The notes beneath the pieces are model-generated. The model saw only the letters and a list, made by a program, of their open reading frames with translations, ran no database searches and was not told the DNA's origin. This document shows, piece by piece, positions 1 through 64,000 of a stretch of 64,000 bases of DNA. The translations under genes and the position numbers were made by a program. Numbering within the stretch: position 1 is the first letter of the stretch; every line of letters starts with the position of its first letter. This DNA comes from Candidatus Eiseniibacteriota bacterium. GTDB lineage: Bacteria; Eisenbacteria; RBG-16-71-46; CAIMUX01; VGJL01. The stretch lies in NCBI GenBank assembly GCA_041946735.1, contig JBHGAY010000014.1:32001-96000 (forward strand). The letters run 5' to 3'.

Positions 1-1572
1 GCGGCCGCGGCCGTCGCATCTGATTCAGCGTCGAGCCGGACGGCGAAGCTTCTCCGGCGGGACCGGCTGCCGTGGATCCTCTTCGCGATCGCTCTCGCAG
101 AACGGCTCGCGTCGCTCCTTGGAAGCGCGGACCGAGGTTGGCCCTTTCCGATCTTCTATGAAGGGGACGCGGAGGTCTTCCACCGCTTCGCCGAGGCGAT
201 CCTCACGGGCCAGCCATTCGACAACGGCATCCCGTTCCATCCGCCTCTCTTCCCTCTGCTGCTCGCCGGGCTTCGCGGAATCGTCGGCCTCTCCGCGCCT
301 GCCGGCCCGATCCGAGGAATCCTCGCCGTCACGAGCGCCGCCATCCCGCCGATGCTCTACCTTCTGATGCGCGAGCCGTTCGGCCGCGCCGCCGCGCTCG
401 CCGCCGGACTGCTCGCCGCCTTCTCCTTCGGCCTCGACGTCCTGGGATCGGCGGCCACGAGCGAGGGGCTCTACCTTCTCCTCCTGTTCGGGATCCTCCT
501 CGCCATCCGCGCACCGGCCGGGCCGCCGAACGGCGGTCGCTCGACGTGGATCCGCGCGGCGGCGATCGGCGTGGGCGCCGGGCTCCTCGCCCTGACCCGC
601 GCCGAGGGAATCGTCCTCGGGTCCGCGCTCGCGGCGCTCTGGATCCTCTCGCCGGTGGAGGCCCGGCGTCCGGCCGATGCACCGGCGCGCCGGCTCGGCC
701 GGCTGGCGATCACGCTCGCCTTGATCGCGTTCGCCGCCGCCGCCATCACGCTGGCTCCCTGGACGATCCGCAACGCCCGCAGCCTCCATGCGTGGAACGA
801 GACGACGGGGCGCTCGATCGGGGTGCGCCTGCCGACCTTCGTGCCGGTCACCTCCTACGGTCCCCTGAACTTCGCGCTCGCGAACAACGGCCTCGCGACC
901 GGCGGCTTTCAGCGCAAGGCGCTGAGCGAGGGGAGCAGCGCGCCGGTGCTCGACCTGGCGATCCCGCAGCATCGCCACTACTTCCTTCACGGCACGGCGG
1001 AGGGATTGTCGTGGATCGCGCGGCATCCGGGGGACTACGCCGCCCTCGCGCTGCGCAAGCTCGGCATCGCCACGCGAGCGCTCGACCTTGGCTGGACGCC
1101 GTGGAATCTGCCCATGGGCAGAAGCGGCACCCGCCCGCCGGTCGACCTCTTCCGCCCGGACTCCTCCTGGCTCCGGTGGCTGCAGCTCTTGCTCGCCGGC
1201 GCCGGGATCGCTCTCGCGCTGCGCGCCCGCCCGCGTCGCACGCGGGCGATCCTCTCCCTGCTGCTTCCGGTCGCCTCCGTCCTGCTCGCGACCCTCCTCT
1301 TCTTCGGCTATGTCCGGCAAGGGATGCTGGCGGCGCCGTTTCTCTTCGCCTTCGAAGGGATCGCGATCGCCTCGGCCGCGTCGCGCCTCCCCACCCGCGT
1401 GCGCTCTTTCTTCCACCGCAGGACGGCGCAGGCCGCGCTGCTCGTCCTCTGCCTCGCCCTTCTGACCGCCGCCGCCCTGCAGAACCGCAACTACGTGGCG
1501 ACGGGCGAGACGGACCGTCCCGGAGGGATGCTGCTGCGCGACGCGCCGATCCATCTGGCTCCCGCTCGTTGA
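1..1572 (+). CDS. GT-C fold (ArnT/PMT-like) membrane glycosyltransferase, 5'-partial
   Basis: Frame is open from base 1 (…WILFAIALAERL…FYEGDAEVF…PFHPPLFP…). It has many TM segments and SEGLY, LTRAE and LAPWTIRN motifs typical of ArnT/PMT_2-like proteins. Confidence 0.7.
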   Translation, partial: AAAAVASDSASSRTAKLLRRDRLPWILFAIALAERLASLLGSADRGWPFPIFYEGDAEVFHRFAEAILTGQPFDNGIPFHPPLFPLLLAGLRGIVGLSAPAGPIRGILAVTSAAIPPMLYLLMREPFGRAAALAAGLLAAFSFGLDVLGSAATSEGLYLLLLFGILLAIRAPAGPPNGGRSTWIRAAAIGVGAGLLALTRAEGIVLGSALAALWILSPVEARRPADAPARRLGRLAITLALIAFAAAAITLAPWTIRNARSLHAWNETTGRSIGVRLPTFVPVTSYGPLNFALANNGLATGGFQRKALSEGSSAPVLDLAIPQHRHYFLHGTAEGLSWIARHPGDYAALALRKLGIATRALDLGWTPWNLPMGRSGTRPPVDLFRPDSSWLRWLQLLLAGAGIALALRARPRRTRAILSLLLPVASVLLATLLFFGYVRQGMLAAPFLFAFEGIAIASAASRLPTRVRSFFHRRTAQAALLVLCLALLTAAALQNRNYVATGETDRPGGMLLRDAPIHLAPAR

Positions 1573-1676
1573 GGCCGAAGCCGGCGCCGGTCGTTGCGGC
1601 AGGCGGCGTCTGCCAACAGGGGCGGCATCGCACGCGCCTCAGCGGGAGCTGCGGCAGGGCACGCGCCGCCCAGGCA

Positions 1677-3980
1677 TCAGGGCCGGATCGAGTTCGCCGG
1701 CGCCTCGCGGCCGGCCAGCACCGCGTCGAGGTGCTCCAGATACCCCTCGATCTTCGGATCGGCGGGATGGGAGGCGGCGACGGCCCGGGCGGCGAGCTCG
1801 CGCGCCGCCCGGATCTCCTCCTGCGCAGCGGCCCTCTCCAGCGGAGGCGAGGCCTCCGCGACGCGCGCTTCGCGAGCCGCCGCGAGGGCGTGGAGCACCG
1901 GCGCCTCTCCGCTGGACCGTGACGCGGCGGCGTCGAGGAGCCGGATCGCGACGTCCCAGCGGCGGAGGTAGGCTGCGGCGATCCCGGCGTAGTAGAGCGT
2001 CTGAACGTCCGTCTGACGCTTGCCCGCCTGCTGGAAGGCGGTGAGCGCCTCTTCGTACAGCCCGCTCTCGAGCGCGGCATAGCCGTAGCTGCTCCAGATT
2101 CCCGGATCGTCGGGGGTCATCGGAGCGGCGCGGCGCAGCAGCGGCAGCGCGCCGGCGTAGTCCTTCCGGTCGAACGCGAGGCGCGCCTTCATCTGCATCG
2201 CGAGCCAGCTGTCCGGATCGATGTCGAGCGCCGCGTCGTACTCGCGCTCCGCGTCGTCCCGGCGGCCCATCAGGTACAGCAGCCCGCCGAGCAGGACGCG
2301 GGTGCGCGCGTTGCGCGGATTGATCCGGACCGTCTCTTCGTAGAGCGGCAACGCCTTCTGGTAGTCGCCGCGATCCCGGTAGTACTTGCCCAGCTCCTCG
2401 GCGGCGTACGCGCGCGGCGCCGGGGCAAAGTCCGCTCGCATCTCGTCGAAGCGCGCCAGCGACGCGTCGCGCGACGCGTTGACGGCGAACCACGGCCATG
2501 CGAGCAGCAGCGCGACCGAAACCGCAGCGACGCGAAGGCTGGGCAGCGCGATCCGCGGCGCGCGCGCCGGCCCCACCGGCGCCCGCCCGGCCGGCGCCGG
2601 CTGCGTCGCCACCTCCTCCTCCCACAGGCGGGCCGCGATCCAGGCGAGGCCCACCGCGTGCGGGACGAGGAGGTCCCAGTCGCGCGCCATCCCGAGCTTG
2701 CGGTCGAGCAGCGCGAACGCGAGCAGGAACGCCACCGTGTGGATCCACAGGAACGGGAGGTCCGCGCGGGCCTCCCGAGGAGTGGCCCTCCGGCCGCGCG
2801 CCATCCGCGGAAGAATCCCGAGGACGATCAGGCTCCCCGTCACCGGCGTGACGAGCAGCAGCCAGTTCGCGAGGTCCTTCACGTGAAGGAGCGAGAGGAA
2901 TCCGTGAGGTCCGGTGAGCGGCACGAGGAGCTTTTGCTGGTTGCTCGACTTCAGGAACTCGGTCTCGAACCAGGCGCCGTCATAGCCGGCCGCGAGGTGC
3001 GCGGCGACCGCCACCAGCGGAACGGCGACCGCCGGGACGATCACCTGCGCAAGCCACTTGCCCCGCGGCGCGCGCTCCGGGCCCGGACGCAGCGCAAGCC
3101 ACAGGAGCGCCGGCGCCGCGACCAACGCGATCGTGTGGAAGAAGAGCGCCAGCCCGAAGAACAGCCCCGGCAGCCACGCGGGCGCCCGCCCCCGCTGCGC
3201 CATCGCCCCGCTCCAGAGGAAGCCGAGCAGAGCCACCGTCACGAAGCCGTAGGACTCGACGTAGCCGCAGAAGAGAAGCGTCGAGGGCGCGGCGAGCCAG
3301 ATCGCGAACAGGACGGTCCGCGTGGCGGCCGGCATCGGGCTGCCGCGCAGCAGACGCAGGGCGAGGAAGATCGCGAGGAGCCCCGCGAGCCAGCTTCCGA
3401 TCGCGTAGAGCCGGAAGGAGAGCGCCGGATCGTTCCCGTCCGCGACCGCCCCATAGACGAGCCGGTGGAGCAGGTAGTCCATCGCGTCGTGACCCCGGAA
3501 CTCCGCTCCCCTCGCAACCAGTTCGCCGACGAGGACTCCATCCCCGAGCAGATGCGTCGCCGCCCGTAGCAGGACGAACAGACCGAGACCGGCAAGCGGC
3601 GCCACGACGAGCGGGAGAGGCGAGCGGCCGAAGAGCCAGGACGAGAGGCTGCGCCTCTCTCCGAACAGGACGGCGTCGAGCCGGGAGGCGACCGGCGCGA
3701 GGAGCAGGGTCCCCCAGGCCAGGATCGAGATCGCCCACGCCCATGCCGGCAGATAGCCGGTCAGGTGAACTCCCCAGGCGAGGGTGGGAGAGAGGAATCG
3801 GCCGAGAATCGGTAGCAGCCCCAAGCCGAGCAGGACGAAGACGGCGGTTTGCGCTCGGCGCTGCGCGAGCGCCTCCGCTTCGCCGCGCAGCCCGCTGGCG
3901 TCGTCGGGCGGGCGGTCTGCCGTCGCGGGCGCGCCGCCCCTCCCCTGTCGTCCCGCCATCGCCGTCCTCCCCCGGTCCAT
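1677..3980 (-). CDS. Multi-TM (GT-C-like) membrane protein with C-terminal TPR repeats
   Basis: About 12 hydrophobic segments with LLGDG, YVESY and RDWDL loops, followed by TPR repeats (e.g. AEELGKYYRDRGDYQKALPLYEETVRINP). The start may be 3959. Confidence 0.7.
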   Translation of the reverse strand: MDRGRTAMAGRQGRGGAPATADRPPDDASGLRGEAEALAQRRAQTAVFVLLGLGLLPILGRFLSPTLAWGVHLTGYLPAWAWAISILAWGTLLLAPVASRLDAVLFGERRSLSSWLFGRSPLPLVVAPLAGLGLFVLLRAATHLLGDGVLVGELVARGAEFRGHDAMDYLLHRLVYGAVADGNDPALSFRLYAIGSWLAGLLAIFLALRLLRGSPMPAATRTVLFAIWLAAPSTLLFCGYVESYGFVTVALLGFLWSGAMAQRGRAPAWLPGLFFGLALFFHTIALVAAPALLWLALRPGPERAPRGKWLAQVIVPAVAVPLVAVAAHLAAGYDGAWFETEFLKSSNQQKLLVPLTGPHGFLSLLHVKDLANWLLLVTPVTGSLIVLGILPRMARGRRATPREARADLPFLWIHTVAFLLAFALLDRKLGMARDWDLLVPHAVGLAWIAARLWEEEVATQPAPAGRAPVGPARAPRIALPSLRVAAVSVALLLAWPWFAVNASRDASLARFDEMRADFAPAPRAYAAEELGKYYRDRGDYQKALPLYEETVRINPRNARTRVLLGGLLYLMGRRDDAEREYDAALDIDPDSWLAMQMKARLAFDRKDYAGALPLLRRAAPMTPDDPGIWSSYGYAALESGLYEEALTAFQQAGKRQTDVQTLYYAGIAAAYLRRWDVAIRLLDAAASRSSGEAPVLHALAAAREARVAEASPPLERAAAQEEIRAARELAARAVAASHPADPKIEGYLEHLDAVLAGREAPANSIRP

Positions 3981-4079
3981 CCCTCAGCGCCCGTCCGCAC
4001 CCCGGGCAGCCGCCTCCGCCTCGCTCCCCGCCCTCTGCAGCAGCTCGAGACGAGCCGGCCGGCTCAGATCATCGGCGCT

Positions 4080-4679
4080 TCAGACCGATCCGGGGAAGAT
4101 CCACTTCGCGCGCTCGACGAGCGCTCGCTCGAACCACCGGATGTACTGGCGCTCCCCCTCCTCGCGGCGCCGGATCGCCTCCCGCGCCGTCCGGTAGAAG
4201 GCCCAGGGGCTCTCGGGGCGCAATCCGCCCCGCGGCGTGAGATACGCCTCCGGAATTCGCAGATAGACCGGGGCCGCGTCGACCAGCACCTGATCGCGAG
4301 CCAGCGAGAAGAGGTCGCAGCTTCGCTCCCCCATCGGGACCAGGCCGCGCGCCTGCAGCAGATGCACGAGTTCGTGGGAGATCGTCTGGTAGCAGAGCCC
4401 CCGAGGATTCAGCCAGATCCTCGGCTCCTCCAGGCTCGCGTAGCCGTCGGCCCCGCGGGCGATGCCGATGCGCAGTCCTGTCTCGTGCAGCTCGGGGAAG
4501 AAACGCAGCGCGAAATCGACCATTCGGACGATGCGCCGCCTCGACCGATGGGCCTGCAAGGGGCGCGAGAGGGTATGCGCATTCGTCGACGACCGCGGAT
4601 GGTCCCAGACGAGCGCGAGATCGAGCTGGCTCGGCGGAGGAGGCCCGATCCTCTGTGCTGCGTTACGCTTGGCTCGCAT
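4080..4679 (-). CDS. Hypothetical protein with HExxH motif (putative zinc metallopeptidase-like)
   Basis: ATG at 4679 (MRAKRN…). Contains TISHELVH followed by GERSCD. Coding-like composition. Confidence 0.55.
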   Translation of the reverse strand: MRAKRNAAQRIGPPPPSQLDLALVWDHPRSSTNAHTLSRPLQAHRSRRRIVRMVDFALRFFPELHETGLRIGIARGADGYASLEEPRIWLNPRGLCYQTISHELVHLLQARGLVPMGERSCDLFSLARDQVLVDAAPVYLRIPEAYLTPRGGLRPESPWAFYRTAREAIRRREEGERQYIRWFERALVERAKWIFPGSV

Positions 4680-4878
4680 GCGGACAGTGTACCCGATGGC
4701 TGGCTCCCCTCGCGCGGGGGTCGGCTCCCCGCCCTCCGTGACCGTTCCTTCACCGGATCTGCCTCGGCAAGCCAAAGCCGGACCAGGAACCAGGCTGTGC
4801 GTCCCGGAATCATAAGAAGACTGGTAGGTTGGCACCGGATGGCATAAGTTTTCCGAGGAGTTGGGAAGGGGGGTGGGG

Positions 4879-6774
4879 ATGGCGATCGGTCGACCGAAGA
4901 CAGCGGAAGCTCCGCAGCAAGTGCGAACTCCCGAAGAGATCGAACGGGAGTGGTTCGACAAGGTCTATACGGGTGCCGGCGATTCCATGGCGCAGCTCAC
5001 GCTGCGCGCGGTCCTGATGGGATCGGTCCTCGGCGGCGTTCTCTCGCTCACGAACCTCTACATCGGGCTGAAGGCGGGCTGGGGCTTCGGCGTCGCGATC
5101 ACCGCCTGCATCCTCTCCTACGCGATCTGGACGACCCTTCACAAGGCGCGCATCGTCCGCACGCCGATGACGATCCTCGAGAACAACTGCATGCAGTCGA
5201 CGGCCAGCTCCGCCGGCTACTCGACCGGCGGGACGCTCGTGTCGGCGTTCGCCGCCTTCATCCTCCTCAACAACCGGACGATGCCGGTCGGCTTGATGAT
5301 GGGGTGGGTCTTCTTCCTGGCGATCCTCGGCGTGACGATGGCCATCCCGATGAAGCGGCAGATGATCAACATCGAGCAGCTTCGCTTCCCTAGCGGGATC
5401 GCGGCGGCGGAGACGCTGCGCGCGCTGCACTCGACCGGATCGTCCGGGATGCGCTCGGCCCGCGCGCTTGCCTGGGCAGGCCTGTTCGGTCTCGTCAGCA
5501 AGTTCTGGACGGAGGGACTCGTTCGCATCCACGCGTCGCTCGAGCCGCTCCAGATCGGCACCTGGGTCGGCGCGATGAACGACAAGCTCTTCGGTCCGCG
5601 CTGGACCGGCCGAACCGTGATGTTCTCCTGGGAGCCGATGTTCATCGCCGCCGGGGCGATCACCGGGATGCGGGTCTGTGCGAGCATGCTTCTCGGTGGC
5701 GTCCTCTGCTGGATGGTCTTCATCCCGATCCTGCAGGGGCAGGGGATCGTGACCGGGAGCGGCTATCGCGACCTGGTCCAGTGGTCGCTCTGGGGAGGGA
5801 CCGCCTGCATGGTCACCTCCGGCATCCTCTCCTTCGCCCTGCAGTGGAGGAGCGCGGTCCGCGCCTTCAGCTCCATCGGAAGGATGTTCGCCGGCGGCTC
5901 CCGCAAGAGCGCCGCCGATCCGATGGAAGCAATCGAGACCCCCGGGTCCTGGTTCGTGATCGGGCAGCTCGTCGGCTTCGCGGGGTTGGCGTGGCTCGGC
6001 CACGTCACCTTCGGCATGCCGATCTGGGAGACGGCGCTCGCGGTCCTGCTCTCCTTCGCGCTCGCTCTCGTCGCCTGCCGCGTGACCGGGGAGACGGACA
6101 CGACGCCGGTCGGCGCGATGGGAAAGATCACGCAGCTGACCTTCGGCGCCGTGCATCCCGGCAACGTGAACGTCAACCTGATGAGCGCGAACATCACCGC
6201 GGCGTGCGCCGGCGGCTCCGCGGACCTGCTCACCGACCTGAAGAGCGGGTACCTGCTCGGGGCCAACCCCCGTAAGCAGTTCCTCGCGCAGTTCGCGGGG
6301 ATCTTCATCGGGACGCTGATCCCGGTGCTCGTCTTCAACATCCTCGTCCCGAACTCGAGCGTGCTCGGCGGCGATCAGTTCCCGGCGCCTGCGGCCCAGA
6401 CCTGGAGAGCGGTCGCCGAAGCGTTGAGCAAGGGGCTGCGGGCGCTCGGTCCGGTCAAGACATGGTCGATCGTGATCGGAGGGCTGGTCGGAATCGCCCT
6501 CCCGCTGCTCTCGCGCGCCTTCCCGTCCAAGGCGAAGTACATCCCGTCGGCGGCCGGGGTCGGTCTTGCCTGGACCTTCCACTGGTACTACAGCCTTCTC
6601 TTCTTCCTCGGCGCCGTCATCGGCTGGGCGTTCGAGAAGAAGTATCCGAAGGAGTCGGCCGAGTTCACCTTCCCCGTCGCTTCGGGGGTGATCGCCGGGG
6701 AGAGCCTCATGGGGGTCGCTCTGGTGATCTGGCAGAACGGGCCGGAGATGATCCGCAAGATCCTCGGCTTCTGA
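4879..6774 (+). CDS. OPT family oligopeptide transporter (YSL-like)
   Basis: QLTLRAVL, NLYIGLKAGW, LENNCMQSTAS, LRFPSGIAAAETL, DLLTDLKSG and FPAPAAQTW motifs; multi-TM. Confidence 0.92.
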   Translation: MAIGRPKTAEAPQQVRTPEEIEREWFDKVYTGAGDSMAQLTLRAVLMGSVLGGVLSLTNLYIGLKAGWGFGVAITACILSYAIWTTLHKARIVRTPMTILENNCMQSTASSAGYSTGGTLVSAFAAFILLNNRTMPVGLMMGWVFFLAILGVTMAIPMKRQMINIEQLRFPSGIAAAETLRALHSTGSSGMRSARALAWAGLFGLVSKFWTEGLVRIHASLEPLQIGTWVGAMNDKLFGPRWTGRTVMFSWEPMFIAAGAITGMRVCASMLLGGVLCWMVFIPILQGQGIVTGSGYRDLVQWSLWGGTACMVTSGILSFALQWRSAVRAFSSIGRMFAGGSRKSAADPMEAIETPGSWFVIGQLVGFAGLAWLGHVTFGMPIWETALAVLLSFALALVACRVTGETDTTPVGAMGKITQLTFGAVHPGNVNVNLMSANITAACAGGSADLLTDLKSGYLLGANPRKQFLAQFAGIFIGTLIPVLVFNILVPNSSVLGGDQFPAPAAQTWRAVAEALSKGLRALGPVKTWSIVIGGLVGIALPLLSRAFPSKAKYIPSAAGVGLAWTFHWYYSLLFFLGAVIGWAFEKKYPKESAEFTFPVASGVIAGESLMGVALVIWQNGPEMIRKILGF

Positions 6775-6990
6775 CGCAGCTCGTCGTTCCGGCGACGGCC
6801 GGATGGTCAGGACGGTCAGGACGGCCGGCGCGGTCGGCCCGCGTGAAGGATCGAGCGGAATCTGCGTCTCGCCTGCAGCTTCTTCTTGCGCCGGCGCGAT
6901 CCGGGATCGAGGATCGCGCCGGTCCGCTTCGGGACCGGCATTCCAATGGGTGGAATCGACGGCCTGGCAAGGCCTGGGAGGTGAGGAGCG

Positions 6991-7086
6991 ATGGTTTGCG
7001 GAAAGAAGACGGCGACGGCGGCAGCGAAGAAGGCGACGAAGACCACGAAGAAGGCGGCTCCGAAGAAGGCCGCGAAGAAGAAGTAG
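6991..7086 (+). CDS. Histone H1-like Lys/Ala-rich microprotein (31 aa)
   Basis: MVCGKKTATAAAKKATKTTKKAAPKKAAKKK* follows a strong RBS (GGAGGTGA-GGAG, 6977-6988). All Lys codons are AAG. A GC hairpin follows at 7100-7126. It is below the ORF-track cutoff. Confidence 0.7.
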   Translation: MVCGKKTATAAAKKATKTTKKAAPKKAAKKK

Positions 7087-7210
7087 CCGCGCCGGGAGCG
7101 GGGCGCGGGTCCGCTGGCCGCGCCCCGGCCCTTCGCCCCATGCGTCTCCCCTCCTGCCTTGCCCCCCCGAACCCGCCTGGGGTATCCTCCGTTCGTCCCG
7201 AGAAGAAACG

Positions 7211-8248
7211 ATGATCAGCACCCACCCACCGATCCTGCGGATTTCCCGGATCCATCAGCTCGTGCAGGCCCGGCGCTATCCGAACGTGACGTACCTGGCG
7301 CGGCAGCTCGAGGTGTCCCGGCGTACGGTGCAGCGCGACATCGAGTTCCTGCGGGACCAGCTGAAGGCCCCGATCGCCTTCAATCCGATCCAGAACGGCT
7401 TCGAGTACACAGAGGAAGGGTTCTCCCTTCCGGAGGTCCAGATGACGGAGGGAGAGGTGCTGGCCCTGATGGTCGCCGACAAGGCTCTGTCGGCGTATCA
7501 GGGAACAGCCTGCGAGGACCTGCTGCGGCAGCTTCTCGGCAAGGCGACGCTGGCCCTCGGGGAGAAGCTCACCATTTCTCCGGAAGAGGTCTCCCAGGCC
7601 TACTCCTTCCAGCACAGCTCGGCCCCCTCCCGCGTCGACGCGAAGGTCTTCGCGACGCTCGAGGCCGCGATCCGCGATCGCGAGACGGTGGAGATCGTCT
7701 ACTACACGCAGAGCCGCAGGCAGACATCCAAGCGCAGGATCGACCCCTATCATCTGGCCAACGTCGACGGGGATTGGTATCTCCTCGCGTTCTGCCACCT
7801 CCATCAGGAAGTCCGGACGTTCAAGCCGGCGCGCGTTCGCGCCGCCGAAAAGACCGGACTCTACTTCGTCCCCTCCCCCTTCGATCCGGCCGAGTTCCTG
7901 CGAACGAAGCTCCAGGCGATCGGCGGGGACAGGATCTTCGAGACGGTCGTCCGCTTCGAGCCGGCGCTCGCGGGTCACATCCTCGAACGGGACTGGGGCG
8001 AAGGGTATCGCGCACAGACGACGACCAACGGCGGCGTCGAGCTCTCGTTCCGCAGCGAAAACGCCGACGCGGTCATTCGCTGGTGCTTGAGCTGGGGTCC
8101 GGGAGCGGAAGTCGTCTCCCCCGCCTGGGTGCGACGGCGCGCCCGTGAGATCCTCCGCCGCATCGGCCGCGCTTACGAGAGCGCGGCGCGACCGGTCCGC
8201 TCGGCCGCCAGGAGGCGGCGCCCCCCGTCCCGCCCTCCATCCGCATAG
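7211..8248 (+). CDS. WYL-domain transcriptional regulator (wHTH-WYL-WCX, PafC/YafY-like)
   Basis: HTH (LARQLEVSRRTVQRDIEFLRD), WYL (RRIDPYHL…WYLLAFCH…RTFKPAR) and WCX (WCLSWGPGAEVVSP). Confidence 0.92.
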   Translation: MISTHPPILRISRIHQLVQARRYPNVTYLARQLEVSRRTVQRDIEFLRDQLKAPIAFNPIQNGFEYTEEGFSLPEVQMTEGEVLALMVADKALSAYQGTACEDLLRQLLGKATLALGEKLTISPEEVSQAYSFQHSSAPSRVDAKVFATLEAAIRDRETVEIVYYTQSRRQTSKRRIDPYHLANVDGDWYLLAFCHLHQEVRTFKPARVRAAEKTGLYFVPSPFDPAEFLRTKLQAIGGDRIFETVVRFEPALAGHILERDWGEGYRAQTTTNGGVELSFRSENADAVIRWCLSWGPGAEVVSPAWVRRRAREILRRIGRAYESAARPVRSAARRRRPPSRPPSA

Positions 8249-8409
8249 CCGCAAGCGCGAATCCCCCGGTACGAACGCGGCGCCGCGCGACCACATGAGC
8301 GAACGGCGGCGGCGCGCGTCTTGAAGAGAACGCCAACGATCTTGTCGAGGATGGACGTGGGGTGCGGATCGACTCCGGCCGAAACGACCGTCTGGAAGGA
8401 GAAGGAGAG

Positions 8410-8967
8410 ATGATCAACGCGACACAGCTGAGAGTCGGCAACGTCGTCAACTACAACGGCGAGCCGCACCGCATCACGAAGCTGCTGCACATCACGCCGG
8501 GGAACTGGCGCGGCATGGTGCAGGCGCAGATGGTGAACCTGCGCAACGGCAACCGCTACGAGTACCGATACCGCTCCGACGAGAAGGTCGAGGTGCTCTC
8601 GCTCGAGGCGCACCCCCTGAAGTTCCTCTACCGCCAGGGGGACGATTTCCACTTCATGAACAACGAGACCTACGAGCTGATGAGTCTCGACGCCGAGACG
8701 CTGGGAGACACGGTGAACTACATCGTCGAGGACAGCGAGGTGGAGGCTCTCTACTACGAGGGGCGCCCGGTGTCGATCGAGATCCCGAACTTCATCGTCC
8801 TGAAGGTCACCGAGACCGAGCCGTCCCTGAAGGGAGCGACGGTGAGCGCTTCGCCGAAGCGCGCCGTGCTCGAGACGGGGCTCGAGGTGAAGGTCCCGCA
8901 GTTCATCGACGAGGGGGACCGGGTGCGGATCGACACGCGCGACGCGACGTTCGTGGAGCGCGTCTAG
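8410..8967 (+). CDS. efp: Elongation factor P
   Basis: RBS GAAGGAG then ATG 8410. Motifs QLRVG, FLYRQGDDFHFMNNETYE, TEPSLKGATVS, ETGLEVKVPQFIDEGDRVRIDTR. Loop is TPGNWRG. Confidence 0.97.
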   Translation: MINATQLRVGNVVNYNGEPHRITKLLHITPGNWRGMVQAQMVNLRNGNRYEYRYRSDEKVEVLSLEAHPLKFLYRQGDDFHFMNNETYELMSLDAETLGDTVNYIVEDSEVEALYYEGRPVSIEIPNFIVLKVTETEPSLKGATVSASPKRAVLETGLEVKVPQFIDEGDRVRIDTRDATFVERV

Positions 8968-9264
8968 CCTCGACTGCCACGGTCGATGCGCCCATTGCCG
9001 GCGGCGGGAGCGCCAGTATCCCGCGCCGGCCCCCCGCGACCTGCACGACCTTCGGTGGCGCCACATTCGGGCGAGATTCCCCGCTCGGCGACCGCGCGCG
9101 CGGTCCTTTTCCCCACCCCTCGCAGAGCGCTGCCCGCTAAAGGACGTTTCGCGCTCCGTCGATCCCTCCGCTGACGCCCGTGAACCGGCGAACGGAAGCC
9201 TTTCCGCGACCTTTCGACGTCCGAAAGAAGCGGAGGCAGCGCCGTCCGATCCTCGGAGGGACCG

Positions 9265-10677
9265 ATGCTCACCACACGTCCTCTCGCTATCGTGTTTCTC
9301 GTCGTTCCGCTTCTTCTGGCTGCCTTCACCGTCCCGGCCGGCGCCGGCAAGAACGATCCCGGCGAGCCCGATTGGCATTTCGACCTCGGCTGGCTCCGGT
9401 CGACGAGTCCGGAGGAAGAGCCCAACAACACGTGCGCGACTTCGCAGTCGATGTCGTGCGAGGACATGGCCGATCCCTGCAGCGTGCAGCCGGCAGGGGA
9501 TCTCGACTGGTTCTCGTTCTACGCGGCGCGAGGCGCACTGGTGACCATCGGAACGGACGAGGTGCCCGGCCAGCCGCTCGTCGATACTTGGATCGAGCTC
9601 TACGCGCCCGATTGCGTCACGCTCGTCAGCTACGACGACGACCACGGTCCCGGCAACTACTCGCTGATCTACACCTACCTGGTCCCGCAAAGTGGCATCT
9701 ACCACCTCAAGGTGCGCTCCCACGTATCGGGAGGGACCGGCGGCTACCGCCTCTTCGTCACGTGCGCGCCCCTGCCTATCGGAGCTTGCTGCCTCGCGGA
9801 CGGCTCGTGCGTGGCGATCCAGCAAGTCGATTGCGTCGCGCAAGGGGGCGAGTACCAGGGCAGCGGAACCGGGTGCCAGCCCAACCCGTGCCCTCAGCCG
9901 GTGCAGGCCTGCTGCCTCTCCGACGGATCCTGCCTGCTGCTGACCGGACCGTCGTGCGCGGAGATCGGGGGGACGCCTCTCGCTCCCGAGAGCGTGTGCG
10001 ACCCGAACCCGTGTCAGCAGCCTTCGGCCGCATGCTGCTTCGCTGATGGAACGTGCCGGCTTCTCGCGCCGGAGACATGCACCCAGCAGGACGGCCAGCC
10101 TCTTCCCGAGGGAAGTCTCTGCGACCCGAATCCCTGCCCTCAGCCCCCCCAAGCCTGCTGCTTCCTGGACGGCGGCTGCTCCATGGAGGTCGCTGAGAAC
10201 TGCGCGACGTTGGGCGGCTCCCCACAAGGACCGGGAACGACGTGCGAGGCGAACGACTGCCCGCAGCCCGCCCGCTCCTGCTGCTTCCCGGACGGAAGCT
10301 GCCAGATGCTCGGAACGAACGAGTGTGTCGCCGCCGGCGGAGAACTGGCGGGCACGACCGAGTGCGATCCGAACCCCTGCCCTCAGGCGTGCTGCTACGA
10401 GGACGCCCTCTGTCTCTTCCTGGCCGAAGCGGGCTGTACGGCCGGGGGCGGGACGCCTATGGGACCGGGGACCCTCTGCGATCCGAATCCGTGCCCCGAG
10501 CCGGTCGTGGGCGCCTGCTGCTTCGCGGGCCAGGTGTGCGAGCCGCTCCCCGAGCCGGACTGCGCCGACCAGGGCGGCATCTACCAGGGGGACGAGACCG
10601 CTTGCGACCCAAATCCTTGTCCCCCAACGCCAACCGAGGGAACGACCTGGGGTCGGATCAAGGGGCTGTTCCGATGA
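9265..10677 (+). CDS. Secreted PPC-like domain protein with 7 Cys-rich ACC repeats and C-terminal TWGRIKGLFR tail
   Basis: Signal peptide; EEEPNN…DLDWFSF…DTWIELY…DDD beta-sandwich; 7 six-Cys modules. Confidence 0.85.
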   Translation: MLTTRPLAIVFLVVPLLLAAFTVPAGAGKNDPGEPDWHFDLGWLRSTSPEEEPNNTCATSQSMSCEDMADPCSVQPAGDLDWFSFYAARGALVTIGTDEVPGQPLVDTWIELYAPDCVTLVSYDDDHGPGNYSLIYTYLVPQSGIYHLKVRSHVSGGTGGYRLFVTCAPLPIGACCLADGSCVAIQQVDCVAQGGEYQGSGTGCQPNPCPQPVQACCLSDGSCLLLTGPSCAEIGGTPLAPESVCDPNPCQQPSAACCFADGTCRLLAPETCTQQDGQPLPEGSLCDPNPCPQPPQACCFLDGGCSMEVAENCATLGGSPQGPGTTCEANDCPQPARSCCFPDGSCQMLGTNECVAAGGELAGTTECDPNPCPQACCYEDALCLFLAEAGCTAGGGTPMGPGTLCDPNPCPEPVVGACCFAGQVCEPLPEPDCADQGGIYQGDETACDPNPCPPTPTEGTTWGRIKGLFR

Positions 10678-10834
10678 CATCGGCAGCCAGGCGGCCAAGA
10701 AAAAACCACCTGGGTGGGCGATTTCACTTCGTTCATCCAAGGCAGTCTTCTAGAATTGTCATCGCCGATCCAGGCCGCCCAATGACCGGGCTCGCTCGCG
10801 CAAGAAGACACCTTGGATCTCACCAGGAGGAAGC

Positions 10835-12667
10835 ATGCGCATAGCTAACGTGTTCCTGATCCTGTTCGTGTTCGGGTTCTGCCTTGGCAGCCCCGCTTGG
10901 GCGAAGGACACCGAGAAGATGGAGGAGCCGGAGTGGCACTACGATCTCTCCGGGATGGTTCGTAGCGTAGTGCCCGAGGTCGAGCCGAACGACGAATGCG
11001 GCGCCGGATCCCAGGCGATCACGTGCGGAGACGAGGTCAATCCTGCTCAGATCCTCCCCGCCGGAGAATTCGACTGGTTCGCCTTCCAGGCGAACGCGGG
11101 AGACGGCATCACCATCGGACTGGATGCCTCGGATCTCTGCGATCCGGACGTCAACGATACCTACATCTATCTGTACCGGGACGATTGCACCACGATCCTG
11201 GCCCAGGACGACGACTCGGGGCCGGGCTACTACTCGCAGATCACGAATTTCTCCGCGCCCTACACGGGCACCTACTACGTCAAGGTCAGGGGATACAGCG
11301 CCAGCTATGAGGGCTGCTACAAGATGTTCACCACCTGCGCTCCGCTTCCGACCGGCGCCTGCTGCCTGGCCGGCGGCGTCTGCGAGGTGATGACGCAAGG
11401 CGCCTGCACCACGGCCGGCGGGACTTACCAGGGCAACGACACGGTCTGCGAGCCGAACCCCTGCCCGCAGCCGCCTCCGAATGACCTCTGCTCCGGCGCC
11501 ATCGAGCTGCCCCGTTGCCAGAACGGTCTGATCTCGGCGACGACGATCGCAGCGGCCAACGACTACAACCCGGGCGATCCGGGGCCGAGCTGCACCGGCT
11601 ACAACGAGAACGCGAAGGACGTCACCTACTACATGAACCTCCTTGCGGGGGACACGGTGCACCTGGTCTACACGACACCCGCCTACGACGGCGCGATCTA
11701 CATCGTCACGGACTGCGAAAACGAGAGCGCGACATGCGTGGTGGGCGAGGACGATCCCGAGCCGGAGACGATCGACTGGACCGCGACGGCCGACGGGACG
11801 TACTTCGTCATCGCGGACGGCTTCTCGACGAACGGCGGCGGGGACTTCACGCTCGAGTGGTCGATCACCTGCCCGCCCCCCGCGCAGGCCTGCTGCTTCG
11901 TGGACGGCAGCTGCCAGATGCTGACCGCCGAGGTTTGCCTCGAGATGAGCGGGACTCCGCAGGGCGAAGGCTCTGTCTGCGAGCCGAACCCCTGTGAGAT
12001 TCCGCCGACCGCCTGCTGCTTCCCCGACGGCACCTGCCAGATGCTGCCGAGGGAGGAGTGCCTGAACCAGGGCGGCCAGCCTCTCAACGACGTCTGCGAT
12101 CCCAACCCCTGCGACCAGCCTCCGATGGCGTGCTGCTTCCCGGATGGCTCATGCCAGTTCACCCTCGAGGCGTATTGCATCGAGGCCGGTGGCGCGCCTC
12201 AGGGCTACGGCACCAACTGCGAGCCGAACCTCTGCGAGCAGCCCCCGGTCGCCTGCTGCTTCCCGGACGGCACCTGCGAGTTCGTGACCGCCGACATCTG
12301 CGTCCAGATGGGTGGAGCGCCCGGAGCGTACGGCACCGACTGCGAGCCCAACGACTGCCCGCAGCCGCCGGTCGCCTGCTGCTTCGCGGACGGCTCCTGC
12401 GAGTTCGTCCTTGCGGACGTCTGCACCCAGATGGGCGGGACGCCCGGACCGTACGGCACCGACTGCGAGCCCAACGACTGCCCGCAGCCGCCGGCGGAAG
12501 GGGCGTGCTGCTTCACGGGTCAGCTGTGCGAGGTCATGAGCTCCGAGGACTGCATTGCCGAGGGCGGCACCTACCAGGGTGACGACGTCTCGTGCGACCC
12601 GAATCCGTGCCCGCCGACGGCGACGAAGGACGCCACCTGGGGCCGGATCAAGGCCAACTACCGCTAG
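10835..12667 (+). CDS. Secreted two-beta-sandwich protein with 7 Cys-rich ACC repeats and C-terminal TWGRIKANYR tail
   Basis: RBS AGGAGG; signal peptide; PPC-like domain, 1 Cys module, second domain (NDYNP…CTGYN…KDV…YDG…), then 6 Cys modules. Confidence 0.88.
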   Translation: MRIANVFLILFVFGFCLGSPAWAKDTEKMEEPEWHYDLSGMVRSVVPEVEPNDECGAGSQAITCGDEVNPAQILPAGEFDWFAFQANAGDGITIGLDASDLCDPDVNDTYIYLYRDDCTTILAQDDDSGPGYYSQITNFSAPYTGTYYVKVRGYSASYEGCYKMFTTCAPLPTGACCLAGGVCEVMTQGACTTAGGTYQGNDTVCEPNPCPQPPPNDLCSGAIELPRCQNGLISATTIAAANDYNPGDPGPSCTGYNENAKDVTYYMNLLAGDTVHLVYTTPAYDGAIYIVTDCENESATCVVGEDDPEPETIDWTATADGTYFVIADGFSTNGGGDFTLEWSITCPPPAQACCFVDGSCQMLTAEVCLEMSGTPQGEGSVCEPNPCEIPPTACCFPDGTCQMLPREECLNQGGQPLNDVCDPNPCDQPPMACCFPDGSCQFTLEAYCIEAGGAPQGYGTNCEPNLCEQPPVACCFPDGTCEFVTADICVQMGGAPGAYGTDCEPNDCPQPPVACCFADGSCEFVLADVCTQMGGTPGPYGTDCEPNDCPQPPAEGACCFTGQLCEVMSSEDCIAEGGTYQGDDVSCDPNPCPPTATKDATWGRIKANYR

Positions 12668-12690
12668 GAGAAAGGTCCCCCTTTCTCGCG

Positions 12691-12728
12691 GGGAGCGGGA
12701 TCGGCTCGTCCGATCCCGCTCCCTTTTT
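12691..12728 (+). terminator. Rho-independent terminator
   Basis: Perfect 14-bp stem GGGAGCGGGATCGG/CCGATCCCGCTCCC, 5-nt loop, then TTTTT. Confidence 0.85.
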
Positions 12729-13065
12729 CCCATGATGCGTAGGGCGCTCACGCCAGGTTCGATCACTGACCACGCTTGTCCATTGCAGCGAGAGATGACG
12801 CACCGAACAGCGATGTCGGAGAGTGAGGGCGGAGACCCATCGGCGGCGGGGACGGGGGACGAGGAGCGTCTACCTAAGATCCTGCCCACGAACGGCTTGC
12901 CGCCGGAAGATTCTTTCGCGTCTGAAGTGGTCAAAGACTGATCGTTCTTTACAGAAGGGCCGATTCAGAGTAAAATACGATTTGCCTGTGAACCATGTCC
13001 CTGCTTGGGATCTGGTCGCGCAGGAGACTTCTGCTAGCAGAAACAGCACTTGCACGGAGGTTCAC

Positions 13066-14136
13066 ATGCGTCTTGTTCTAGCTTTGGTCCTTACGACGAT
13101 GCTCTGTAGCGGCCTCGCCTTCGCTGCCCCCGGCAACGAGGATCCGAAGCCCTGGTCGTACGACACCTCTTGGGCTCGTTCCGAGTATCCCGAGCAGGAG
13201 CCGAACGACACGTGTCCGGGTCAGGCTACGGCGTGCGGTGACGTCGTCACCCCGGCGTACCTCGACGCCGGCAACGAGGATTGGTACTCGTTCACGGTGA
13301 ACGCGGGTGACGCCATCACGGTCGGGACCCAAGAGGTCAACCCTGGCGACTACGCCGACACCTACATCGAGCTCTACTTCGAGTGCGGTGGCACGATCCT
13401 CGCGGAGGATGACGACAGCGGCCCGAGCACCTACTCGCTCATTCAGGAGTGGATCGCTCCGCAGACCGGCACCTACAACCTGAAGGTTCGCGGGTTCAGC
13501 GCGAGCTCCTACGGCCCCTACGAGGTCTTCTTCCAGTGCGGCCAGGTCGTCCTCCCCGAGGGCGATCAGTGCGACACCGCGACGGAGATCACCTGTGGGA
13601 CGGGGACGCTCAATGGCGACCTGACGACCTACCACAACGACTACAACCCGTACGCGGACGGGTACAGCTGCACCGGGTACAACGCGAACGACAAGGACGT
13701 GGTCTTCATCCTCAACATGAACGAGGGCGACAGCATCGACCTCACCTACACGACGCCGAGCTATGACGGATCGATGTACATCATCACCGATTGCGCCGAC
13801 GCGGCTCACAGTTGCGTGATCGGCGAGGACGATCCGGAGCCCGAGCACATCGCTTGGACGGCCACGGCCACCGGCACCTACTACCTGATCCTCGACGGCT
13901 ACTCGGCTGGCGCTGGCGGACCCTGGACTCTCGACTACATCTTCGATTGCGTCACGCCGCCGACCGAGGGGGCTTGCTGCTTCCCCGACGGTAGCTGCGC
14001 CATGCTGCTCCCCGACGATTGCACCCTCAACGGTGGCGATCCTCAGGGCGAGGGCACGACGTGCGAGAGCGTCGAGTGCGAGATCGTGGCGACCCAGGAC
14101 GCGACCTGGGGCCAGATCAAGGCGACCTATCGCTAG
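13066..14136 (+). CDS. Secreted paralogue: two beta-sandwich domains, 1 Cys-rich ACC repeat, C-terminal TWGQIKATYR tail
   Basis: RBS GGAGG at 13056 then ATG 13066 (MRLVLALVL…). Clearly homologous to 10835..12667. Confidence 0.88.
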   Translation: MRLVLALVLTTMLCSGLAFAAPGNEDPKPWSYDTSWARSEYPEQEPNDTCPGQATACGDVVTPAYLDAGNEDWYSFTVNAGDAITVGTQEVNPGDYADTYIELYFECGGTILAEDDDSGPSTYSLIQEWIAPQTGTYNLKVRGFSASSYGPYEVFFQCGQVVLPEGDQCDTATEITCGTGTLNGDLTTYHNDYNPYADGYSCTGYNANDKDVVFILNMNEGDSIDLTYTTPSYDGSMYIITDCADAAHSCVIGEDDPEPEHIAWTATATGTYYLILDGYSAGAGGPWTLDYIFDCVTPPTEGACCFPDGSCAMLLPDDCTLNGGDPQGEGTTCESVECEIVATQDATWGQIKATYR

Positions 14137-14159
14137 CATCGAAGCCGTAAGTCTCTGAG

Positions 14160-14191
14160 AAGAGGCCCCGCCCGCAAGGGCGGGGTCTTTT
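14160..14191 (+). terminator. Rho-independent terminator
   Basis: AAGAGGCCCCGCCC-GCAA-GGGCGGGGTCTTTT: GNRA-capped GC stem ending in T run. Confidence 0.85.
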
Positions 14192-14242
14192 CGTTCGGCC
14201 TGGAACCCGCAGAAACGAGCCGAAGGGAGCCATCTTCGGAGG

Positions 14243-14729
14243 ATCGAGCAGGAGAACCCCTAAGGGGAGAGTCTCCACCGGGTGCTTCGCGATGAAGAAC
14301 CCCAAGCGGGAGACTCTCGGTTCGGATGTTCACCCTCGCGAACTGGCCTCGCCAGACTCTCGGGCCGAGGCTTCACGTCGGTGAAGGCCTCGCAGGAGAC
14401 TCTCGAGTCGGATGTTCACACCCGGCAACTCGAGACCCGAGATTCTCGGAACGTGGCTTCACGATCGGGAAGGGGCCGGCCGAGAATCTCCGTGCCCCAG
14501 TTCGCATCGGGAGAGATAGGGTCCGAGACTCTCCGCCTACCCCTTCACCGAGTGCAACTCCCCCACGGGACTTCTCGATTCGCAGGTTCACAGCCTCGAA
14601 CCTCCCGGGTCGAAGTCTCTGATCGGCTCTTCACGCCAGTGAACCGGAGGGGCCAGAACCGGGACTCGGTGCTTCACGCCTGTGAACGGGTCTGCCTGGA
14701 CGCTGGGCTCGGGTCTTCGCCTTGGTGAA
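14243..14729. repeat. Non-coding 43-bp-period dual-motif array (about 11.5 units)
   Basis: TTC recurs at 14286, 14329, 14372, 14415, 14458, 14501, 14544, 14587, 14630, 14673 and 14716, exactly 43 apart, usually as TTC-N8-GAA. GAGAnTCTC-like motifs start at 14267, 14310, 14353, 14396, 14439, 14482 and 14525. Confidence 0.92.
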
Positions 14730-14876
14730 GCTGCCCGCTCGGGCTCCGACGGGCGGTTCAGCGCAATCGAATGCGGCGGAGGCTCGGCGGAGACTCAATT
14801 GAGCGACGGCGACCGCCCTCCCTGGAGGACGATCGCCGTCGACGATCCGGCCGGTCGACTCAGGAACGGTTCGCCA

Positions 14877-17666
14877 TCACCGGACGACGACCAGCCGTCG
14901 GACGCGCCGCTCGCCATCCGCCTGCAGCCGGCTCCAGTAGACCCCCGCCGGGACGTCGTGACCCAGGCCGTCCTTGCCGTCCCAGCGGATCGCGTGCGAT
15001 CCGGCGGCGAGCGGCTGGTCGAGGAGCTCGCGGACCAGGCGCCCGGAGACGTCGACGATCGTCAGCTCCACCGATCCGGCGCGTGGCAGCGCGAACGAGA
15101 GCTGCATCGCGCCGGACGCGGGGTTCGGCCGCGCGGGCGAGAAGGTCAGGGTGCGCGGGAGCGCCTCCGCCTCTTCCGTCCCCGCCGGATCGATCGGCTC
15201 CTCGAAGAAGGTCTCGAGCACGTGCACCATGTTCTGGCGCAGGGAGGCGTGCTCCCAGCGATACGGCCGTCCGCTCAGGAAGACGAACTGCGCTCCGTCG
15301 GGACGGTACATCCCGCCGCCGGCCGGCTTGCGCCAGACGCCGATCCCGCGATCCGGGTTGATGTACTGCTGCGCCTGGTAGATCACGCGGCTGTCGGGCT
15401 GCGAGAGGGTGAGGTTGAAGAGCGAGCAGTAGTTCTGGGTGCCCAGTCGGACGATGTTGGTCAGTCCGGGATAGCTCGCGATGCAGTCGTAGATCGTGCT
15501 GCCGGATTCCCAGGTGATCCCGAGATACGCGCGCTCCTGCTCCGTCAGGTAGTCCTGGCCCATGCGGGTGAGCAGCAGGACGTTGCCGCCCGCCTCCAGG
15601 TAGGGAACGATCGGCGTCGATCTCCACGAGCCGAGGTCGCCGTTGTAGTTGCTGGCGACCCAGACGACGTTGCGGTAGCGGCCGAGAACGTCGGGCGGAA
15701 TCGCTCCGCTGCCGATCGGATCGGGCAGGGTCGAGGGATAGCCGCCGGCCGGCTCCGGGAAGAGGTCCCAGAAGTCGATCACGTAGTCGCCCGTGAACGC
15801 CCGATCCTGGTAGGCGCTCGCGATCTCGTCGCCGTAGGAAGTCCAGTCGACCGCGTTGACGAGGAGCACGCCGCGATCGAACGGCGGATCGTAGATCGGC
15901 TCCGTGACCGTCTTCAGGATCCAGTCGCCCTCGTCGATCCGAACCGATCGGGGCTCGTCCGTCACATGGAAGAGGTAGTCCTGCGTGGCCAGGCTGTTCT
16001 CCACGACGAAGGTCTGCTCCCCGTTTGCCATATGGATCGTCACGTCGACCGGCATCCGGAAGATCTGCCAGGTCTGGGTCTGGTCGATCGTGAGGGCGAC
16101 GTCCCAGCCGCCGCCGCCCGGCGTGAACGTGTAGGAGAGGGAGTACTCCGGGTAGTACTCCCCGTAGATCCACTCCTGGAAGAACCAGTCGAGATCCCGC
16201 CCGGAGACCTGCTCGCAGACGTCCCGGAATTTCTCGGTCGTGGCGACCGAGTAGCGGTACGTCTGGTAGTAGGCGCGCAGGGAGGCGAAGAAATCCTCCT
16301 CGCCAAGGACGTGCCGCAGCATGTGGAGGACCCAGGAGCCTTTGTTGTAGGAGAGGTTCGAATCGAAGATCCGGCCCCAGTCGTTCAGGTCGGGGACGTA
16401 GATCGATCCAGGCCCGAAGTACTTGTTGCCGTCGATGTCCTGGCGGTATCCGTCGGGACCGTAGGCCACTTCGGAGTACAGGGCTTCGCAATAGGTGGCG
16501 AAGCCCTCGTTGAGCCAGACGTGGTGGAAGTCCTCGCAGGTGATCATGTCGCCCCACCACTGATGCGCCAGCTCGTGCGCGACCACCCACTCGCCGAAGT
16601 AGCCGAGGCTGGTGCAGGTCTGGTGCTCCATCCCGCCGCCCCACGGGAACTCGGCGTGCCCGTACTTCTCTCCCTGGAACGGGTAGGCGCCGAAGATGCC
16701 GGAGTAGATCCCGATCATGTCCTTCACCTTCGCGTTGACGGCGGCGTTCTCCTGCACGTCGTCCGGGTACATGAAGAACTTGATCTCGAGGGAGTCGGAC
16801 GGGCTCGCGTGGTACCAGTCCGAGTAGACGGCGAAGGGGTGGACGGCGAGGGAGACCAGGTACGTGCTGATCGGGAACCCTTCATGCCAGCGCGCCACCG
16901 AGGTGATCCCGTTGTCGCTCTGCTCCCGAAGCTCGCCGTTGGAGGCGGTGATCAGCCCGGTCGGCGCCGTGACGCGCACGTTGACGGAGTCGGCCTTGTC
17001 GTCCGACCAGTCCTTGCTCGGCCACCAGGTCCGTCCGCCGAACGGCTCGCTCAGGGTCCAGATCATCGGCTGGCCGAGATGGGTATCCCAGCCCCAGGCG
17101 TCCCCTTGCGGATTGCCGTTGTAGAGCACCCGCACCTCGACCGTCTCGCCGGTCTGGTAGGCGCGGTCGAGCGTCACCGTCAGGACGTCCCCGATGTGGC
17201 TGAAGGTCGCGGCATGGCCGCCGGCCTGCGATCCCGTCACCGTCATGTTGGCGGCGAGATCGAGATCGAAGGTCGCCAGCGGGCCGGACAGCACCCGGGC
17301 GCGGGTCAGGACGTTGCCGGTCAGGACGTGGGCCACCGGGTCGAGGTTCAGGTCGAGATCGTAGAAGAGCGCGTCGTAGGCGAGCTGGTTGGGAGTCGTG
17401 CGGCCGCGCGCCAGCGAGGCGATACGTTCGCTCCTTTCGGCCATCGCGGCCTTGTGGAAGGCGAGGTACGGAGCCGTGTCGCGAGGGTCCATCATGCGGC
17501 CCACCCACCCGGCGGCCGTCGAGGGAAAGAGCACCGGCCCGCTTTCGTCCGCCCGGGCAGGAGCCGGAAGGAGGACGGACAGCAGGAGCGCCGGCAGGGC
17601 GAGCAGAGCGAGCGGGAAGAGAGCGAGCGGGAAGGACGGCGAGAGGGACCGCGGGGAGCGCCGCAT
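14877..17666 (-). CDS. M1 family aminopeptidase with C-terminal FlgD-Ig/T9SS-A-like domain
   Basis: RBS GGAGGA then ATG 17666; signal peptide; GGMEH, HELAHQWWG-x-NEGFATY and YNKGSWVLHMLR motifs; C-terminal PNP…DVSGRLVR…WDGKD…AGVY. Confidence 0.92.
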   Translation of the reverse strand: MRRSPRSLSPSFPLALFPLALLALPALLLSVLLPAPARADESGPVLFPSTAAGWVGRMMDPRDTAPYLAFHKAAMAERSERIASLARGRTTPNQLAYDALFYDLDLNLDPVAHVLTGNVLTRARVLSGPLATFDLDLAANMTVTGSQAGGHAATFSHIGDVLTVTLDRAYQTGETVEVRVLYNGNPQGDAWGWDTHLGQPMIWTLSEPFGGRTWWPSKDWSDDKADSVNVRVTAPTGLITASNGELREQSDNGITSVARWHEGFPISTYLVSLAVHPFAVYSDWYHASPSDSLEIKFFMYPDDVQENAAVNAKVKDMIGIYSGIFGAYPFQGEKYGHAEFPWGGGMEHQTCTSLGYFGEWVVAHELAHQWWGDMITCEDFHHVWLNEGFATYCEALYSEVAYGPDGYRQDIDGNKYFGPGSIYVPDLNDWGRIFDSNLSYNKGSWVLHMLRHVLGEEDFFASLRAYYQTYRYSVATTEKFRDVCEQVSGRDLDWFFQEWIYGEYYPEYSLSYTFTPGGGGWDVALTIDQTQTWQIFRMPVDVTIHMANGEQTFVVENSLATQDYLFHVTDEPRSVRIDEGDWILKTVTEPIYDPPFDRGVLLVNAVDWTSYGDEIASAYQDRAFTGDYVIDFWDLFPEPAGGYPSTLPDPIGSGAIPPDVLGRYRNVVWVASNYNGDLGSWRSTPIVPYLEAGGNVLLLTRMGQDYLTEQERAYLGITWESGSTIYDCIASYPGLTNIVRLGTQNYCSLFNLTLSQPDSRVIYQAQQYINPDRGIGVWRKPAGGGMYRPDGAQFVFLSGRPYRWEHASLRQNMVHVLETFFEEPIDPAGTEEAEALPRTLTFSPARPNPASGAMQLSFALPRAGSVELTIVDVSGRLVRELLDQPLAAGSHAIRWDGKDGLGHDVPAGVYWSRLQADGERRVRRLVVVR

Positions 17667-17947
17667 GGAAGATCCTCCAAGGTGTCGGACATCGCGGCCC
17701 GCCCGCGTCGGGGCGCGCGAGCCACGGCTGCTTGCGAAGGACCGCGGCGCAGGCGGAAGAGCCCGCTGCGACCGCGGCCGGGAGACGATACCGGATGATT
17801 GTACCATGGGGAGGGCGGCCCTCCGTGGGCGCGTGTGTGTGCGTGTCGGGCGGTTGTCGGGTGGAAATCGGGGGGGGCCGAGGTGCGGGCCGCGCAAAGC
17901 CGTCCCGAGGAGACCCCGGGACGGCTCGACGGCACGGCGGATAGAGG

Positions 17948-18068
17948 GAGCAAGAGACGGAGCAAGAGACAGAGCAAGTGACGGAAAGAGAGCAGGCGAA
18001 GAGGCGCGGCCGCTCGCCGCCTCGCCGCCTCGCCGCCTCTCCGCCTCTCCGTCGCGCCGTCTCGCCGT
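17948..18068. repeat. Intergenic short tandem repeats (3x12 bp GAGCAAGAGACG; 7x8 bp CTCGCCGC-like)
   Basis: 12-mers at 17948, 17960 and 17972; 8-mers from 18013 to 18068. Confidence 0.75.
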
Positions 18069-19622
18069 CTAGTAGGTGCCCTGCCCCATCCTCCAGTCGA
18101 TACCGATCAGAAGCCGCTGGAGGCTGAACAGGTCAACCCCCTGGTGCTCCATGAATCCGGTGAAGTTGCGGAAGTCCTTTCGGAATCCGTAGGAGAGGTT
18201 CAGCACCGCCTGCGTCTGGTCGCGGTCTTCGGGCTTCTCGGAGAAGCTCAGAATGCCGAGACCTCCCTGCAGATACGGGGTCAGCGCGAAATCGCCGCCC
18301 CAGGTGCCGAGGTCGTAGCGCAGGTTCCCCGCGAGCATGAAGGAGCTGTGGTTGAAGAGCCCGATGGCGAGCTCCGGCAGGAACTGGAACGAGGAGCGCG
18401 GCGTCACGGGACCGAGGTTCACGCGGCCGCCGATCAGGCCCTGGACCGGCTCCTCGAGGTTCAGGCCCGTGTACCCCTCGAGAGAGTGCACGGACCATCC
18501 GGTCGATGGCCCGGACGTAGAGAAGCTTGGCTGCCGCTCCTCGACGCCCGAGGTCGGCCGGTTCCCGGTCTCGCCTGAGGAAGCTTCCGGCGCGGGGACG
18601 GTCGAGGTCGCCGGCGTTCGGTTCTCGGCGCTCGCCGTCTCCGAGATCCGCTCGTCGAGCCTGTCGAGCCGGGAGAGCAGACGGTCCTCGAGCGTGCCGA
18701 TCCGCGAGGAGATCATCTCGTCGACCTCCGCGCGGGTGAGCCCGGGCGAAGAGGGCGGCGGCTGCGGCGGCTGGGACTGCGCCTGCGGTTGCGGCTGTGC
18801 CATCCCCGGCATCGGGTGCTCCATCATCCCGGACATCGCCGTCGAAGCGGAGCTACCCCGGGTGATCGTCGTTCCCCCTTCGGTATCGGACGTCGTGAGC
18901 GTCGAGAGGATGTCGACGGCCCCCGGCTCGCCGAAGCGGATGTAGATCTCTCCCTGATCCGGAACCGGGACCATCATCACCCGGTCGCCCTGCGGTGTCC
19001 GGATGGAGCCCGGCTCCACGGTCGCGGCCGCTTCGCCGTTGGGACGGACGCCGATCGCGGACCGCTCGGTCGATCCGATGTCGGGCTCCACCTCGCGCGT
19101 GCCGCTCGTCGGCTGCTCGCGGCTCTCCGTCGCGGGTCCGACGGCGACGTACTCGGTCCCGCTCTCGGTCCTCTCCATCGTCTCGCGACGGGAGAGCGGA
19201 CGCCCGAGAGCGTCGATGTCCCGCGATTCCGACGTGCCCCCGATCGCGAAGGTGAAGCCGGCCGCGTAGAGGATGTTGTGCTGAATCTGATCGGGGTTCG
19301 ACGTGCGGTCGAGATCGGTCTCGCTGAACATGAAGTCGCGCACCGAGGCGTTGATGCGGAATCGGTCGGCGACGGAGAAGCCAAGCCCGGCGCCGGCAAT
19401 GAGCGACGTCTTGTCGTCGGGCGTGTTGCCCTGCCGGTCCTTGTAGGCATTGCGGAAGTCGATCTGCCCCGCGCCCGCCAGAAGGTACGGCAGCACGCCC
19501 GGACCGCTGTTGAGGTTGAACTGCGCCTCTCCGCCCCATCCCTGGATCGGATCGGTATCGCCGAAGTCGGACTTCATGCCATGCCAGTAGAACGCGCGGA
19601 GGCCGAGCAGGCGTCCGAAGTT
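18069..19622 (-). CDS. Outer-membrane beta-barrel (OmpA-TM-like) protein, apparently lacking its 5' end
   Basis: Amphipathic beta-strands (GGEAQFNL…PYLLAGAG…GAGLGF; FLPELAIG…PYLQGGLG) flank a Pro/Gln/Thr-rich linker. No signal peptide or good start upstream of NFGRLLG. First in-frame ATG inside this region is at 19577. Confidence 0.6.
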   Translation of the reverse strand, partial: NFGRLLGLRAFYWHGMKSDFGDTDPIQGWGGEAQFNLNSGPGVLPYLLAGAGQIDFRNAYKDRQGNTPDDKTSLIAGAGLGFSVADRFRINASVRDFMFSETDLDRTSNPDQIQHNILYAAGFTFAIGGTSESRDIDALGRPLSRRETMERTESGTEYVAVGPATESREQPTSGTREVEPDIGSTERSAIGVRPNGEAAATVEPGSIRTPQGDRVMMVPVPDQGEIYIRFGEPGAVDILSTLTTSDTEGGTTITRGSSASTAMSGMMEHPMPGMAQPQPQAQSQPPQPPPSSPGLTRAEVDEMISSRIGTLEDRLLSRLDRLDERISETASAENRTPATSTVPAPEASSGETGNRPTSGVEERQPSFSTSGPSTGWSVHSLEGYTGLNLEEPVQGLIGGRVNLGPVTPRSSFQFLPELAIGLFNHSSFMLAGNLRYDLGTWGGDFALTPYLQGGLGILSFSEKPEDRDQTQAVLNLSYGFRKDFRNFTGFMEHQGVDLFSLQRLLIGIDWRMGQGTY

Positions 19623-20154
19623 CGTCGCTTGCGTGCTTTTGGTGATCCGAGCGAGCGCAACGGGCGAGAAGAATGGCGCGTCTGCGCGCTTCTCCTGACG
19701 AAAAGAGCGGATTCCGAGTGCTGGATTCGGGGCCGGCCCGCTGGCGCTCGCTCGCACTCCTCGCCGGGATCCAGTGCTCTTCCGTATACCCCGATCCAAG
19801 TTCCAAACTATCACCCCGCCTTGAAACGTGCAATGAACAGCCGCCATGCCGCCCGCATCACCATTGATTGAACATTCGGATAATGTATCGAGGAGCAACC
19901 CGCGGAATGAACCAGGCGTCACTACGGCACCTTCACGTCGCGTGCCGTGGCGGGGATCCTTCGGCACCCCCGCGCCGCGACCGGCTCTCTGCCGCCGACC
20001 CTCGGACTTGGTGGCGGACGAGCGTCGTTCCCCGCGCCCGTTCGCGCCTGCTACCATCGGCGGGGTGGAATCGCGGACGCGCCGGGAGAGAAGGGTGGGA
20101 CGGCCCGCGGCCCGACGACGAAGCAGGAGAGGAAGCAGGAGATAAGGAGGAACG

Positions 20155-21048
20155 ATGCGCACCAGGGCGGACGGCGATCGGCAGCCGATCCCCGCGCCGT
20201 CGCTTGCGCACGTTCCGCGGAACCCGAGGCTTGCGCCGGCCCCTCTTCTCGCCCTCCCCGCCCTTCTCGCCCTCTGCGTCCTCCTCGCCCTCTTTGCCGT
20301 GCTGTCAGCCGGCCGGGCGGACGGAAGGCCGGTCCGTCCCCTTCTCGTCTCCGCCGCCTCGAGCCTGCAGGATGTGCTTCGCAATGTGGCGGCCGCGTAC
20401 GAGCGAGGCGGGCGGGACGTCGAAATCGAGGTGCAATCGGGATCCTCGGGCATGCTCGCTGTGCAGATCATGCGCGGCGCTCCGGTCGATCTCTTCGTCT
20501 CGGCCGACGAGGAGACGGCGATCGATCTCGCCGGGAGGGGGAAGCTCGAGATCCCGCTCTCCGTTCTCGCCCGCAATCGGGTCGTCCTCGTCGCGCCGGC
20601 CGGCCGGCCCGTCCCGATCGATCGCTACCAGGATCTCCTCGGACCTCGCGTTCGCCGCTTCGCTCTACCGGACACCACCGTCCCGATCGGCCGCTACGGG
20701 CAGCGCTTCCTCCGGGCGACAGGTCTCGAAGCCTCGCTCGAGGAGCGCCGGATCCGGACAGAGAACGTTCGCGCGAGCCTTGCGGCCGCCGAGACCGGGG
20801 CGGTCGACCTCGCGTTCGTCTACGCGACCGACGCGCGCCTCTCGGATCGGGTCCGCGTCGTCGCCGAGATCCCCGACAGCCTGACGGGACCGGTGCGGAT
20901 CGTCGCCGGCGTCGTGAGCGGAAGCGTGCTCTCGGCCGCCGCGCGCGACTTCCTGCGGTTTCTCCTCTCCGAAGAGGGACAGACGGAGTTCCGGCGGGCG
21001 GGCTTCTCGAGCGCCGCGCCGGCCCGCGCCGAAACCGCGCCGCGATGA
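20155..21048 (+). CDS. modA: Molybdate ABC transporter substrate-binding protein
   Basis: AASSLQDV, GSSGMLAVQI…GAPVDLFVSAD, VPIGRYG, NVRA and FVYATDA motifs; RBS AAGGAGG. Confidence 0.92.
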   Translation: MRTRADGDRQPIPAPSLAHVPRNPRLAPAPLLALPALLALCVLLALFAVLSAGRADGRPVRPLLVSAASSLQDVLRNVAAAYERGGRDVEIEVQSGSSGMLAVQIMRGAPVDLFVSADEETAIDLAGRGKLEIPLSVLARNRVVLVAPAGRPVPIDRYQDLLGPRVRRFALPDTTVPIGRYGQRFLRATGLEASLEERRIRTENVRASLAAAETGAVDLAFVYATDARLSDRVRVVAEIPDSLTGPVRIVAGVVSGSVLSAAARDFLRFLLSEEGQTEFRRAGFSSAAPARAETAPR

Positions 21049-21719
21049 CCTCCATCGAGATCGCCTCCACCGTCCGCATCACGCTTCGCGTCGGGATCGC
21101 CGCGGTCCTCTTCGACCTCCTCCCCGCGATCGCCGCCGGCTGGTGGATCGCGCGCGGGCGCTTCCGCGGCAAGGCCCTGTTCGAGGCGTTCGTCTCGCTC
21201 CCGCTCGTGTTGCCGCCGGTCGCGGTCGGCTATCTGCTGCTGCTCCTGCTCGCGCCCCGCGGTCCAGCGGGGAGGCTCCTCGAGCCGCTCGGAGTCTCGC
21301 TGCTGTTCACCTGGGAGGCGGCCGCGCTCGCCTCGGCCGTGATGGCCTTCCCGCTTCTCGCCCGCGCCTCGGCGATCGCGTTCGCGGAGGTGCCGCCGCG
21401 CCTCGAGCAGGTGGCGCGCACGCTCGGCGCGGGGCGGGCGCGCTGCTTCTGGACGGTCACCCTTCCCCTCGCGCGGCGCGGCCTCGCCTACGGCGTCCTC
21501 CTCGCCTTCCTTCGCGCGCTAGGCGAGTTCGGCGCGACCGTGCTCGTCGCCGGCAACATCCCCGGGCGCACGCAGACCCTCGCGCTCGGCATCTACGACG
21601 CGGTGCAGACCGGGCGGGACCGCGACGGGCTCATGCTCGCCGGCATCTCCATCGCCTTCAGCCTTCTCGCCGTCTTCCTCGGGGAGCGCTGGGCTCATCG
21701 CCAGCGCGGCACGGCATGA
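21045..21719 (+). CDS. modB: Molybdate ABC transporter permease
   Basis: LPLVLPPVAVGYLLL, EAA-like loop (EQVARTLGA), RALGEFGAT…AGNIPGRTQT; ATGA overlap with modA. Confidence 0.93.
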   Translation: MTSIEIASTVRITLRVGIAAVLFDLLPAIAAGWWIARGRFRGKALFEAFVSLPLVLPPVAVGYLLLLLLAPRGPAGRLLEPLGVSLLFTWEAAALASAVMAFPLLARASAIAFAEVPPRLEQVARTLGAGRARCFWTVTLPLARRGLAYGVLLAFLRALGEFGATVLVAGNIPGRTQTLALGIYDAVQTGRDRDGLMLAGISIAFSLLAVFLGERWAHRQRGTA

Positions 21720-22807
21720 CGGCCTCCTGCGAGATCGCCGCGCGGCAGGAGCTGCCCGGCTTCGTCCTCGATCTCGAGATGGGCTGGTCTTCGCGGGCCG
21801 TCGCGATCTTCGGGCCGTCGGGCGCGGGGAAGAGCTCGCTCCTCGAGATCCTCTCCGGCGTGCGCCGGGCCGACTCGGCGCGGATCGTCCTCTACGGCCG
21901 CCTGCTCGAGGACAGCGCGGCGGGTGTCTCGCTCGCGCCCGAGCGGCGGCATCTCGGCTGGGTCCCCCAGGACGCCGCGCTCTTTCCCCACCTCACGGTC
22001 GAGGAGAACGTGCGCTACGGCACGCGGCGCGGCGGAGGACCGGCACCAGGGCGGGCGCCGTCGCTCGAGCGGGCGATCGAGATGCTCGAGATCGGCCGGC
22101 TGCTGGAGCGGCGCCCGGCCGAGCTGAGCGGCGGGGAGCGGCAGCGCGTCGCCTTCGCCCGCGCGCTCGCCCGTGATCCGGCGGCTCTGCTGCTCGATGA
22201 GCCGCTCGCCTCTCTCGATCTTCCGCTCCGCGCGCGGATCTTTCCCTACCTGCTCCGGATGCGACAGGAGGCCGACGTGCCGATCCTCTACGTGACGCAC
22301 GACGCCGGCGAGGCGCTCGCGCTCGCCGATCATGTCGTGGTCCTCGAAGGCGGGCGGTGCGTCGCGGCTGGGCCGCCCGAACAGCTCCTCCGCACGCCGG
22401 CAACCCTGCGCCTGCTCGATCTGCTCCGCCTCGAGAACCGTCTCGTCGTGGCGACCGCGCGGGAGCAGCCGGAGAGGGGCTGGACAGCGATCGAGATCGA
22501 GGGAGGGCTGAGGATCGCCGGACCGGCCGGCGCCGGCTTTCGTGAAGGCGAAGCGATCGGCATCCGCGCGGAGGACATCCTCGTCGCTCGCGAGAAGCCG
22601 GGGGCGATCTCGGCGCGGAACATCCTGCCCGCTCGCCTTCTGGAGATGCAAGACGAGGGGGAGAGGATTCTTCTCTCGCTGGAAAGCAGCGGCGTCGCGC
22701 TGCGAGCGACGATCACGCGCGATGCCGCCGGGGATCTCGCGCTGGCTCCCGGGCAAGGGGTCTGGCTCGTCTTCAAGGCGCAGGCGGTGCACCGGCTGAT
22801 CGAGTGA
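21716..22807 (+). CDS. modC: Molybdate ABC transporter ATP-binding protein with TOBE domain
   Basis: GPSGAGKS, LSGGERQR, LLLDEP, YVTHD and ISARN motifs; ATGA overlap with modB. Confidence 0.93.
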   Translation: MTASCEIAARQELPGFVLDLEMGWSSRAVAIFGPSGAGKSSLLEILSGVRRADSARIVLYGRLLEDSAAGVSLAPERRHLGWVPQDAALFPHLTVEENVRYGTRRGGGPAPGRAPSLERAIEMLEIGRLLERRPAELSGGERQRVAFARALARDPAALLLDEPLASLDLPLRARIFPYLLRMRQEADVPILYVTHDAGEALALADHVVVLEGGRCVAAGPPEQLLRTPATLRLLDLLRLENRLVVATAREQPERGWTAIEIEGGLRIAGPAGAGFREGEAIGIRAEDILVAREKPGAISARNILPARLLEMQDEGERILLSLESSGVALRATITRDAAGDLALAPGQGVWLVFKAQAVHRLIE

Positions 22808-22811
22808 CCGG

Positions 22812-22888
22812 GCCATCCGACCGAGCCATCCGAGCGAGCCATCCGAGCGAGCCATCCGAGTAGCCGTCCCGGCCAGTCATCCGAGCGA
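22812..22888. repeat. 13-bp tandem repeat GCCATCCGAGCGA (about 6 copies, degenerate)
   Basis: Copies start at 22812, 22825, 22838 and 22851, with degenerate copies at 22863 and 22876. Confidence 0.75.
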
Positions 22889-22895
22889 TCCACTG

Positions 22896-22928
22896 GAAGG
22901 CCCGCCCCCGAATCGGGAGCGGGCCTTC
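22896..22928. terminator. Hairpin between convergent genes (probable terminator)
   Basis: GAAGGCCCGC…GCGGGCCTTC inverted repeat between modC and the 22990 gene. Confidence 0.6.
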
Positions 22929-22989
22929 GTTCGTTCACCCGACCTCGTCGATCGGGCTCCGTTCGGTCAGGTTCGTGCGACTCGCCGGT

Positions 22990-25146
22990 CTACCGGAAGG
23001 TCGCCTTCACCTTGCCCCACGAGGTCTTCTCGGTGGCCACGTAGGCGCAAGGCGTGTTGCCCTCGTTGTCCGGCTCGCAGTTCGTCCCATCGCCGATGTA
23101 GTTCTCGGGATGGTTCGGATCGATCGCGAGGCAGCCTTCCAGGGTGAGGACCTGGCAGGTCCCGTTGCCCGGGCAGCACGCGCCGAAGCAGCTGGTCGCC
23201 GGATCGCAGACCGTCTGGTCCTCGTGATACGTCCCGCTGACCGCGCCGCAGTCGTCGGGCGAGTTCACGAGGAGGCAGGTGCCGTCCGCAAGGCAGCAGA
23301 CCCGCGGCTGCGGGCAAGGATTCGGATCGCACAGGGTGCCGCCGCCTTGGAAGACGCCGCCACCGGTCGTGCACTCCTCCTCCGTCGCCGCGATCGTGCA
23401 GCTTCCGTCCGCCGCGCAGCAGGCGCCTTCCGGCACCGGCGTGCACGGATTCGGATCGCAGACCGTGTCGGGACCCTGGAAGGTGCCGCCCGCGGTCTGG
23501 CAATCCGCGAAGTTGGACAGCGTGCAATCGCCGTTGTCCGCGCAGCACGCTCCGGTGCCGCAAGGAACCGGATCGCAGACCGTCCCGGCGCCGAGGAACG
23601 TGCCGGCGCAGTCGGCCGCGAGCACGTAGGTGCAGGCGTTGTTCTCGGCGCAGCACGCGCCGTACTCGCCGCACGGCGTGGGATCGCAGACACCGCCCTC
23701 GACCCAACCTCCGGCGAGCGTCGTGCAGTACGCCTCGGTGTAGACCGCGCAGGTGCCGTCGGGCAGACAGCAGGCTCCGGTGCCCGGACACGGATCCGGA
23801 TCGCAAGACGTTCCCGCGCCCTGGAAGACGCCGTGCTGCGTGTTGCAGTCGGTCTCGCTCAGCAGCTGGCAGCTCCCGTCGGGCAGGCAGCAAGCGTACT
23901 CAGGCTGATCGCAGTCGTTCGGATCGCACACCGTGTCGGCGCCCTGCCACTCGCCCTGCTGGCTGGCGCACTGCTCTTCCGTCCGGAGGATGCAGTTGCC
24001 GTTCGCCAAGCAGCACGCTCCCGTCGGAGGCTGCGGGCACTCGACCGTATCGCAGGTCGTCCCGGCGCCCTGGAACGTTCCACCGGCCGCCGTGCAGGCC
24101 GCTTCATCCGGATAGACCGTGCACGATCCGTTCGGGAAGCAGCAGGCTCCGTTCTGGTTCACGCAAGGGTTGGGTTCGCAGTCCGTCCCCTCGCCCAGCC
24201 ACTGCTGGTCGAACGACTCGCAAGCGTACTGGGTCTGGATCGAGCAGAGGCCGCCCTGCGTGCAGCAGGCGCCGGTCGGCGGCTGCGGGCACTCCACCTG
24301 ATCGCAGCTCGACGGGTAGCCCTGGAACACGCCTTCGAGAGCCGCGCAGTCGACGATGTTCACCGTCTGGCACTGGCCGGTGGCGGGAACGCAGCAGGCC
24401 GCGGTGCAGGGGTTCGGGTCGCAAACGGTGCCCGGGCCCTGCGGAGTTCCGTTCTGCGTGAGGCAGTCCGCGGCGAGGATCAACTGGCACGAACCGTCGC
24501 TCAAGCAGCACGCTTCGTTCTCCGCGACGGGGCACTCGTTGTATCCCTGGTCGGAGAACCAGTAGACGCGTCCGAACTTGGTCACCAGATCCTCGATCGG
24601 CGGCACGCTGTCGTCGGCGAACTTGGCGTTGCCGTAGCGGGGATCGACGTTGGCGCCGAAGTAGGAGTTCGCATCCACTCCATACGCGGCGAACCAGTAG
24701 AACGGGAAGAGGGTGGTGGTCATCGACTGTCCCTCTGTCAGGGACCAGAAGTTTCCCGAGGGAGAGGTGTCGGGGAACCCAGGTTGCGGAAGCTCCAATG
24801 CGCTCGGCGGACAGGCATCGAACGCCTCGATGTATCCCTGTCCCTGAGGCAGGTTGTGCTCGACACCGAACTGGATGCCCGCCACCACGGGCTCCGCGGT
24901 CGGCACGAACGCGGCGAGGAACCAGATCACCGCAGCGTGATTGACGTCCACATCGCTGCGAACTCCGGCCACCTCGCAACTAGCCGGTTTGTTGGCCTCA
25001 TAGACCGTGCCGCAGTAGTCCTGGCCTACGGAATAGGCCAGGGTCGGGTTCGTGTGGACGATGAGAGCCCCGTTGGCATTCTTGCCAGCCCACGCGGGAC
25101 ACGTGGCGAGGGCAAGAAGCCCCAGAGCCAGTAGAAGCCTTTTCAT
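22990..25146 (-). CDS. Secreted protein with 12 Cys-rich ACC repeats and C-terminal SWGKVKATFR tail
   Basis: RBS GGAGG then ATG 25146 (MKRLLLALGLL…AWA). About 190-aa N-terminal domain followed by 12 six-Cys modules. Confidence 0.88.
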   Translation of the reverse strand: MKRLLLALGLLALATCPAWAGKNANGALIVHTNPTLAYSVGQDYCGTVYEANKPASCEVAGVRSDVDVNHAAVIWFLAAFVPTAEPVVAGIQFGVEHNLPQGQGYIEAFDACPPSALELPQPGFPDTSPSGNFWSLTEGQSMTTTLFPFYWFAAYGVDANSYFGANVDPRYGNAKFADDSVPPIEDLVTKFGRVYWFSDQGYNECPVAENEACCLSDGSCQLILAADCLTQNGTPQGPGTVCDPNPCTAACCVPATGQCQTVNIVDCAALEGVFQGYPSSCDQVECPQPPTGACCTQGGLCSIQTQYACESFDQQWLGEGTDCEPNPCVNQNGACCFPNGSCTVYPDEAACTAAGGTFQGAGTTCDTVECPQPPTGACCLANGNCILRTEEQCASQQGEWQGADTVCDPNDCDQPEYACCLPDGSCQLLSETDCNTQHGVFQGAGTSCDPDPCPGTGACCLPDGTCAVYTEAYCTTLAGGWVEGGVCDPTPCGEYGACCAENNACTYVLAADCAGTFLGAGTVCDPVPCGTGACCADNGDCTLSNFADCQTAGGTFQGPDTVCDPNPCTPVPEGACCAADGSCTIAATEEECTTGGGVFQGGGTLCDPNPCPQPRVCCLADGTCLLVNSPDDCGAVSGTYHEDQTVCDPATSCFGACCPGNGTCQVLTLEGCLAIDPNHPENYIGDGTNCEPDNEGNTPCAYVATEKTSWGKVKATFR

Positions 25147-25620
25147 GAGTACTCGACCTCCCTTGACGACCGGACTCGGCTCCCGAGCCGACAACCTAGA
25201 CCGAAACCGTGCCCGCCCCTTTCGACACGGAGCCAACTGCCGGAATCCTCCGTCCTTGATCCGGCCCACGCGGCCGCTTTCCGGCGAAGCTATTCTAGCC
25301 CGATGAGTTGCGGTGTTCAGCCGTGAAAAGTTCCGGCTGCCTTGCTCTCCTCGAGCCTCGAATCGTGGGCGGACCTTCGAGGACCTGATCCATTGGGCTC
25401 CCCCAAAGGAGTCCCGGCTGAAATGTAATGCCTGCGCGGGAACGGCGCCACAGAACTTCCTGTCACCCGGACGGACCCGAGGGACCGGATGCGCGCGAAT
25501 TGGGCGCCGGGAAGGATCGTGGCCGTGCGCGAACGTTCGAGTGGGAAGCGGGACGGGGCCGCCCATGCGACGCCCGTCCCGCTTGCAATGCCCGTCCCGC
25601 TTATCTCGAGGATCAGAGGA

Positions 25621-27312
25621 TCAGTGGATGCGAACAATGCTCGACCCGATCCCGGGTCGGTCACCGTCGACGCGAACATAGTAGACGCCCGGCGAGAGCG
25701 GACGTCCCTGCTCGTCTCGCCCGTCCCAGGAGAGGATGGTTCCCTCTCCGGCTCCGGTCGCGCGAAGCCTGCGCACCTCCCGCCCGGAGACGTCGAGGAT
25801 CGAGAGGATCGAGACCGCGCCGGCGGGGAGCGACATGTGGAAGCGAGCCTCGGAGCCGACGGCCGAAGGGTTCGGGAGGACGTCAAGGCGCGGGGCCGCT
25901 GCGATCGCCGCGCCGCCTCCCGCGACGGATGCAGGAGCGCGCAGCACCGAGGCGTAGGTGTCCTGATCGCCGTTGCGCGTGTCGGTCCACACCGGATGGA
26001 TCACACCCGCGCCGACCGCCACGCCGCTGTACTCCCCGATCAATCCCGCGCGTGTGCCTGCGAGAGGAAGACCGGGCCGGGGATCGGGCAGTCCCGCCTC
26101 GCCCGCCGGCATCCAGCTTGGGACGCCGGCGCCGTTGGCAGCGTCTCCCGGGCTCGAAGGGACCGTGGTGATCCGGAGGTTCGTCTCCCACGTCAGCCCC
26201 CCATCGGTCGAGCGCGAGAGATAGATGTGCCAGAGATAGTTCGCCGGGTCGTCGCGCCGGTCGTACCAGGTGGCGATCAACGCCCCCTGCTCGTCGCACG
26301 TGACCCAGGGATGGAACTGGTCCCGGAGGAGACCGGGGGCGTCGTCGTTGATGCGGACCCGATCGCTCCACGTCTGGCCGTCGTCGGTCGAGCGCCGGCA
26401 CCAGACGTCCATCCCGTTGGCCGGGATCGCGCGATCGGCGTAGACGCAATAGACGGTCCCCGCGCGCGGGCCGTCCGTCTCATCCATCGCGAGGCTCGGG
26501 TACGGGAAGACGGTGATCGCTCCGTTGATGTCCTCTTGCGGCTGCGTCGTCGTGGTGGTGAGCGTGCGATCGACTCCCCAGGTCGCGCCGCCGTTCGTCG
26601 AGATGTCGAACGCGATGCGAGGGTTCGAGTAGACGCACCATGCGACCAGCAGGTTGCCGTTGCGCAGCACGATCGGCACCGGCCACTGCGCCGCAACACC
26701 GGCGTCCGACACCGGGACGGGCGAGGTCCACGTTTCGCCCCGGTCGCTCGAGGCGACGCAGTGGATGCGCATCTCATAGAAGCGCGACCAGGAGATGTAG
26801 AGGTTGCCGTCGCGTGGCCCGCCGGTCCTGTCGGCCGCAATCCACTCCTTGTCCTCGAAGGTCGCCCCGTTGGACTGCACCGCCTGGAACGGCCCTTCCC
26901 ACGAGGCCCCTCCGTCGGGCGAGCGGTGGACGGAGATCTGATTCGCCCCTCCGTCCACGTAATTGATGACGACGAGGTAGAAGGTGCCCTCGCGATCGGT
27001 GACGAGCACCGGGTCGCTGTCCCACGGGAGGACGCCGCCGATCAGATGGTCCGTCCAGGTGAGGCCGCCATCGAACGACGCGCCGACGCCCACCTGCCGG
27101 TACCCGAGGCGGAAGTCGCGCCACGCGGCCACGACGTTGCCGGCATCGAGCGGATGGACGCGGATCTGCTGTTCGTTCTGAAGCTGATGGCTGTCGTCGG
27201 TGTTCAGGCGGATCTGCGGATAGTCGGCTCGCGCGGCAGGAACGAGGAGCGCGAGCAGCGCCACCGAGAAGAGCATGGATGCGAAGAATCCGGGCGCCTT
27301 GCCTCCGGGCAT
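25621..27312 (-). CDS. BNR/Asp-box (sialidase-like) beta-propeller protein with C-terminal FlgD-Ig-like domain
   Basis: RBS GGAGG then ATG 27312; signal peptide; repeated S-x-D-x-G-x-T/S-W boxes; DKEWIAAD, IGEYSG and WTDTR motifs; C-terminal PNP…WDGRD…GVY. Confidence 0.85.
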   Translation of the reverse strand: MPGGKAPGFFASMLFSVALLALLVPAARADYPQIRLNTDDSHQLQNEQQIRVHPLDAGNVVAAWRDFRLGYRQVGVGASFDGGLTWTDHLIGGVLPWDSDPVLVTDREGTFYLVVINYVDGGANQISVHRSPDGGASWEGPFQAVQSNGATFEDKEWIAADRTGGPRDGNLYISWSRFYEMRIHCVASSDRGETWTSPVPVSDAGVAAQWPVPIVLRNGNLLVAWCVYSNPRIAFDISTNGGATWGVDRTLTTTTTQPQEDINGAITVFPYPSLAMDETDGPRAGTVYCVYADRAIPANGMDVWCRRSTDDGQTWSDRVRINDDAPGLLRDQFHPWVTCDEQGALIATWYDRRDDPANYLWHIYLSRSTDGGLTWETNLRITTVPSSPGDAANGAGVPSWMPAGEAGLPDPRPGLPLAGTRAGLIGEYSGVAVGAGVIHPVWTDTRNGDQDTYASVLRAPASVAGGGAAIAAAPRLDVLPNPSAVGSEARFHMSLPAGAVSILSILDVSGREVRRLRATGAGEGTILSWDGRDEQGRPLSPGVYYVRVDGDRPGIGSSIVRIH

Positions 27313-27516
27313 CGGGAAACCTCCTTGGCGGGCGCGGCGCGATGCGCGCGCCCGCGGTCCCTGAGGGTGGACGCGGCCGGGAACAATCGTATCAGCCCCG
27401 TGTTCTGTTTCCTTCGGATTCCCGACGGCGACGCCTCTGCTACGCTTCGAGGTAGACCGAACGGACGCATGTGCGGAGGATCGAGCCGCGGCATCCCCCA
27501 TCCCTCTCGCGGCGTC

Positions 27517-27568
27517 CTCGCTCGACGTCCCGGCTCGCTTTCGACGTTCCGGCTCGCTCGACGTTCCG
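27517..27568 (+). repeat. Three direct repeats CTCGCT(TT)CGACGT(C/T)CCG upstream of efflux operon
   Basis: Copies at 27517, 27534 and 27553, ending about 30 bp before ATG 27598. Confidence 0.6.
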
Positions 27569-27597
27569 AAGTGCTTTGCTTCTGGAGGAGGTGGCGG

Positions 27598-28914
27598 ATG
27601 TCCCACAGGGGACGGATCATCCTCGGCGCGATCGTCCTCGTGATCGCGGCGATCGTCGTCTGGCGGATCGTCGCGAGGGACGAGGCGCAAGCCACGACGT
27701 TCCGGACCGAGGAGGTGCAGCGCGGCGACGTGCGCGTCACGGTCAGCGCGACCGGCACGCTGAATGCGGTCACGACCGTCCAGGTCGGAAGCCAGGTGAG
27801 CGGAACGATCAGCGCCCTGTACGCGGACTTCAACAGCCCGGTCCACAAGGGCCAGGTGCTCGCCCAGATCGACCCCACGTTTCTCAAAGCGCAGGTGTCG
27901 CAGAGCGAGGCCGACCTCGAGCGGGCGCAGGTCACGCTGCGCCAGGCGGAGCGGGACTACGACCGGCAGAAGCCGCTGCGCGAGCAGGGGCTCGCCTCGC
28001 AGGCGGAGATCGATGCGGCGGAGACGGCGCTCGACGCGGCGCGCGCGGGAGTGAAGTCGGCGCAGGCGGCGCTGTCGCGGGCGCAGACGAACCTGCGCTA
28101 CGCCACGATCACCTCCCCGATCGACGGCACCGTGATCTCCCGGGACGTCGACGTCGGCCAGACCGTCGCCGCCTCGCTCTCGGCGCCGACCCTCTTCACG
28201 ATCGCGCAGGACCTGAGCCAGATGCAGCTCGAGGCGTCGGTCGACGAGGCGGACATCGGGCAGATCCGCGTGAGCCAGCCGACGAGCTTCACGGTCGACG
28301 CCTATCCCGACCAGATCTTCCACGGCGTGGTGGAGCAGATCCGTCTCGCTCCGCAGACGGAGCAGAACGTCGTTTCCTATACCGTCATCGTCCGTGTCGA
28401 CAATCCGGACGGGAAGCTGCTCCCGGGGATGACCGCGAACGCGACGTTCCTCGTCGCGGAGGAGACGAACGTGCTCAAGGTCCCGGTGGCGGCGCTTCGC
28501 TTCCAGCCGAATGGGGCCCGCGGGCCGAGTCGGCCGCCGAGCGGAGGTACCGCTTCTGCGGCGCCGATCGGGCCGGGAGGGCCGGCAGCCGGAGGGCAAG
28601 GCGGGGCAGTGAACGGCGGGCGCCAAGGCGGAAGGATGGACGGGCCGGCTGGCGAGGGGGGGATGAACCATCCGGGAGCGGGCGGCCGCGGAGCGAGGGT
28701 CTGGGTGCTGCACGGAGAGAAGCCTCGGGCGGTGCATGTGGTCCCTGGCCTGAGCGACGGGACGTTCACGGCGGTGCGCTCGGACTCGCTGAGCGAGGGG
28801 ATGGAAGTGATCGTCGGGGCACAGCGGCCGGGCGGCGGGCAGCCGGAACAGGGGCAGGTGAATCCGTTCCTGCCGTCGCCGCGAGGAGGGCGGAGTGGTG
28901 GCGGCCGTCGCTGA
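27598..28914 (+). CDS. Efflux periplasmic adaptor subunit (MacA-like)
   Basis: RBS GGAGGAGG; N-terminal TM; VQVGSQVSG, ITSPIDGTVISR…GQTVAASLSAPTLF, VDEADIG and LLPGMTAN motifs. Confidence 0.92.
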   Translation: MSHRGRIILGAIVLVIAAIVVWRIVARDEAQATTFRTEEVQRGDVRVTVSATGTLNAVTTVQVGSQVSGTISALYADFNSPVHKGQVLAQIDPTFLKAQVSQSEADLERAQVTLRQAERDYDRQKPLREQGLASQAEIDAAETALDAARAGVKSAQAALSRAQTNLRYATITSPIDGTVISRDVDVGQTVAASLSAPTLFTIAQDLSQMQLEASVDEADIGQIRVSQPTSFTVDAYPDQIFHGVVEQIRLAPQTEQNVVSYTVIVRVDNPDGKLLPGMTANATFLVAEETNVLKVPVAALRFQPNGARGPSRPPSGGTASAAPIGPGGPAAGGQGGAVNGGRQGGRMDGPAGEGGMNHPGAGGRGARVWVLHGEKPRAVHVVPGLSDGTFTAVRSDSLSEGMEVIVGAQRPGGGQPEQGQVNPFLPSPRGGRSGGGRR

Positions 28915-29629
28915 TCCGGTCATTCGCGTGACCGACCTCGTCAAGGTCTATGGCGAGGGGGAGAGTCGCGTCGAGGCGCTCCGCGGGATTTCCTTCGAGA
29001 TCCGCCGCGGAGAGATGGTGTCGGTGATGGGGGCTTCGGGCAGCGGAAAGTCGACGCTGATGAACATCCTCGGATGCCTCGACCATCCCACCTCCGGACG
29101 CTACGAGCTGGCCGGGCAGGACGTCTCGAAGCTCGACCGCGACCGCCTCGCCGAGATCCGAAACCAGCTCATCGGTTTCATCTTCCAGAACTTCAACCTG
29201 CTGCCCAGGACCAGCGCGCTCGAGAACGTGGAGCTGCCGATGCTCTACGGCGCCAACGGCGGCGGTGGAATCGCGGAGCGCGCGAGGAAGGCGTTGGCCC
29301 GCGTGGGGCTCGCCGATCGCGCCAACCATGCGCCGAATCAGCTTTCGGGCGGGCAGCAACAGCGGGTCGCGATCGCCCGCGCGCTCGTCAACGACCCGGA
29401 GCTGCTGCTCGCCGACGAACCGACCGGCAACCTCGACACGACGACGTCCTATGAGGTGATGCGGGTGTTCCAGGAGCTGAACCGGGCGGGAATGACGATC
29501 CTGCTGATCACGCACGAGCCGGACATCGCGGCGTTCGGGCGGCGGGTGATCATGATGCGGGACGGCCGGATCGTCGAGGACCGGCCGGTCGCCGAGAAGG
29601 AGCGGCCGTCGATGGAGACGATGAGATGA
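28895..29629 (+). CDS. ABC transporter ATP-binding protein (MacB/LolD-like)
   Basis: [33 protein letters not shown] and [10 protein letters not shown] motifs. Confidence 0.93.
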
Positions 29630-30849
29630 TGCGATTCTGGCTTCTCCTGCGCGTCGCGCTTCGGGCGATCGCGCGCAACAAGCTCCGCTCCTCCCTGACC
29701 GTGCTGGGGATCATCATCGGCGTCGCCGCGGTGATCGCAATGGTCGCGATCGGCGAGGGGGCCTCGTCGATGGTGAAGTCGCAGATCGCGAGCCTCGGGG
29801 ACAATTTGATCAACATCTTCCCCGGATCGATGACAGGACCGGGCGGACGGCGAGGCGGAGCCGGCTCTGCATCGAGCCTGACCGAAGACGACGCCAAGGC
29901 GATCGCCGAGCAGGTCGATCTCGTGAAGGCGGTGAGTCCTGTCGCGAACTCCGGCGGGCAGATCGTCTACGGCAATCAGAACTGGGCGACGAGCATCGCG
30001 GGCGGCGGGGTCGACTACCTGCAGATCCGCAGCTGGGGCCTCTCGGAGGGGAGCAACTTCTCCGAATCCGCTGTGCGCGGCGGCGCGAAGGTCGCCATCC
30101 TCGGCCAGACCGTCGTGACGAATCTCTTCGGGACGGAGGATCCGATCGGCAAGACGATCCGGATCTCGAAGATGCCGTTTACCGTGATCGGCGTCCTCGA
30201 GGCGAAGGGACAGAACAGCTGGGGGCGGGACCAGGACGACGTGATCGTCGTCCCGTACACGACCGTGATGAAGAAGCTCTCCGGAGCGACGAAGCTGTCG
30301 ATGATCCTCGCGTCGTCGACGTCGATGGAGGAGATGCCGCAGGCGGTCGAGGAGATCACGCAGCTGCTGCGGCAGCGACACCGGCTCCCACCCGGCGAGG
30401 ACGACGACTTCACCGTCCGCACGCAGCAGGACATCTCCGACATTGCCGGCTCCACGGCGCGCGTAATGCGCGTGCTGCTGGCCGCGATCGCCTCGGTCTC
30501 GCTCCTGGTCGGCGGAATCGGGATCATGAACATCATGCTGGTTTCGGTGACGGAGCGGACGCGCGAGATCGGAATCCGGATGGCGGTGGGCGCCAAGGGA
30601 TGGCACGTGCTGGTGCAGTTCCTCTCCGAGTCGGTCGTGCTGGCCTGCTTCGGAGGGCTTCTCGGGATCGCCGTCGGGTTCACGGCCGCGCGGCTCGTCG
30701 CCCGCTTCGCGCGCTGGCCGATCCTGATCTCGCCCGAGGCGGTCGCGCTCGCGTTCCTCTTCGCCGCGGCGATCGGGGTCTTCTTCGGCTTCTGGCCGGC
30801 GAGGAAGGCCTCGCGCCTCGATCCGATCGAGGCGCTGCGCTACGAGTAG
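29626..30849 (+). CDS. ABC transporter permease (MacB-like)
   Basis: RSSLTVLGIIIGVAAVI, GGIGIMNIMLVSVTERTREIGIRMAVGA and PARKASRLDPIEALRYE motifs. Confidence 0.94.
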   Translation: MMRFWLLLRVALRAIARNKLRSSLTVLGIIIGVAAVIAMVAIGEGASSMVKSQIASLGDNLINIFPGSMTGPGGRRGGAGSASSLTEDDAKAIAEQVDLVKAVSPVANSGGQIVYGNQNWATSIAGGGVDYLQIRSWGLSEGSNFSESAVRGGAKVAILGQTVVTNLFGTEDPIGKTIRISKMPFTVIGVLEAKGQNSWGRDQDDVIVVPYTTVMKKLSGATKLSMILASSTSMEEMPQAVEEITQLLRQRHRLPPGEDDDFTVRTQQDISDIAGSTARVMRVLLAAIASVSLLVGGIGIMNIMLVSVTERTREIGIRMAVGAKGWHVLVQFLSESVVLACFGGLLGIAVGFTAARLVARFARWPILISPEAVALAFLFAAAIGVFFGFWPARKASRLDPIEALRYE

Positions 30850-30899
30850 CGCGCTGGCGGCGCGGCAGCGCGGCGGCGCGGCAGCGTCGCCGCCCGGCT

Positions 30900-31607
30900 T
30901 CAGGCCCTGGGCTTGCGGGCGATCGCCGCCACGTAGTCCCCGCGATCGTGCCCCGGGACCGGCTCCTGCACCAGGTCGTTCGAGTACTTCGGGTGCGTCA
31001 GGAGCGTTTGCAGCGTCTGAACGTCGACGAAGCCGGCCGCCTCGAGGCCCGCGAGGATCTCCTCCGTCGCCCGCCAGTTGGCCGCCCCAACGAACTCGAT
31101 CGGGTAGGGCTTCGCGGGGGCGATCTTCTTCAGCTGCGGATCGTCCCAAGAGCCGATGCGGGCGGCGAGCTGGTAGAGCATCCCATAGGAACCGGAGGCG
31201 GGAACGTCGGCGACGACGATCTTCCCGCCGGGACGAAGCACGCGGTTCGCCTCACGCAGGGCCTTGCCGAGATCGGCAAGGTACGCGGGGATGCCGTTCA
31301 GGAGCACCGTGTCGAAACGTCCGTCGGGATGGGGAATCGCCTCGGCCGAGCCCGAGACGACGTCGAGGCCGCGCTTGCGAGCGATCTCCGCCATCGGCTC
31401 GGCCGGCTCGACGCCGTGGCGGACGATGACTCCCGCCTCGCGGAGGATCGATTCGAAGAGCCCGCTGCCGCAGCCGACGCTCAACGCCTCCCCCGGGTCG
31501 CCCAAGGCGATCTGCACGAGGCGAACCTCGCTCGCGAGCACGTTGCGATTCTCGAGGAACCAGGCGTCGTAACGGTCCGCATACTGGTCGAACACGATTC
31601 CCGCCAT
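30900..31607 (-). CDS. Class I SAM-dependent methyltransferase
   Basis: RBS AGGAGGTG then ATG 31607 (MAGIVFDQYADRYDAWF); LSVGCGSG, AEAIP…FD and RVLRPGG motifs. Confidence 0.88.
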   Translation of the reverse strand: MAGIVFDQYADRYDAWFLENRNVLASEVRLVQIALGDPGEALSVGCGSGLFESILREAGVIVRHGVEPAEPMAEIARKRGLDVVSGSAEAIPHPDGRFDTVLLNGIPAYLADLGKALREANRVLRPGGKIVVADVPASGSYGMLYQLAARIGSWDDPQLKKIAPAKPYPIEFVGAANWRATEEILAGLEAAGFVDVQTLQTLLTHPKYSNDLVQEPVPGHDRGDYVAAIARKPRA

Positions 31608-31883
31608 CCTTCGCTCACCTCCTGCCATCCGCTTCTGCGGCCGGCCGCTCGGGGACGATCGGGCGACCTCCGGCCTGGCGAAGACCGAGCATACACCGGG
31701 AAGCGCTGGACGGGAGCCGGGCGGGGCCGGGCCGGTAAGCACGCGGCTGAACACGCTTCCAGGCACGCCTCTGAGCACGCCTCTTGCGGCCGCGAGGGTC
31801 GTCCGTTACGAATTGACCATTGGTGCCGAGGGGCGCAAAGAGAGCTTCTCATTCCCCCGATCGAAGGAAGGAGGATACTCGCC

Positions 31884-32786
31884 GTGAAGTATCGACCTGT
31901 TCCCGGGATCGCGCGAAGTGTTCGCGCCCCGCTGGCAACTCTCGCCGTGTTCGGGATCGCTCTCCTGTTCGCCGGCCTGGGCTGCTCCGATGACAATGAA
32001 ACGAAGCCGCCGGAAGAGCTGGCGCCGCCAACGAGCCTGGACGCCGTCAATGGAGACGGGGAGATCGTGTTGACGTGGGATGCCAGTCCGGACGAGGGGG
32101 CGACCAACTTCGACGGCTACGAGATCTACCGCGGCACGCAGTCCCTGGCCAGCTTGACGCTCCAGCAGCTCGAGCAGTACAGGATCGGGCACGCTGGGGA
32201 GACGGTCCATACCTATACCGACAACGTGACGAACGGCACGCTGTACTACTATCACGTTCGTTCGATCAATACGGCCGACGACCAGAGCGAGGCGTCGAAC
32301 GAGATCACGGCCGCGGGGCGGGCCGAAGGGACCGACGTGATCATCGAGGAGTTCGAGGCCGAGGGCGCGAGCGGGTTCAACTTCGCCTCCGGAGACCCGG
32401 TCGCCCTCGATCAGTCGAACGAGGACCGGTTCACTCTGACCGACATCTATCTCGGCACCGGAGCGTCCGACGACGATCCCGGTTCTCCGCTCGCCCTCAA
32501 GAGCCCGCACCTCCTCTCCAGGCTGAACGCAGAGTGGGACTCGCGCATCGCGCAGATCAAGCTCCTCGGCAATGGCGCCGACTCCTGGGAGACGCGCACG
32601 ACGAACGACACCGGCATGTCGAACCAGTCGGGCGTCGATGCCGTGGGGAACGTCTACGCGATCAAGACCCCGGACAACCACTGGGGAAAGATCTGGGTGC
32701 AGGAGATCGACGACGCGAATCCGGGGAGCCGAAAGATCACCTTCCGCTACGCGTATCAGCCGACGGCCGGACTCGCGCAGTTCTAG
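31884..32786 (+). CDS. Lipoprotein with fibronectin type III domain and HmuY/DUF4466-like C-terminal domain
   Basis: RBS AGGAGG then GTG 31884; lipobox (AGLG-C); FN3 (LTWDAS…GYEIYR…YTD…YYYHVRS); C-terminal YAIKT…WGKIWV…ITFRYAYQP. Confidence 0.75.
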   Translation: MKYRPVPGIARSVRAPLATLAVFGIALLFAGLGCSDDNETKPPEELAPPTSLDAVNGDGEIVLTWDASPDEGATNFDGYEIYRGTQSLASLTLQQLEQYRIGHAGETVHTYTDNVTNGTLYYYHVRSINTADDQSEASNEITAAGRAEGTDVIIEEFEAEGASGFNFASGDPVALDQSNEDRFTLTDIYLGTGASDDDPGSPLALKSPHLLSRLNAEWDSRIAQIKLLGNGADSWETRTTNDTGMSNQSGVDAVGNVYAIKTPDNHWGKIWVQEIDDANPGSRKITFRYAYQPTAGLAQF

Positions 32787-32868
32787 GGCTTCTCGCCTTA
32801 CAGCCCGTCGCCGCTTAGCCGGCGGCGGTCGCATGATGCAGCCGGGGCTCGTTCGGGCCCCGGCTTCG

Positions 32869-33735
32869 TCATCCTTCCCGCAGATCGGCAGCCGGCTGGT
32901 CGAGAGGGAGCAGGCGGGCTCTGCGCCGGCGGTCGACTGCCGTGCGGATCGTCCAGGTGAGGCTGTAGGCCACGAACAGCACGAGCGTGATCACCGCGCC
33001 CGAGGGAAGATCGAGCAGGTAGGAGAGGAACATTCCGAGGGGGACCGAGCCGATGCCGATCGCGAGCGCATAGGCCTGCGTGGAGCCGAAGCGACGGCCG
33101 AGCAGAAGCGCCCAGGATCCAGGCACGACGAGCAGCGCGGTGACGAGGATCGCGCCGACCACCTTCATCGCGGCGACCACGTTCAGCGCCACCAGGACGA
33201 GGAGCAGGAAGCGCATCGCTTCGACCGGCACCCCCTCGACGCGCGCCAGCTCCTCATGGAAGGTCGCGGAGCGCAGCGAGCGCGCCTTCCCGAGCACGAC
33301 CGCGAAGGTCAGGATCGAGACGGCGGCGGCGAAGATGAGGTCCGCCGGGAGCACCGCCAGGATGTTTCCGAAGAGAAAGCTGAAGACGTCCTGCGTGTAG
33401 GTGCGGCGCAGCGAGAGGAAGATCACTCCCAGCGCCATCGCGGCGGTCACGAGGATTCCGATCGCGCTGTCCTCCGAAACCTCCCCCTTCCGCGTCCAGT
33501 AGGCGAGAACGAGGGCGAGCAGGCAGGCGAAAAGCGCGCCGCCGATCGAGAGGTTCCCGCCGAGAAGCAGAGCGAGCGCCGCTCCGCCGAAGGCCGCATG
33601 CGCGAGGCCGTGACCGGCGAACGCCATCCGGCGGAGAACGATGTAGGGGGAGAGCAGCGCGCACGAGGCGGCGACGAGACTGCCGGCCGCAAGGGCCCGT
33701 CGCAGGAAGCCGAGGGTGAACCAGTCCTGGAGCAT
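32869..33735 (-). CDS. Zn/Mn ABC transporter permease (ZnuB/MntB-like)
   Basis: ATG 33735; RRMAFAGHGLAHAAFGG, FLFGNIL and VGAILVTALLVVP motifs. Confidence 0.9.
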   Translation of the reverse strand: MLQDWFTLGFLRRALAAGSLVAASCALLSPYIVLRRMAFAGHGLAHAAFGGAALALLLGGNLSIGGALFACLLALVLAYWTRKGEVSEDSAIGILVTAAMALGVIFLSLRRTYTQDVFSFLFGNILAVLPADLIFAAAVSILTFAVVLGKARSLRSATFHEELARVEGVPVEAMRFLLLVLVALNVVAAMKVVGAILVTALLVVPGSWALLLGRRFGSTQAYALAIGIGSVPLGMFLSYLLDLPSGAVITLVLFVAYSLTWTIRTAVDRRRRARLLPLDQPAADLREG

Positions 33736-34451
33736 CAGTGGTGGTGGTCGAGGAAGAGGTTGTGGACCCCATAGCTCTCGATCAGGCATCCCTCGTCGAG
33801 GTCCTTCGGCGATCCGCGGAAATGGATCCCGCGGGCGACGCAGATCACCTCGTCGCTGTGCGTCGTGACGACGGTGAAGTCGTGGCTGACCATGATGACG
33901 GTCAGCTCGCTCTGACCGCGCAGCCGCTCCAACAGGTGGAGGAAGAGGTCCAGCGCTTGCGCATCGACCCCGAGCGTCGGCTCGTCGAGGAGCAGCAGGC
34001 GGGGCCGGCGCACGAGGGCGCGGGCGAGGAAGAGTCTCTGCCGCTCTCCCCCGCTCAACGATCCGGCCGGCTTGCCGGACAGCGGAGCGAGTCCGGTCTC
34101 CTCCAGGACCTGCTCGACGATCCGGCGGCGCTCCGCGCGGCTCCCTGCGGCCACGCCCATCTCGACCACTTCGCGCACCAGGGCCGGAAAGCGAAAGTCG
34201 AAGGCCGGGCTCTGCGGAACGTAGCCGATCTCGCGGCTCTGTCCAGGAGGAAGGCCGAGAACGCGTACCGTCCCGCCATCCGGCTTCTCGAGGCCCACGA
34301 GGACGCGGAGCAAGGTCGACTTCCCTCCACCGTTGGGACCGACGACGCCCAGGAAGCGGCCGCGTCCGACCGTCAGGTCGATGCCGGAGAGGATCGTGAC
34401 GCCGCCGAGCACGACCCGCAGGTCGCGCACTTCGACCGCAGGGACGCTCAT
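33735..34451 (-). CDS. Zn/Mn ABC transporter ATP-binding protein (ZnuC-like)
   Basis: GPNGGGKST, IGYVPQ, LSGGERQR, LDEPT and VSHD motifs; His-rich C-terminus. Confidence 0.92.
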   Translation of the reverse strand: MSVPAVEVRDLRVVLGGVTILSGIDLTVGRGRFLGVVGPNGGGKSTLLRVLVGLEKPDGGTVRVLGLPPGQSREIGYVPQSPAFDFRFPALVREVVEMGVAAGSRAERRRIVEQVLEETGLAPLSGKPAGSLSGGERQRLFLARALVRRPRLLLLDEPTLGVDAQALDLFLHLLERLRGQSELTVIMVSHDFTVVTTHSDEVICVARGIHFRGSPKDLDEGCLIESYGVHNLFLDHHH

Positions 34452-35356
34452 CGCTTCTCCCCCAAGGCGTCGGTCAGGGAATCGACGACGGAGAGGAGGA
34501 ACTGCTCGTAGGTCTGGCCCGCCTGGGCTCCGCCGATCAGATCGATCGTGCGCACCGGGACCCCGGTCTCTCTGCCGACGACGCGAGCGAGCTGATCGGA
34601 GATCTGTGGTTCGGAGAAGACGACCTTCGCGCCGGTCCGCCGGATCGTGTCGACCACGCCGGCCAGATAGCGGGGTGTCGGCTCGCGACCGGAATACGGC
34701 TCGATGAGGGCGACCTGGCGCAAACCGTAGCGCGCCACCAGGTGGTTCAGGCCGCCGTGGAAGGCGACGAATGGAACTTCGCGCACCGGCTCGAGCCTTT
34801 GCGCGATCCTTCGGTCCAGATCACGGTACCGCTCGGCGACGACGCGGCCGCGGGCTCGGAGCGTGTCGGCCGCTTCGGGGCGGAGGCTCGCGTAGATCCC
34901 TCCGATCCTCTCGGCGACCGTCGCGGCCTTGATCGGATCGAGCCAGATGTGCGGATCCCCCTCGGGCTCGTCGGAGGAAGCCGTCGGTTCGGGGCCCGGA
35001 AGGTCGTGGCCGAGCCTCTCGATGCGCGCGCCCGGGCTCGCTCCGGCGGCCAGCCTCTCGGACCAGACGTCGAGGCCGCGGCCGATGGTCAGATGGACGT
35101 CGGCTCGGGAGAGCGCGCGAACGGCATCGGGACCGGGCTCGAAATCGTGCGGGGAAGCGCCGGGCGGCAAGACGACGTGGACTTCGACGGCGTCCCCCCC
35201 GACCTCTCCCGCGATCGCCCCGAGCGGCGGGATCGAAGCGGAGACTACGAGCTTGGGATCGCGTGGTCGCGAGCGGGAACAGGAGCCAGCGGCCACCAGC
35301 CCGGCAAGCGTCATGAAGAGAACGACAGGGCGCCCGTATCTTCTTGCGAGATGCAT
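34448..35356 (-). CDS. Zn/Mn ABC transporter substrate-binding lipoprotein (ZnuA/TroA family)
   Basis: SPHDFEP, DPHIWLDP, FHGG and EP metal-site motifs; lipobox-like AAGSC. Start uncertain. Confidence 0.88.
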   Translation of the reverse strand: MHLARRYGRPVVLFMTLAGLVAAGSCSRSRPRDPKLVVSASIPPLGAIAGEVGGDAVEVHVVLPPGASPHDFEPGPDAVRALSRADVHLTIGRGLDVWSERLAAGASPGARIERLGHDLPGPEPTASSDEPEGDPHIWLDPIKAATVAERIGGIYASLRPEAADTLRARGRVVAERYRDLDRRIAQRLEPVREVPFVAFHGGLNHLVARYGLRQVALIEPYSGREPTPRYLAGVVDTIRRTGAKVVFSEPQISDQLARVVGRETGVPVRTIDLIGGAQAGQTYEQFLLSVVDSLTDALGEKR

Positions 35357-35470
35357 CGATCCGAATCTAGACCGGCGTATCGGAAAAGGCAATTCGGCCA
35401 TGAAACGAGATTCATTCGAAAGGATGCGACGATCGGGAACTTCTCCGATACGGTCCTGGTATAGGGACGC

Positions 35471-35690
35471 GTGACGCAAGGGGAGCAATCAACAAAGGGT
35501 TCCCCCGACGGCCGAAAGGGTCGGGAACGTCACCCAGGTTTGAAAGTCTGAGCTGGTCTTCCCGGGCTGTGATTCGCGTGGGGCTTGGAGCAACAATCAT
35601 CGTTGGTCCGTGGCCTCCCGGACTCCCGGTTGCACCGGCTCGATCCACCGGAAGCCCCGGGGCGAGTGGTTCGCTCCGGGGCTTTCGCTT
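35471..35690 (+). ncRNA. Candidate structured RNA or leader ending in an intrinsic terminator, upstream of ispG
   Basis: Extended -10-like TGgTATAGG at 35457-35465; nested stems with a GAAA loop; strong hairpin at 35652-35684 followed by a pyrimidine tract. Confidence 0.35.
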
Positions 35691-35846
35691 TCGCTTCCCC
35701 TTCCCGTTCCCCATCCCCATCCCCTTCGCCTTCACCCATCACCATCTTCCTCTTCGCTCCGCGCCTTTCTTCGCTCCGGGCCTCCGCGTTTCCGCCGGGT
35801 GCTGGTGCTATCCTCTCCGGAACCGAGGGGAGGGGGTGTGAGCGCG

Positions 35847-37934
35847 ATGTTTCGCAGGCCGAGCCGGGAGGTCCGGATCGGCCCGCTTCGGATCGGAGCG
35901 GACAACCCGATCCTGATCCAGTCGATGACGGTTGCCGACACGCTCGATACCGAGGCCGTGGCGGCTGAGATCGAGCAGCTCGCGGCGGCCGGCTGCCCGC
36001 TCGTTCGCGTCACCGTCCCCCACCTTCCTGCCGCAGACAACCTCCCTGCGATCCGCGAAGCTCTCCGGCGGCGCGGCGTGACGGTGCCACTCGTCGCGGA
36101 CATCCATTTCAAGCCCGCCGCCGCGCTCGCCTCGATCCGATGGGTCGAGAAGGTCCGGATCAATCCCGGAAACTATGTGGATCGCAAGCGCTTCGCGGTA
36201 CGCGAGTACACGGACGACGACTATGCGGCGGAGCTGGGGCGGATCCGGGAGGAGTTCGCTCCTCTCGTCGCGCGGCTGGCGGAAACGGGCACCGCGCTCA
36301 GGATCGGGACGAACCATGGCTCTCTCAGCGACCGCATCGTCAACCGTTACGGCGACACTCCGGAGGGGATGGTCGAGTCAGCGCTCGAATTCGTTCGGAT
36401 CTGCGAATCGCTCGACTATCGCGACATCGTCCTCTCGATGAAGTCTTCCGTCCCCTCCGTCATGGTCGCCGCCAATCGTCTGCTGGCCGCGCGGATGGCG
36501 GAGGAAGGAATGGAGTATCCGATCCACCTCGGCGTCACCGAGGCGGGAGGCGGACTTGAGGGCCGGATCAAGTCGGCGATCGGTATCGGCGCGCTCCTGA
36601 TGGAGGGGATCGGCGACACGATCCGGGTCTCGCTGACCGAGGACTCCGTCCACGAAATCGAGGCGTGCCGCCGCGTCCTCGTGGCCGCCGAGAAGCACCG
36701 GGAGCCGCTTCACTGGGCGCCCGCGCAGCGCGTCTCCTTCCCGCGCCGCGAGACGCGCGACGGGCGAATCGGTGCGCTGCGTTTCGGGGGCAAGACGCCC
36801 TGCCGTGTGGAAGGGCCGGTGGGAGCCGATCCGGAAACCGATCCAAGAGGAGCGGCCGCCGAAGCCGTGGCGCTTCTCCGGCCCGCGGATCCGGTCTCCC
36901 CGCGCGCGGTCGCCGAGCTGATCCGCGTGCAGTCCCCGCGTTCGCTCTCCCTCGGCGCCCTCGAAGAGTTCCACGAAGCGCTGCGCGAGGGATTCGGCCC
37001 CGTGCGGCGCGGCGGGAGGAACGGCGAGGACGCCGGCGACGGCGACGACGGCGGCGCCAGCGGCGTCCCGTTGCTCCTCGAGATCGATCTTCGCCAGCCG
37101 GGCGAGATCCACGCCCTCGAGCCGCTCCTGCCGCTGCTCGACGGCGTCGGCGCGCGGCTGGCTTCCGGCTCTCCGCTCGATCCCGATCGGATCGGCCTGC
37201 TCGCCCGCCTCGCGCGGCGCCGGGGTAAGGCGATCCGCTTCAGGATCGAAGAGGCGGAGCCGTCGCGGGCGGCGGAGAGCGCCGCCGCTCTCGCTCGCGT
37301 CGCGCTCGGAGAAGGCTTGGAGCCCGAAGCGATCAGTTTCCTCTTGGCGGGTGACCGGATGGCGGGCGCGATGCGCGAGGCGGCTCGCCGGCTCGACGCC
37401 GATCCGGCGACGGCCGGCATTCCGCTCTGGATCGAGGCGCCCGGCGATCCGATCGAGGCCGCCGTCGTCGCCGGTTCGCTCTTGATCGACGGCCTCGGCG
37501 ACGGCCTGACGATCCCCGGCGCCGCGGAACACGCGATTCCGGGAGCGGACGGTCAGCTGCGGAGCGATCCCGTGCGTCTCGCCTACACGATCCTGCAGGG
37601 ATGCCGGCTGAGGCTGACCCGCGCGGAGTTCATCGCCTGCCCGTCCTGCGGGCGGACGCTCTTCGATCTCCAGTCGACCACGCGGAGGATCCAGGAGAGG
37701 ACGGCGCATCTGAGCGGCGTCAAGATCGCCGTGATGGGATGCATCGTGAACGGCCCGGGAGAGATGGCAGACGCCGACTTCGGCTACGTTGGCAGCGCTC
37801 CGGGGAAAGTCGATCTGTACGTGGGGCGCACGAGGGTGAGGCAGGGAATCCCGGCGGAGGAGGCGGATCAGCGCCTCGTCGACCTCATCCGGGAGCATGG
37901 GATGTGGGTGGACCCGCCGGGCGCGACCCGCTAG
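35847..37934 (+). CDS. ispG: (E)-4-hydroxy-3-methylbut-2-enyl-diphosphate synthase, long form with insertion domain
   Basis: IQSMT, PLVADIHF, RINPGN, RIGTNHGSLS, HLGVTEAG, GDTIRVSLT, CPSCGR and MGCIVNGPGE motifs. Confidence 0.96.
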   Translation: MFRRPSREVRIGPLRIGADNPILIQSMTVADTLDTEAVAAEIEQLAAAGCPLVRVTVPHLPAADNLPAIREALRRRGVTVPLVADIHFKPAAALASIRWVEKVRINPGNYVDRKRFAVREYTDDDYAAELGRIREEFAPLVARLAETGTALRIGTNHGSLSDRIVNRYGDTPEGMVESALEFVRICESLDYRDIVLSMKSSVPSVMVAANRLLAARMAEEGMEYPIHLGVTEAGGGLEGRIKSAIGIGALLMEGIGDTIRVSLTEDSVHEIEACRRVLVAAEKHREPLHWAPAQRVSFPRRETRDGRIGALRFGGKTPCRVEGPVGADPETDPRGAAAEAVALLRPADPVSPRAVAELIRVQSPRSLSLGALEEFHEALREGFGPVRRGGRNGEDAGDGDDGGASGVPLLLEIDLRQPGEIHALEPLLPLLDGVGARLASGSPLDPDRIGLLARLARRRGKAIRFRIEEAEPSRAAESAAALARVALGEGLEPEAISFLLAGDRMAGAMREAARRLDADPATAGIPLWIEAPGDPIEAAVVAGSLLIDGLGDGLTIPGAAEHAIPGADGQLRSDPVRLAYTILQGCRLRLTRAEFIACPSCGRTLFDLQSTTRRIQERTAHLSGVKIAVMGCIVNGPGEMADADFGYVGSAPGKVDLYVGRTRVRQGIPAEEADQRLVDLIREHGMWVDPPGATR

Positions 37935-37954
37935 GAATTCCCACCGGAGGATTC

Positions 37955-39433
37955 TTGACCGCACCGGAATCGGAGAGACTGCGCTTCATCGAGCCGGACG
38001 GATCGAACCGCGAGGAGATCCGCCGGCTCGGCTACCGCTTCATCGATCTGCTGGTGGAGGCGGCGAGCGACGCGGTCCACCGTCCTCCGGTCCCCGACGA
38101 CGGCGAGGCGGCGGCGTTCCCCGCGCGCTACGAGCCGCCCGCGACGGGCCGGCCGGCGGAGGATCTGCTCGAGGCGATGCGCGACGGCGTGCTGCGCCAC
38201 GTCCTGAATCCCGCGCATCCGGGCTACGTCGGCCACATGGACTCCCTCGCCAGTGCGGTCGGGATCTTCTCCGACGCGATCGTCTCCGCGTGCAACAACA
38301 ACATGCTCTCCTACGAGATGTCGCTGCTCTTCACGACGATGGAGCAGGCGATCCTCGCCTGGTCGGCGCGCTCCTTCGGCTGGGGCGAGGGAGCCGGCGG
38401 GTTCCTCGTGAGCGGCGGGACGCTCGCGAACATCCAGGCGATCTGGACGGCGCGGAACGCGCGCGCCGGCGAAGGGATCGCCCGCGAGGGGGTGCGGGAT
38501 GGGGCGCGTGGCGCCCCTGTCGTGATCGCGTCGGAGAACGCCCATTACTCCTTCCGCAAGGCGGCGAATCTTCTCGGGATCGGCCGCGAGGGGCTCCGGC
38601 TCGTGCCGACGGACCGCGCGGGGCGCGTGCGGCCGGAAGCGATGGAACGCGCGGTCGTCGAGGCGAAGCGCGAGGGCAAGATCCCCTTCTGCATCATCGG
38701 TATCGCGGGGACGACGGTGACGGGGTCGATCGAGCCGCTGCCGGAGATCGGGGAGATCGCGCGCCGGCACGGCCTCTGGTACCACGTCGACGCGGCCTAC
38801 GGAGGCAGCCTGATCCTGAGCGGCGCGCTTCGTGGCCGGCTGGCGGGATGCGAGCATGCGGACTCGATCACCTGGAATCCGCAGAAATGGCTCTACGTCC
38901 CGAAGACCTGCGCCTCGCTCCTCTATCGGGATCTGGGGGTGCTGGACCGCACGATCCGCGAGACGTTCGTCTACGGGCGGGAGCAGGCCCCGGCGGGCCA
39001 GACGAATCTCGGCGAGTACACGATGCAGGGAACCCGGCGCGTGGACGTCCTCAAGCTCTGGCTGACGCTCGAGCACTTCGGAATGTCAGCGCTGGGCGGG
39101 CTGATCGAGACCTTGACCGAGCGTGCGCGCTGGCTCGCCGACCGTATCGAGGCGGCCGGCGAGCTGGATCTGATCGGGCCGCCCGACCTGAACATCGTCT
39201 GCTTCCGCGCGCTGCCGCGCGGCGTGGACCCCGAGGACGGCCCGCGGGTCGACGCGATCCAGGAGGAGGTGCAGAAGGAGGTGGCGCGGCGCGGTCATGG
39301 CTGGATCTCGATCCCGCGTTATCAGGGACGACGAATCCTGCGCGCGGTGATCCTCCATCCGCGATGCGATACGGATGTGCTGGCGAGCGTGCTCGCGGAC
39401 GTGCGCGAGGCGGCGGCAGCGGCAAGACGATGA
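37955..39433 (+). CDS. Group II PLP-dependent amino-acid decarboxylase
   Basis: RBS GGAGG then TTG 37955; HPGYVGHM, SGGTLAN, HYSFRKAA, AGTTVTGSIE, HVDAAYGG and DSITWNPQKW (PLP Lys) motifs. Confidence 0.9.
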   Translation: MTAPESERLRFIEPDGSNREEIRRLGYRFIDLLVEAASDAVHRPPVPDDGEAAAFPARYEPPATGRPAEDLLEAMRDGVLRHVLNPAHPGYVGHMDSLASAVGIFSDAIVSACNNNMLSYEMSLLFTTMEQAILAWSARSFGWGEGAGGFLVSGGTLANIQAIWTARNARAGEGIAREGVRDGARGAPVVIASENAHYSFRKAANLLGIGREGLRLVPTDRAGRVRPEAMERAVVEAKREGKIPFCIIGIAGTTVTGSIEPLPEIGEIARRHGLWYHVDAAYGGSLILSGALRGRLAGCEHADSITWNPQKWLYVPKTCASLLYRDLGVLDRTIRETFVYGREQAPAGQTNLGEYTMQGTRRVDVLKLWLTLEHFGMSALGGLIETLTERARWLADRIEAAGELDLIGPPDLNIVCFRALPRGVDPEDGPRVDAIQEEVQKEVARRGHGWISIPRYQGRRILRAVILHPRCDTDVLASVLADVREAAAAARR

Positions 39434-41592
39434 ACCGTCCCGCTCGGGTCGCTCTCGGAAGTCTCTTCGCTCTCGTCGCCGTCCTCGGGGCGTGCGGCAC
39501 CGGTGCCGCGCTCGCTCGCGCCGAGGCGCGATCCTACCCGCCTACTCCCCGCATCCCGGTCGCCGACACGCTCCATGGGACAGTGATTGTCGACGACTAC
39601 CGCTGGCTGGAGAACGCGGGCGACGCGGCCGTGGGCGCCTGGACCGCCGCGCAGGATTCGTCGAGCCGCTCGATCCTCGACCGCCTCCCCGAGCGGGACT
39701 GGCTGCGCCGGCGATTCGAGAGCCTTTGGCGCTATGACGATGAGGGCGCGCCCGAGGAGGTGATCGACGGCGACCGGTTCTTCTACTGGGTCAAGAGGAA
39801 GGAGGACGAGAAGAGCCGGTACTGGACGAAGGCGTCGCGCGAGGCGCCCGGCATGGAGGTGCTCGATCCCAACGCCTGGGGAGCGGACGATCAGCTCGAA
39901 GGCTTCTACCCCTCGCGTGACGGGCGCTACGTCGCGTTCGGCCGCGCGCACGCCGGCGACGAGACGCCGGTCGTCCGCGTGATGGAGGTCGAGACGGGGC
40001 GCATCCTTCCCGACAGCCTGCGCGGGTGGCGCCCCGACGGCGTCTCCTGGCTTCCCGACGGCTCGGGCTTCTACTACAGCGCGAATCCGGGCAAGGGCGA
40101 GGTTCCGGCGGGCGAGGAGGTCTACTGGTCACGCGCCTACTTCCACCGGCTCGGCGCTCCCGCCGCGAGCGACTCGGTCGTCTTCTTCCATCCGTCCGTG
40201 AAGGAGTATTTCCACGCGGCATGGGTGAGCGAGGACGGCTTGTGGGTCCTCTACGGGCGATGGGAGTTCAGCAAGAACGAGCTCTACTTCCAGCGGCTCG
40301 GCTCGAAGCAGCCTCCGATCCCCCTCGCCACCGGCTTCGATGCGCAGTACTCGGCGCAGATCCTGGACGGCCGGATCTACGTGACGACCGATAGCGGCGC
40401 TTCGATGTCCCACGTCTTCCTCACGGACGTCGATCATCCCGAGCGGGCGAGCTGGAAGGAGATCGTGCCGGAGGATCCGGAGAGGAAGATCGAAGGCGTG
40501 GTCGCGATCGGTGGCCGGCTCTATCTGCAATGCGAGCGGCGGGCGTCGACGGAGATCCGGATCCATGACGCGGACGGGCGGTGGTTACGCGACCTGCCGC
40601 TGCCCGGGATCGGCAGCGCTTCGGTGAGCGGGCATTGGTCGAAGCCGACCGTCTGGGTGTCGTTCTCCTCCTTCGTGCAGCCGCCGGTCACCTACACGTA
40701 CGACTTCGCCGCCGACTCGATCCGCTTGTACAAGAAGTTCCCGGTCGACGTCGACGTCTCCCCGTACACGGTGGACCAGGTGTTCTACCCCTCGAAGGAC
40801 GGCACGCGGATCTCGATGTTCCTGGCGCATCGCAAGGACCTCGCGCGGGACGGCCGCGGCGCGGCGCTGCTCACCGGCTACGGCGGCTTCGACGTCTCGA
40901 TCACCCCCCACTTCAGCGCCTCTCTCTTCGCCTGGCTCGAGGCGGGAGCGGTCGTCGCCCTCCCCAACCTGCGCGGCGGTGGAGAGTACGGGCGCGCGTG
41001 GCATGAAGCGGGCATGCTCGAGAGGAAGCAGAACGTGTTCGACGACTTCCTGTCGGCGGCCGAGTGGCTGATCGCGCAGGGGTATACCTCCCGGGAGCGG
41101 CTCGCGATCTCCGGAGGAAGCAACGGAGGGCTCCTCGTCGGCGCCGCGATGGTGCAGCGACCCGATCTGTTCCGCGCCGTCCTCTGCGAGGTGCCGCTGC
41201 TCGACATGCTCCGCTATCACCTCTTCGGCTACGCGAACATCTGGGCGAGCGAGTACGGAAATGCGGAGAACGCCGATCAATTCGCCTTCCTCCGCGCCTA
41301 TTCCCCGTATCACAACGTGCGCGACGGCGTGCGCTACCCTGCGGCGCTCTTCATCGCGAGCGACAACGATGCCCGGGTCGATGCGCTCCACGCGCGCAAG
41401 ATGGCCGCGCGCCTGCAGGCCGCCGACGCGGGCGGCGGGCCGATCCTGTTCCTCCTGCAGGGCGACTCGGGCCACGGCGGCGCCGTTTCGCTCTCGGAGA
41501 AGATCGAGCAGGCGGTCGACGGCGACGCTTTCCTGATGGATCAGGTCGGAGTCCGCGGTCCCGTCACGTTCCCCGAGTCCCAGCCGCACTGA
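39430..41592 (+). CDS. Prolyl oligopeptidase (S9A), secreted
   Basis: Signal peptide; DDYRWLE, GYGGF, NLRGGGEYG, GGSNGG (Ser), NDARV (Asp) and GHG (His); ATGA overlap with upstream gene. Confidence 0.94.
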   Translation: MNRPARVALGSLFALVAVLGACGTGAALARAEARSYPPTPRIPVADTLHGTVIVDDYRWLENAGDAAVGAWTAAQDSSSRSILDRLPERDWLRRRFESLWRYDDEGAPEEVIDGDRFFYWVKRKEDEKSRYWTKASREAPGMEVLDPNAWGADDQLEGFYPSRDGRYVAFGRAHAGDETPVVRVMEVETGRILPDSLRGWRPDGVSWLPDGSGFYYSANPGKGEVPAGEEVYWSRAYFHRLGAPAASDSVVFFHPSVKEYFHAAWVSEDGLWVLYGRWEFSKNELYFQRLGSKQPPIPLATGFDAQYSAQILDGRIYVTTDSGASMSHVFLTDVDHPERASWKEIVPEDPERKIEGVVAIGGRLYLQCERRASTEIRIHDADGRWLRDLPLPGIGSASVSGHWSKPTVWVSFSSFVQPPVTYTYDFAADSIRLYKKFPVDVDVSPYTVDQVFYPSKDGTRISMFLAHRKDLARDGRGAALLTGYGGFDVSITPHFSASLFAWLEAGAVVALPNLRGGGEYGRAWHEAGMLERKQNVFDDFLSAAEWLIAQGYTSRERLAISGGSNGGLLVGAAMVQRPDLFRAVLCEVPLLDMLRYHLFGYANIWASEYGNAENADQFAFLRAYSPYHNVRDGVRYPAALFIASDNDARVDALHARKMAARLQAADAGGGPILFLLQGDSGHGGAVSLSEKIEQAVDGDAFLMDQVGVRGPVTFPESQPH

Positions 41593-41828
41593 GGGAGCGA
41601 GAGCCGGGTGGCGGGAACGCCGAACGCCGGCGCTCGCCTGACTGCCGCTGCGACTTCCTGCTTCCTGCTATCCTGCCGGCCTCCCCCAAAGTGGCATCGC
41701 GCTCTCGGACCGCCGAAGGCGCTGTATCGGACCGGCCACGACGGCGACGCAAGGAAAGGGAAGGGCCGCGGCGAGACAGCGCGGCGGCACGAACGAGAAT
41801 CGGCCGACGAAGGGACGGGTGAAGAGCG

Positions 41829-44009
41829 ATGCGACGCGCTTCGATCGTGGCAGGTCTTTCTCTGACTCTCTGCATTCTCTCCCTTTCCACGCTCTGGACG
41901 GCCCCTGCGACCGCCCAGTGGCAGCAGACGGCGGGACCGGGGAGGGTCGCGATCCTTCCTCTCCACGAGAGCGACGGCTCTCTCTTTGCGGGAAGCGAAG
42001 GGATGGGCGTCTTCCGTTCGGAGGATCAGGGCACGAGCTGGACGGCGGCGAACGCAGGGATCGAGCAGGCGCAGGTGCTCGCGCTCGCCTCCGCCGGCCC
42101 CTGGCTGTTCGCCGGTCTGGCCCAGACCGACACCGATGGCGGCGTCTATCGGTCGAGCGACGGGGGCGCGAGCTGGACGGCGGCGAAAAACGGGATGGGC
42201 GACATCTACGTCCTCGCCCTCATGGAGACGAACGGCGCGCTGCTGGCCGGCGTGGCGGGGCTCGGCGTGATGAAGACGACCGACCTTGGGCAGTCCTGGT
42301 TCGAGTCGAACGAAGGAATGGGCTTCGAGACGGTCCGCGCTTTCACGAAGGTCGCCTCGACGCTGTTCGCCGCCGGCGACAACTTCCTTTATCGCTCCGA
42401 CGACGGAGGGGCGAGCTGGTCCTTCACGGACGGCGGGCAGTACTTCCCGATTTCGAGCCTGTACTACGACGGCACGAGCTACGTCTACGGGGGAGGGATC
42501 GAAGGGCTCGTGCGCTCGACCGACGGAGGAGCGCACTGGGGAGAACGGATCGACGTCCCGCTCCTCGCTCCGCTCTCGCGCATCACGGCGTTCTGGTCGT
42601 CCGGCGCAACGCTCTACGCTTCGACGTCCTCCTCTCCCGGCTCCGGGGGACATGGCGTGATCCGGTCAACCGATCACGGACTCACATGGTCCGCGGCAAA
42701 CGATGGAATCGAGATCGTCGATACGCAGTCGCTGCTCGCGGTCGGCGGGCGGTTGATCGCAGGCAGCCGCGACAAGTCCATCCTTTTCTCCGAAGACGGC
42801 GGAGCGAGCTGGCATCAGGGACTCGCGGGGCTGCCCCCGGGCGGCAGCGTGCGCGACCTGCTCGCGGCCAGCAGCGGCGATCTCTATGCAGGGACCGAAG
42901 GCGACGGCGTCTACCGGAGCACCGACTCCGGGCTGAGCTGGTCGCGGGTGAGCGACGAGCCGAGCGGCATGCTGCGCAACGAGACGGTCCTCGCGCTCGC
43001 ATCGAGGCAGAACCTGCTCTTCGCGGGCACCACTTCGCACGGAATCTTCCGCTCCTCGGATGCGGGGGCCTCCTGGGTCCCCGCGTCGACCGGCATCCCG
43101 GCGGGGACCGGCATCCTCTCGCTCGCTTCGGCGACCGGAGCGATGGTGGCCGGAACGTCCGAGAGGATCTACTACTCGACCGACGCAGGAGGCCATTGGC
43201 TCGCCGCGGCCGCTCCCCCGGCGACGATCCCGGCGGTTGCGGCATCCGGCAACGTCGTCTGCGCGAACGTCGTCACCGGCATCTTCCAGGACGACGGCAT
43301 CTATCGCTCGACCGATTCCGGCCTGGTCTGGACTCGCGTCCACCAGTCTCTCGAGGACAGCTACATCGGGACGATGGCGGCCAATGGAAGCTGGTTCTAC
43401 GCGGGGACCTTCTTCGACGGCGGCCTGCTCCGTTCGAGCGACAGCGGCGGGAACTGGGCCCCGGTCAACTCTGCGCAGCAGGTGTACGCGGTCGTGGATC
43501 CGGGGACGGAGCAGTTCACGGGCCACGACGCCTCGACCGGCCAGGCGTACCGCTCGACGGATCACGGCTCGAGCTGGGAGCCGTGGAACGACGGCCTGCC
43601 GCCCGGCCAGTCGATCGAAGCGCTGGCGGCGAGCCCGAGCTACGTCTTCGGCGCGACATCTGCGCAGGGAGTCTGGAGGCGGTTGCGCCAGGGCTCCGCG
43701 TCCGTCGAGGCCGATCCGCCGGCGGGAGGCGCGCGACTCCCGTTCGATCTGCGCGTCGACGGCGCGATGCCGTTCGCGGGATCGACGAAGGTCCGCTTCT
43801 CGCTCTCCGAGGAGGAAGCGGTCGACATGCGGATCATCGACGTCTCCGGCCGGACGGTCGCCGTTCTCGCATCCGAGCGGCTCGGCGCCGGCCCACATGA
43901 GGCGCAGTGGGACGCGACGGGACTCCCCGGCGGCGTCTACTTCTGCCGCCTCTCGACGGCCGCCTCCGACGCCACGCTCCGACTCGTCGTGAAGCCGGCG
44001 CGCCGGTAG
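41829..44009 (+). CDS. Secreted BNR/Asp-box (Ycf48-like) multi-propeller protein with C-terminal T9SS-A/FlgD-like domain
   Basis: Signal peptide; many GVYRSxDxGxSW repeats; C-terminal DVSGRTVA…WDATGLPGGVYF. Confidence 0.85.
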   Translation: MRRASIVAGLSLTLCILSLSTLWTAPATAQWQQTAGPGRVAILPLHESDGSLFAGSEGMGVFRSEDQGTSWTAANAGIEQAQVLALASAGPWLFAGLAQTDTDGGVYRSSDGGASWTAAKNGMGDIYVLALMETNGALLAGVAGLGVMKTTDLGQSWFESNEGMGFETVRAFTKVASTLFAAGDNFLYRSDDGGASWSFTDGGQYFPISSLYYDGTSYVYGGGIEGLVRSTDGGAHWGERIDVPLLAPLSRITAFWSSGATLYASTSSSPGSGGHGVIRSTDHGLTWSAANDGIEIVDTQSLLAVGGRLIAGSRDKSILFSEDGGASWHQGLAGLPPGGSVRDLLAASSGDLYAGTEGDGVYRSTDSGLSWSRVSDEPSGMLRNETVLALASRQNLLFAGTTSHGIFRSSDAGASWVPASTGIPAGTGILSLASATGAMVAGTSERIYYSTDAGGHWLAAAAPPATIPAVAASGNVVCANVVTGIFQDDGIYRSTDSGLVWTRVHQSLEDSYIGTMAANGSWFYAGTFFDGGLLRSSDSGGNWAPVNSAQQVYAVVDPGTEQFTGHDASTGQAYRSTDHGSSWEPWNDGLPPGQSIEALAASPSYVFGATSAQGVWRRLRQGSASVEADPPAGGARLPFDLRVDGAMPFAGSTKVRFSLSEEEAVDMRIIDVSGRTVAVLASERLGAGPHEAQWDATGLPGGVYFCRLSTAASDATLRLVVKPARR

Positions 44010-44087
44010 GCGCTTGCACTGGACATGTCGCACGTGGGCCATCACCCATACACAGCCGACGAGGCCGCCAGGAGGAGGGAAAGAAGC

Positions 44088-46277
44088 GTGCACCGTTCCA
44101 CTCGTCTGAGGGATCTGGCCTTCGCTCTCGGGATCGTTGCCGCCGGCGGAATGGTCGGCACCCGCCCTTGCTCGGCCGTGTGGCAGCAAGTCGGAGGCCC
44201 CGAGCCTCCGATGGTCGCCGCGATCGCGGACGACGGAAGCGGACTCCTCTTCCTCGGAACCGACGAAGCGGACGCCGGCGATCTCTACCGCTCGGAGGAC
44301 GGGATCCACTGGAGCAACCTGCGGCTTCCGTCCGGAGGCGCTCTCCGGATCGAGGAGCACCTCGGCAAGCTCTTCCTCGGGACCTACCTCTCCGGACTCT
44401 TCTATTCGGTCGATCACGGGGACAGTTGGCAGCAGGTCGGCTCCCTCGGCAACGCGACGATCCACGACTTCGCGTCGTCCGGCGGGACGATGTTCGCCGT
44501 GCCCGAAGCGTTCCTCGGGAGCACGCTGCTTCGCTCGACCGACGGCGGTCTCTCGTGGTCGGGCGTCGCCGGACTGCCACAGGTGCAGGTCGAGACGCTC
44601 GACAGCTTCGGCTCGGTGCTGCTCGCAGGCACCGACGGCAGCGGCATCCTGCGCTCGACCGACGGAGGCGGAAGCTGGGGAAACGGGAACGCCGGGCTCC
44701 CCGGCGCGGCGATCGTCCCGGTCCTGGCCGGCGATGGTTCCGCGATCTACGCCGGCGTGCGCGTGCAGGGCAATGCGGCGGCGTTCGGCGTCTATCGATC
44801 GACGGACGGCGGATCGTCCTGGACGAAGGCGAGCGTCGATCTCCCCGGTTCGAACCTGGCCGACTTCGGCGCCCTCGGCTTTCACGGCGGAGAGCTGTTT
44901 GCGGGACTGATCGCGACGGCGCCGATCGCCGGCGTCTATCGCTCGACCGACGGCGGAGCGCACTGGCTCGCCGCCTCGAACGGCCTCCCCGACGGCGCGG
45001 CGGTCCGCGCGCTGTGCTCGACCGGCTCCTTCCTCCTCGCGGGGACGGATGCGGGCGCGTTCCGCACCACGGACGCGGGCGCGCACTGGACCGAATCGGA
45101 CGAGGGCACGGCCGCGATACGAGGCGTCTCGTCGGTCCTCAGCGAAGAGGACGGCATCTTCCTCGGACTGACGACGAACGGCGGGATCGGCCGCGGCGTG
45201 TGGAGGACGACCGACCACGGCGCGAGTTGGACGGGCGACCCGCGCGAGCCGGCCCAATCGAGCGAGGCGAACGGGATCGTGCGGCTCGGGTCGGACCTGT
45301 TCGTCGCGGTCACCGGCGGGACACGCGGCGTGTTCCGCTCCACCGACGAGGGAGCCACCTGGATCCCGTCGTCGCCGGAACTGCCGCCGACCAACCTGCT
45401 CCGCGCGCTGCACGTGCATGACGGCGTCCTTCTTGCCGGCGCGTGGGAAGCGCTCTACCGCTCGACCGATGCGGGCGCCTCATGGTCCGCGGTCCCCGGA
45501 ATGACCAACGTTTCGTGCTTCACGAGCGTCGGGGGGACGATCTTCGCGGGGCACTACGGAACCGGGGTAAGCGTCTCGACGGACGGCGGCGAGAGCTGGA
45601 CCCCGGCCAACGGCGGCCTCGCGACGAGCGAGATGAAGATCGAGAACGCGCTGGCGACGTTCGAAGGCACCGCCTGGCTCGCGACGAACGGGGCCGGCGT
45701 GCGGCGCTGGAACGGGACCGCGTGGGTGAGCACCGGCCTGGCCAACGGCTTCGTGAACGCGCTGTTGCCGGTGGGCGGCGCGCTCGTCGCGGCCCAGGCG
45801 CTCGGCGATCCGATTCTCTTCACGACCGACGGCGGCCAGAGCTGGACCCCGTTCGCGGAAGGCTACGCAGGCGAGGAGCCGTACGAGCTCGCTGCAGACT
45901 CGTCGGTCCTCTACGCCGGTTCGCGGGGACACGGAATCTGGACCCGGCCGCTCTCCGAGCTGCCGCAGCCCGCTTCCGCCGGCGATCCCAACGCGGTGGA
46001 CGGCGCGCGCGGGCGGGACGGCGCTCTCGCTGGACTGCCGAATCCCTTCCTTGGTGGAACGCGGATCCGATTCCGGGTGCCGGAAGCGGGGGAGATGAGC
46101 CTCCGTGTCTACGATCCGGCGGGACGCGAGGTGGGCCGGCTCGCGGAGGGATACGCGAGCGCGGGGGAGCACGAAGTCCACTTCGATGCGCGGGATCTTC
46201 CCGCCGGCGTCTACTTCGCCAGGCTGCGCGAGGCGGGCGGCGCGACGACGGAGCTGCGACTGCTGCTGTTGCGGTGA
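44088..46277 (+). CDS. Secreted BNR/Asp-box multi-propeller paralogue with C-terminal T9SS-A-like domain
   Basis: RBS GGAGGAGG then GTG 44088; repeated RSTDGGxxW; C-terminal PNPF…YDPAGREV…LPAGVYF. Confidence 0.85.
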   Translation: MHRSTRLRDLAFALGIVAAGGMVGTRPCSAVWQQVGGPEPPMVAAIADDGSGLLFLGTDEADAGDLYRSEDGIHWSNLRLPSGGALRIEEHLGKLFLGTYLSGLFYSVDHGDSWQQVGSLGNATIHDFASSGGTMFAVPEAFLGSTLLRSTDGGLSWSGVAGLPQVQVETLDSFGSVLLAGTDGSGILRSTDGGGSWGNGNAGLPGAAIVPVLAGDGSAIYAGVRVQGNAAAFGVYRSTDGGSSWTKASVDLPGSNLADFGALGFHGGELFAGLIATAPIAGVYRSTDGGAHWLAASNGLPDGAAVRALCSTGSFLLAGTDAGAFRTTDAGAHWTESDEGTAAIRGVSSVLSEEDGIFLGLTTNGGIGRGVWRTTDHGASWTGDPREPAQSSEANGIVRLGSDLFVAVTGGTRGVFRSTDEGATWIPSSPELPPTNLLRALHVHDGVLLAGAWEALYRSTDAGASWSAVPGMTNVSCFTSVGGTIFAGHYGTGVSVSTDGGESWTPANGGLATSEMKIENALATFEGTAWLATNGAGVRRWNGTAWVSTGLANGFVNALLPVGGALVAAQALGDPILFTTDGGQSWTPFAEGYAGEEPYELAADSSVLYAGSRGHGIWTRPLSELPQPASAGDPNAVDGARGRDGALAGLPNPFLGGTRIRFRVPEAGEMSLRVYDPAGREVGRLAEGYASAGEHEVHFDARDLPAGVYFARLREAGGATTELRLLLLR

Positions 46278-46379
46278 ACGGTGATCGATCGTCGATGCCG
46301 GCGGCGGAACGAGGCAGCCAAGCGCCTGGCGGCCGGCGCCAGGCGCTTGGCGTTGAGAGGCGGGCTGCTCGAGGGGCGG

Positions 46380-47612
46380 CTAGAGCCGCACGAGCTCGAC
46401 GCGGCGGTTGCTCTGTCGTCCCTCCGATGTCTCGTTCGTCGCCACCGGCTTCGACTCCCCGAACCCATCGGTCTCCAGGCGAGCGCCATCGATCTTCTGT
46501 GAATCGATGAGGTAGGTCCGCACCGCGGCGGCTCGCTTCTTGGAGAGATCGAGGTTCGCCGCGTCCTCCCCCACGTCGTCGGTGTGCCCCTCGATACGGA
46601 GGCGAAGGTCCGCGTGGTCGCGGAGCATCGTGGCGATCTCGGTCAGGGTCGGCGTGGATTCGGGGCGAAGGCGATCGGATCCCGAATCGAAATAGATCCC
46701 TTGGGTGGCGACCCGGCCGGTGGCTTGGAGCGCGTCGTAGAGGACCCTCTTTCCTCCTTCCGCCACGCGGATGTTGCCGATCAAGAGCGGGCTCTGGGGA
46801 TGCGCCCAGAGATGCAGCCGGAGTCCGTTCTGGCGCGGATAGGAGGCGTTGGGAACGTTCGCGACGCGTGTGTCGTTCACGTAGACCTTCAGGTACTTGC
46901 CGTCCGCCATGACCCTGCACTGCGCCGGCCGCTCCTTGTAGCCCTCGGGGATGTCGACTTCGGCCCGCGGCACATGCGAGTTGCGCACGCCGCACCGCAG
47001 GTTCCAGAAGAACGTCACGTAGTCGAGTCCGGGCTCGTCCTCGGGCTCGAAGTGGATTTCCGCCGTGTTGTCGCTGCTCGGTCCGACGTAGTCGAACTCG
47101 ATCGTGTAGCGCTCGGGGAGCGCCTCTGGCAGCGGGATCGTGACCTCGGAGTAGGTCGTGGAGCGGAGGTATCTCTGCCCCTTCCACTCGGCCACCTCCA
47201 TGTTCCCTTCGCCGAACTCGAGGCGCGACGGGAAGTCTCCGACCGGAGACCGGGAGAAGTCATCGAAGAAGAGGATGCGGTCGCCGGGAACGAAGTCGTA
47301 GTTGACCCAGACGCCTTCGCCGGGCTTCTCGGCTGCCGTCGCGGCCGCATCGCCGGGCGCGGTCTGCGCGGCGTCCTCGCCGGTCTCCGCGGCCGGCTCC
47401 GGCTGGCCCGCCGGCGTTCCCTGCTCGGAAGGCGTCCCGGCATCGCCGGGCTTTCCCTCCAGGGTCTTGTCGACTTCCTCATCCGCCTTCTGCTCCACCT
47501 TCTTCTTCACCTTGTCCTTGAGCTTTCCCAGTTGCGCTTCGGCAGGCATCGCGGCGGCGAGCATCGCCGCCAGCGCGACCGCGAAGGCGAGCCAGCGCAT
47601 GGATCCGGTCAT
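46380..47612 (-). CDS. OmpA family peptidoglycan-binding protein
   Basis: RBS GGAGGA then ATG 47612; signal peptide; YDFVPGD..FFDDFS domain; C-terminal IYFDSGS…IEGHTD…NLDLSKKRA…NRRVE. Confidence 0.9.
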   Translation of the reverse strand: MTGSMRWLAFAVALAAMLAAAMPAEAQLGKLKDKVKKKVEQKADEEVDKTLEGKPGDAGTPSEQGTPAGQPEPAAETGEDAAQTAPGDAAATAAEKPGEGVWVNYDFVPGDRILFFDDFSRSPVGDFPSRLEFGEGNMEVAEWKGQRYLRSTTYSEVTIPLPEALPERYTIEFDYVGPSSDNTAEIHFEPEDEPGLDYVTFFWNLRCGVRNSHVPRAEVDIPEGYKERPAQCRVMADGKYLKVYVNDTRVANVPNASYPRQNGLRLHLWAHPQSPLLIGNIRVAEGGKRVLYDALQATGRVATQGIYFDSGSDRLRPESTPTLTEIATMLRDHADLRLRIEGHTDDVGEDAANLDLSKKRAAAVRTYLIDSQKIDGARLETDGFGESKPVATNETSEGRQSNRRVELVRL

Positions 47613-47976
47613 CGGTCCTCCCCTTCGTGATTCCCTTTCGTTTGTCCGCGCATCTCTGCGTGTCTCTTCCGCCATGCTCTCCCGGCATCTCCGCGGCCGA
47701 TCCCGTCGGGGCGTTCGAGTCCGAACAGTTGTAGCACTGGGTGTGCGAACCGGTCCAGCCGAAGGAGCGGCGGAGGAAGGATCGGCGGAGGAGCAGCGGC
47801 CGGCGATCCCGCGCGTTCGCATCGGCGAGACGTTCGGGAGTGGGGTTCGCGAGGAGCCATGGAAATCAGAAAGGTCGCATCGTCCGCAGGACCGAGGGAG
47901 CAAGATCGAGAGGAAGATCGAAAGGAGCGAGGGGCGCAAAGCACCTGACGAGCCCACGAGGCAAGGAGGGATCGAG

Positions 47977-48678
47977 ATGCGTTCCGACCATTCCCCACGT
48001 CGCTCGCGGCGTCGCGGGCCGATACGCGGTCCGGCCCGGATGCCGATGCCCGCTCTAGCTCTGACCGCTTTGGCCGCCCTGCTTCTCCCTTCGCTCGCCT
48101 GCTCGCCAAAGACGAGCGGAAGCTCCAGCCGGGTCGAGACCACCACCACGTCGCGAGGAGTCACGGTCCGGGATACGACGACGTCCGCGGCCAGCAGTAT
48201 CGACGCCCCAGAGATCTCTCGCTCTACGGGCGAGCAGGGAGGCCTCTTGTTGTTCTGGCCGCGCATCATCCCGGCCGACGAGCGCGGCGACTCGCGTGAT
48301 CTCGCCGCCGCCCTCCAGGACCGCGTGCGAGCGCTGCTCCAGGAAACCTTCCCTGGGCGTGCGATCGACGTCCGCCCCGAACCGGAGCGCGTCTGCCCGC
48401 AGGCAGGATGCCAGGCCGCCACGGTCGGCATCCTCCTCCTGCGTGATGAGCAGGGATGCGGAGTCGTCGGTCTCGTCGCGCAGCCGGGCAGATCTCCTGC
48501 CTTGCTCGTGCCCCTCGCCGGCGAGCTCCAGGTCGCGAATACGAGCGTGGCGTTCCGGGAGCCGCCCGAGTCGTCCGTGAAGGTCAAGGACTTCGCGCCG
48601 TGCGGCGAGGTGCAGTCGATCGTCGAGCAGAACCTGCCGGCCCTGCGCGCCAAGCTCGAGGAAGTGATCGGCCACTAG
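47977..48678 (+). CDS. Hypothetical lipoprotein
   Basis: RBS AAGGAGG then ATG 47977; lipobox SLA-C; LFWPRIIP and RPEPERVCPQAGC segments. Confidence 0.65.
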   Translation: MRSDHSPRRSRRRGPIRGPARMPMPALALTALAALLLPSLACSPKTSGSSSRVETTTTSRGVTVRDTTTSAASSIDAPEISRSTGEQGGLLLFWPRIIPADERGDSRDLAAALQDRVRALLQETFPGRAIDVRPEPERVCPQAGCQAATVGILLLRDEQGCGVVGLVAQPGRSPALLVPLAGELQVANTSVAFREPPESSVKVKDFAPCGEVQSIVEQNLPALRAKLEEVIGH

Positions 48679-49005
48679 GCCGGGGTGTGATTCTCGCGGG
48701 GACCCGACCGCGGATCGTACTGCGACGTGGCGATTCGTCCGCGGATCGGGGACGCCTACAGCGAGTACGACTCGCGCAACGCCCTCGTGGTGCTGGCCGA
48801 CCGCGCTCTCGCCGCCCGCCCGTGGCGGATCGATCACGTCGATCCTCGCTACGAATCGGGCAGCCAGGCGTCGCGCTTTTTCCGCCAGCCCGACCGGCTC
48901 GACTGCGCGCCGGCTCGTGGTTCCTCCCGCTGCGCTTCTGACTGCGAACGACCGTCGCCGCCGGTATAGACTCTCCAAGAAGCCGCCGCATAAGGAGGAG
49001 CACCG

Positions 49006-49434
49006 GTGAACGGACCGAACCTCGACGCCTGGATTCCCCGCATCCGATCGATCTACCGAATCGTCGTCGCGTTTCTCTTCACGGCTCACGGGACGCAGAA
49101 GCTCCTCACCTTCCCGGTCGCCGCGCCAAGAGATCCCGCTCCTCTGCTCTCGCTGACCGGAGTCGGAGGCATTCTCGAGATGTTCGGAGGCCTGCTTCTG
49201 CTGTTCGGTCTCTTCACGCGGCCCGTCGCCTTCATCCTCTGCGGACAGATGGCGGTCGCCTACTTCCTGCGGCACTCGCCGAACGGCTTCTGGCCGATCT
49301 TGAACCGGGGTGAGCTGGCCGTCCTGTACTGCTTCACCTTCCTGTATCTCGCGGCGGTCGGCGGCGGCGCGTGGAGTATGGACGCCGTTCTCCGCCGGCG
49401 CCGTCGCGGTCCCGAGCGCCGGCCGGTGAGGTGA
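49006..49434 (+). CDS. DoxX family membrane protein
   Basis: RBS AAGGAGG; HGTQKL, LFGLFTRPVAF…QMAVAYF, NRGELAVLY and GGGAWSMD motifs. Confidence 0.92.
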   Translation: MNGPNLDAWIPRIRSIYRIVVAFLFTAHGTQKLLTFPVAAPRDPAPLLSLTGVGGILEMFGGLLLLFGLFTRPVAFILCGQMAVAYFLRHSPNGFWPILNRGELAVLYCFTFLYLAAVGGGAWSMDAVLRRRRRGPERRPVR

Positions 49435-49492
49435 TGCCGGCTCGGCTGCGGCCGCCGCGTCCCGACGTGGGCCCGCAGAGAAAGGAGCAACG

Positions 49493-49984
49493 ATGAGCGC
49501 CGACGCTACGCGTGCCTTCGCGCGCCATGCCGTCGCCACCCTCGCCTACCGTGGCACGCGGAGCCTCCGCGACTGCCCGGAGGACTTCGCCGCGTTCCGC
49601 GCCGGCGATCCGGCGGCTCGAAGCCGGTCTGCGATCGAGATCCTCGCCCACGTCGGGGACCTGCTCGAATGGGCGGCGCGGCTCGCGCGAGGAGATCAGG
49701 GCTGGCGCCCGCAGCCTCCCGTCTCATGGGAACACGACGTCGAGAGGTTCTACGAAGGATTGCGCGCGCTCGATGAGGCGCTGGCGGCCGACGCGATGCC
49801 GACCTACCCGATCGAGACGATCTTCCAGGGGCCGATCTCCGATGCGCTCACCCACATCGGCCAGATCGGACTCCTCCGCCGCCTCGCAGGCTCCGCAGTT
49901 CGCGGAGAGGTCATGGTGCTCGCCAAGGTCGAGATCGGCCGCGTCGGCCGCAATCAGGCGCCGCCCGTCCGGGAGTTCGACTAG
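49493..49984 (+). CDS. DinB/YfiT-like four-helix hypothetical protein
   Basis: RHAVATLAYR, ILAHVGDL and QGPISDALTHIGQI..LRR motifs; RBS AAGGAG. Confidence 0.7.
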   Translation: MSADATRAFARHAVATLAYRGTRSLRDCPEDFAAFRAGDPAARSRSAIEILAHVGDLLEWAARLARGDQGWRPQPPVSWEHDVERFYEGLRALDEALAADAMPTYPIETIFQGPISDALTHIGQIGLLRRLAGSAVRGEVMVLAKVEIGRVGRNQAPPVREFD

Positions 49985-50246
49985 CCCGCGAGGCCGCCGG
50001 GGCGGCGGGCGCTCCAGCGGTTCGAGCCCCGGCCGCGGCCCGCCTCCCTCCGGCGGCCCGCCTCCGCCGGTGTCCCGGCCTCGATTCGGACCGCCCGGCC
50101 GACCGCCCGCCTCTTCTCATCCGCTCCCCACGACCGATCGAACCCGTGCGCTTTCGCCGTCGCCGGCATTGTCCCCTTGTTCGGGACGTTCCGCGGAGGG
50201 CGGCCCGGCACCAACCCGGAGCGATTCCGGCAATTCAGGAGGCGAA

Positions 50247-50930
50247 ATGTTGCACACCATCCGAATCAGGACCCGGGCTGCCGGGGCGGCCTTCGCGGCC
50301 GTCCTGCTCTTCCTCCCGGTGTCCGCGGTCCTTGCCGAAGACGGGCCGGGCGGCCTGATCCAGGCAGGTTCCGACGCTGCCAACGACCCGGTCGACGCGA
50401 TCCAGGCGCCGGCGGCCGGCACCTTCGACATGCTTCTCCCCGATCTCTCCGGCTTCGCGCCCGACGGGGCCTTGAACCGCCACGAAGTGCCGGGAGCTGG
50501 CCCGGAGGATCGATCGGACACCGTCACCGACGCGGGCTACGGTCTTCCTCCCGCGGCGCCCAACGCGCTGGAGCGGACGAAGCTCGAGATGGCCCGAGCG
50601 GCGGTCGAGGCGTCCCGGCGGGCGGGAACGCTCGAGACGAGAGGCGGCGCAGAGGACGGCACGCTCGTGACGACCGAGGAGCAGGAAGCGATCAAGCTCC
50701 AGCGCCTCGAGGCGCTGGCGCCCGCGACGATCACCGAGGATCCGGCGGCCGGGCTGCTCCCGTTCGAGCCGGTGCAGGTTCAGGGACCGCCCACGTTGAA
50801 CGAGATCGAGCAGGCGAAGCTGCGCGGCGAGCCGCTGCCTTCCGCCCCGCAGGCGGATCCCGACGAGGCCGCCCCGGCCTCCGTAACCCCCGTCGAAAGC
50901 GACGCGCCGGCGGCGCAGGAGGAGAAGTAG
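50247..50930 (+). CDS. Hypothetical secreted acidic Pro/Ala-rich protein
   Basis: RBS AGGAGG then ATG 50247; signal peptide (…AVLA); three ExxKL helical repeats. Confidence 0.7.
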   Translation: MLHTIRIRTRAAGAAFAAVLLFLPVSAVLAEDGPGGLIQAGSDAANDPVDAIQAPAAGTFDMLLPDLSGFAPDGALNRHEVPGAGPEDRSDTVTDAGYGLPPAAPNALERTKLEMARAAVEASRRAGTLETRGGAEDGTLVTTEEQEAIKLQRLEALAPATITEDPAAGLLPFEPVQVQGPPTLNEIEQAKLRGEPLPSAPQADPDEAAPASVTPVESDAPAAQEEK

Positions 50931-53900
50931 ATGAAGACGAACCGCCGTCGCACGCTCCTGGCCGCGTTCCTCGCGGCCACCGCCCTCTCCTTCCTGTTCG
51001 CCCCTCGCGCGCAGGCGGAGATCCTCGAGCCGGCGCAGGGAGCCTTCACCGACCAGGATCTCGATCGCGCCCGGCAGGCGAGCGCCGAAGCTCCTCCTCC
51101 GCCGCCCCTGTGGGAAGACAACGAGAGCCGGCAGGCCGAGGCGGACGCGATCGCGAATATGCCTCCCGTCTCGTTGAACAGCACGGATGACGACGCCTGC
51201 CACTACGCGCGCGGCAACACGCTCATCCTTCACATCTTCGTCAACCACACCGGCGGGACGTGGAGCGCGAGCGATCGCGACGCGGCCGGGGCGAAGGCGG
51301 CCGTCGCGAAGCAGTTCTACCTCGACAACGCTCCGGCCGGAGCCAACGTCCACTTCGACTTCGAGGGATCGAACAGCTACTGGTATTACAATCCGACGGT
51401 TGACTACTACATTCCGGACAGCGGAATGGACAGCGACACGATGGAGGACGTCCTCGCCGTCATGGGTCGCGCCGACACCGACGGCGACGGCTGGAGGATC
51501 GACGACTTCAGCCTTGCGATGCAGGACTTCAACGGCGGCTGGGACAACGTGATCGTGGTCTTCGAGCCGAAGCAGACGGGACGAGCCTGGGCCTCGTACA
51601 GCTTCTCGCGATGCGCGCTGTACACCGACGATACCGGGAACGTCTTCGGCCACGAGTGGGGGCATCTCTTCGGGTCGTGCGACGAGTACGTCGAGGGCGG
51701 GCACTGCAACGGCACGATCGACTGCGGCGCCTGCCAGTCGGCCTACCTCGACGACGTGATCAACAACGGCAACTGCCAGCTCGCCTCCTGCCCCTCCGAC
51801 GTCGGCTGCATCATGATCAACAACACCTTCTCGAACATCTGCAACTACACGCTCAACCACTGGGGTTGGGTGGACGAGGACAACGACAACCTGCTCGACT
51901 GGACGAAGCGCCGGACTACCGGGAACAACTTCGTCAACATCTACGGCATTCCGCACAACGGGTACGCGGACTGGAACAACACGACGGACGGCTACTGGAT
52001 CGCGCAACAGTGGAACACCTGGTCCGTCGTCGGCCTGCGCAGCCCGGCAGGGTCCGATTACGACCTGCGCGTCTACGGCGAGAACAACCACAACTACCTT
52101 CTCGCCAGTTCGAACCTCGCCGGCTCGAACGTCGACTTCGTGGCGAGCGACTACAACCACGACCGCCTCGGAAACGAGCACCTGCAGGTGGTCCGATACG
52201 GGGGCGACGCGAACAACTACAAGCTTCATTGGGAGAGCGGCACGCAGATGCTCTACCCGGACGGTATCGTGCGGGACGGAACTTGGCAGTCGTACTACGT
52301 CGTGCGCTGCTGGGACGTCCCGCTCTTCGGAGGGGAGTCGGTCACGTTCACGCTAGACGTCACCTCCGGGAACCTCGATCTCGGGATGGCGCTGTTCCAG
52401 TCGAACGGGGAGCCGTATCACGCCGGCCGCTCGTCCGCCGTCTGGGTCCGGGATGCCGGTGGCGTGGGAGGCACGGAGAGCTGGACGTACAACGTTCCCT
52501 CCGATGACGTCTACGGCCTCGTCGTCTGGTCGAACAGCACCGTCTCCGGCGGCTACTCGATCAAGATCGGGCCCGCCCCGGTCGCTCTGTCCGAAGAGGT
52601 CCCGTTCAACTCGGCGATCGATCTCCGCTTGTACAGCTACGCGGCCAATGCGAGCTACTGGTCGTTCGCGGGAACGCGCCCCGAGGCGGGAACGAACGTC
52701 ACGACCCGGCTCTTCGCCGACGAGAACTTCCAGACCGAGCTGGCGACCTCGGACGATTACTCGGGCGTCGAGTTCGTCGCCGCGGACTACAATCCCGGCC
52801 TCTCGACCGACTACCTGCGCGTGATCCGCGGATCCGGATCCGGCGATCACCGCACCGAGTGGGAGCATGACGCGGACATCCTCGCGGGCGCGATGACCGA
52901 GAGCTGGGGCGCGGGCCACGTCGGGAAGGTGTGGGACGCGCACCTGGTGTCCGGCCAGGAGTACTTCCTGCGCGAGTATCACGCCGGCTCGCTCGATACC
53001 GGGATCTACCTCTTCAGCTCGGCCGACGGCGACCGGTTCAAGCCGCGCAACGAGTATGACGCGGCGAGCAACTTCCGGCCGGCCTCGGACGGCGGGGAGT
53101 GGTTCCACTACACCGCTCCGGCGACCGACTGGTACGGGATCTATCAGATCGTCAACGACGAGTCGTCGGGCAGCTACAGCCTCTGGCTCGGCCGCTATCT
53201 GGCGCTGGCCGAGGAGCAGTCGGAGCGTCCGACCGACGAGATCACCTTCGCGGAAGCCGACGTGCCGGGTGGCTACTGGACCGTCTTCGCGACGCGTCCC
53301 TACTTCGCCGACAACGCCTCGATCTGGCTCTACGGCGACAACGCCTACACGGTCACCTCGTTGAAGGCGAGCGACCAGGGAAGCGGCCGCGTCCCGTTCG
53401 TCGTCGGGGACTTCAACCACAACGCTCCCGGCACGTACTACCCGCGCGTCCGTCGCACCCTCGGCAACTCGCAGGGCTACGACGTCGAGTGGGAGTCGGG
53501 GAACGAGGCGCTCGTCTGGGCTGGATCGCCGCTCATCGGCGAATACGACTGGGTGGTCCACGACGTGGCGGACGTCCTCGACCTGTACGTGGATGGATCG
53601 GTGCCGGGTGGCAGGACGCTCCGGATCCGAGTCGAGGATCTCGGCAACTCGATCGATCCCGGAATCGCGCTCTTCGCCTCCAACGGCGCGGAGTACTGGG
53701 CCACGCTCGCCGGCGCGGTGGCCTCTTCCGACGTGACCGGAACGGGGGGAACGGAGGAGATCGAGGTGCACTTCGACCGGGCCGACTGGTATGGCCTCGT
53801 GATCTGGTCGGCCGACGACGTCGACGAAGGCGGCCGGTACCGGGTCCGTGTCTACGATCCGGCCTCCGCCTCGGCGGAAGACCTCCTGCCGGGCGGCGCC

Positions 53901-54179
53901 GGACGCTTCGACCTGCAGGCGACCTCCACGAATCCGTTCGCCAATCGCGCGAGCCTTCGCTGGTCGATCCCCGCGGAAGCTCCCGCCGATCTCGCGATCT
54001 TCGATCTGGCGGGACGACGGGTCCGAACGCTCGTGCAGGGACGTTCCGCAGCCGGTAGTCACGCGGCCGACTGGGATGGCGCCGACGACGGAGGCTCTCC
54101 GGTTCCTTCGGGGATCTACTTCGCGCGCCTGCGCTACGAAGGAGAGGACCGGAAGGTGAAGCTCGTGCGCTCGCATTGA
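50931..54179 (+). CDS. Secreted metzincin-type metalloprotease with repeated beta-sandwich domains and C-terminal FlgD-Ig-like domain
   Basis: Signal peptide; HEWGHLFGSCDEY (HExxHxxGxxD) and CIM Met-turn; 3 internal repeats (…FVAxD(Y/F)N…); C-terminal NPF…DLAGRRVRTL…WDG…SGIYF. Confidence 0.85.
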   Translation: MKTNRRRTLLAAFLAATALSFLFAPRAQAEILEPAQGAFTDQDLDRARQASAEAPPPPPLWEDNESRQAEADAIANMPPVSLNSTDDDACHYARGNTLILHIFVNHTGGTWSASDRDAAGAKAAVAKQFYLDNAPAGANVHFDFEGSNSYWYYNPTVDYYIPDSGMDSDTMEDVLAVMGRADTDGDGWRIDDFSLAMQDFNGGWDNVIVVFEPKQTGRAWASYSFSRCALYTDDTGNVFGHEWGHLFGSCDEYVEGGHCNGTIDCGACQSAYLDDVINNGNCQLASCPSDVGCIMINNTFSNICNYTLNHWGWVDEDNDNLLDWTKRRTTGNNFVNIYGIPHNGYADWNNTTDGYWIAQQWNTWSVVGLRSPAGSDYDLRVYGENNHNYLLASSNLAGSNVDFVASDYNHDRLGNEHLQVVRYGGDANNYKLHWESGTQMLYPDGIVRDGTWQSYYVVRCWDVPLFGGESVTFTLDVTSGNLDLGMALFQSNGEPYHAGRSSAVWVRDAGGVGGTESWTYNVPSDDVYGLVVWSNSTVSGGYSIKIGPAPVALSEEVPFNSAIDLRLYSYAANASYWSFAGTRPEAGTNVTTRLFADENFQTELATSDDYSGVEFVAADYNPGLSTDYLRVIRGSGSGDHRTEWEHDADILAGAMTESWGAGHVGKVWDAHLVSGQEYFLREYHAGSLDTGIYLFSSADGDRFKPRNEYDAASNFRPASDGGEWFHYTAPATDWYGIYQIVNDESSGSYSLWLGRYLALAEEQSERPTDEITFAEADVPGGYWTVFATRPYFADNASIWLYGDNAYTVTSLKASDQGSGRVPFVVGDFNHNAPGTYYPRVRRTLGNSQGYDVEWESGNEALVWAGSPLIGEYDWVVHDVADVLDLYVDGSVPGGRTLRIRVEDLGNSIDPGIALFASNGAEYWATLAGAVASSDVTGTGGTEEIEVHFDRADWYGLVIWSADDVDEGGRYRVRVYDPASASAEDLLPGGAGRFDLQATSTNPFANRASLRWSIPAEAPADLAIFDLAGRRVRTLVQGRSAAGSHAADWDGADDGGSPVPSGIYFARLRYEGEDRKVKLVRSH

Positions 54180-54331
54180 CGAACTGAAGCCGAAAGGGAA
54201 GAGGCAGGAGAAGAGACGGAGTCGCTCGAAAGCGTCCTCGACACATGCCTCGGCGAAACACGAACGTGGAGTCCGGCTCTTCCCTTTGCCTCGCTGGCGG
54301 TTCGAAAGGACCCCACCACAACTGCTCTCGC

Positions 54332-54371
54332 GGCCCCGAACGTCCCGCCGGACGTTCGGGGCCTTCTCCGT
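54332..54371 (+). terminator. Probable intrinsic terminator
   Basis: Perfect 14-bp stem GGCCCCGAACGTCC/GGACGTTCGGGGCC, 4-nt loop, then TTCTCCGT. Confidence 0.65.
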
Positions 54372-54538
54372 TCTGGCCCGCTGCTGCGGCGCGAGGGACG
54401 GCAGCGGCGACAGAGGCGGCGGTTGCATCCCGCGGCATGATCGGTAGGATGATCCGTTCCCGTTTTGGCGGAAGCGCGTGCTCCGGAATGGTCCGGCCTG
54501 CGCGGCACCCCGCCTGTTTCGGGAAGGGAGGCCGCCGC

Positions 54539-55132
54539 ATGGCGTGGGAAGAGCGAGCGGAGGGCGAGCAGGCCCTCGACTCGACGCGCGAGCTGATCCT
54601 CAGGATCCGTGAAGGGGACGAGGCCGCGCGCGAGCGGCTCTTCGCGCGGTTTCTCCCGGGCCTGCGTCGCTGGGCGCACGGCCGCCTTCCCGCGCGCGCC
54701 CGCGCGCTGGTCGAGACGGACGATCTCGTCCAGGTCGCGCTGATCCGCGCGTTCGCCCGCGTGGAGGAGTTCGATCCAAGGCGGCGAGGAGCGTTCCTCG
54801 CCTACCTTCACCAGATCCTCCTGAATTGCATTCGCGAGGAGATCCGGCGCGCTTCCCGCCGGCCGGGCGGCGAGCCGCTCGTCGAGGAGCTGCCGGAGGA
54901 TCGCGCCTCGCTCCTGGAAAGGACGATCGGCCTCGCCGCAATCGACGCCTACGAGACGGCCGTGCGCGACCTTCCGCAGGAGCAGCAGCAGGCGGTGATC
55001 CTCCGGATCGAGTTCGGCTTCAGCCACAAGGAGATCGCCGAGGCGCTCGGACGTCCGTCGGCGAACGCGGTGCGGATGCAGATCGCGCGCGGACTCGTGC
55101 GGCTGGCGGAGCGGATGGATGCCCACCGGTAA
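54539..55132 (+). CDS. ECF RNA polymerase sigma factor
   Basis: GDEAARERLF, ETDDLVQ, FLAYLHQILLNCIRE, and region 4 (LPQEQQQAVILR…SHKEIAEALG…AVRMQIARG). Confidence 0.9.
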   Translation: MAWEERAEGEQALDSTRELILRIREGDEAARERLFARFLPGLRRWAHGRLPARARALVETDDLVQVALIRAFARVEEFDPRRRGAFLAYLHQILLNCIREEIRRASRRPGGEPLVEELPEDRASLLERTIGLAAIDAYETAVRDLPQEQQQAVILRIEFGFSHKEIAEALGRPSANAVRMQIARGLVRLAERMDAHR

Positions 55133-58100
55133 GCGGCCCGGCGAGCGGGGGGACGCGGCGCGCGCCGCGCGCCAGCGCCTGCAGCGTGTCGCGAGCGCGA
55201 TCGTCCAGGGACGGCCGGTCGACTGGCAACGGATGGCGGAAGACTACCCCGAGCTTCGCTCGCGGCTCGAGCAGCTACGGAAGATCGAGGCGCTCGCCGA
55301 GTCCGGGCGCGTGGGCCGGCCGGCGGCGGGAGGTACGCGAGCCGGCGGCGCCAGCGGGCCGGATTCCTCGCCCGCATCCTTCCTGTTCTCTTGGGGGGGC
55401 TTGCAGGTCCTCGAGAAGATCGGCGAGGGATCGTTCGGCGAGGTGTTCCGCGCCTTCGATCCGGCGCTCGAGCGCGAGGTCGCGTTGAAGCTGCGCCGCC
55501 CGCGGCCCAACGAGCCGCCCGGGGCGCACCTCGAGGAGGCGCGCCGGCTCGCGCGCGTCCGCCATCCTCATGTGCTGACGATCCATGGTGTCGAGACCCA
55601 CGACGGACGTCCCGGCTTCTGGACCGACTTCCTGCGCGGCGCCACCCTCGAGCAGAGGATCGTGGAAGGAGATCCCCTCCCGGCGCGCGAGATCGCCGCG
55701 ATCGGGATCGACCTTTGCGCGGCGCTCGCCGCGGTGCACGCGGCGGGGATCGTCCACGGCGACGTGAAAGCGGCGAACGTGATGCGCGAGTCCGACTCGC
55801 GCGTCATCCTGATGGACTTCGGGGCCGGTTCTTCCCTTCGAGACGACACGCAACGGATCACCGGCACCCCGCTCGTCATGGCGCCGGAGACTCTCGATGG
55901 TTCGGCCCCGCCGAGCCCGGCGTCCGACGTGTACGCGCTGGGCGTGCTGCTCTACCGGCTTGCGACCGGCCGTTATCCGCTCGAAGCGAGCTCGCGCGCG
56001 GAGCTGCACGAAGCGCACCGGACCGCGGCCCGCATCCCGCTCGCCGAGATCCGACCGGACCTGCCCGCGGTGCTCGTCCGCGCCATCGAGCGTGCCCTCC
56101 TCCCCGATCCCGCCGCCCGCACGGCAAGCGCCGCGGCGCTCGGCGCGGACCTCCACGCGAGCCTGCTCGGCCCCGGAGTCCCGGCGGCGGCGGATCCACC
56201 CTCACGCCCGCGTCGCCCCGCGCGAGGGGCCGCGACAAATTTGCCCTCGCCGCCGGGGCGCTTCATCGGCCGGGAGCGAGAGCGCGCCGCGCTTCGCGGG
56301 CTCCTTCTCGAGAAGCGAATCGTCACGCTGGTCGGTCCCGCCGGGACAGGCAAGACCCGCCTCGCGCTCGAAGCTGCGAACGACCTGCTCGAGGCGTTTC
56401 CCGGCGGTGTCTGGTGGACCGCGCTCGCCCCGTTGACCGGCGAGGCTCAGATCGAGGAGGAGGTCCTTCGCTCTCTTCGGCTGCCCGCCGATCCGGCGAG
56501 CCGGCCGCTCGATCTCCTCGTCGCGTCGATCGGCGCGCGGCCGCTCCTTCTCCTCCTCGACAACTGCGAGCATCTGCGCGCCGGCGCAGCCCGCTTCGCC
56601 GCCGCGCTGTCGGCCGCGTGCCCGGAGCTGCGCCTGCTCGCCACGAGCCGAGAGCCTCTGGGGATCGAGGGGGAGATCGTCCATCGCGTGCCGCCGCTGT
56701 CGCTGCCGGTCGCTTCCCGGCTCCCGGGCAGACGCGAGGGGATGGAGGTCGCGGCCTTCGAAGCGGTCCGGCTCTTCGTCGACCGCGCCTATCAGAGCCG
56801 CGCGAGCTTCGCGCTCACGCGCGAGAACGCCCCTGCCATCGCGCGAATCTGCCGGCGGCTCGACGGCATCCCCCTCGCGATCGAGCTGGCCGCCGCGCGC
56901 GTCCGCTCGATGGGGACGCACGAGATCGCCAGCCGCCTGGAACGAAGCCTGTCGATCCTGCCGGCCGGCGACCCGGAGAACGTGCCCCACCGGACGCTCC
57001 GCGCCTCGATCGAATGGAGCTACCGCCTGCTCCGCGATCCCGAACGCACCCTCTTCCGCCGCCTGTCGGTCTTCCTGGGACGCACGCCGCTCGAGGCCAT
57101 CGAGGCGGTGGCAGGCGATGCGGCGGTGCGTGAGGCGGTGGCAGGCGATGCGGCGGCGCGTGAGGCGGAGGCGGCGGCGGCGGATGCCGCGACGCGCGCG
57201 GCGCAGGCGGCGAATGCTCCGGAGGGCGAGGCGCCGGCGCAGATCGCGGGCGAGTCGATCCTCGATCTCCTTTCGAGCCTCGTCGAGAAATCCCTCGTCG
57301 TCTTCGACCCGCCTCCCGCCGATCGCGCCGCGGAAGCCGGCGTGGATCGAGCCGGCCGGGGCAGAGACGGTTCGCAGCCAGCCGCCCCGCGCGACGAGGG
57401 AGGCTACCGGATGCTCGAGATGGTGCGGGAGTTCGCCGCCGCGGAGAGCGCGGCCGCCGGAGAGGAGGAACCTCTCCGCGCGAGGCATCTCGCCTACTTC
57501 ACCGCCCGCGCGGATCAAGCGCTCCGCCAGCTGAGCGGCGCCGACCAGGATGCCTGGCTGCTCCAGCTCGAACGCGAGAACGACAACCTCCGCGCGGCGA
57601 TGCGCTGGGCCGCGCTCCCGGGCGGAGACGCCGAGATGGGGATGCGCACCGCCATCGGGCTTCGCCGCCTCTGGTATGTCCGCGGCTGGATGTCGGAAGG
57701 AGTGGAGCACGTCCGCGCGCTCCTCGCGAGCCCGACGCTGCCGCCGGGTTCGAGGGCGAGGGGGCTCATCGCGGCGGCGAACCTCGAGTGGGCGCGGGGC
57801 GACTCCGTCCCGGCTCGCGCGCATTGCGAGGAGGCTCTCGCGATGCTGCAGGAGATCGACGACCCGGCGGCGCGGGCGGCAAGCCTGTCGATGCTCGGGA
57901 CGATCGAATGCGACGCGGGCAACTACGACCGCGCCGTCTCGCTACTCGAGGAAGGGATCGAGCTGCGGCGCCGGGCCGGAGTCCTGGCGGCCTTGACCGC
58001 TCCCCTGCTGAACCTCGGTGTCATTCACGCCCGGCGCGGAGATCTCGACAGCGCGCAGCGCTGCTACGAGGAGGCTCTTGCCGTCGCTCGCGAAACCGAG

Positions 58101-58640
58101 GACCGCCCGAGCGAAGGGGTCTGCTTGGGGAATCTCAGCGCCACGGCGCGCGACCGCGGCGATCTGGAGAAGGCCGAATCGCTCGCCGAGCAAAGCTTGG
58201 AGATCCTGCGCGCGACCGAGAATCACCGCGGATTGGGCCACGGGTATCGCACCCTCGGTTCGATCCGGATGCAGCGAGGACGTCTGCCGGAGGCGGAGGA
58301 AGCGCTCCGCATGGAGCTGCGGATCCTGCGCGATTCCGAGGATGCCCGCCAGATCTTCGAGAACCTCGAGGCGTTCGCGCGCCTGCTTCTCGCCCAGGGA
58401 CGATTCGAGGCTTCCGCCATCCTGCACGGAGCGCTGGACTCGGTGCGCGCGCAGAAGGGCTACCCGATCCCGCCGTCAGAGGAGCCGATCCGCGAAGGGG
58501 ACCTGGCCCGGTTGCGTGAGGCTCTCGGCGAGAAGGGCTTCGCGGCCGCTTGCGCTCGCGGTGGCACCATGTCTCTCGATCAGGCGGTGGGATTCGTCGA
58601 GGACGGCGGGCCGGCGAGCGCCGGAGAAGGGAGTAGCTGA
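55119..58640 (+). CDS. Ser/Thr protein kinase fused to STAND/NB-ARC-like ATPase and TPR domain
   Basis: Kinase: IGEGSFGEV, VALK, HGDVKAANV, DFG, APE, SDVYALG. ATPase: GPAGTGKT, LLLDNCEH, TSREPL, LDGIPLAIELAAAR. C-terminal TPRs. Confidence 0.92.
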   Translation: MPTGKRPGERGDAARAARQRLQRVASAIVQGRPVDWQRMAEDYPELRSRLEQLRKIEALAESGRVGRPAAGGTRAGGASGPDSSPASFLFSWGGLQVLEKIGEGSFGEVFRAFDPALEREVALKLRRPRPNEPPGAHLEEARRLARVRHPHVLTIHGVETHDGRPGFWTDFLRGATLEQRIVEGDPLPAREIAAIGIDLCAALAAVHAAGIVHGDVKAANVMRESDSRVILMDFGAGSSLRDDTQRITGTPLVMAPETLDGSAPPSPASDVYALGVLLYRLATGRYPLEASSRAELHEAHRTAARIPLAEIRPDLPAVLVRAIERALLPDPAARTASAAALGADLHASLLGPGVPAAADPPSRPRRPARGAATNLPSPPGRFIGRERERAALRGLLLEKRIVTLVGPAGTGKTRLALEAANDLLEAFPGGVWWTALAPLTGEAQIEEEVLRSLRLPADPASRPLDLLVASIGARPLLLLLDNCEHLRAGAARFAAALSAACPELRLLATSREPLGIEGEIVHRVPPLSLPVASRLPGRREGMEVAAFEAVRLFVDRAYQSRASFALTRENAPAIARICRRLDGIPLAIELAAARVRSMGTHEIASRLERSLSILPAGDPENVPHRTLRASIEWSYRLLRDPERTLFRRLSVFLGRTPLEAIEAVAGDAAVREAVAGDAAAREAEAAAADAATRAAQAANAPEGEAPAQIAGESILDLLSSLVEKSLVVFDPPPADRAAEAGVDRAGRGRDGSQPAAPRDEGGYRMLEMVREFAAAESAAAGEEEPLRARHLAYFTARADQALRQLSGADQDAWLLQLERENDNLRAAMRWAALPGGDAEMGMRTAIGLRRLWYVRGWMSEGVEHVRALLASPTLPPGSRARGLIAAANLEWARGDSVPARAHCEEALAMLQEIDDPAARAASLSMLGTIECDAGNYDRAVSLLEEGIELRRRAGVLAALTAPLLNLGVIHARRGDLDSAQRCYEEALAVARETEDRPSEGVCLGNLSATARDRGDLEKAESLAEQSLEILRATENHRGLGHGYRTLGSIRMQRGRLPEAEEALRMELRILRDSEDARQIFENLEAFARLLLAQGRFEASAILHGALDSVRAQKGYPIPPSEEPIREGDLARLREALGEKGFAAACARGGTMSLDQAVGFVEDGGPASAGEGSS

Positions 58641-58685
58641 CGGGGCCGGGGCAGACGAGGGGGGCGGGCGGATAGCCGTGCCCGA

Positions 58686-59255
58686 TCAGGCTTCTCTGGG
58701 CAGGACTCCCGCGGCCGCTTCCTCGTAGGTGGCGAGGTCCGCGTCGGAGAACAGGACGAAGACGACACGGTCGATCGTCCCGGCTCCCGGAGCGCTGACG
58801 TCGACCTCCAGCGCTTCCCGCACCGCCGTCAACGCGACCCGCGCGGCATCGGGCACCGGATAGAGATACGCTCCGGTCGAGATCGATGGGAATGCGATCG
58901 ACCGGGCTCCGATCTCGCGCGCCACCTCGAGCGAGCGGCGATACGCCGAGGCGAGAAGCGCCGGCTCCTCGTAGCGCCCGCCTCTCCAGACCGGACCGAC
59001 CGCATGGATCACCCACCGGGCAGGCAGCCGTCCGGCCCCGGTAGCGACCGCCGAGCCGGTCGGACAACCTCCGATCCTGCGGCACTCCTCGCCGATCGTC
59101 GGTCCTCCCGCACGGTGGATCGCTCCATCGACTCCGCCACCCCCGGCGAGAGCGGCGTTCGCGGCATTGACGATCGCGTCGACCGTCTGCTGCGTGATGT
59201 CGCCGCGGAGCAGCTCCACCACCGACCGGCCGACCCGATACTCATTGCGCGACAT
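58686..59255 (-). CDS. Macro domain protein (O-acetyl-ADP-ribose deacetylase, YmdB-like)
   Basis: GDIT…DAIVNAAN…GGGGVDGAIH…VIHAVGP…AFPSISTGAY. Confidence 0.93.
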   Translation of the reverse strand: MSRNEYRVGRSVVELLRGDITQQTVDAIVNAANAALAGGGGVDGAIHRAGGPTIGEECRRIGGCPTGSAVATGAGRLPARWVIHAVGPVWRGGRYEEPALLASAYRRSLEVAREIGARSIAFPSISTGAYLYPVPDAARVALTAVREALEVDVSAPGAGTIDRVVFVLFSDADLATYEEAAAGVLPREA

Positions 59256-59319
59256 CCCCGAGATCCTCCTCTTGCCCTGTCTCTCCCTTCCCCGATCCCC
59301 TTACCGAGCTCGAACCCTC

Positions 59320-59691
59320 TCAGTCTTCCCGGGTGTCCTTGATCATCCGATTGAGGATTGCCGAGATGATCGTCATCAGAAGCGTGCCGAGGATCGCCGC
59401 GCCAAAGCTCGAGACGACGAAGCCGGGGACGACGACCGAGGTCAGCCAGAGGACGATTCCGTTGAGGACGAAGATGAAGAGTCCCAGCGTGAGAATCGTG
59501 ATCGGCAAGGTGAGCAGGATCAGGATCGGGCGAACGATCGCGTTCAGCACCCCCAGGACGAGAGCGGCGGCGCCGAGCGCCAGCGCGCGGTCGAGAGACG
59601 TGTCTCCGACCACGTCGATCCCGGGGAGGATCGCGGCCGTGAAGCCCAGAGCGAAGAAGCTGACGACGAACCGAATGAAGAACCCTCGCAT
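59320..59691 (-). CDS. 4-TM 'phage holin family' (YvlD-like) membrane protein
   Basis: ATG 59691; LGVLNAIVRPIL..LTLPITILTLGLF..VLNG motif. Confidence 0.88.
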   Translation of the reverse strand: MRGFFIRFVVSFFALGFTAAILPGIDVVGDTSLDRALALGAAALVLGVLNAIVRPILILLTLPITILTLGLFIFVLNGIVLWLTSVVVPGFVVSSFGAAILGTLLMTIISAILNRMIKDTRED

Positions 59692-60206
59692 CGAACCTCT
59701 CCCGGCCGGGGGGCAGGTCCGGCCGCACGGAAGCGTACCGCATCCCCGGCTCCGCGTCGTCCTCGATCGCGCGGGTCGAGAGCGAAACGCCCCGAGCGAG
59801 CGCCGCGAGCGAAGCGCCCGGAGCGAAACGCCCGGAGCGAAGCGCTTCGCGGTCCGGCGGCGACCGGATGCGCCGCCGGCGAGGGAAGGCCCGTGTCCTT
59901 GCCGGGCGCGCCCCGGCTGGGCTACACTTCCCTCGGTTCCGGTTCGTCCCGGAACGTTTCGCCATCGGCCCCGGCGCCCCGGCCGCCCGGCCCATCGATC
60001 ACCAGACAGCCGGGAGTCGGGGAGTTCCAACCCCGGTCGCGAGCACGCGAGAGAGAGATGATCCGTCGCCTGCAGCGCATCTTGCGCGTCGTCGCGCTCG
60101 TCTTCGGGAGCACGTAAGTCGCTCCTTCCGGCCCTCTCGTACCCCGAAAACCATCACGCGGGAGCGTCCCGCGTCTTCGTGTCTGCCTGCCGGAAGGAGG
60201 CTTCCC

Positions 60207-61577
60207 GTGTCCCACGATCCGATCCGTCCCAACGAGGTTCGAGCGGTACTGAAGCGCCACATGCTCGCCGACGGCTACGAGCAGATCCTCGATCTCGAGA
60301 AGAGCCATGGCTCCTGGGTGGTCGACGCCCGGGACGGGCGCGAGTACGTCGACCTGTTCAGCTTCTACGCGGCGATGCCGCTCGGCTTGAACCATCCGAA
60401 GTTGTCGAACGACGCGGCGATCCGCCATCTCGGCCGGATCGCGGTCAACAAGCCGACGAACTCCGACATCTATACGACGGCGATGGCCGAGTTCGTCGAC
60501 GTCTTCGCCCGGGTGGCGATCCCCAAGTCGCTCCCGCATCTCTTCCTCGTCGAGGGGGGATCGGTGGCGGTCGAGAACCTGCTGAAGGTCGCCTTCGACT
60601 GGAAGGTGCGCAAGAACCTGGCGAAGGGGCTTCCGGAGGATCGCGGGCAGAAAGTCCTGCACTTCCGCGAGTGCTTCCATGGACGCACCGGCTACACGCT
60701 CTCGATGACCGACAGCCACGACAAGCGCAAGACCCGTTACTTCCCGAAGTTCGACTGGCCGCGGATCACCAACCCGAAGATCACCTTCCCGCTCGAAGGG
60801 GCGAACCTCGCGAAGGTGATGGAGCTCGAGAAGAGGGCGATCGCCGAGATCGAGGCGGCGGTCGCGGAGAATCCCCACGACATCGCGGCGCTTCTGATCG
60901 AGCCGATCCAGGCGGAGGGCGGCGATCATCATTTCCGTCCGGAGTTCTTCCGCGCGCTGCGCGAGCTGGCGGACCGCCACGAGTTCCTCTTCTTCGTCGA
61001 CGAGGTGCAGACCGGGATGGGGTTGACCGGCACGTTCTGGGCGCATGAGCAGATGGGGGTCGAGGTCGACGGGCTCGCGTTCGGAAAGAAGATGCAGGTG
61101 TGCGGGATCCTCTGCGGGCCGCGGATCGACGACGTCGAGGACAACTGCTTCCGGCTCTCGAGCCGGATCAACTCCACGTGGGGCGGGAACCTGGTCGACA
61201 TGGCGCGCTCGAAGCTGCACCTGGAGATCTTCGAGGAGGAGAACCTTCTTGACCACGTCCGGACCGAGGGGGCTTATCTCCTGGGACGGCTGCAGGAGCT
61301 GCAGCGCGAGCACCCGGGGCTCGTGACGAACGCGCGCGGGCGTGGCCTGATGTGCGCGTTCGACTTTCCGAGCCCGGACATCCGCAACGAGGTCCGCGAC
61401 ACGGCGCTCGACGAGGGACTCTTCATCCTCGGATGCGGCGAGTCGACGCTTCGCTTCCGTCCGGCGCTGAACATCGACCGTCCCACGCTCGACGAGGGGC
61501 TCGCGCGCATGAACCGGGCGCTGGGGAAGGTGGCGGCGAAGACCTCGATTCCGGCCGGTCGACAGGGAAAGGCGTGA
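60207..61577 (+). CDS. lat: L-lysine 6-transaminase (class III aminotransferase)
   Basis: RBS AAGGAGG then GTG 60207; HMLADG, NKPTNSDIY, KVAFDWK, FHGRTGYTLS, FPKFDWPRI, DEVQTG, FGKK and RINSTWGG motifs. Confidence 0.92.
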   Translation: MSHDPIRPNEVRAVLKRHMLADGYEQILDLEKSHGSWVVDARDGREYVDLFSFYAAMPLGLNHPKLSNDAAIRHLGRIAVNKPTNSDIYTTAMAEFVDVFARVAIPKSLPHLFLVEGGSVAVENLLKVAFDWKVRKNLAKGLPEDRGQKVLHFRECFHGRTGYTLSMTDSHDKRKTRYFPKFDWPRITNPKITFPLEGANLAKVMELEKRAIAEIEAAVAENPHDIAALLIEPIQAEGGDHHFRPEFFRALRELADRHEFLFFVDEVQTGMGLTGTFWAHEQMGVEVDGLAFGKKMQVCGILCGPRIDDVEDNCFRLSSRINSTWGGNLVDMARSKLHLEIFEEENLLDHVRTEGAYLLGRLQELQREHPGLVTNARGRGLMCAFDFPSPDIRNEVRDTALDEGLFILGCGESTLRFRPALNIDRPTLDEGLARMNRALGKVAAKTSIPAGRQGKA

Positions 61578-62767
61578 CGGCCGGCTCGCCGGAGAGCGGC
61601 GGCACCGGGGAGCACGAGCCGGCCGGGGAGCGCGGACACGGCGGCGAGCGCGGACGCGCGGGCGAGCACGAGCGCGAACGCGTCGGCGAGCACGAGCCGG
61701 CCGGCGCCGCGATGGCTCGGGCGACCCGCCTGATGGTCGAAGCGACCCGCGGCCCAGCGGTGGAGTCGATCCATCGCGGGGCCGCCGCCGTCTGCGATCC
61801 GGACGGACGGGTCGTCGCCCGCGTGGGAAACGCGCGCCTCGCCGCCTTCCTCCGTTCCGCGACCAAGCCGTTTCAAGCGATGGCGCTCTTCGAAACCGGA
61901 GCTATCGATCGCTTCGGCATCCCTCCGGAGGAGCTGGCGATCGTGATCGCCTCGCACGACGGCGAGCCGTTTCACGTCGATCTCGTCCGCTCTCTCCAGG
62001 CGCGGACCGGCGTCGCGCAGGGATGGCTGCGCTGCGGCGCGCATGCCCCGTACAGCGCGGCGACGCGGGCGGCGATGGCGGCGCGGGGCGAGGAGCCGAG
62101 CGTCCTGCACAACAACTGCTCCGGGAAGCACACCGGAATGCTCGCCGCGGCGCTGGCGATCGGAGCCCCGGTCGAAAGCTACGTGGATCCGGACCACCCG
62201 GTGCAGCGCACCAACCGGAACCGGCTCGCCCGCCTCTCCGGGATGGCGGCCGGCGAGATCGGAGTCGCGATCGACGGATGCTCCGCCCCGACGTTTCGCA
62301 TGCCGCTCGACCGCTTCGCGACCGCGCTTGCCCGCCTCGCCGCCGCCGGAGCGGCGGGGGAGGACGCCGCGCGCTGGGGATTGCCGGACGAGACGCGCGG
62401 GCTTCGCGCCGCCTGGTCCGCAATGGTCGACCATCCCGAAGTCATCGCAGGGACGTCGGGACGGGTCGACACCGACCTGATGCGGGCCGCCCGCGAAGCG
62501 GGGATCCCCCTGATCGTCAAGGCAGGGGCCGAGGGGGTCTACGCGATGGCGCTGCGAGCGCCCGAGGGACCGCTCGGCATCGCCATCAAGATGGAGGACG
62601 GGCTCGAGCGAGGGCGCAACTGCGCGTCGATCGAGATCCTTTCGCAGCTCGGCGCCCTGCCGCCCGCGATGGCGGCCCGCCTGCGCGACTGGCATCGCCC
62701 CCTCCTGCGCAACCGGGCCGGCCTGGAGGTCGGCGAGGTGCGGCCGGCCTTCCGGCTGGAACGCTGA
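61574..62767 (+). CDS. Class 3 (Rhizobium AnsA-type) L-asparaginase
   Basis: RSATKPFQ, NNCSGKH, DGCSAP and KAGAEG motifs. Start is either GTG 61574 (overlapping lat stop) or ATG 61712. Confidence 0.88.
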   Translation: MTAGSPESGGTGEHEPAGERGHGGERGRAGEHERERVGEHEPAGAAMARATRLMVEATRGPAVESIHRGAAAVCDPDGRVVARVGNARLAAFLRSATKPFQAMALFETGAIDRFGIPPEELAIVIASHDGEPFHVDLVRSLQARTGVAQGWLRCGAHAPYSAATRAAMAARGEEPSVLHNNCSGKHTGMLAAALAIGAPVESYVDPDHPVQRTNRNRLARLSGMAAGEIGVAIDGCSAPTFRMPLDRFATALARLAAAGAAGEDAARWGLPDETRGLRAAWSAMVDHPEVIAGTSGRVDTDLMRAAREAGIPLIVKAGAEGVYAMALRAPEGPLGIAIKMEDGLERGRNCASIEILSQLGALPPAMAARLRDWHRPLLRNRAGLEVGEVRPAFRLER

Positions 62768-62892
62768 GGTCGGAGGCGGGCGCAAGAGAGCGCGGGCGAA
62801 GGGAGCAGCGAACCGGAGCGGAGGCCGGCGGGTCTTTCCGCTATCATCCGTCCGTCCACCCGCCGCCTGCCGGAGGCGGGACAGGAGGTTGG

Positions 62893-64000
62893 ATGCGACC
62901 GCAAAGCCGCCGCCAGGCCGCCGTCCGCTCTTCGACTCCCGCCCACCGCACGACCGCCGCGCACCGCATGACTCCCGCCCACCGCATGACCCTCGCCCGT
63001 CGCCAGACCGCCTCTCGCTCGACCGCATGGCTGTGGATCGCTTCCCTCTGGATCGCGATGGTCCTTCCCTCCGTACTCGTATGCGGCGCCGCGACTGCGC
63101 AGGAGCCGGCGGGCCGGATGCTCGTCCGGATTGGAGGGCCGGGCGACTGGAGCCCCGCGGTGGTGCCCCCGACGCTGGAGGTCCTCGGCTTCGAACGGAA
63201 CGAGTCCCGGTCGATCGGGCTCGTCGAGAAGGCGGCCGGAAGCTTCGCGATCGAGATGCTTCCGCCCGGCCTCTACACCCTGCGGTTGCTCGGCGCCGGT
63301 TCCGATTCCGTCCGCGTGCGCGCCGCGATCCATCCAGGGACGACCACCGTAGTTCGCGTCGACCCCGCGCGCGGAAGCCTGACCGTCGAGCCGTTCCATC
63401 CCGATCCGTTCGGCCTCGACGACTCCTGGGATTCCGCCTGGCTCGATGCGCTGCCCTACGAGGGCGAGATGGCGGCGATGCGCGCCACGACCGATCCCTC
63501 GATCCCCCGCCGGGCCACGCTCGACGGCTCTCCGCTCGGTGATCTCGGTTTCCGCTCGCCGCACAGGATCGAGGACCGCGCGATCGCCTCCGCCGTGCGG
63601 ATCCCGGTCGGGCCGGCGCCGGCGTCCCTCGGGGGCGCGACGCGGTCGATCCTCTCGAGCGCGGCTCCCGTCTCGGGCAGCGCCGAGGCCGCGACCGGCA
63701 CCGGCGGGCAGAGCTTCCTCGATGCCGCGGGGTCGTACCGCTTCGACCATCTCGCGTGGAAGCCCTCCCTGATGGCGGCGCTCCGCGCGCGTAACGAGCT
63801 CGACGCGGCGCCATCGCCGTTCGAGAACGACAGGCTGCCGCACAACGGACTCGACGGGATCGAGCTCCTCGTCGAGGCATCGGCCCAGCCTCGGGCGGCG
63901 ACGCGCCTGGAAGCGTTCGGGTACGCGAACGGTACGAGCCGCGACTTCTTCCTCGAGTCGTACCGCCGGGATCCCACCCACTCGCCGAGCGAGGATCGGG
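62893..64000 (+). CDS. Secreted/outer-membrane protein, possibly TonB-dependent-receptor-like, 3'-partial
   Basis: RBS AGGAGG then ATG 62893 (alternative starts 62968, 62986); hydrophobic signal (…VCGAATA-Q); LPPGLYTL carboxypeptidase-regulatory-like domain; frame open to the window end. Absent from the ORF track because there is no stop. Confidence 0.55.
   Translation, partial: MRPQSRRQAAVRSSTPAHRTTAAHRMTPAHRMTLARRQTASRSTAWLWIASLWIAMVLPSVLVCGAATAQEPAGRMLVRIGGPGDWSPAVVPPTLEVLGFERNESRSIGLVEKAAGSFAIEMLPPGLYTLRLLGAGSDSVRVRAAIHPGTTTVVRVDPARGSLTVEPFHPDPFGLDDSWDSAWLDALPYEGEMAAMRATTDPSIPRRATLDGSPLGDLGFRSPHRIEDRAIASAVRIPVGPAPASLGGATRSILSSAAPVSGSAEAATGTGGQSFLDAAGSYRFDHLAWKPSLMAALRARNELDAAPSPFENDRLPHNGLDGIELLVEASAQPRAATRLEAFGYANGTSRDFFLESYRRDPTHSPSEDR

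Follow-up and report, generated by a model that had tools for sequence, protein, structure and literature searches.

A 43-bp tandem array with two dyad motifs per unit in an Eisenbacteria genome, a possible docking site for DNA-binding proteins

In REP/BIME clusters, short palindromic units follow one another in tandem where genes end, in non-coding gaps that commonly separate two converging genes, and the roles proposed for them are architectural or concern mRNA stability. The sopC centromere of plasmid F consists of 12 repeats of 43 bp in direct orientation, and SopB binds a 16-bp inverted repeat within each (according to the available portion of PMC3177203). TIGR arrays alternate repeats of 8-12 nt with variable spacers of 9-12 nt, and have box C/D motifs and an adjacent Tas gene with a Nop domain (as far as the available text of PMC12045711 and of the TIGRFinder preprint goes).

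The array described here lies on a 130.7-kb contig (C6) of a binned assembly, a 4.89-Mb, 72-contig draft that is 94.8% complete and in which several arrays end at contig edges. The window, the whole stretch of 64,000 nt that was analysed, corresponds to C6:32001-96000. The contig has peptidase, transporter and regulator genes, and the genes that neighbour the array look chromosomal. The array consists of head-to-tail units, each made of the 9-bp dyad GAGAnTCTC (dyad 1), 10 nt, the 14-bp dyad TTCAC-N4-GTGAA (dyad 2) and another 10 nt. Its self-match is maximal at lag 43 (0.504, z 5.4), with further peaks at 86, 129 and 172, and Tandem Repeats Finder (TRF) detects only the best-kept core, at 14309-14419 with period 43 and at 14309-14473 with period 86. 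The 43-bp period given in the preliminary description is thereby borne out, but the bounds given there, 14243-14729, shift to 14267-14739. A 43-step layout reproduces the rest of the proposed architecture: TTC is in register in 11/11 units, GAA follows 8 nt further on in 8/11, and there is no indel across the 11 units. TTCRC recurs at exact 43-bp steps in all 11 units, and TCTC does so in nine consecutive units (9/11). The dyad centres fall on columns 5 and 26.5, and the separation of 21.5 bp stated earlier is correct.

Dyad 1 is present as the exact GAGANTCTC in 6/11 units. Dyad 2 is exact (TTCAC-N4-GTGAA) in three of the 11, and its left half is kept in every one. The most eroded units are the outer ones, from 14568 onward. 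Two-unit blocks are more alike than adjacent units, which shows that entire units were still being duplicated, and the array enlarged, once divergence between units had set in. The array is non-coding, as had been proposed: its 43-bp period is not divisible by 3, and no family matches the 148-aa frame that spans it. The terminator upstream and the convergent M1 peptidase gene, both predicted in the preliminary description, are also present (Table 1). Partition, transposition or guide-RNA functions were not recognised among the larger ORFs scanned at 4810-25566 of the window.

Table 1. Positions of the array, its flanking features and the other array loci of the genome (positions that have no contig name are those of the window; TRF, Tandem Repeats Finder).
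Feature	Position	Strand	Basis or remark
43-bp tandem array	14267..14739	.	11 units in register: layout, autocorrelation, motif positions
Dyad 1 GAGAnTCTC, copy 1	14267..14275	.	every 43 bp to 14611-14619
Dyad 2 TTCRC-N4-GTGAA, copy 1	14286..14299	.	every 43 bp to 14716-14729
86-bp higher-order duplication	14309..14473	.	TRF: period 86, 1.9 copies, 77% matches
Upstream gene for secreted-type protein, PPC (pre-peptidase C-terminal) domain	12823..14136	+	PF04151, E 7e-9
Intrinsic terminator of upstream gene	14159..14192	+	G+C-rich hairpin then T run; terminator-like site 14171-14184 plus tail
Weak terminator-like hairpin just past the array from the M1 side	14220..14239	-	consensus scan only
Imperfect inverted repeat between array and M1 peptidase stop codon	14804..14841	.	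self reverse-strand match, 38 nt, 84%
Convergent M1-family peptidase gene, FlgD_ig/type-IX-like C-terminal sorting domain	14877..17897	-	PF01433 E 2e-28; PF13860 E 1e-8
Family A array on C43	C43:1-168, contig start		3.8 copies, 89% matches
Decayed family A units on C43	C43:573-730		about 3.5 units
Family A array on C55	C55:10395-10566		about 4 units
Family B, 43 bp	C19:1-312, C32:1-111, C7:129935-130073, C21:71457-71551 (the last from a separate search)		TRF survey
Family C, 43 bp	C46:4367-4552		TRF survey
Family D, 42 bp	C11:45057-45463, C14:94359-94504, C4:136026-136246		TRF survey
Family E, 42 bp	C5:115720-116202		TRF survey

The closest geometry is that of sopC in the SopA/SopB/sopC type Ia partition system, which has the same direct 43-bp repeats, about a dozen units and an inverted repeat in each (available portion of PMC3177203). 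However, the array is not a member of the sopC family. It has no sopAB/parAB operon beside it, the sole ParB being on another contig with its own parS, and its units carry two different dyads that are unrelated in sequence to the SopB site. Its units are also strongly diverged outside the motifs, and it matches no plasmid record. With REP/BIME clusters the array shares tandem palindromic units in a non-coding gap at gene 3' ends, but it has two or three loci rather than hundreds, the repeats are direct and at a fixed 43-bp step rather than alternating inverted REPs, and the REP head motif and a RAYT gene are absent. The likeness to bacterial minisatellites or VNTR loci (e.g. MIRU-type) lies in intergenic tandem repeats of tens of bp that are lineage-specific and occupy few loci; the difference is that the units here are near-random except for 18 motif columns and have no indel. 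In descriptive terms, the array counts as a bacterial minisatellite whose decay pattern is unusual and informative.

The decay falls mainly on the positions outside the motifs. Pairwise identity between units is 0.739 in the 18 motif columns versus 0.358 in the 24 other columns, for which composition alone predicts 0.31. The variance of column conservation is 5.5, whereas uniform decay at the same mean identity on a star tree gives about 2.4 and none of 3000 simulations reaches the observed value; when coalescent trees of the same mean identity are used, 0.002-0.009 of the simulations get that far. Uniform neutral decay fails to reproduce the motif-limited conservation. The kept motif columns are 50% G+C versus 74% for the decayed columns and 68.4% for the genome, so the motifs persist against compositional drift. 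Indels usually arise at roughly 0.05-0.2 of the rate of substitutions; with the non-motif columns saturated, many indels would be expected by this reasoning, which is not a calculation, if the spacing were free. The two 10-nt segments had both been described as variable. This holds for the second, which looks random, but the first is partly conserved, with CG at columns 14-15 in 9/11 units. The halves of dyad 2 are unequal as well, with 52/55 cells kept on the left and 41/55 on the right (Fisher p 0.007).

Related arrays (family A) were searched for genome-wide by pattern scan, unit profile and BLAST, and the unit profile matches only C6, C43 and C55. The array had been called an orphan, which is apt for the C6 locus but not in the sense of unique, the family having two to three loci in the genome. 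The consensus sequences of the C6 and C43 arrays match at 31/43 positions (z 8), and both dyad motifs are the core common to all three arrays. In the C43 and C55 arrays the 10-nt segments are near-identical from unit to unit, showing that they are ordinary repeat columns rather than spacers. The C6 array is older, and its C43 and C55 sisters are younger. The decayed units on C43 retain 43-bp steps between two TCTC copies and, judged by eye, also between GTGAA-type half-sites. The C43 array is interrupted by a C-terminal fragment of a Mutator-family transposase, and directly next to the C55 array lies the terminus of a multi-copy element, which is present at six contig ends and has its body missing from the bin. 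Shared flanks that would point to a larger mobile element were not found between the loci of a family. Each sister array adjoins the 3' end of a gene for a secreted peptidase whose sorting domain is that of the M1 peptidase, M36-like on C43 and C25 on C55, and the two arrays may be the two sides of one locus.

The best explanation, to which a rough probability of 0.4 is assigned, is that the feature is a phased docking array on double-stranded DNA with sopC-like geometry, for which a candidate binder was not found in the genome. The C6 array would be an aged copy of a 43-bp minisatellite that is non-coding and private to the species, and in it selection would have spared only the two short dyad motifs and the exact distance between them. 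The dyads, which follow one another at 21.5 bp or about two helical turns, would be bound by dimeric DNA-binding proteins of one or two kinds whose genes presumably lie elsewhere, such that all sites lie on one face of the helix. A cooperative nucleoprotein array could then form in the gap between the two converging genes, with a working geometry like that of the sopC centromere or of an iteron or architectural array. Such a complex may bring about clustering of a segregation-like kind, form a barrier to transcription or supercoils, or do something different. If the selection on motifs and spacing is real, this would be a natural example of a phased binding array that resembles sopC but is chromosomal and has no partition genes, and the divergence pattern would mark which bases matter.

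Motifs and spacing that are kept while the filler is randomised, together with the dyad symmetry and the lack of RNA covariation, fit an array of protein sites on double-stranded DNA. The docking array is further supported by the presence of both dyads in all three family A arrays, by the zero indels in spite of saturated columns, by the 43-bp steps of the decayed C43 units, and by a geometry equal to the 12 direct 43-bp repeats of sopC (available portion of PMC3177203). To this extent the phased protein-binding platform suggested in the preliminary description stands, on its motif-only conservation, 43-bp register and dyads, but the protein itself stays putative, as no binder was found. Several results weaken the docking array. 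The sister arrays tolerate mobile-element insertions, and a site for a symmetric dimer would not be expected to have halves as unequal as those of dyad 2. Unrelated array families of the genome have a unit of 42 or 43 bp as well, a hint that the period has a cause independent of sequence. The lack of a regulon and of a candidate binder, and the absence of family A from the other genomes searched, which removes cross-species conservation as support for a function, also count against it.

The search for a binding partner covered the genome as well as the neighbourhoods of the arrays. The genome has only two ParB_N domains: one belongs to the chromosomal ParB, whose gene on C56 is accompanied by canonical parS sites, and the other is fused to a methylase on C28; none is found among the larger ORFs at 4810-25566 of the window, nor on C43 or C55. 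No DNA-binding gene adjoins any family A array. An all-against-all comparison of the 134 ORFs that lie no more than 6 kb from one of eleven array loci yields no recurrent DNA-binding neighbour, and the only neighbours common to these loci are genes for secreted proteins. Outside the arrays there are just two occurrences of dyad 2, on a par with control patterns, and dyad 1 is not enriched, arguing against a regulon or dispersed set of operators. The RAYT (Y1 transposase) domain PF01797 has no match in the genome. Dyad 2 was also considered as two parS half-sites with a 4-bp insert, the resemblance being 5 bases per half-site, and the idea was dropped, given the canonical parS sites next to the chromosomal parB and the lack of any further ParB of the centromere type.

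Homologous arrays in relatives, envisaged in the preliminary description, did not turn up by motif pattern or BLAST, and the only sisters are those in the genome itself. The two-dyad pattern is found in 0/40 relatives and in none of the 205 other genomes of the phylum (206 with the genome itself, 121 of them at least 90% complete), a search in which an exact-motif pattern would miss diverged arrays. BLAST with the array gives no match in 34/34 other genomes of the order, and with the whole array none among plasmid and phage records. In a collection of species representatives the pattern occurs at 51 loci, once at each, and the profile finds no second unit 43 bp away; extra profile matches at these loci either fall on the same site read on the opposite strand, or are weak and lie over 1 kb away. 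A metagenome collection has 63 loci with a single match each, and a viral collection has none. Orthologues of the M1 peptidase are present in 5/5 family relatives (56-63% identity). Two family relatives keep PPC genes nearby; their gap is taken up by an OmpA-like gene or by an ABC-transporter operon, and a 43-bp array is absent from it. The array itself is carried by contigs of four public metagenome runs, and the two runs that are not candidate sources both have contigs that cover parts of it with no differences. Copy-number variants were not seen in the contigs of these four runs, which come from near-identical strains and can hide rare variants. As the strains are near-identical, the runs say little about the stability of the array.

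As the main rival it is possible, if on the unlikely side, that the array is instead a functionless neutral or selfish minisatellite, which expanded by slippage or unequal exchange in a dispensable gap, spread to a second locus and is now decaying. On this account the palindromes might persist for mechanistic reasons, such as favouring slippage or re-amplification, and not because they are bound, which is likewise somewhat doubtful. Family A is private to one genome, the content of the gap varies between genera, and the sister arrays are broken by the transposase fragment and the end of the multi-copy element, all of which suit a minisatellite, as do the strongly eroded edge units that are typical of satellites and the lack of a partner gene or regulon. 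The genome is also unusually rich in tandem repeats, with 1315 TRF rows in 4.9 Mb versus 31 in 800 kb of a family relative at the same settings. However, uniform decay does not give the observed heterogeneity of the columns, and the zero indels beside near-random non-motif columns are left unexplained, as is the survival of A/T-richer motifs in a 68% G+C genome. We know of no neutral process that shields 18 specific columns. If the array were only a decaying minisatellite, the finding would be an ordinary one, and its value would lie mainly in the removal of a false TIGR-like lead.

A whole-genome TRF survey identified at least four further families of non-coding arrays, B to E (Table 1), which are unrelated in sequence to family A and lie mostly at gene 3' ends. 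Period 42, 43 or 84 accounts for 15/22 loci that have a period of at least 37 and were classed as non-coding by a crude rule of frame and GC3, under which some 42-bp cases may be coding. Family B has a 9-bp odd dyad and a longer even dyad, with centres 21.5 bp apart when placed by hand on the consensus. None of the order's 34 other genomes contains a match to it, family D has only two short matches there, at chance level, and families B and D, like A, are private to this genome. The TRF rows from 800 kb of one family relative include no 42/43-bp units. By a tally from ORFs and domains, 10/13 identified flanking genes turn their 3' end toward an array. Six of the 11 array loci directly adjoin a gene with a FlgD_ig sorting domain, of which the genome has at least 150. 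The literature yielded nothing on tandem repeats in Eisenbacteria and, on the unit length of minisatellites in relation to helical turns, only general VNTR and typing papers.

From these families a broader reading can be drawn, and it is unlikely as a whole. The genome might, with low probability, carry a class of helical-phase-locked intergenic arrays comprising at least five unrelated families with units of 42-43 bp, that is four helical turns. Several of the families would have two dyads half a unit apart and often lie by secreted sorting-domain genes, a generalisation that is unlikely to hold. The C6 array would be the oldest member, in which selection visibly keeps only the dyads and their spacing, a placement that has an equally low probability. 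Such arrays could serve as private elements of docking or topology, bacterial equivalents of satellite DNA under a constraint of length that belong to no described family, although the chances of this too are small.

The 42/43-bp unit in the four other unrelated families suggests a sequence-independent cause of the period, and no described repeat family was found that explains its recurrence across unrelated families in one genome. Quite unlikely is a sequence-independent architectural element, in which a unit of about four turns would place phased A/T-containing patches in G+C-rich DNA and the motifs would be secondary. It is just as questionable that such an element wraps or bends around a general nucleoid protein or gyrase at converging gene ends, as proposed for BIME. 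The number of families with this unit length (15/22 loci by the crude rule), the 3' ends presented to the arrays by 10 of the 13 flanking genes, and the hand-placed two-dyad design of family B are consistent with it. However, the shorter non-coding repeats of the genome have periods of 16, 17, 19, 20 and 22, so that no general phase rule emerges, and pure geometry leaves unexplained why the same 18 columns are kept in three family A arrays.

A role at the RNA level is very unlikely. The array would be transcribed from the minus strand with the M1 peptidase mRNA, as its long 3' untranslated region, or would form an RNA of its own, and with similarly slight probability its GUGAA and GAGA words might bind an RNA-binding protein as a sponge or stabilise the message. 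The minus-strand terminator-like site just past the array is in keeping with this, and the asymmetry of dyad 2 (p 0.007) means that purine-rich halves are better kept on the minus strand. At both family loci, moreover, the array has the same orientation toward a minus-strand secreted-peptidase gene, and by coordinates it lies about 137 bp from the stop codon. Against it, an Rfam search at E<=10 over 13800-15200 finds nothing near any family threshold, the sole CRISPR match being on the terminator and far below threshold. Folding is only weakly better than that of shuffles (z -1.8 for plus and -2.8 for minus), a result that the palindromes alone predict. For a whole-unit hairpin (19 pairs, 17 aligned units from three arrays), 59.6% of cells pair versus 62.4% in shuffles; there is no excess of compensatory changes, and only the conserved dyad halves pair. 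The lack of support for a whole-unit hairpin and of covariation points to double-stranded DNA and away from RNA structure. The promoter scan found no sigma-70-like promoter. To our knowledge, exact spacing is not a requirement of sponge RNAs.

The dual-spacer small-RNA array of TIGR type, put forward as the second option in the preliminary description together with a partner encoded elsewhere, resembles the locus superficially in layout, with two short elements alternating with two segments of about 10 nt, a terminator adjacent and 11 units, within the usual range of 5-15 (available text of PMC12045711). By the same available text, the differences are a unit of 43 nt rather than 36 and a 'loop' element of 14 nt, beyond 8-12 nt. 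That no Nop-domain Tas gene adjoins the array was stated correctly at the outset, and the absence extends to the whole of the 94.8% complete genome assembly: the Nop domain PF01798 has no match at E<=1 in a search that did find it in control genomes, and Cas1 (PF01867) has no match either. Box C words do not occur, and each strand has one CTGA and one TGA.GA that show no repeated phase. The 22 ten-mers of the array, which are too short for testing against phage or plasmid collections, occur on average 30 times elsewhere in the genome versus 50 (median 25) for shuffled ones, a chance level, and have no split-target matches there. With repeats that are eroded within the locus, 'spacers' that are repeated in the sister arrays and a first segment that is partly conserved, the TIGR-like reading fails every defining feature that could be examined and is largely refuted, with almost no probability left to it. 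A CRISPR array was also considered and rejected, because there is no Cas1 and the conserved elements are 9 and 14 nt long where repeats of at least 23 nt are required.

The motifs were also viewed as possible restriction sites. GANTC, which lies inside dyad 1, has an observed/expected ratio of 0.54, like several 5-mers of its type, and CAC-N4-GTG has a ratio of 1.11, so neither gives a signal of avoidance and the idea was set aside. As a separate observation on the flanks, read-through on the minus strand would traverse the entire array before it reaches the terminator-like site at 14220..14239.

The source genome holds four further families of non-coding tandem arrays with units of 42 or 43 bp (families B to E), all outside the window, and none has a detectable sequence relation to the window array. 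Family B also has the two-dyad design of the window array, with centres 21.5 bp apart as placed by hand on the consensus. A large secreted protein gene with a FlgD_ig/type-IX-like C-terminal domain directly adjoins six of the 11 array loci, namely all three of family A (the window array on C6 and its sister arrays on C43 and C55) and one each of families B (C7), D (C11) and E (C5). Three of these six genes encode C25-type peptidases or homologues, and there are at least 150 genes with such a domain genome-wide.

The whole genome yields 1315 TRF tandem-repeat rows in 4.9 Mb (~270 per Mb), while an 800-kb stretch of the same-family relative G004 (C6:1-800000), run with identical TRF settings, yields 31 (~39 per Mb). 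The repeat content is unusually high when compared with 800 kb of one family relative.

Both sister arrays contain mobile-element sequence. On C43, a Mutator-family (IS256-type) transposase is represented by a C-terminal fragment flanked on either side by array units, and no full copy of this transposase (PF00872) was seen in the assembly. On C55, the ~58-bp terminal sequence of a multi-copy element is inserted immediately behind the right half-site of dyad 2. This terminal sequence ends six contigs in all, and its first bases resemble IS3-family inverted repeats; the body of the element is absent from the bin.

Features of the array loci, their surroundings and the relatives
Feature	Position	Strand	Remarks
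Family B array	C19:1-312		
Family B array	C32:1-111		
Family B array	C7:129935-130073		
Family B array	C21:71457-71551		
Family C array	C46:4367-4552		
Family D array	C11:45057-45463		
Family D array	C14:94359-94504		
Family D array	C4:136026-136246		
Family E array	C5:115720-116202		
Multi-copy element end	C55:10563-10620		outside window
Multi-copy element ends	ends of C6, C39, C48, C53, C9		outside window
Mutator-family transposase fragment	C43:119-538 (L149)		PF00872, profile positions 292-377 of 379
PPC-M1 peptidase gap, G005	L145 3382-4698		OmpA-like gene
PPC-M1 peptidase gap, G004	L144 2386-4544		three-gene operon
WYL-domain regulator	window 6803-8248	+	HTH_11 + WYL + WCX
First PPC-domain gene	window 10835-12667		
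123-bp coding repeat	window 12094-12494 (C6:44094-44494)		3.3 copies
ParB-methylase fusion	C28:14728-16248 (L135:397-1917)	-	506 aa

In the family relative G005 the M1 peptidase gene is set apart from the conserved PPC genes by an OmpA-like gene, and in the family relative G004 by an amino-acid ABC-transporter operon. Since its content differs between the two, this gap is a variable spot across genera.

The first PPC-domain gene upstream of the window array carries an internal coding repeat that, as read from the DNA, encodes a Cys-rich module, and a similar module closes the second PPC-domain gene, immediately before the terminator. A WYL-domain regulator is encoded 6 kb upstream of the array, and no link between the two was found. 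Elsewhere in the genome, a ParB N-terminal domain is fused to an N6/N4 DNA methylase domain, an architecture that occurs mostly on mobile elements.
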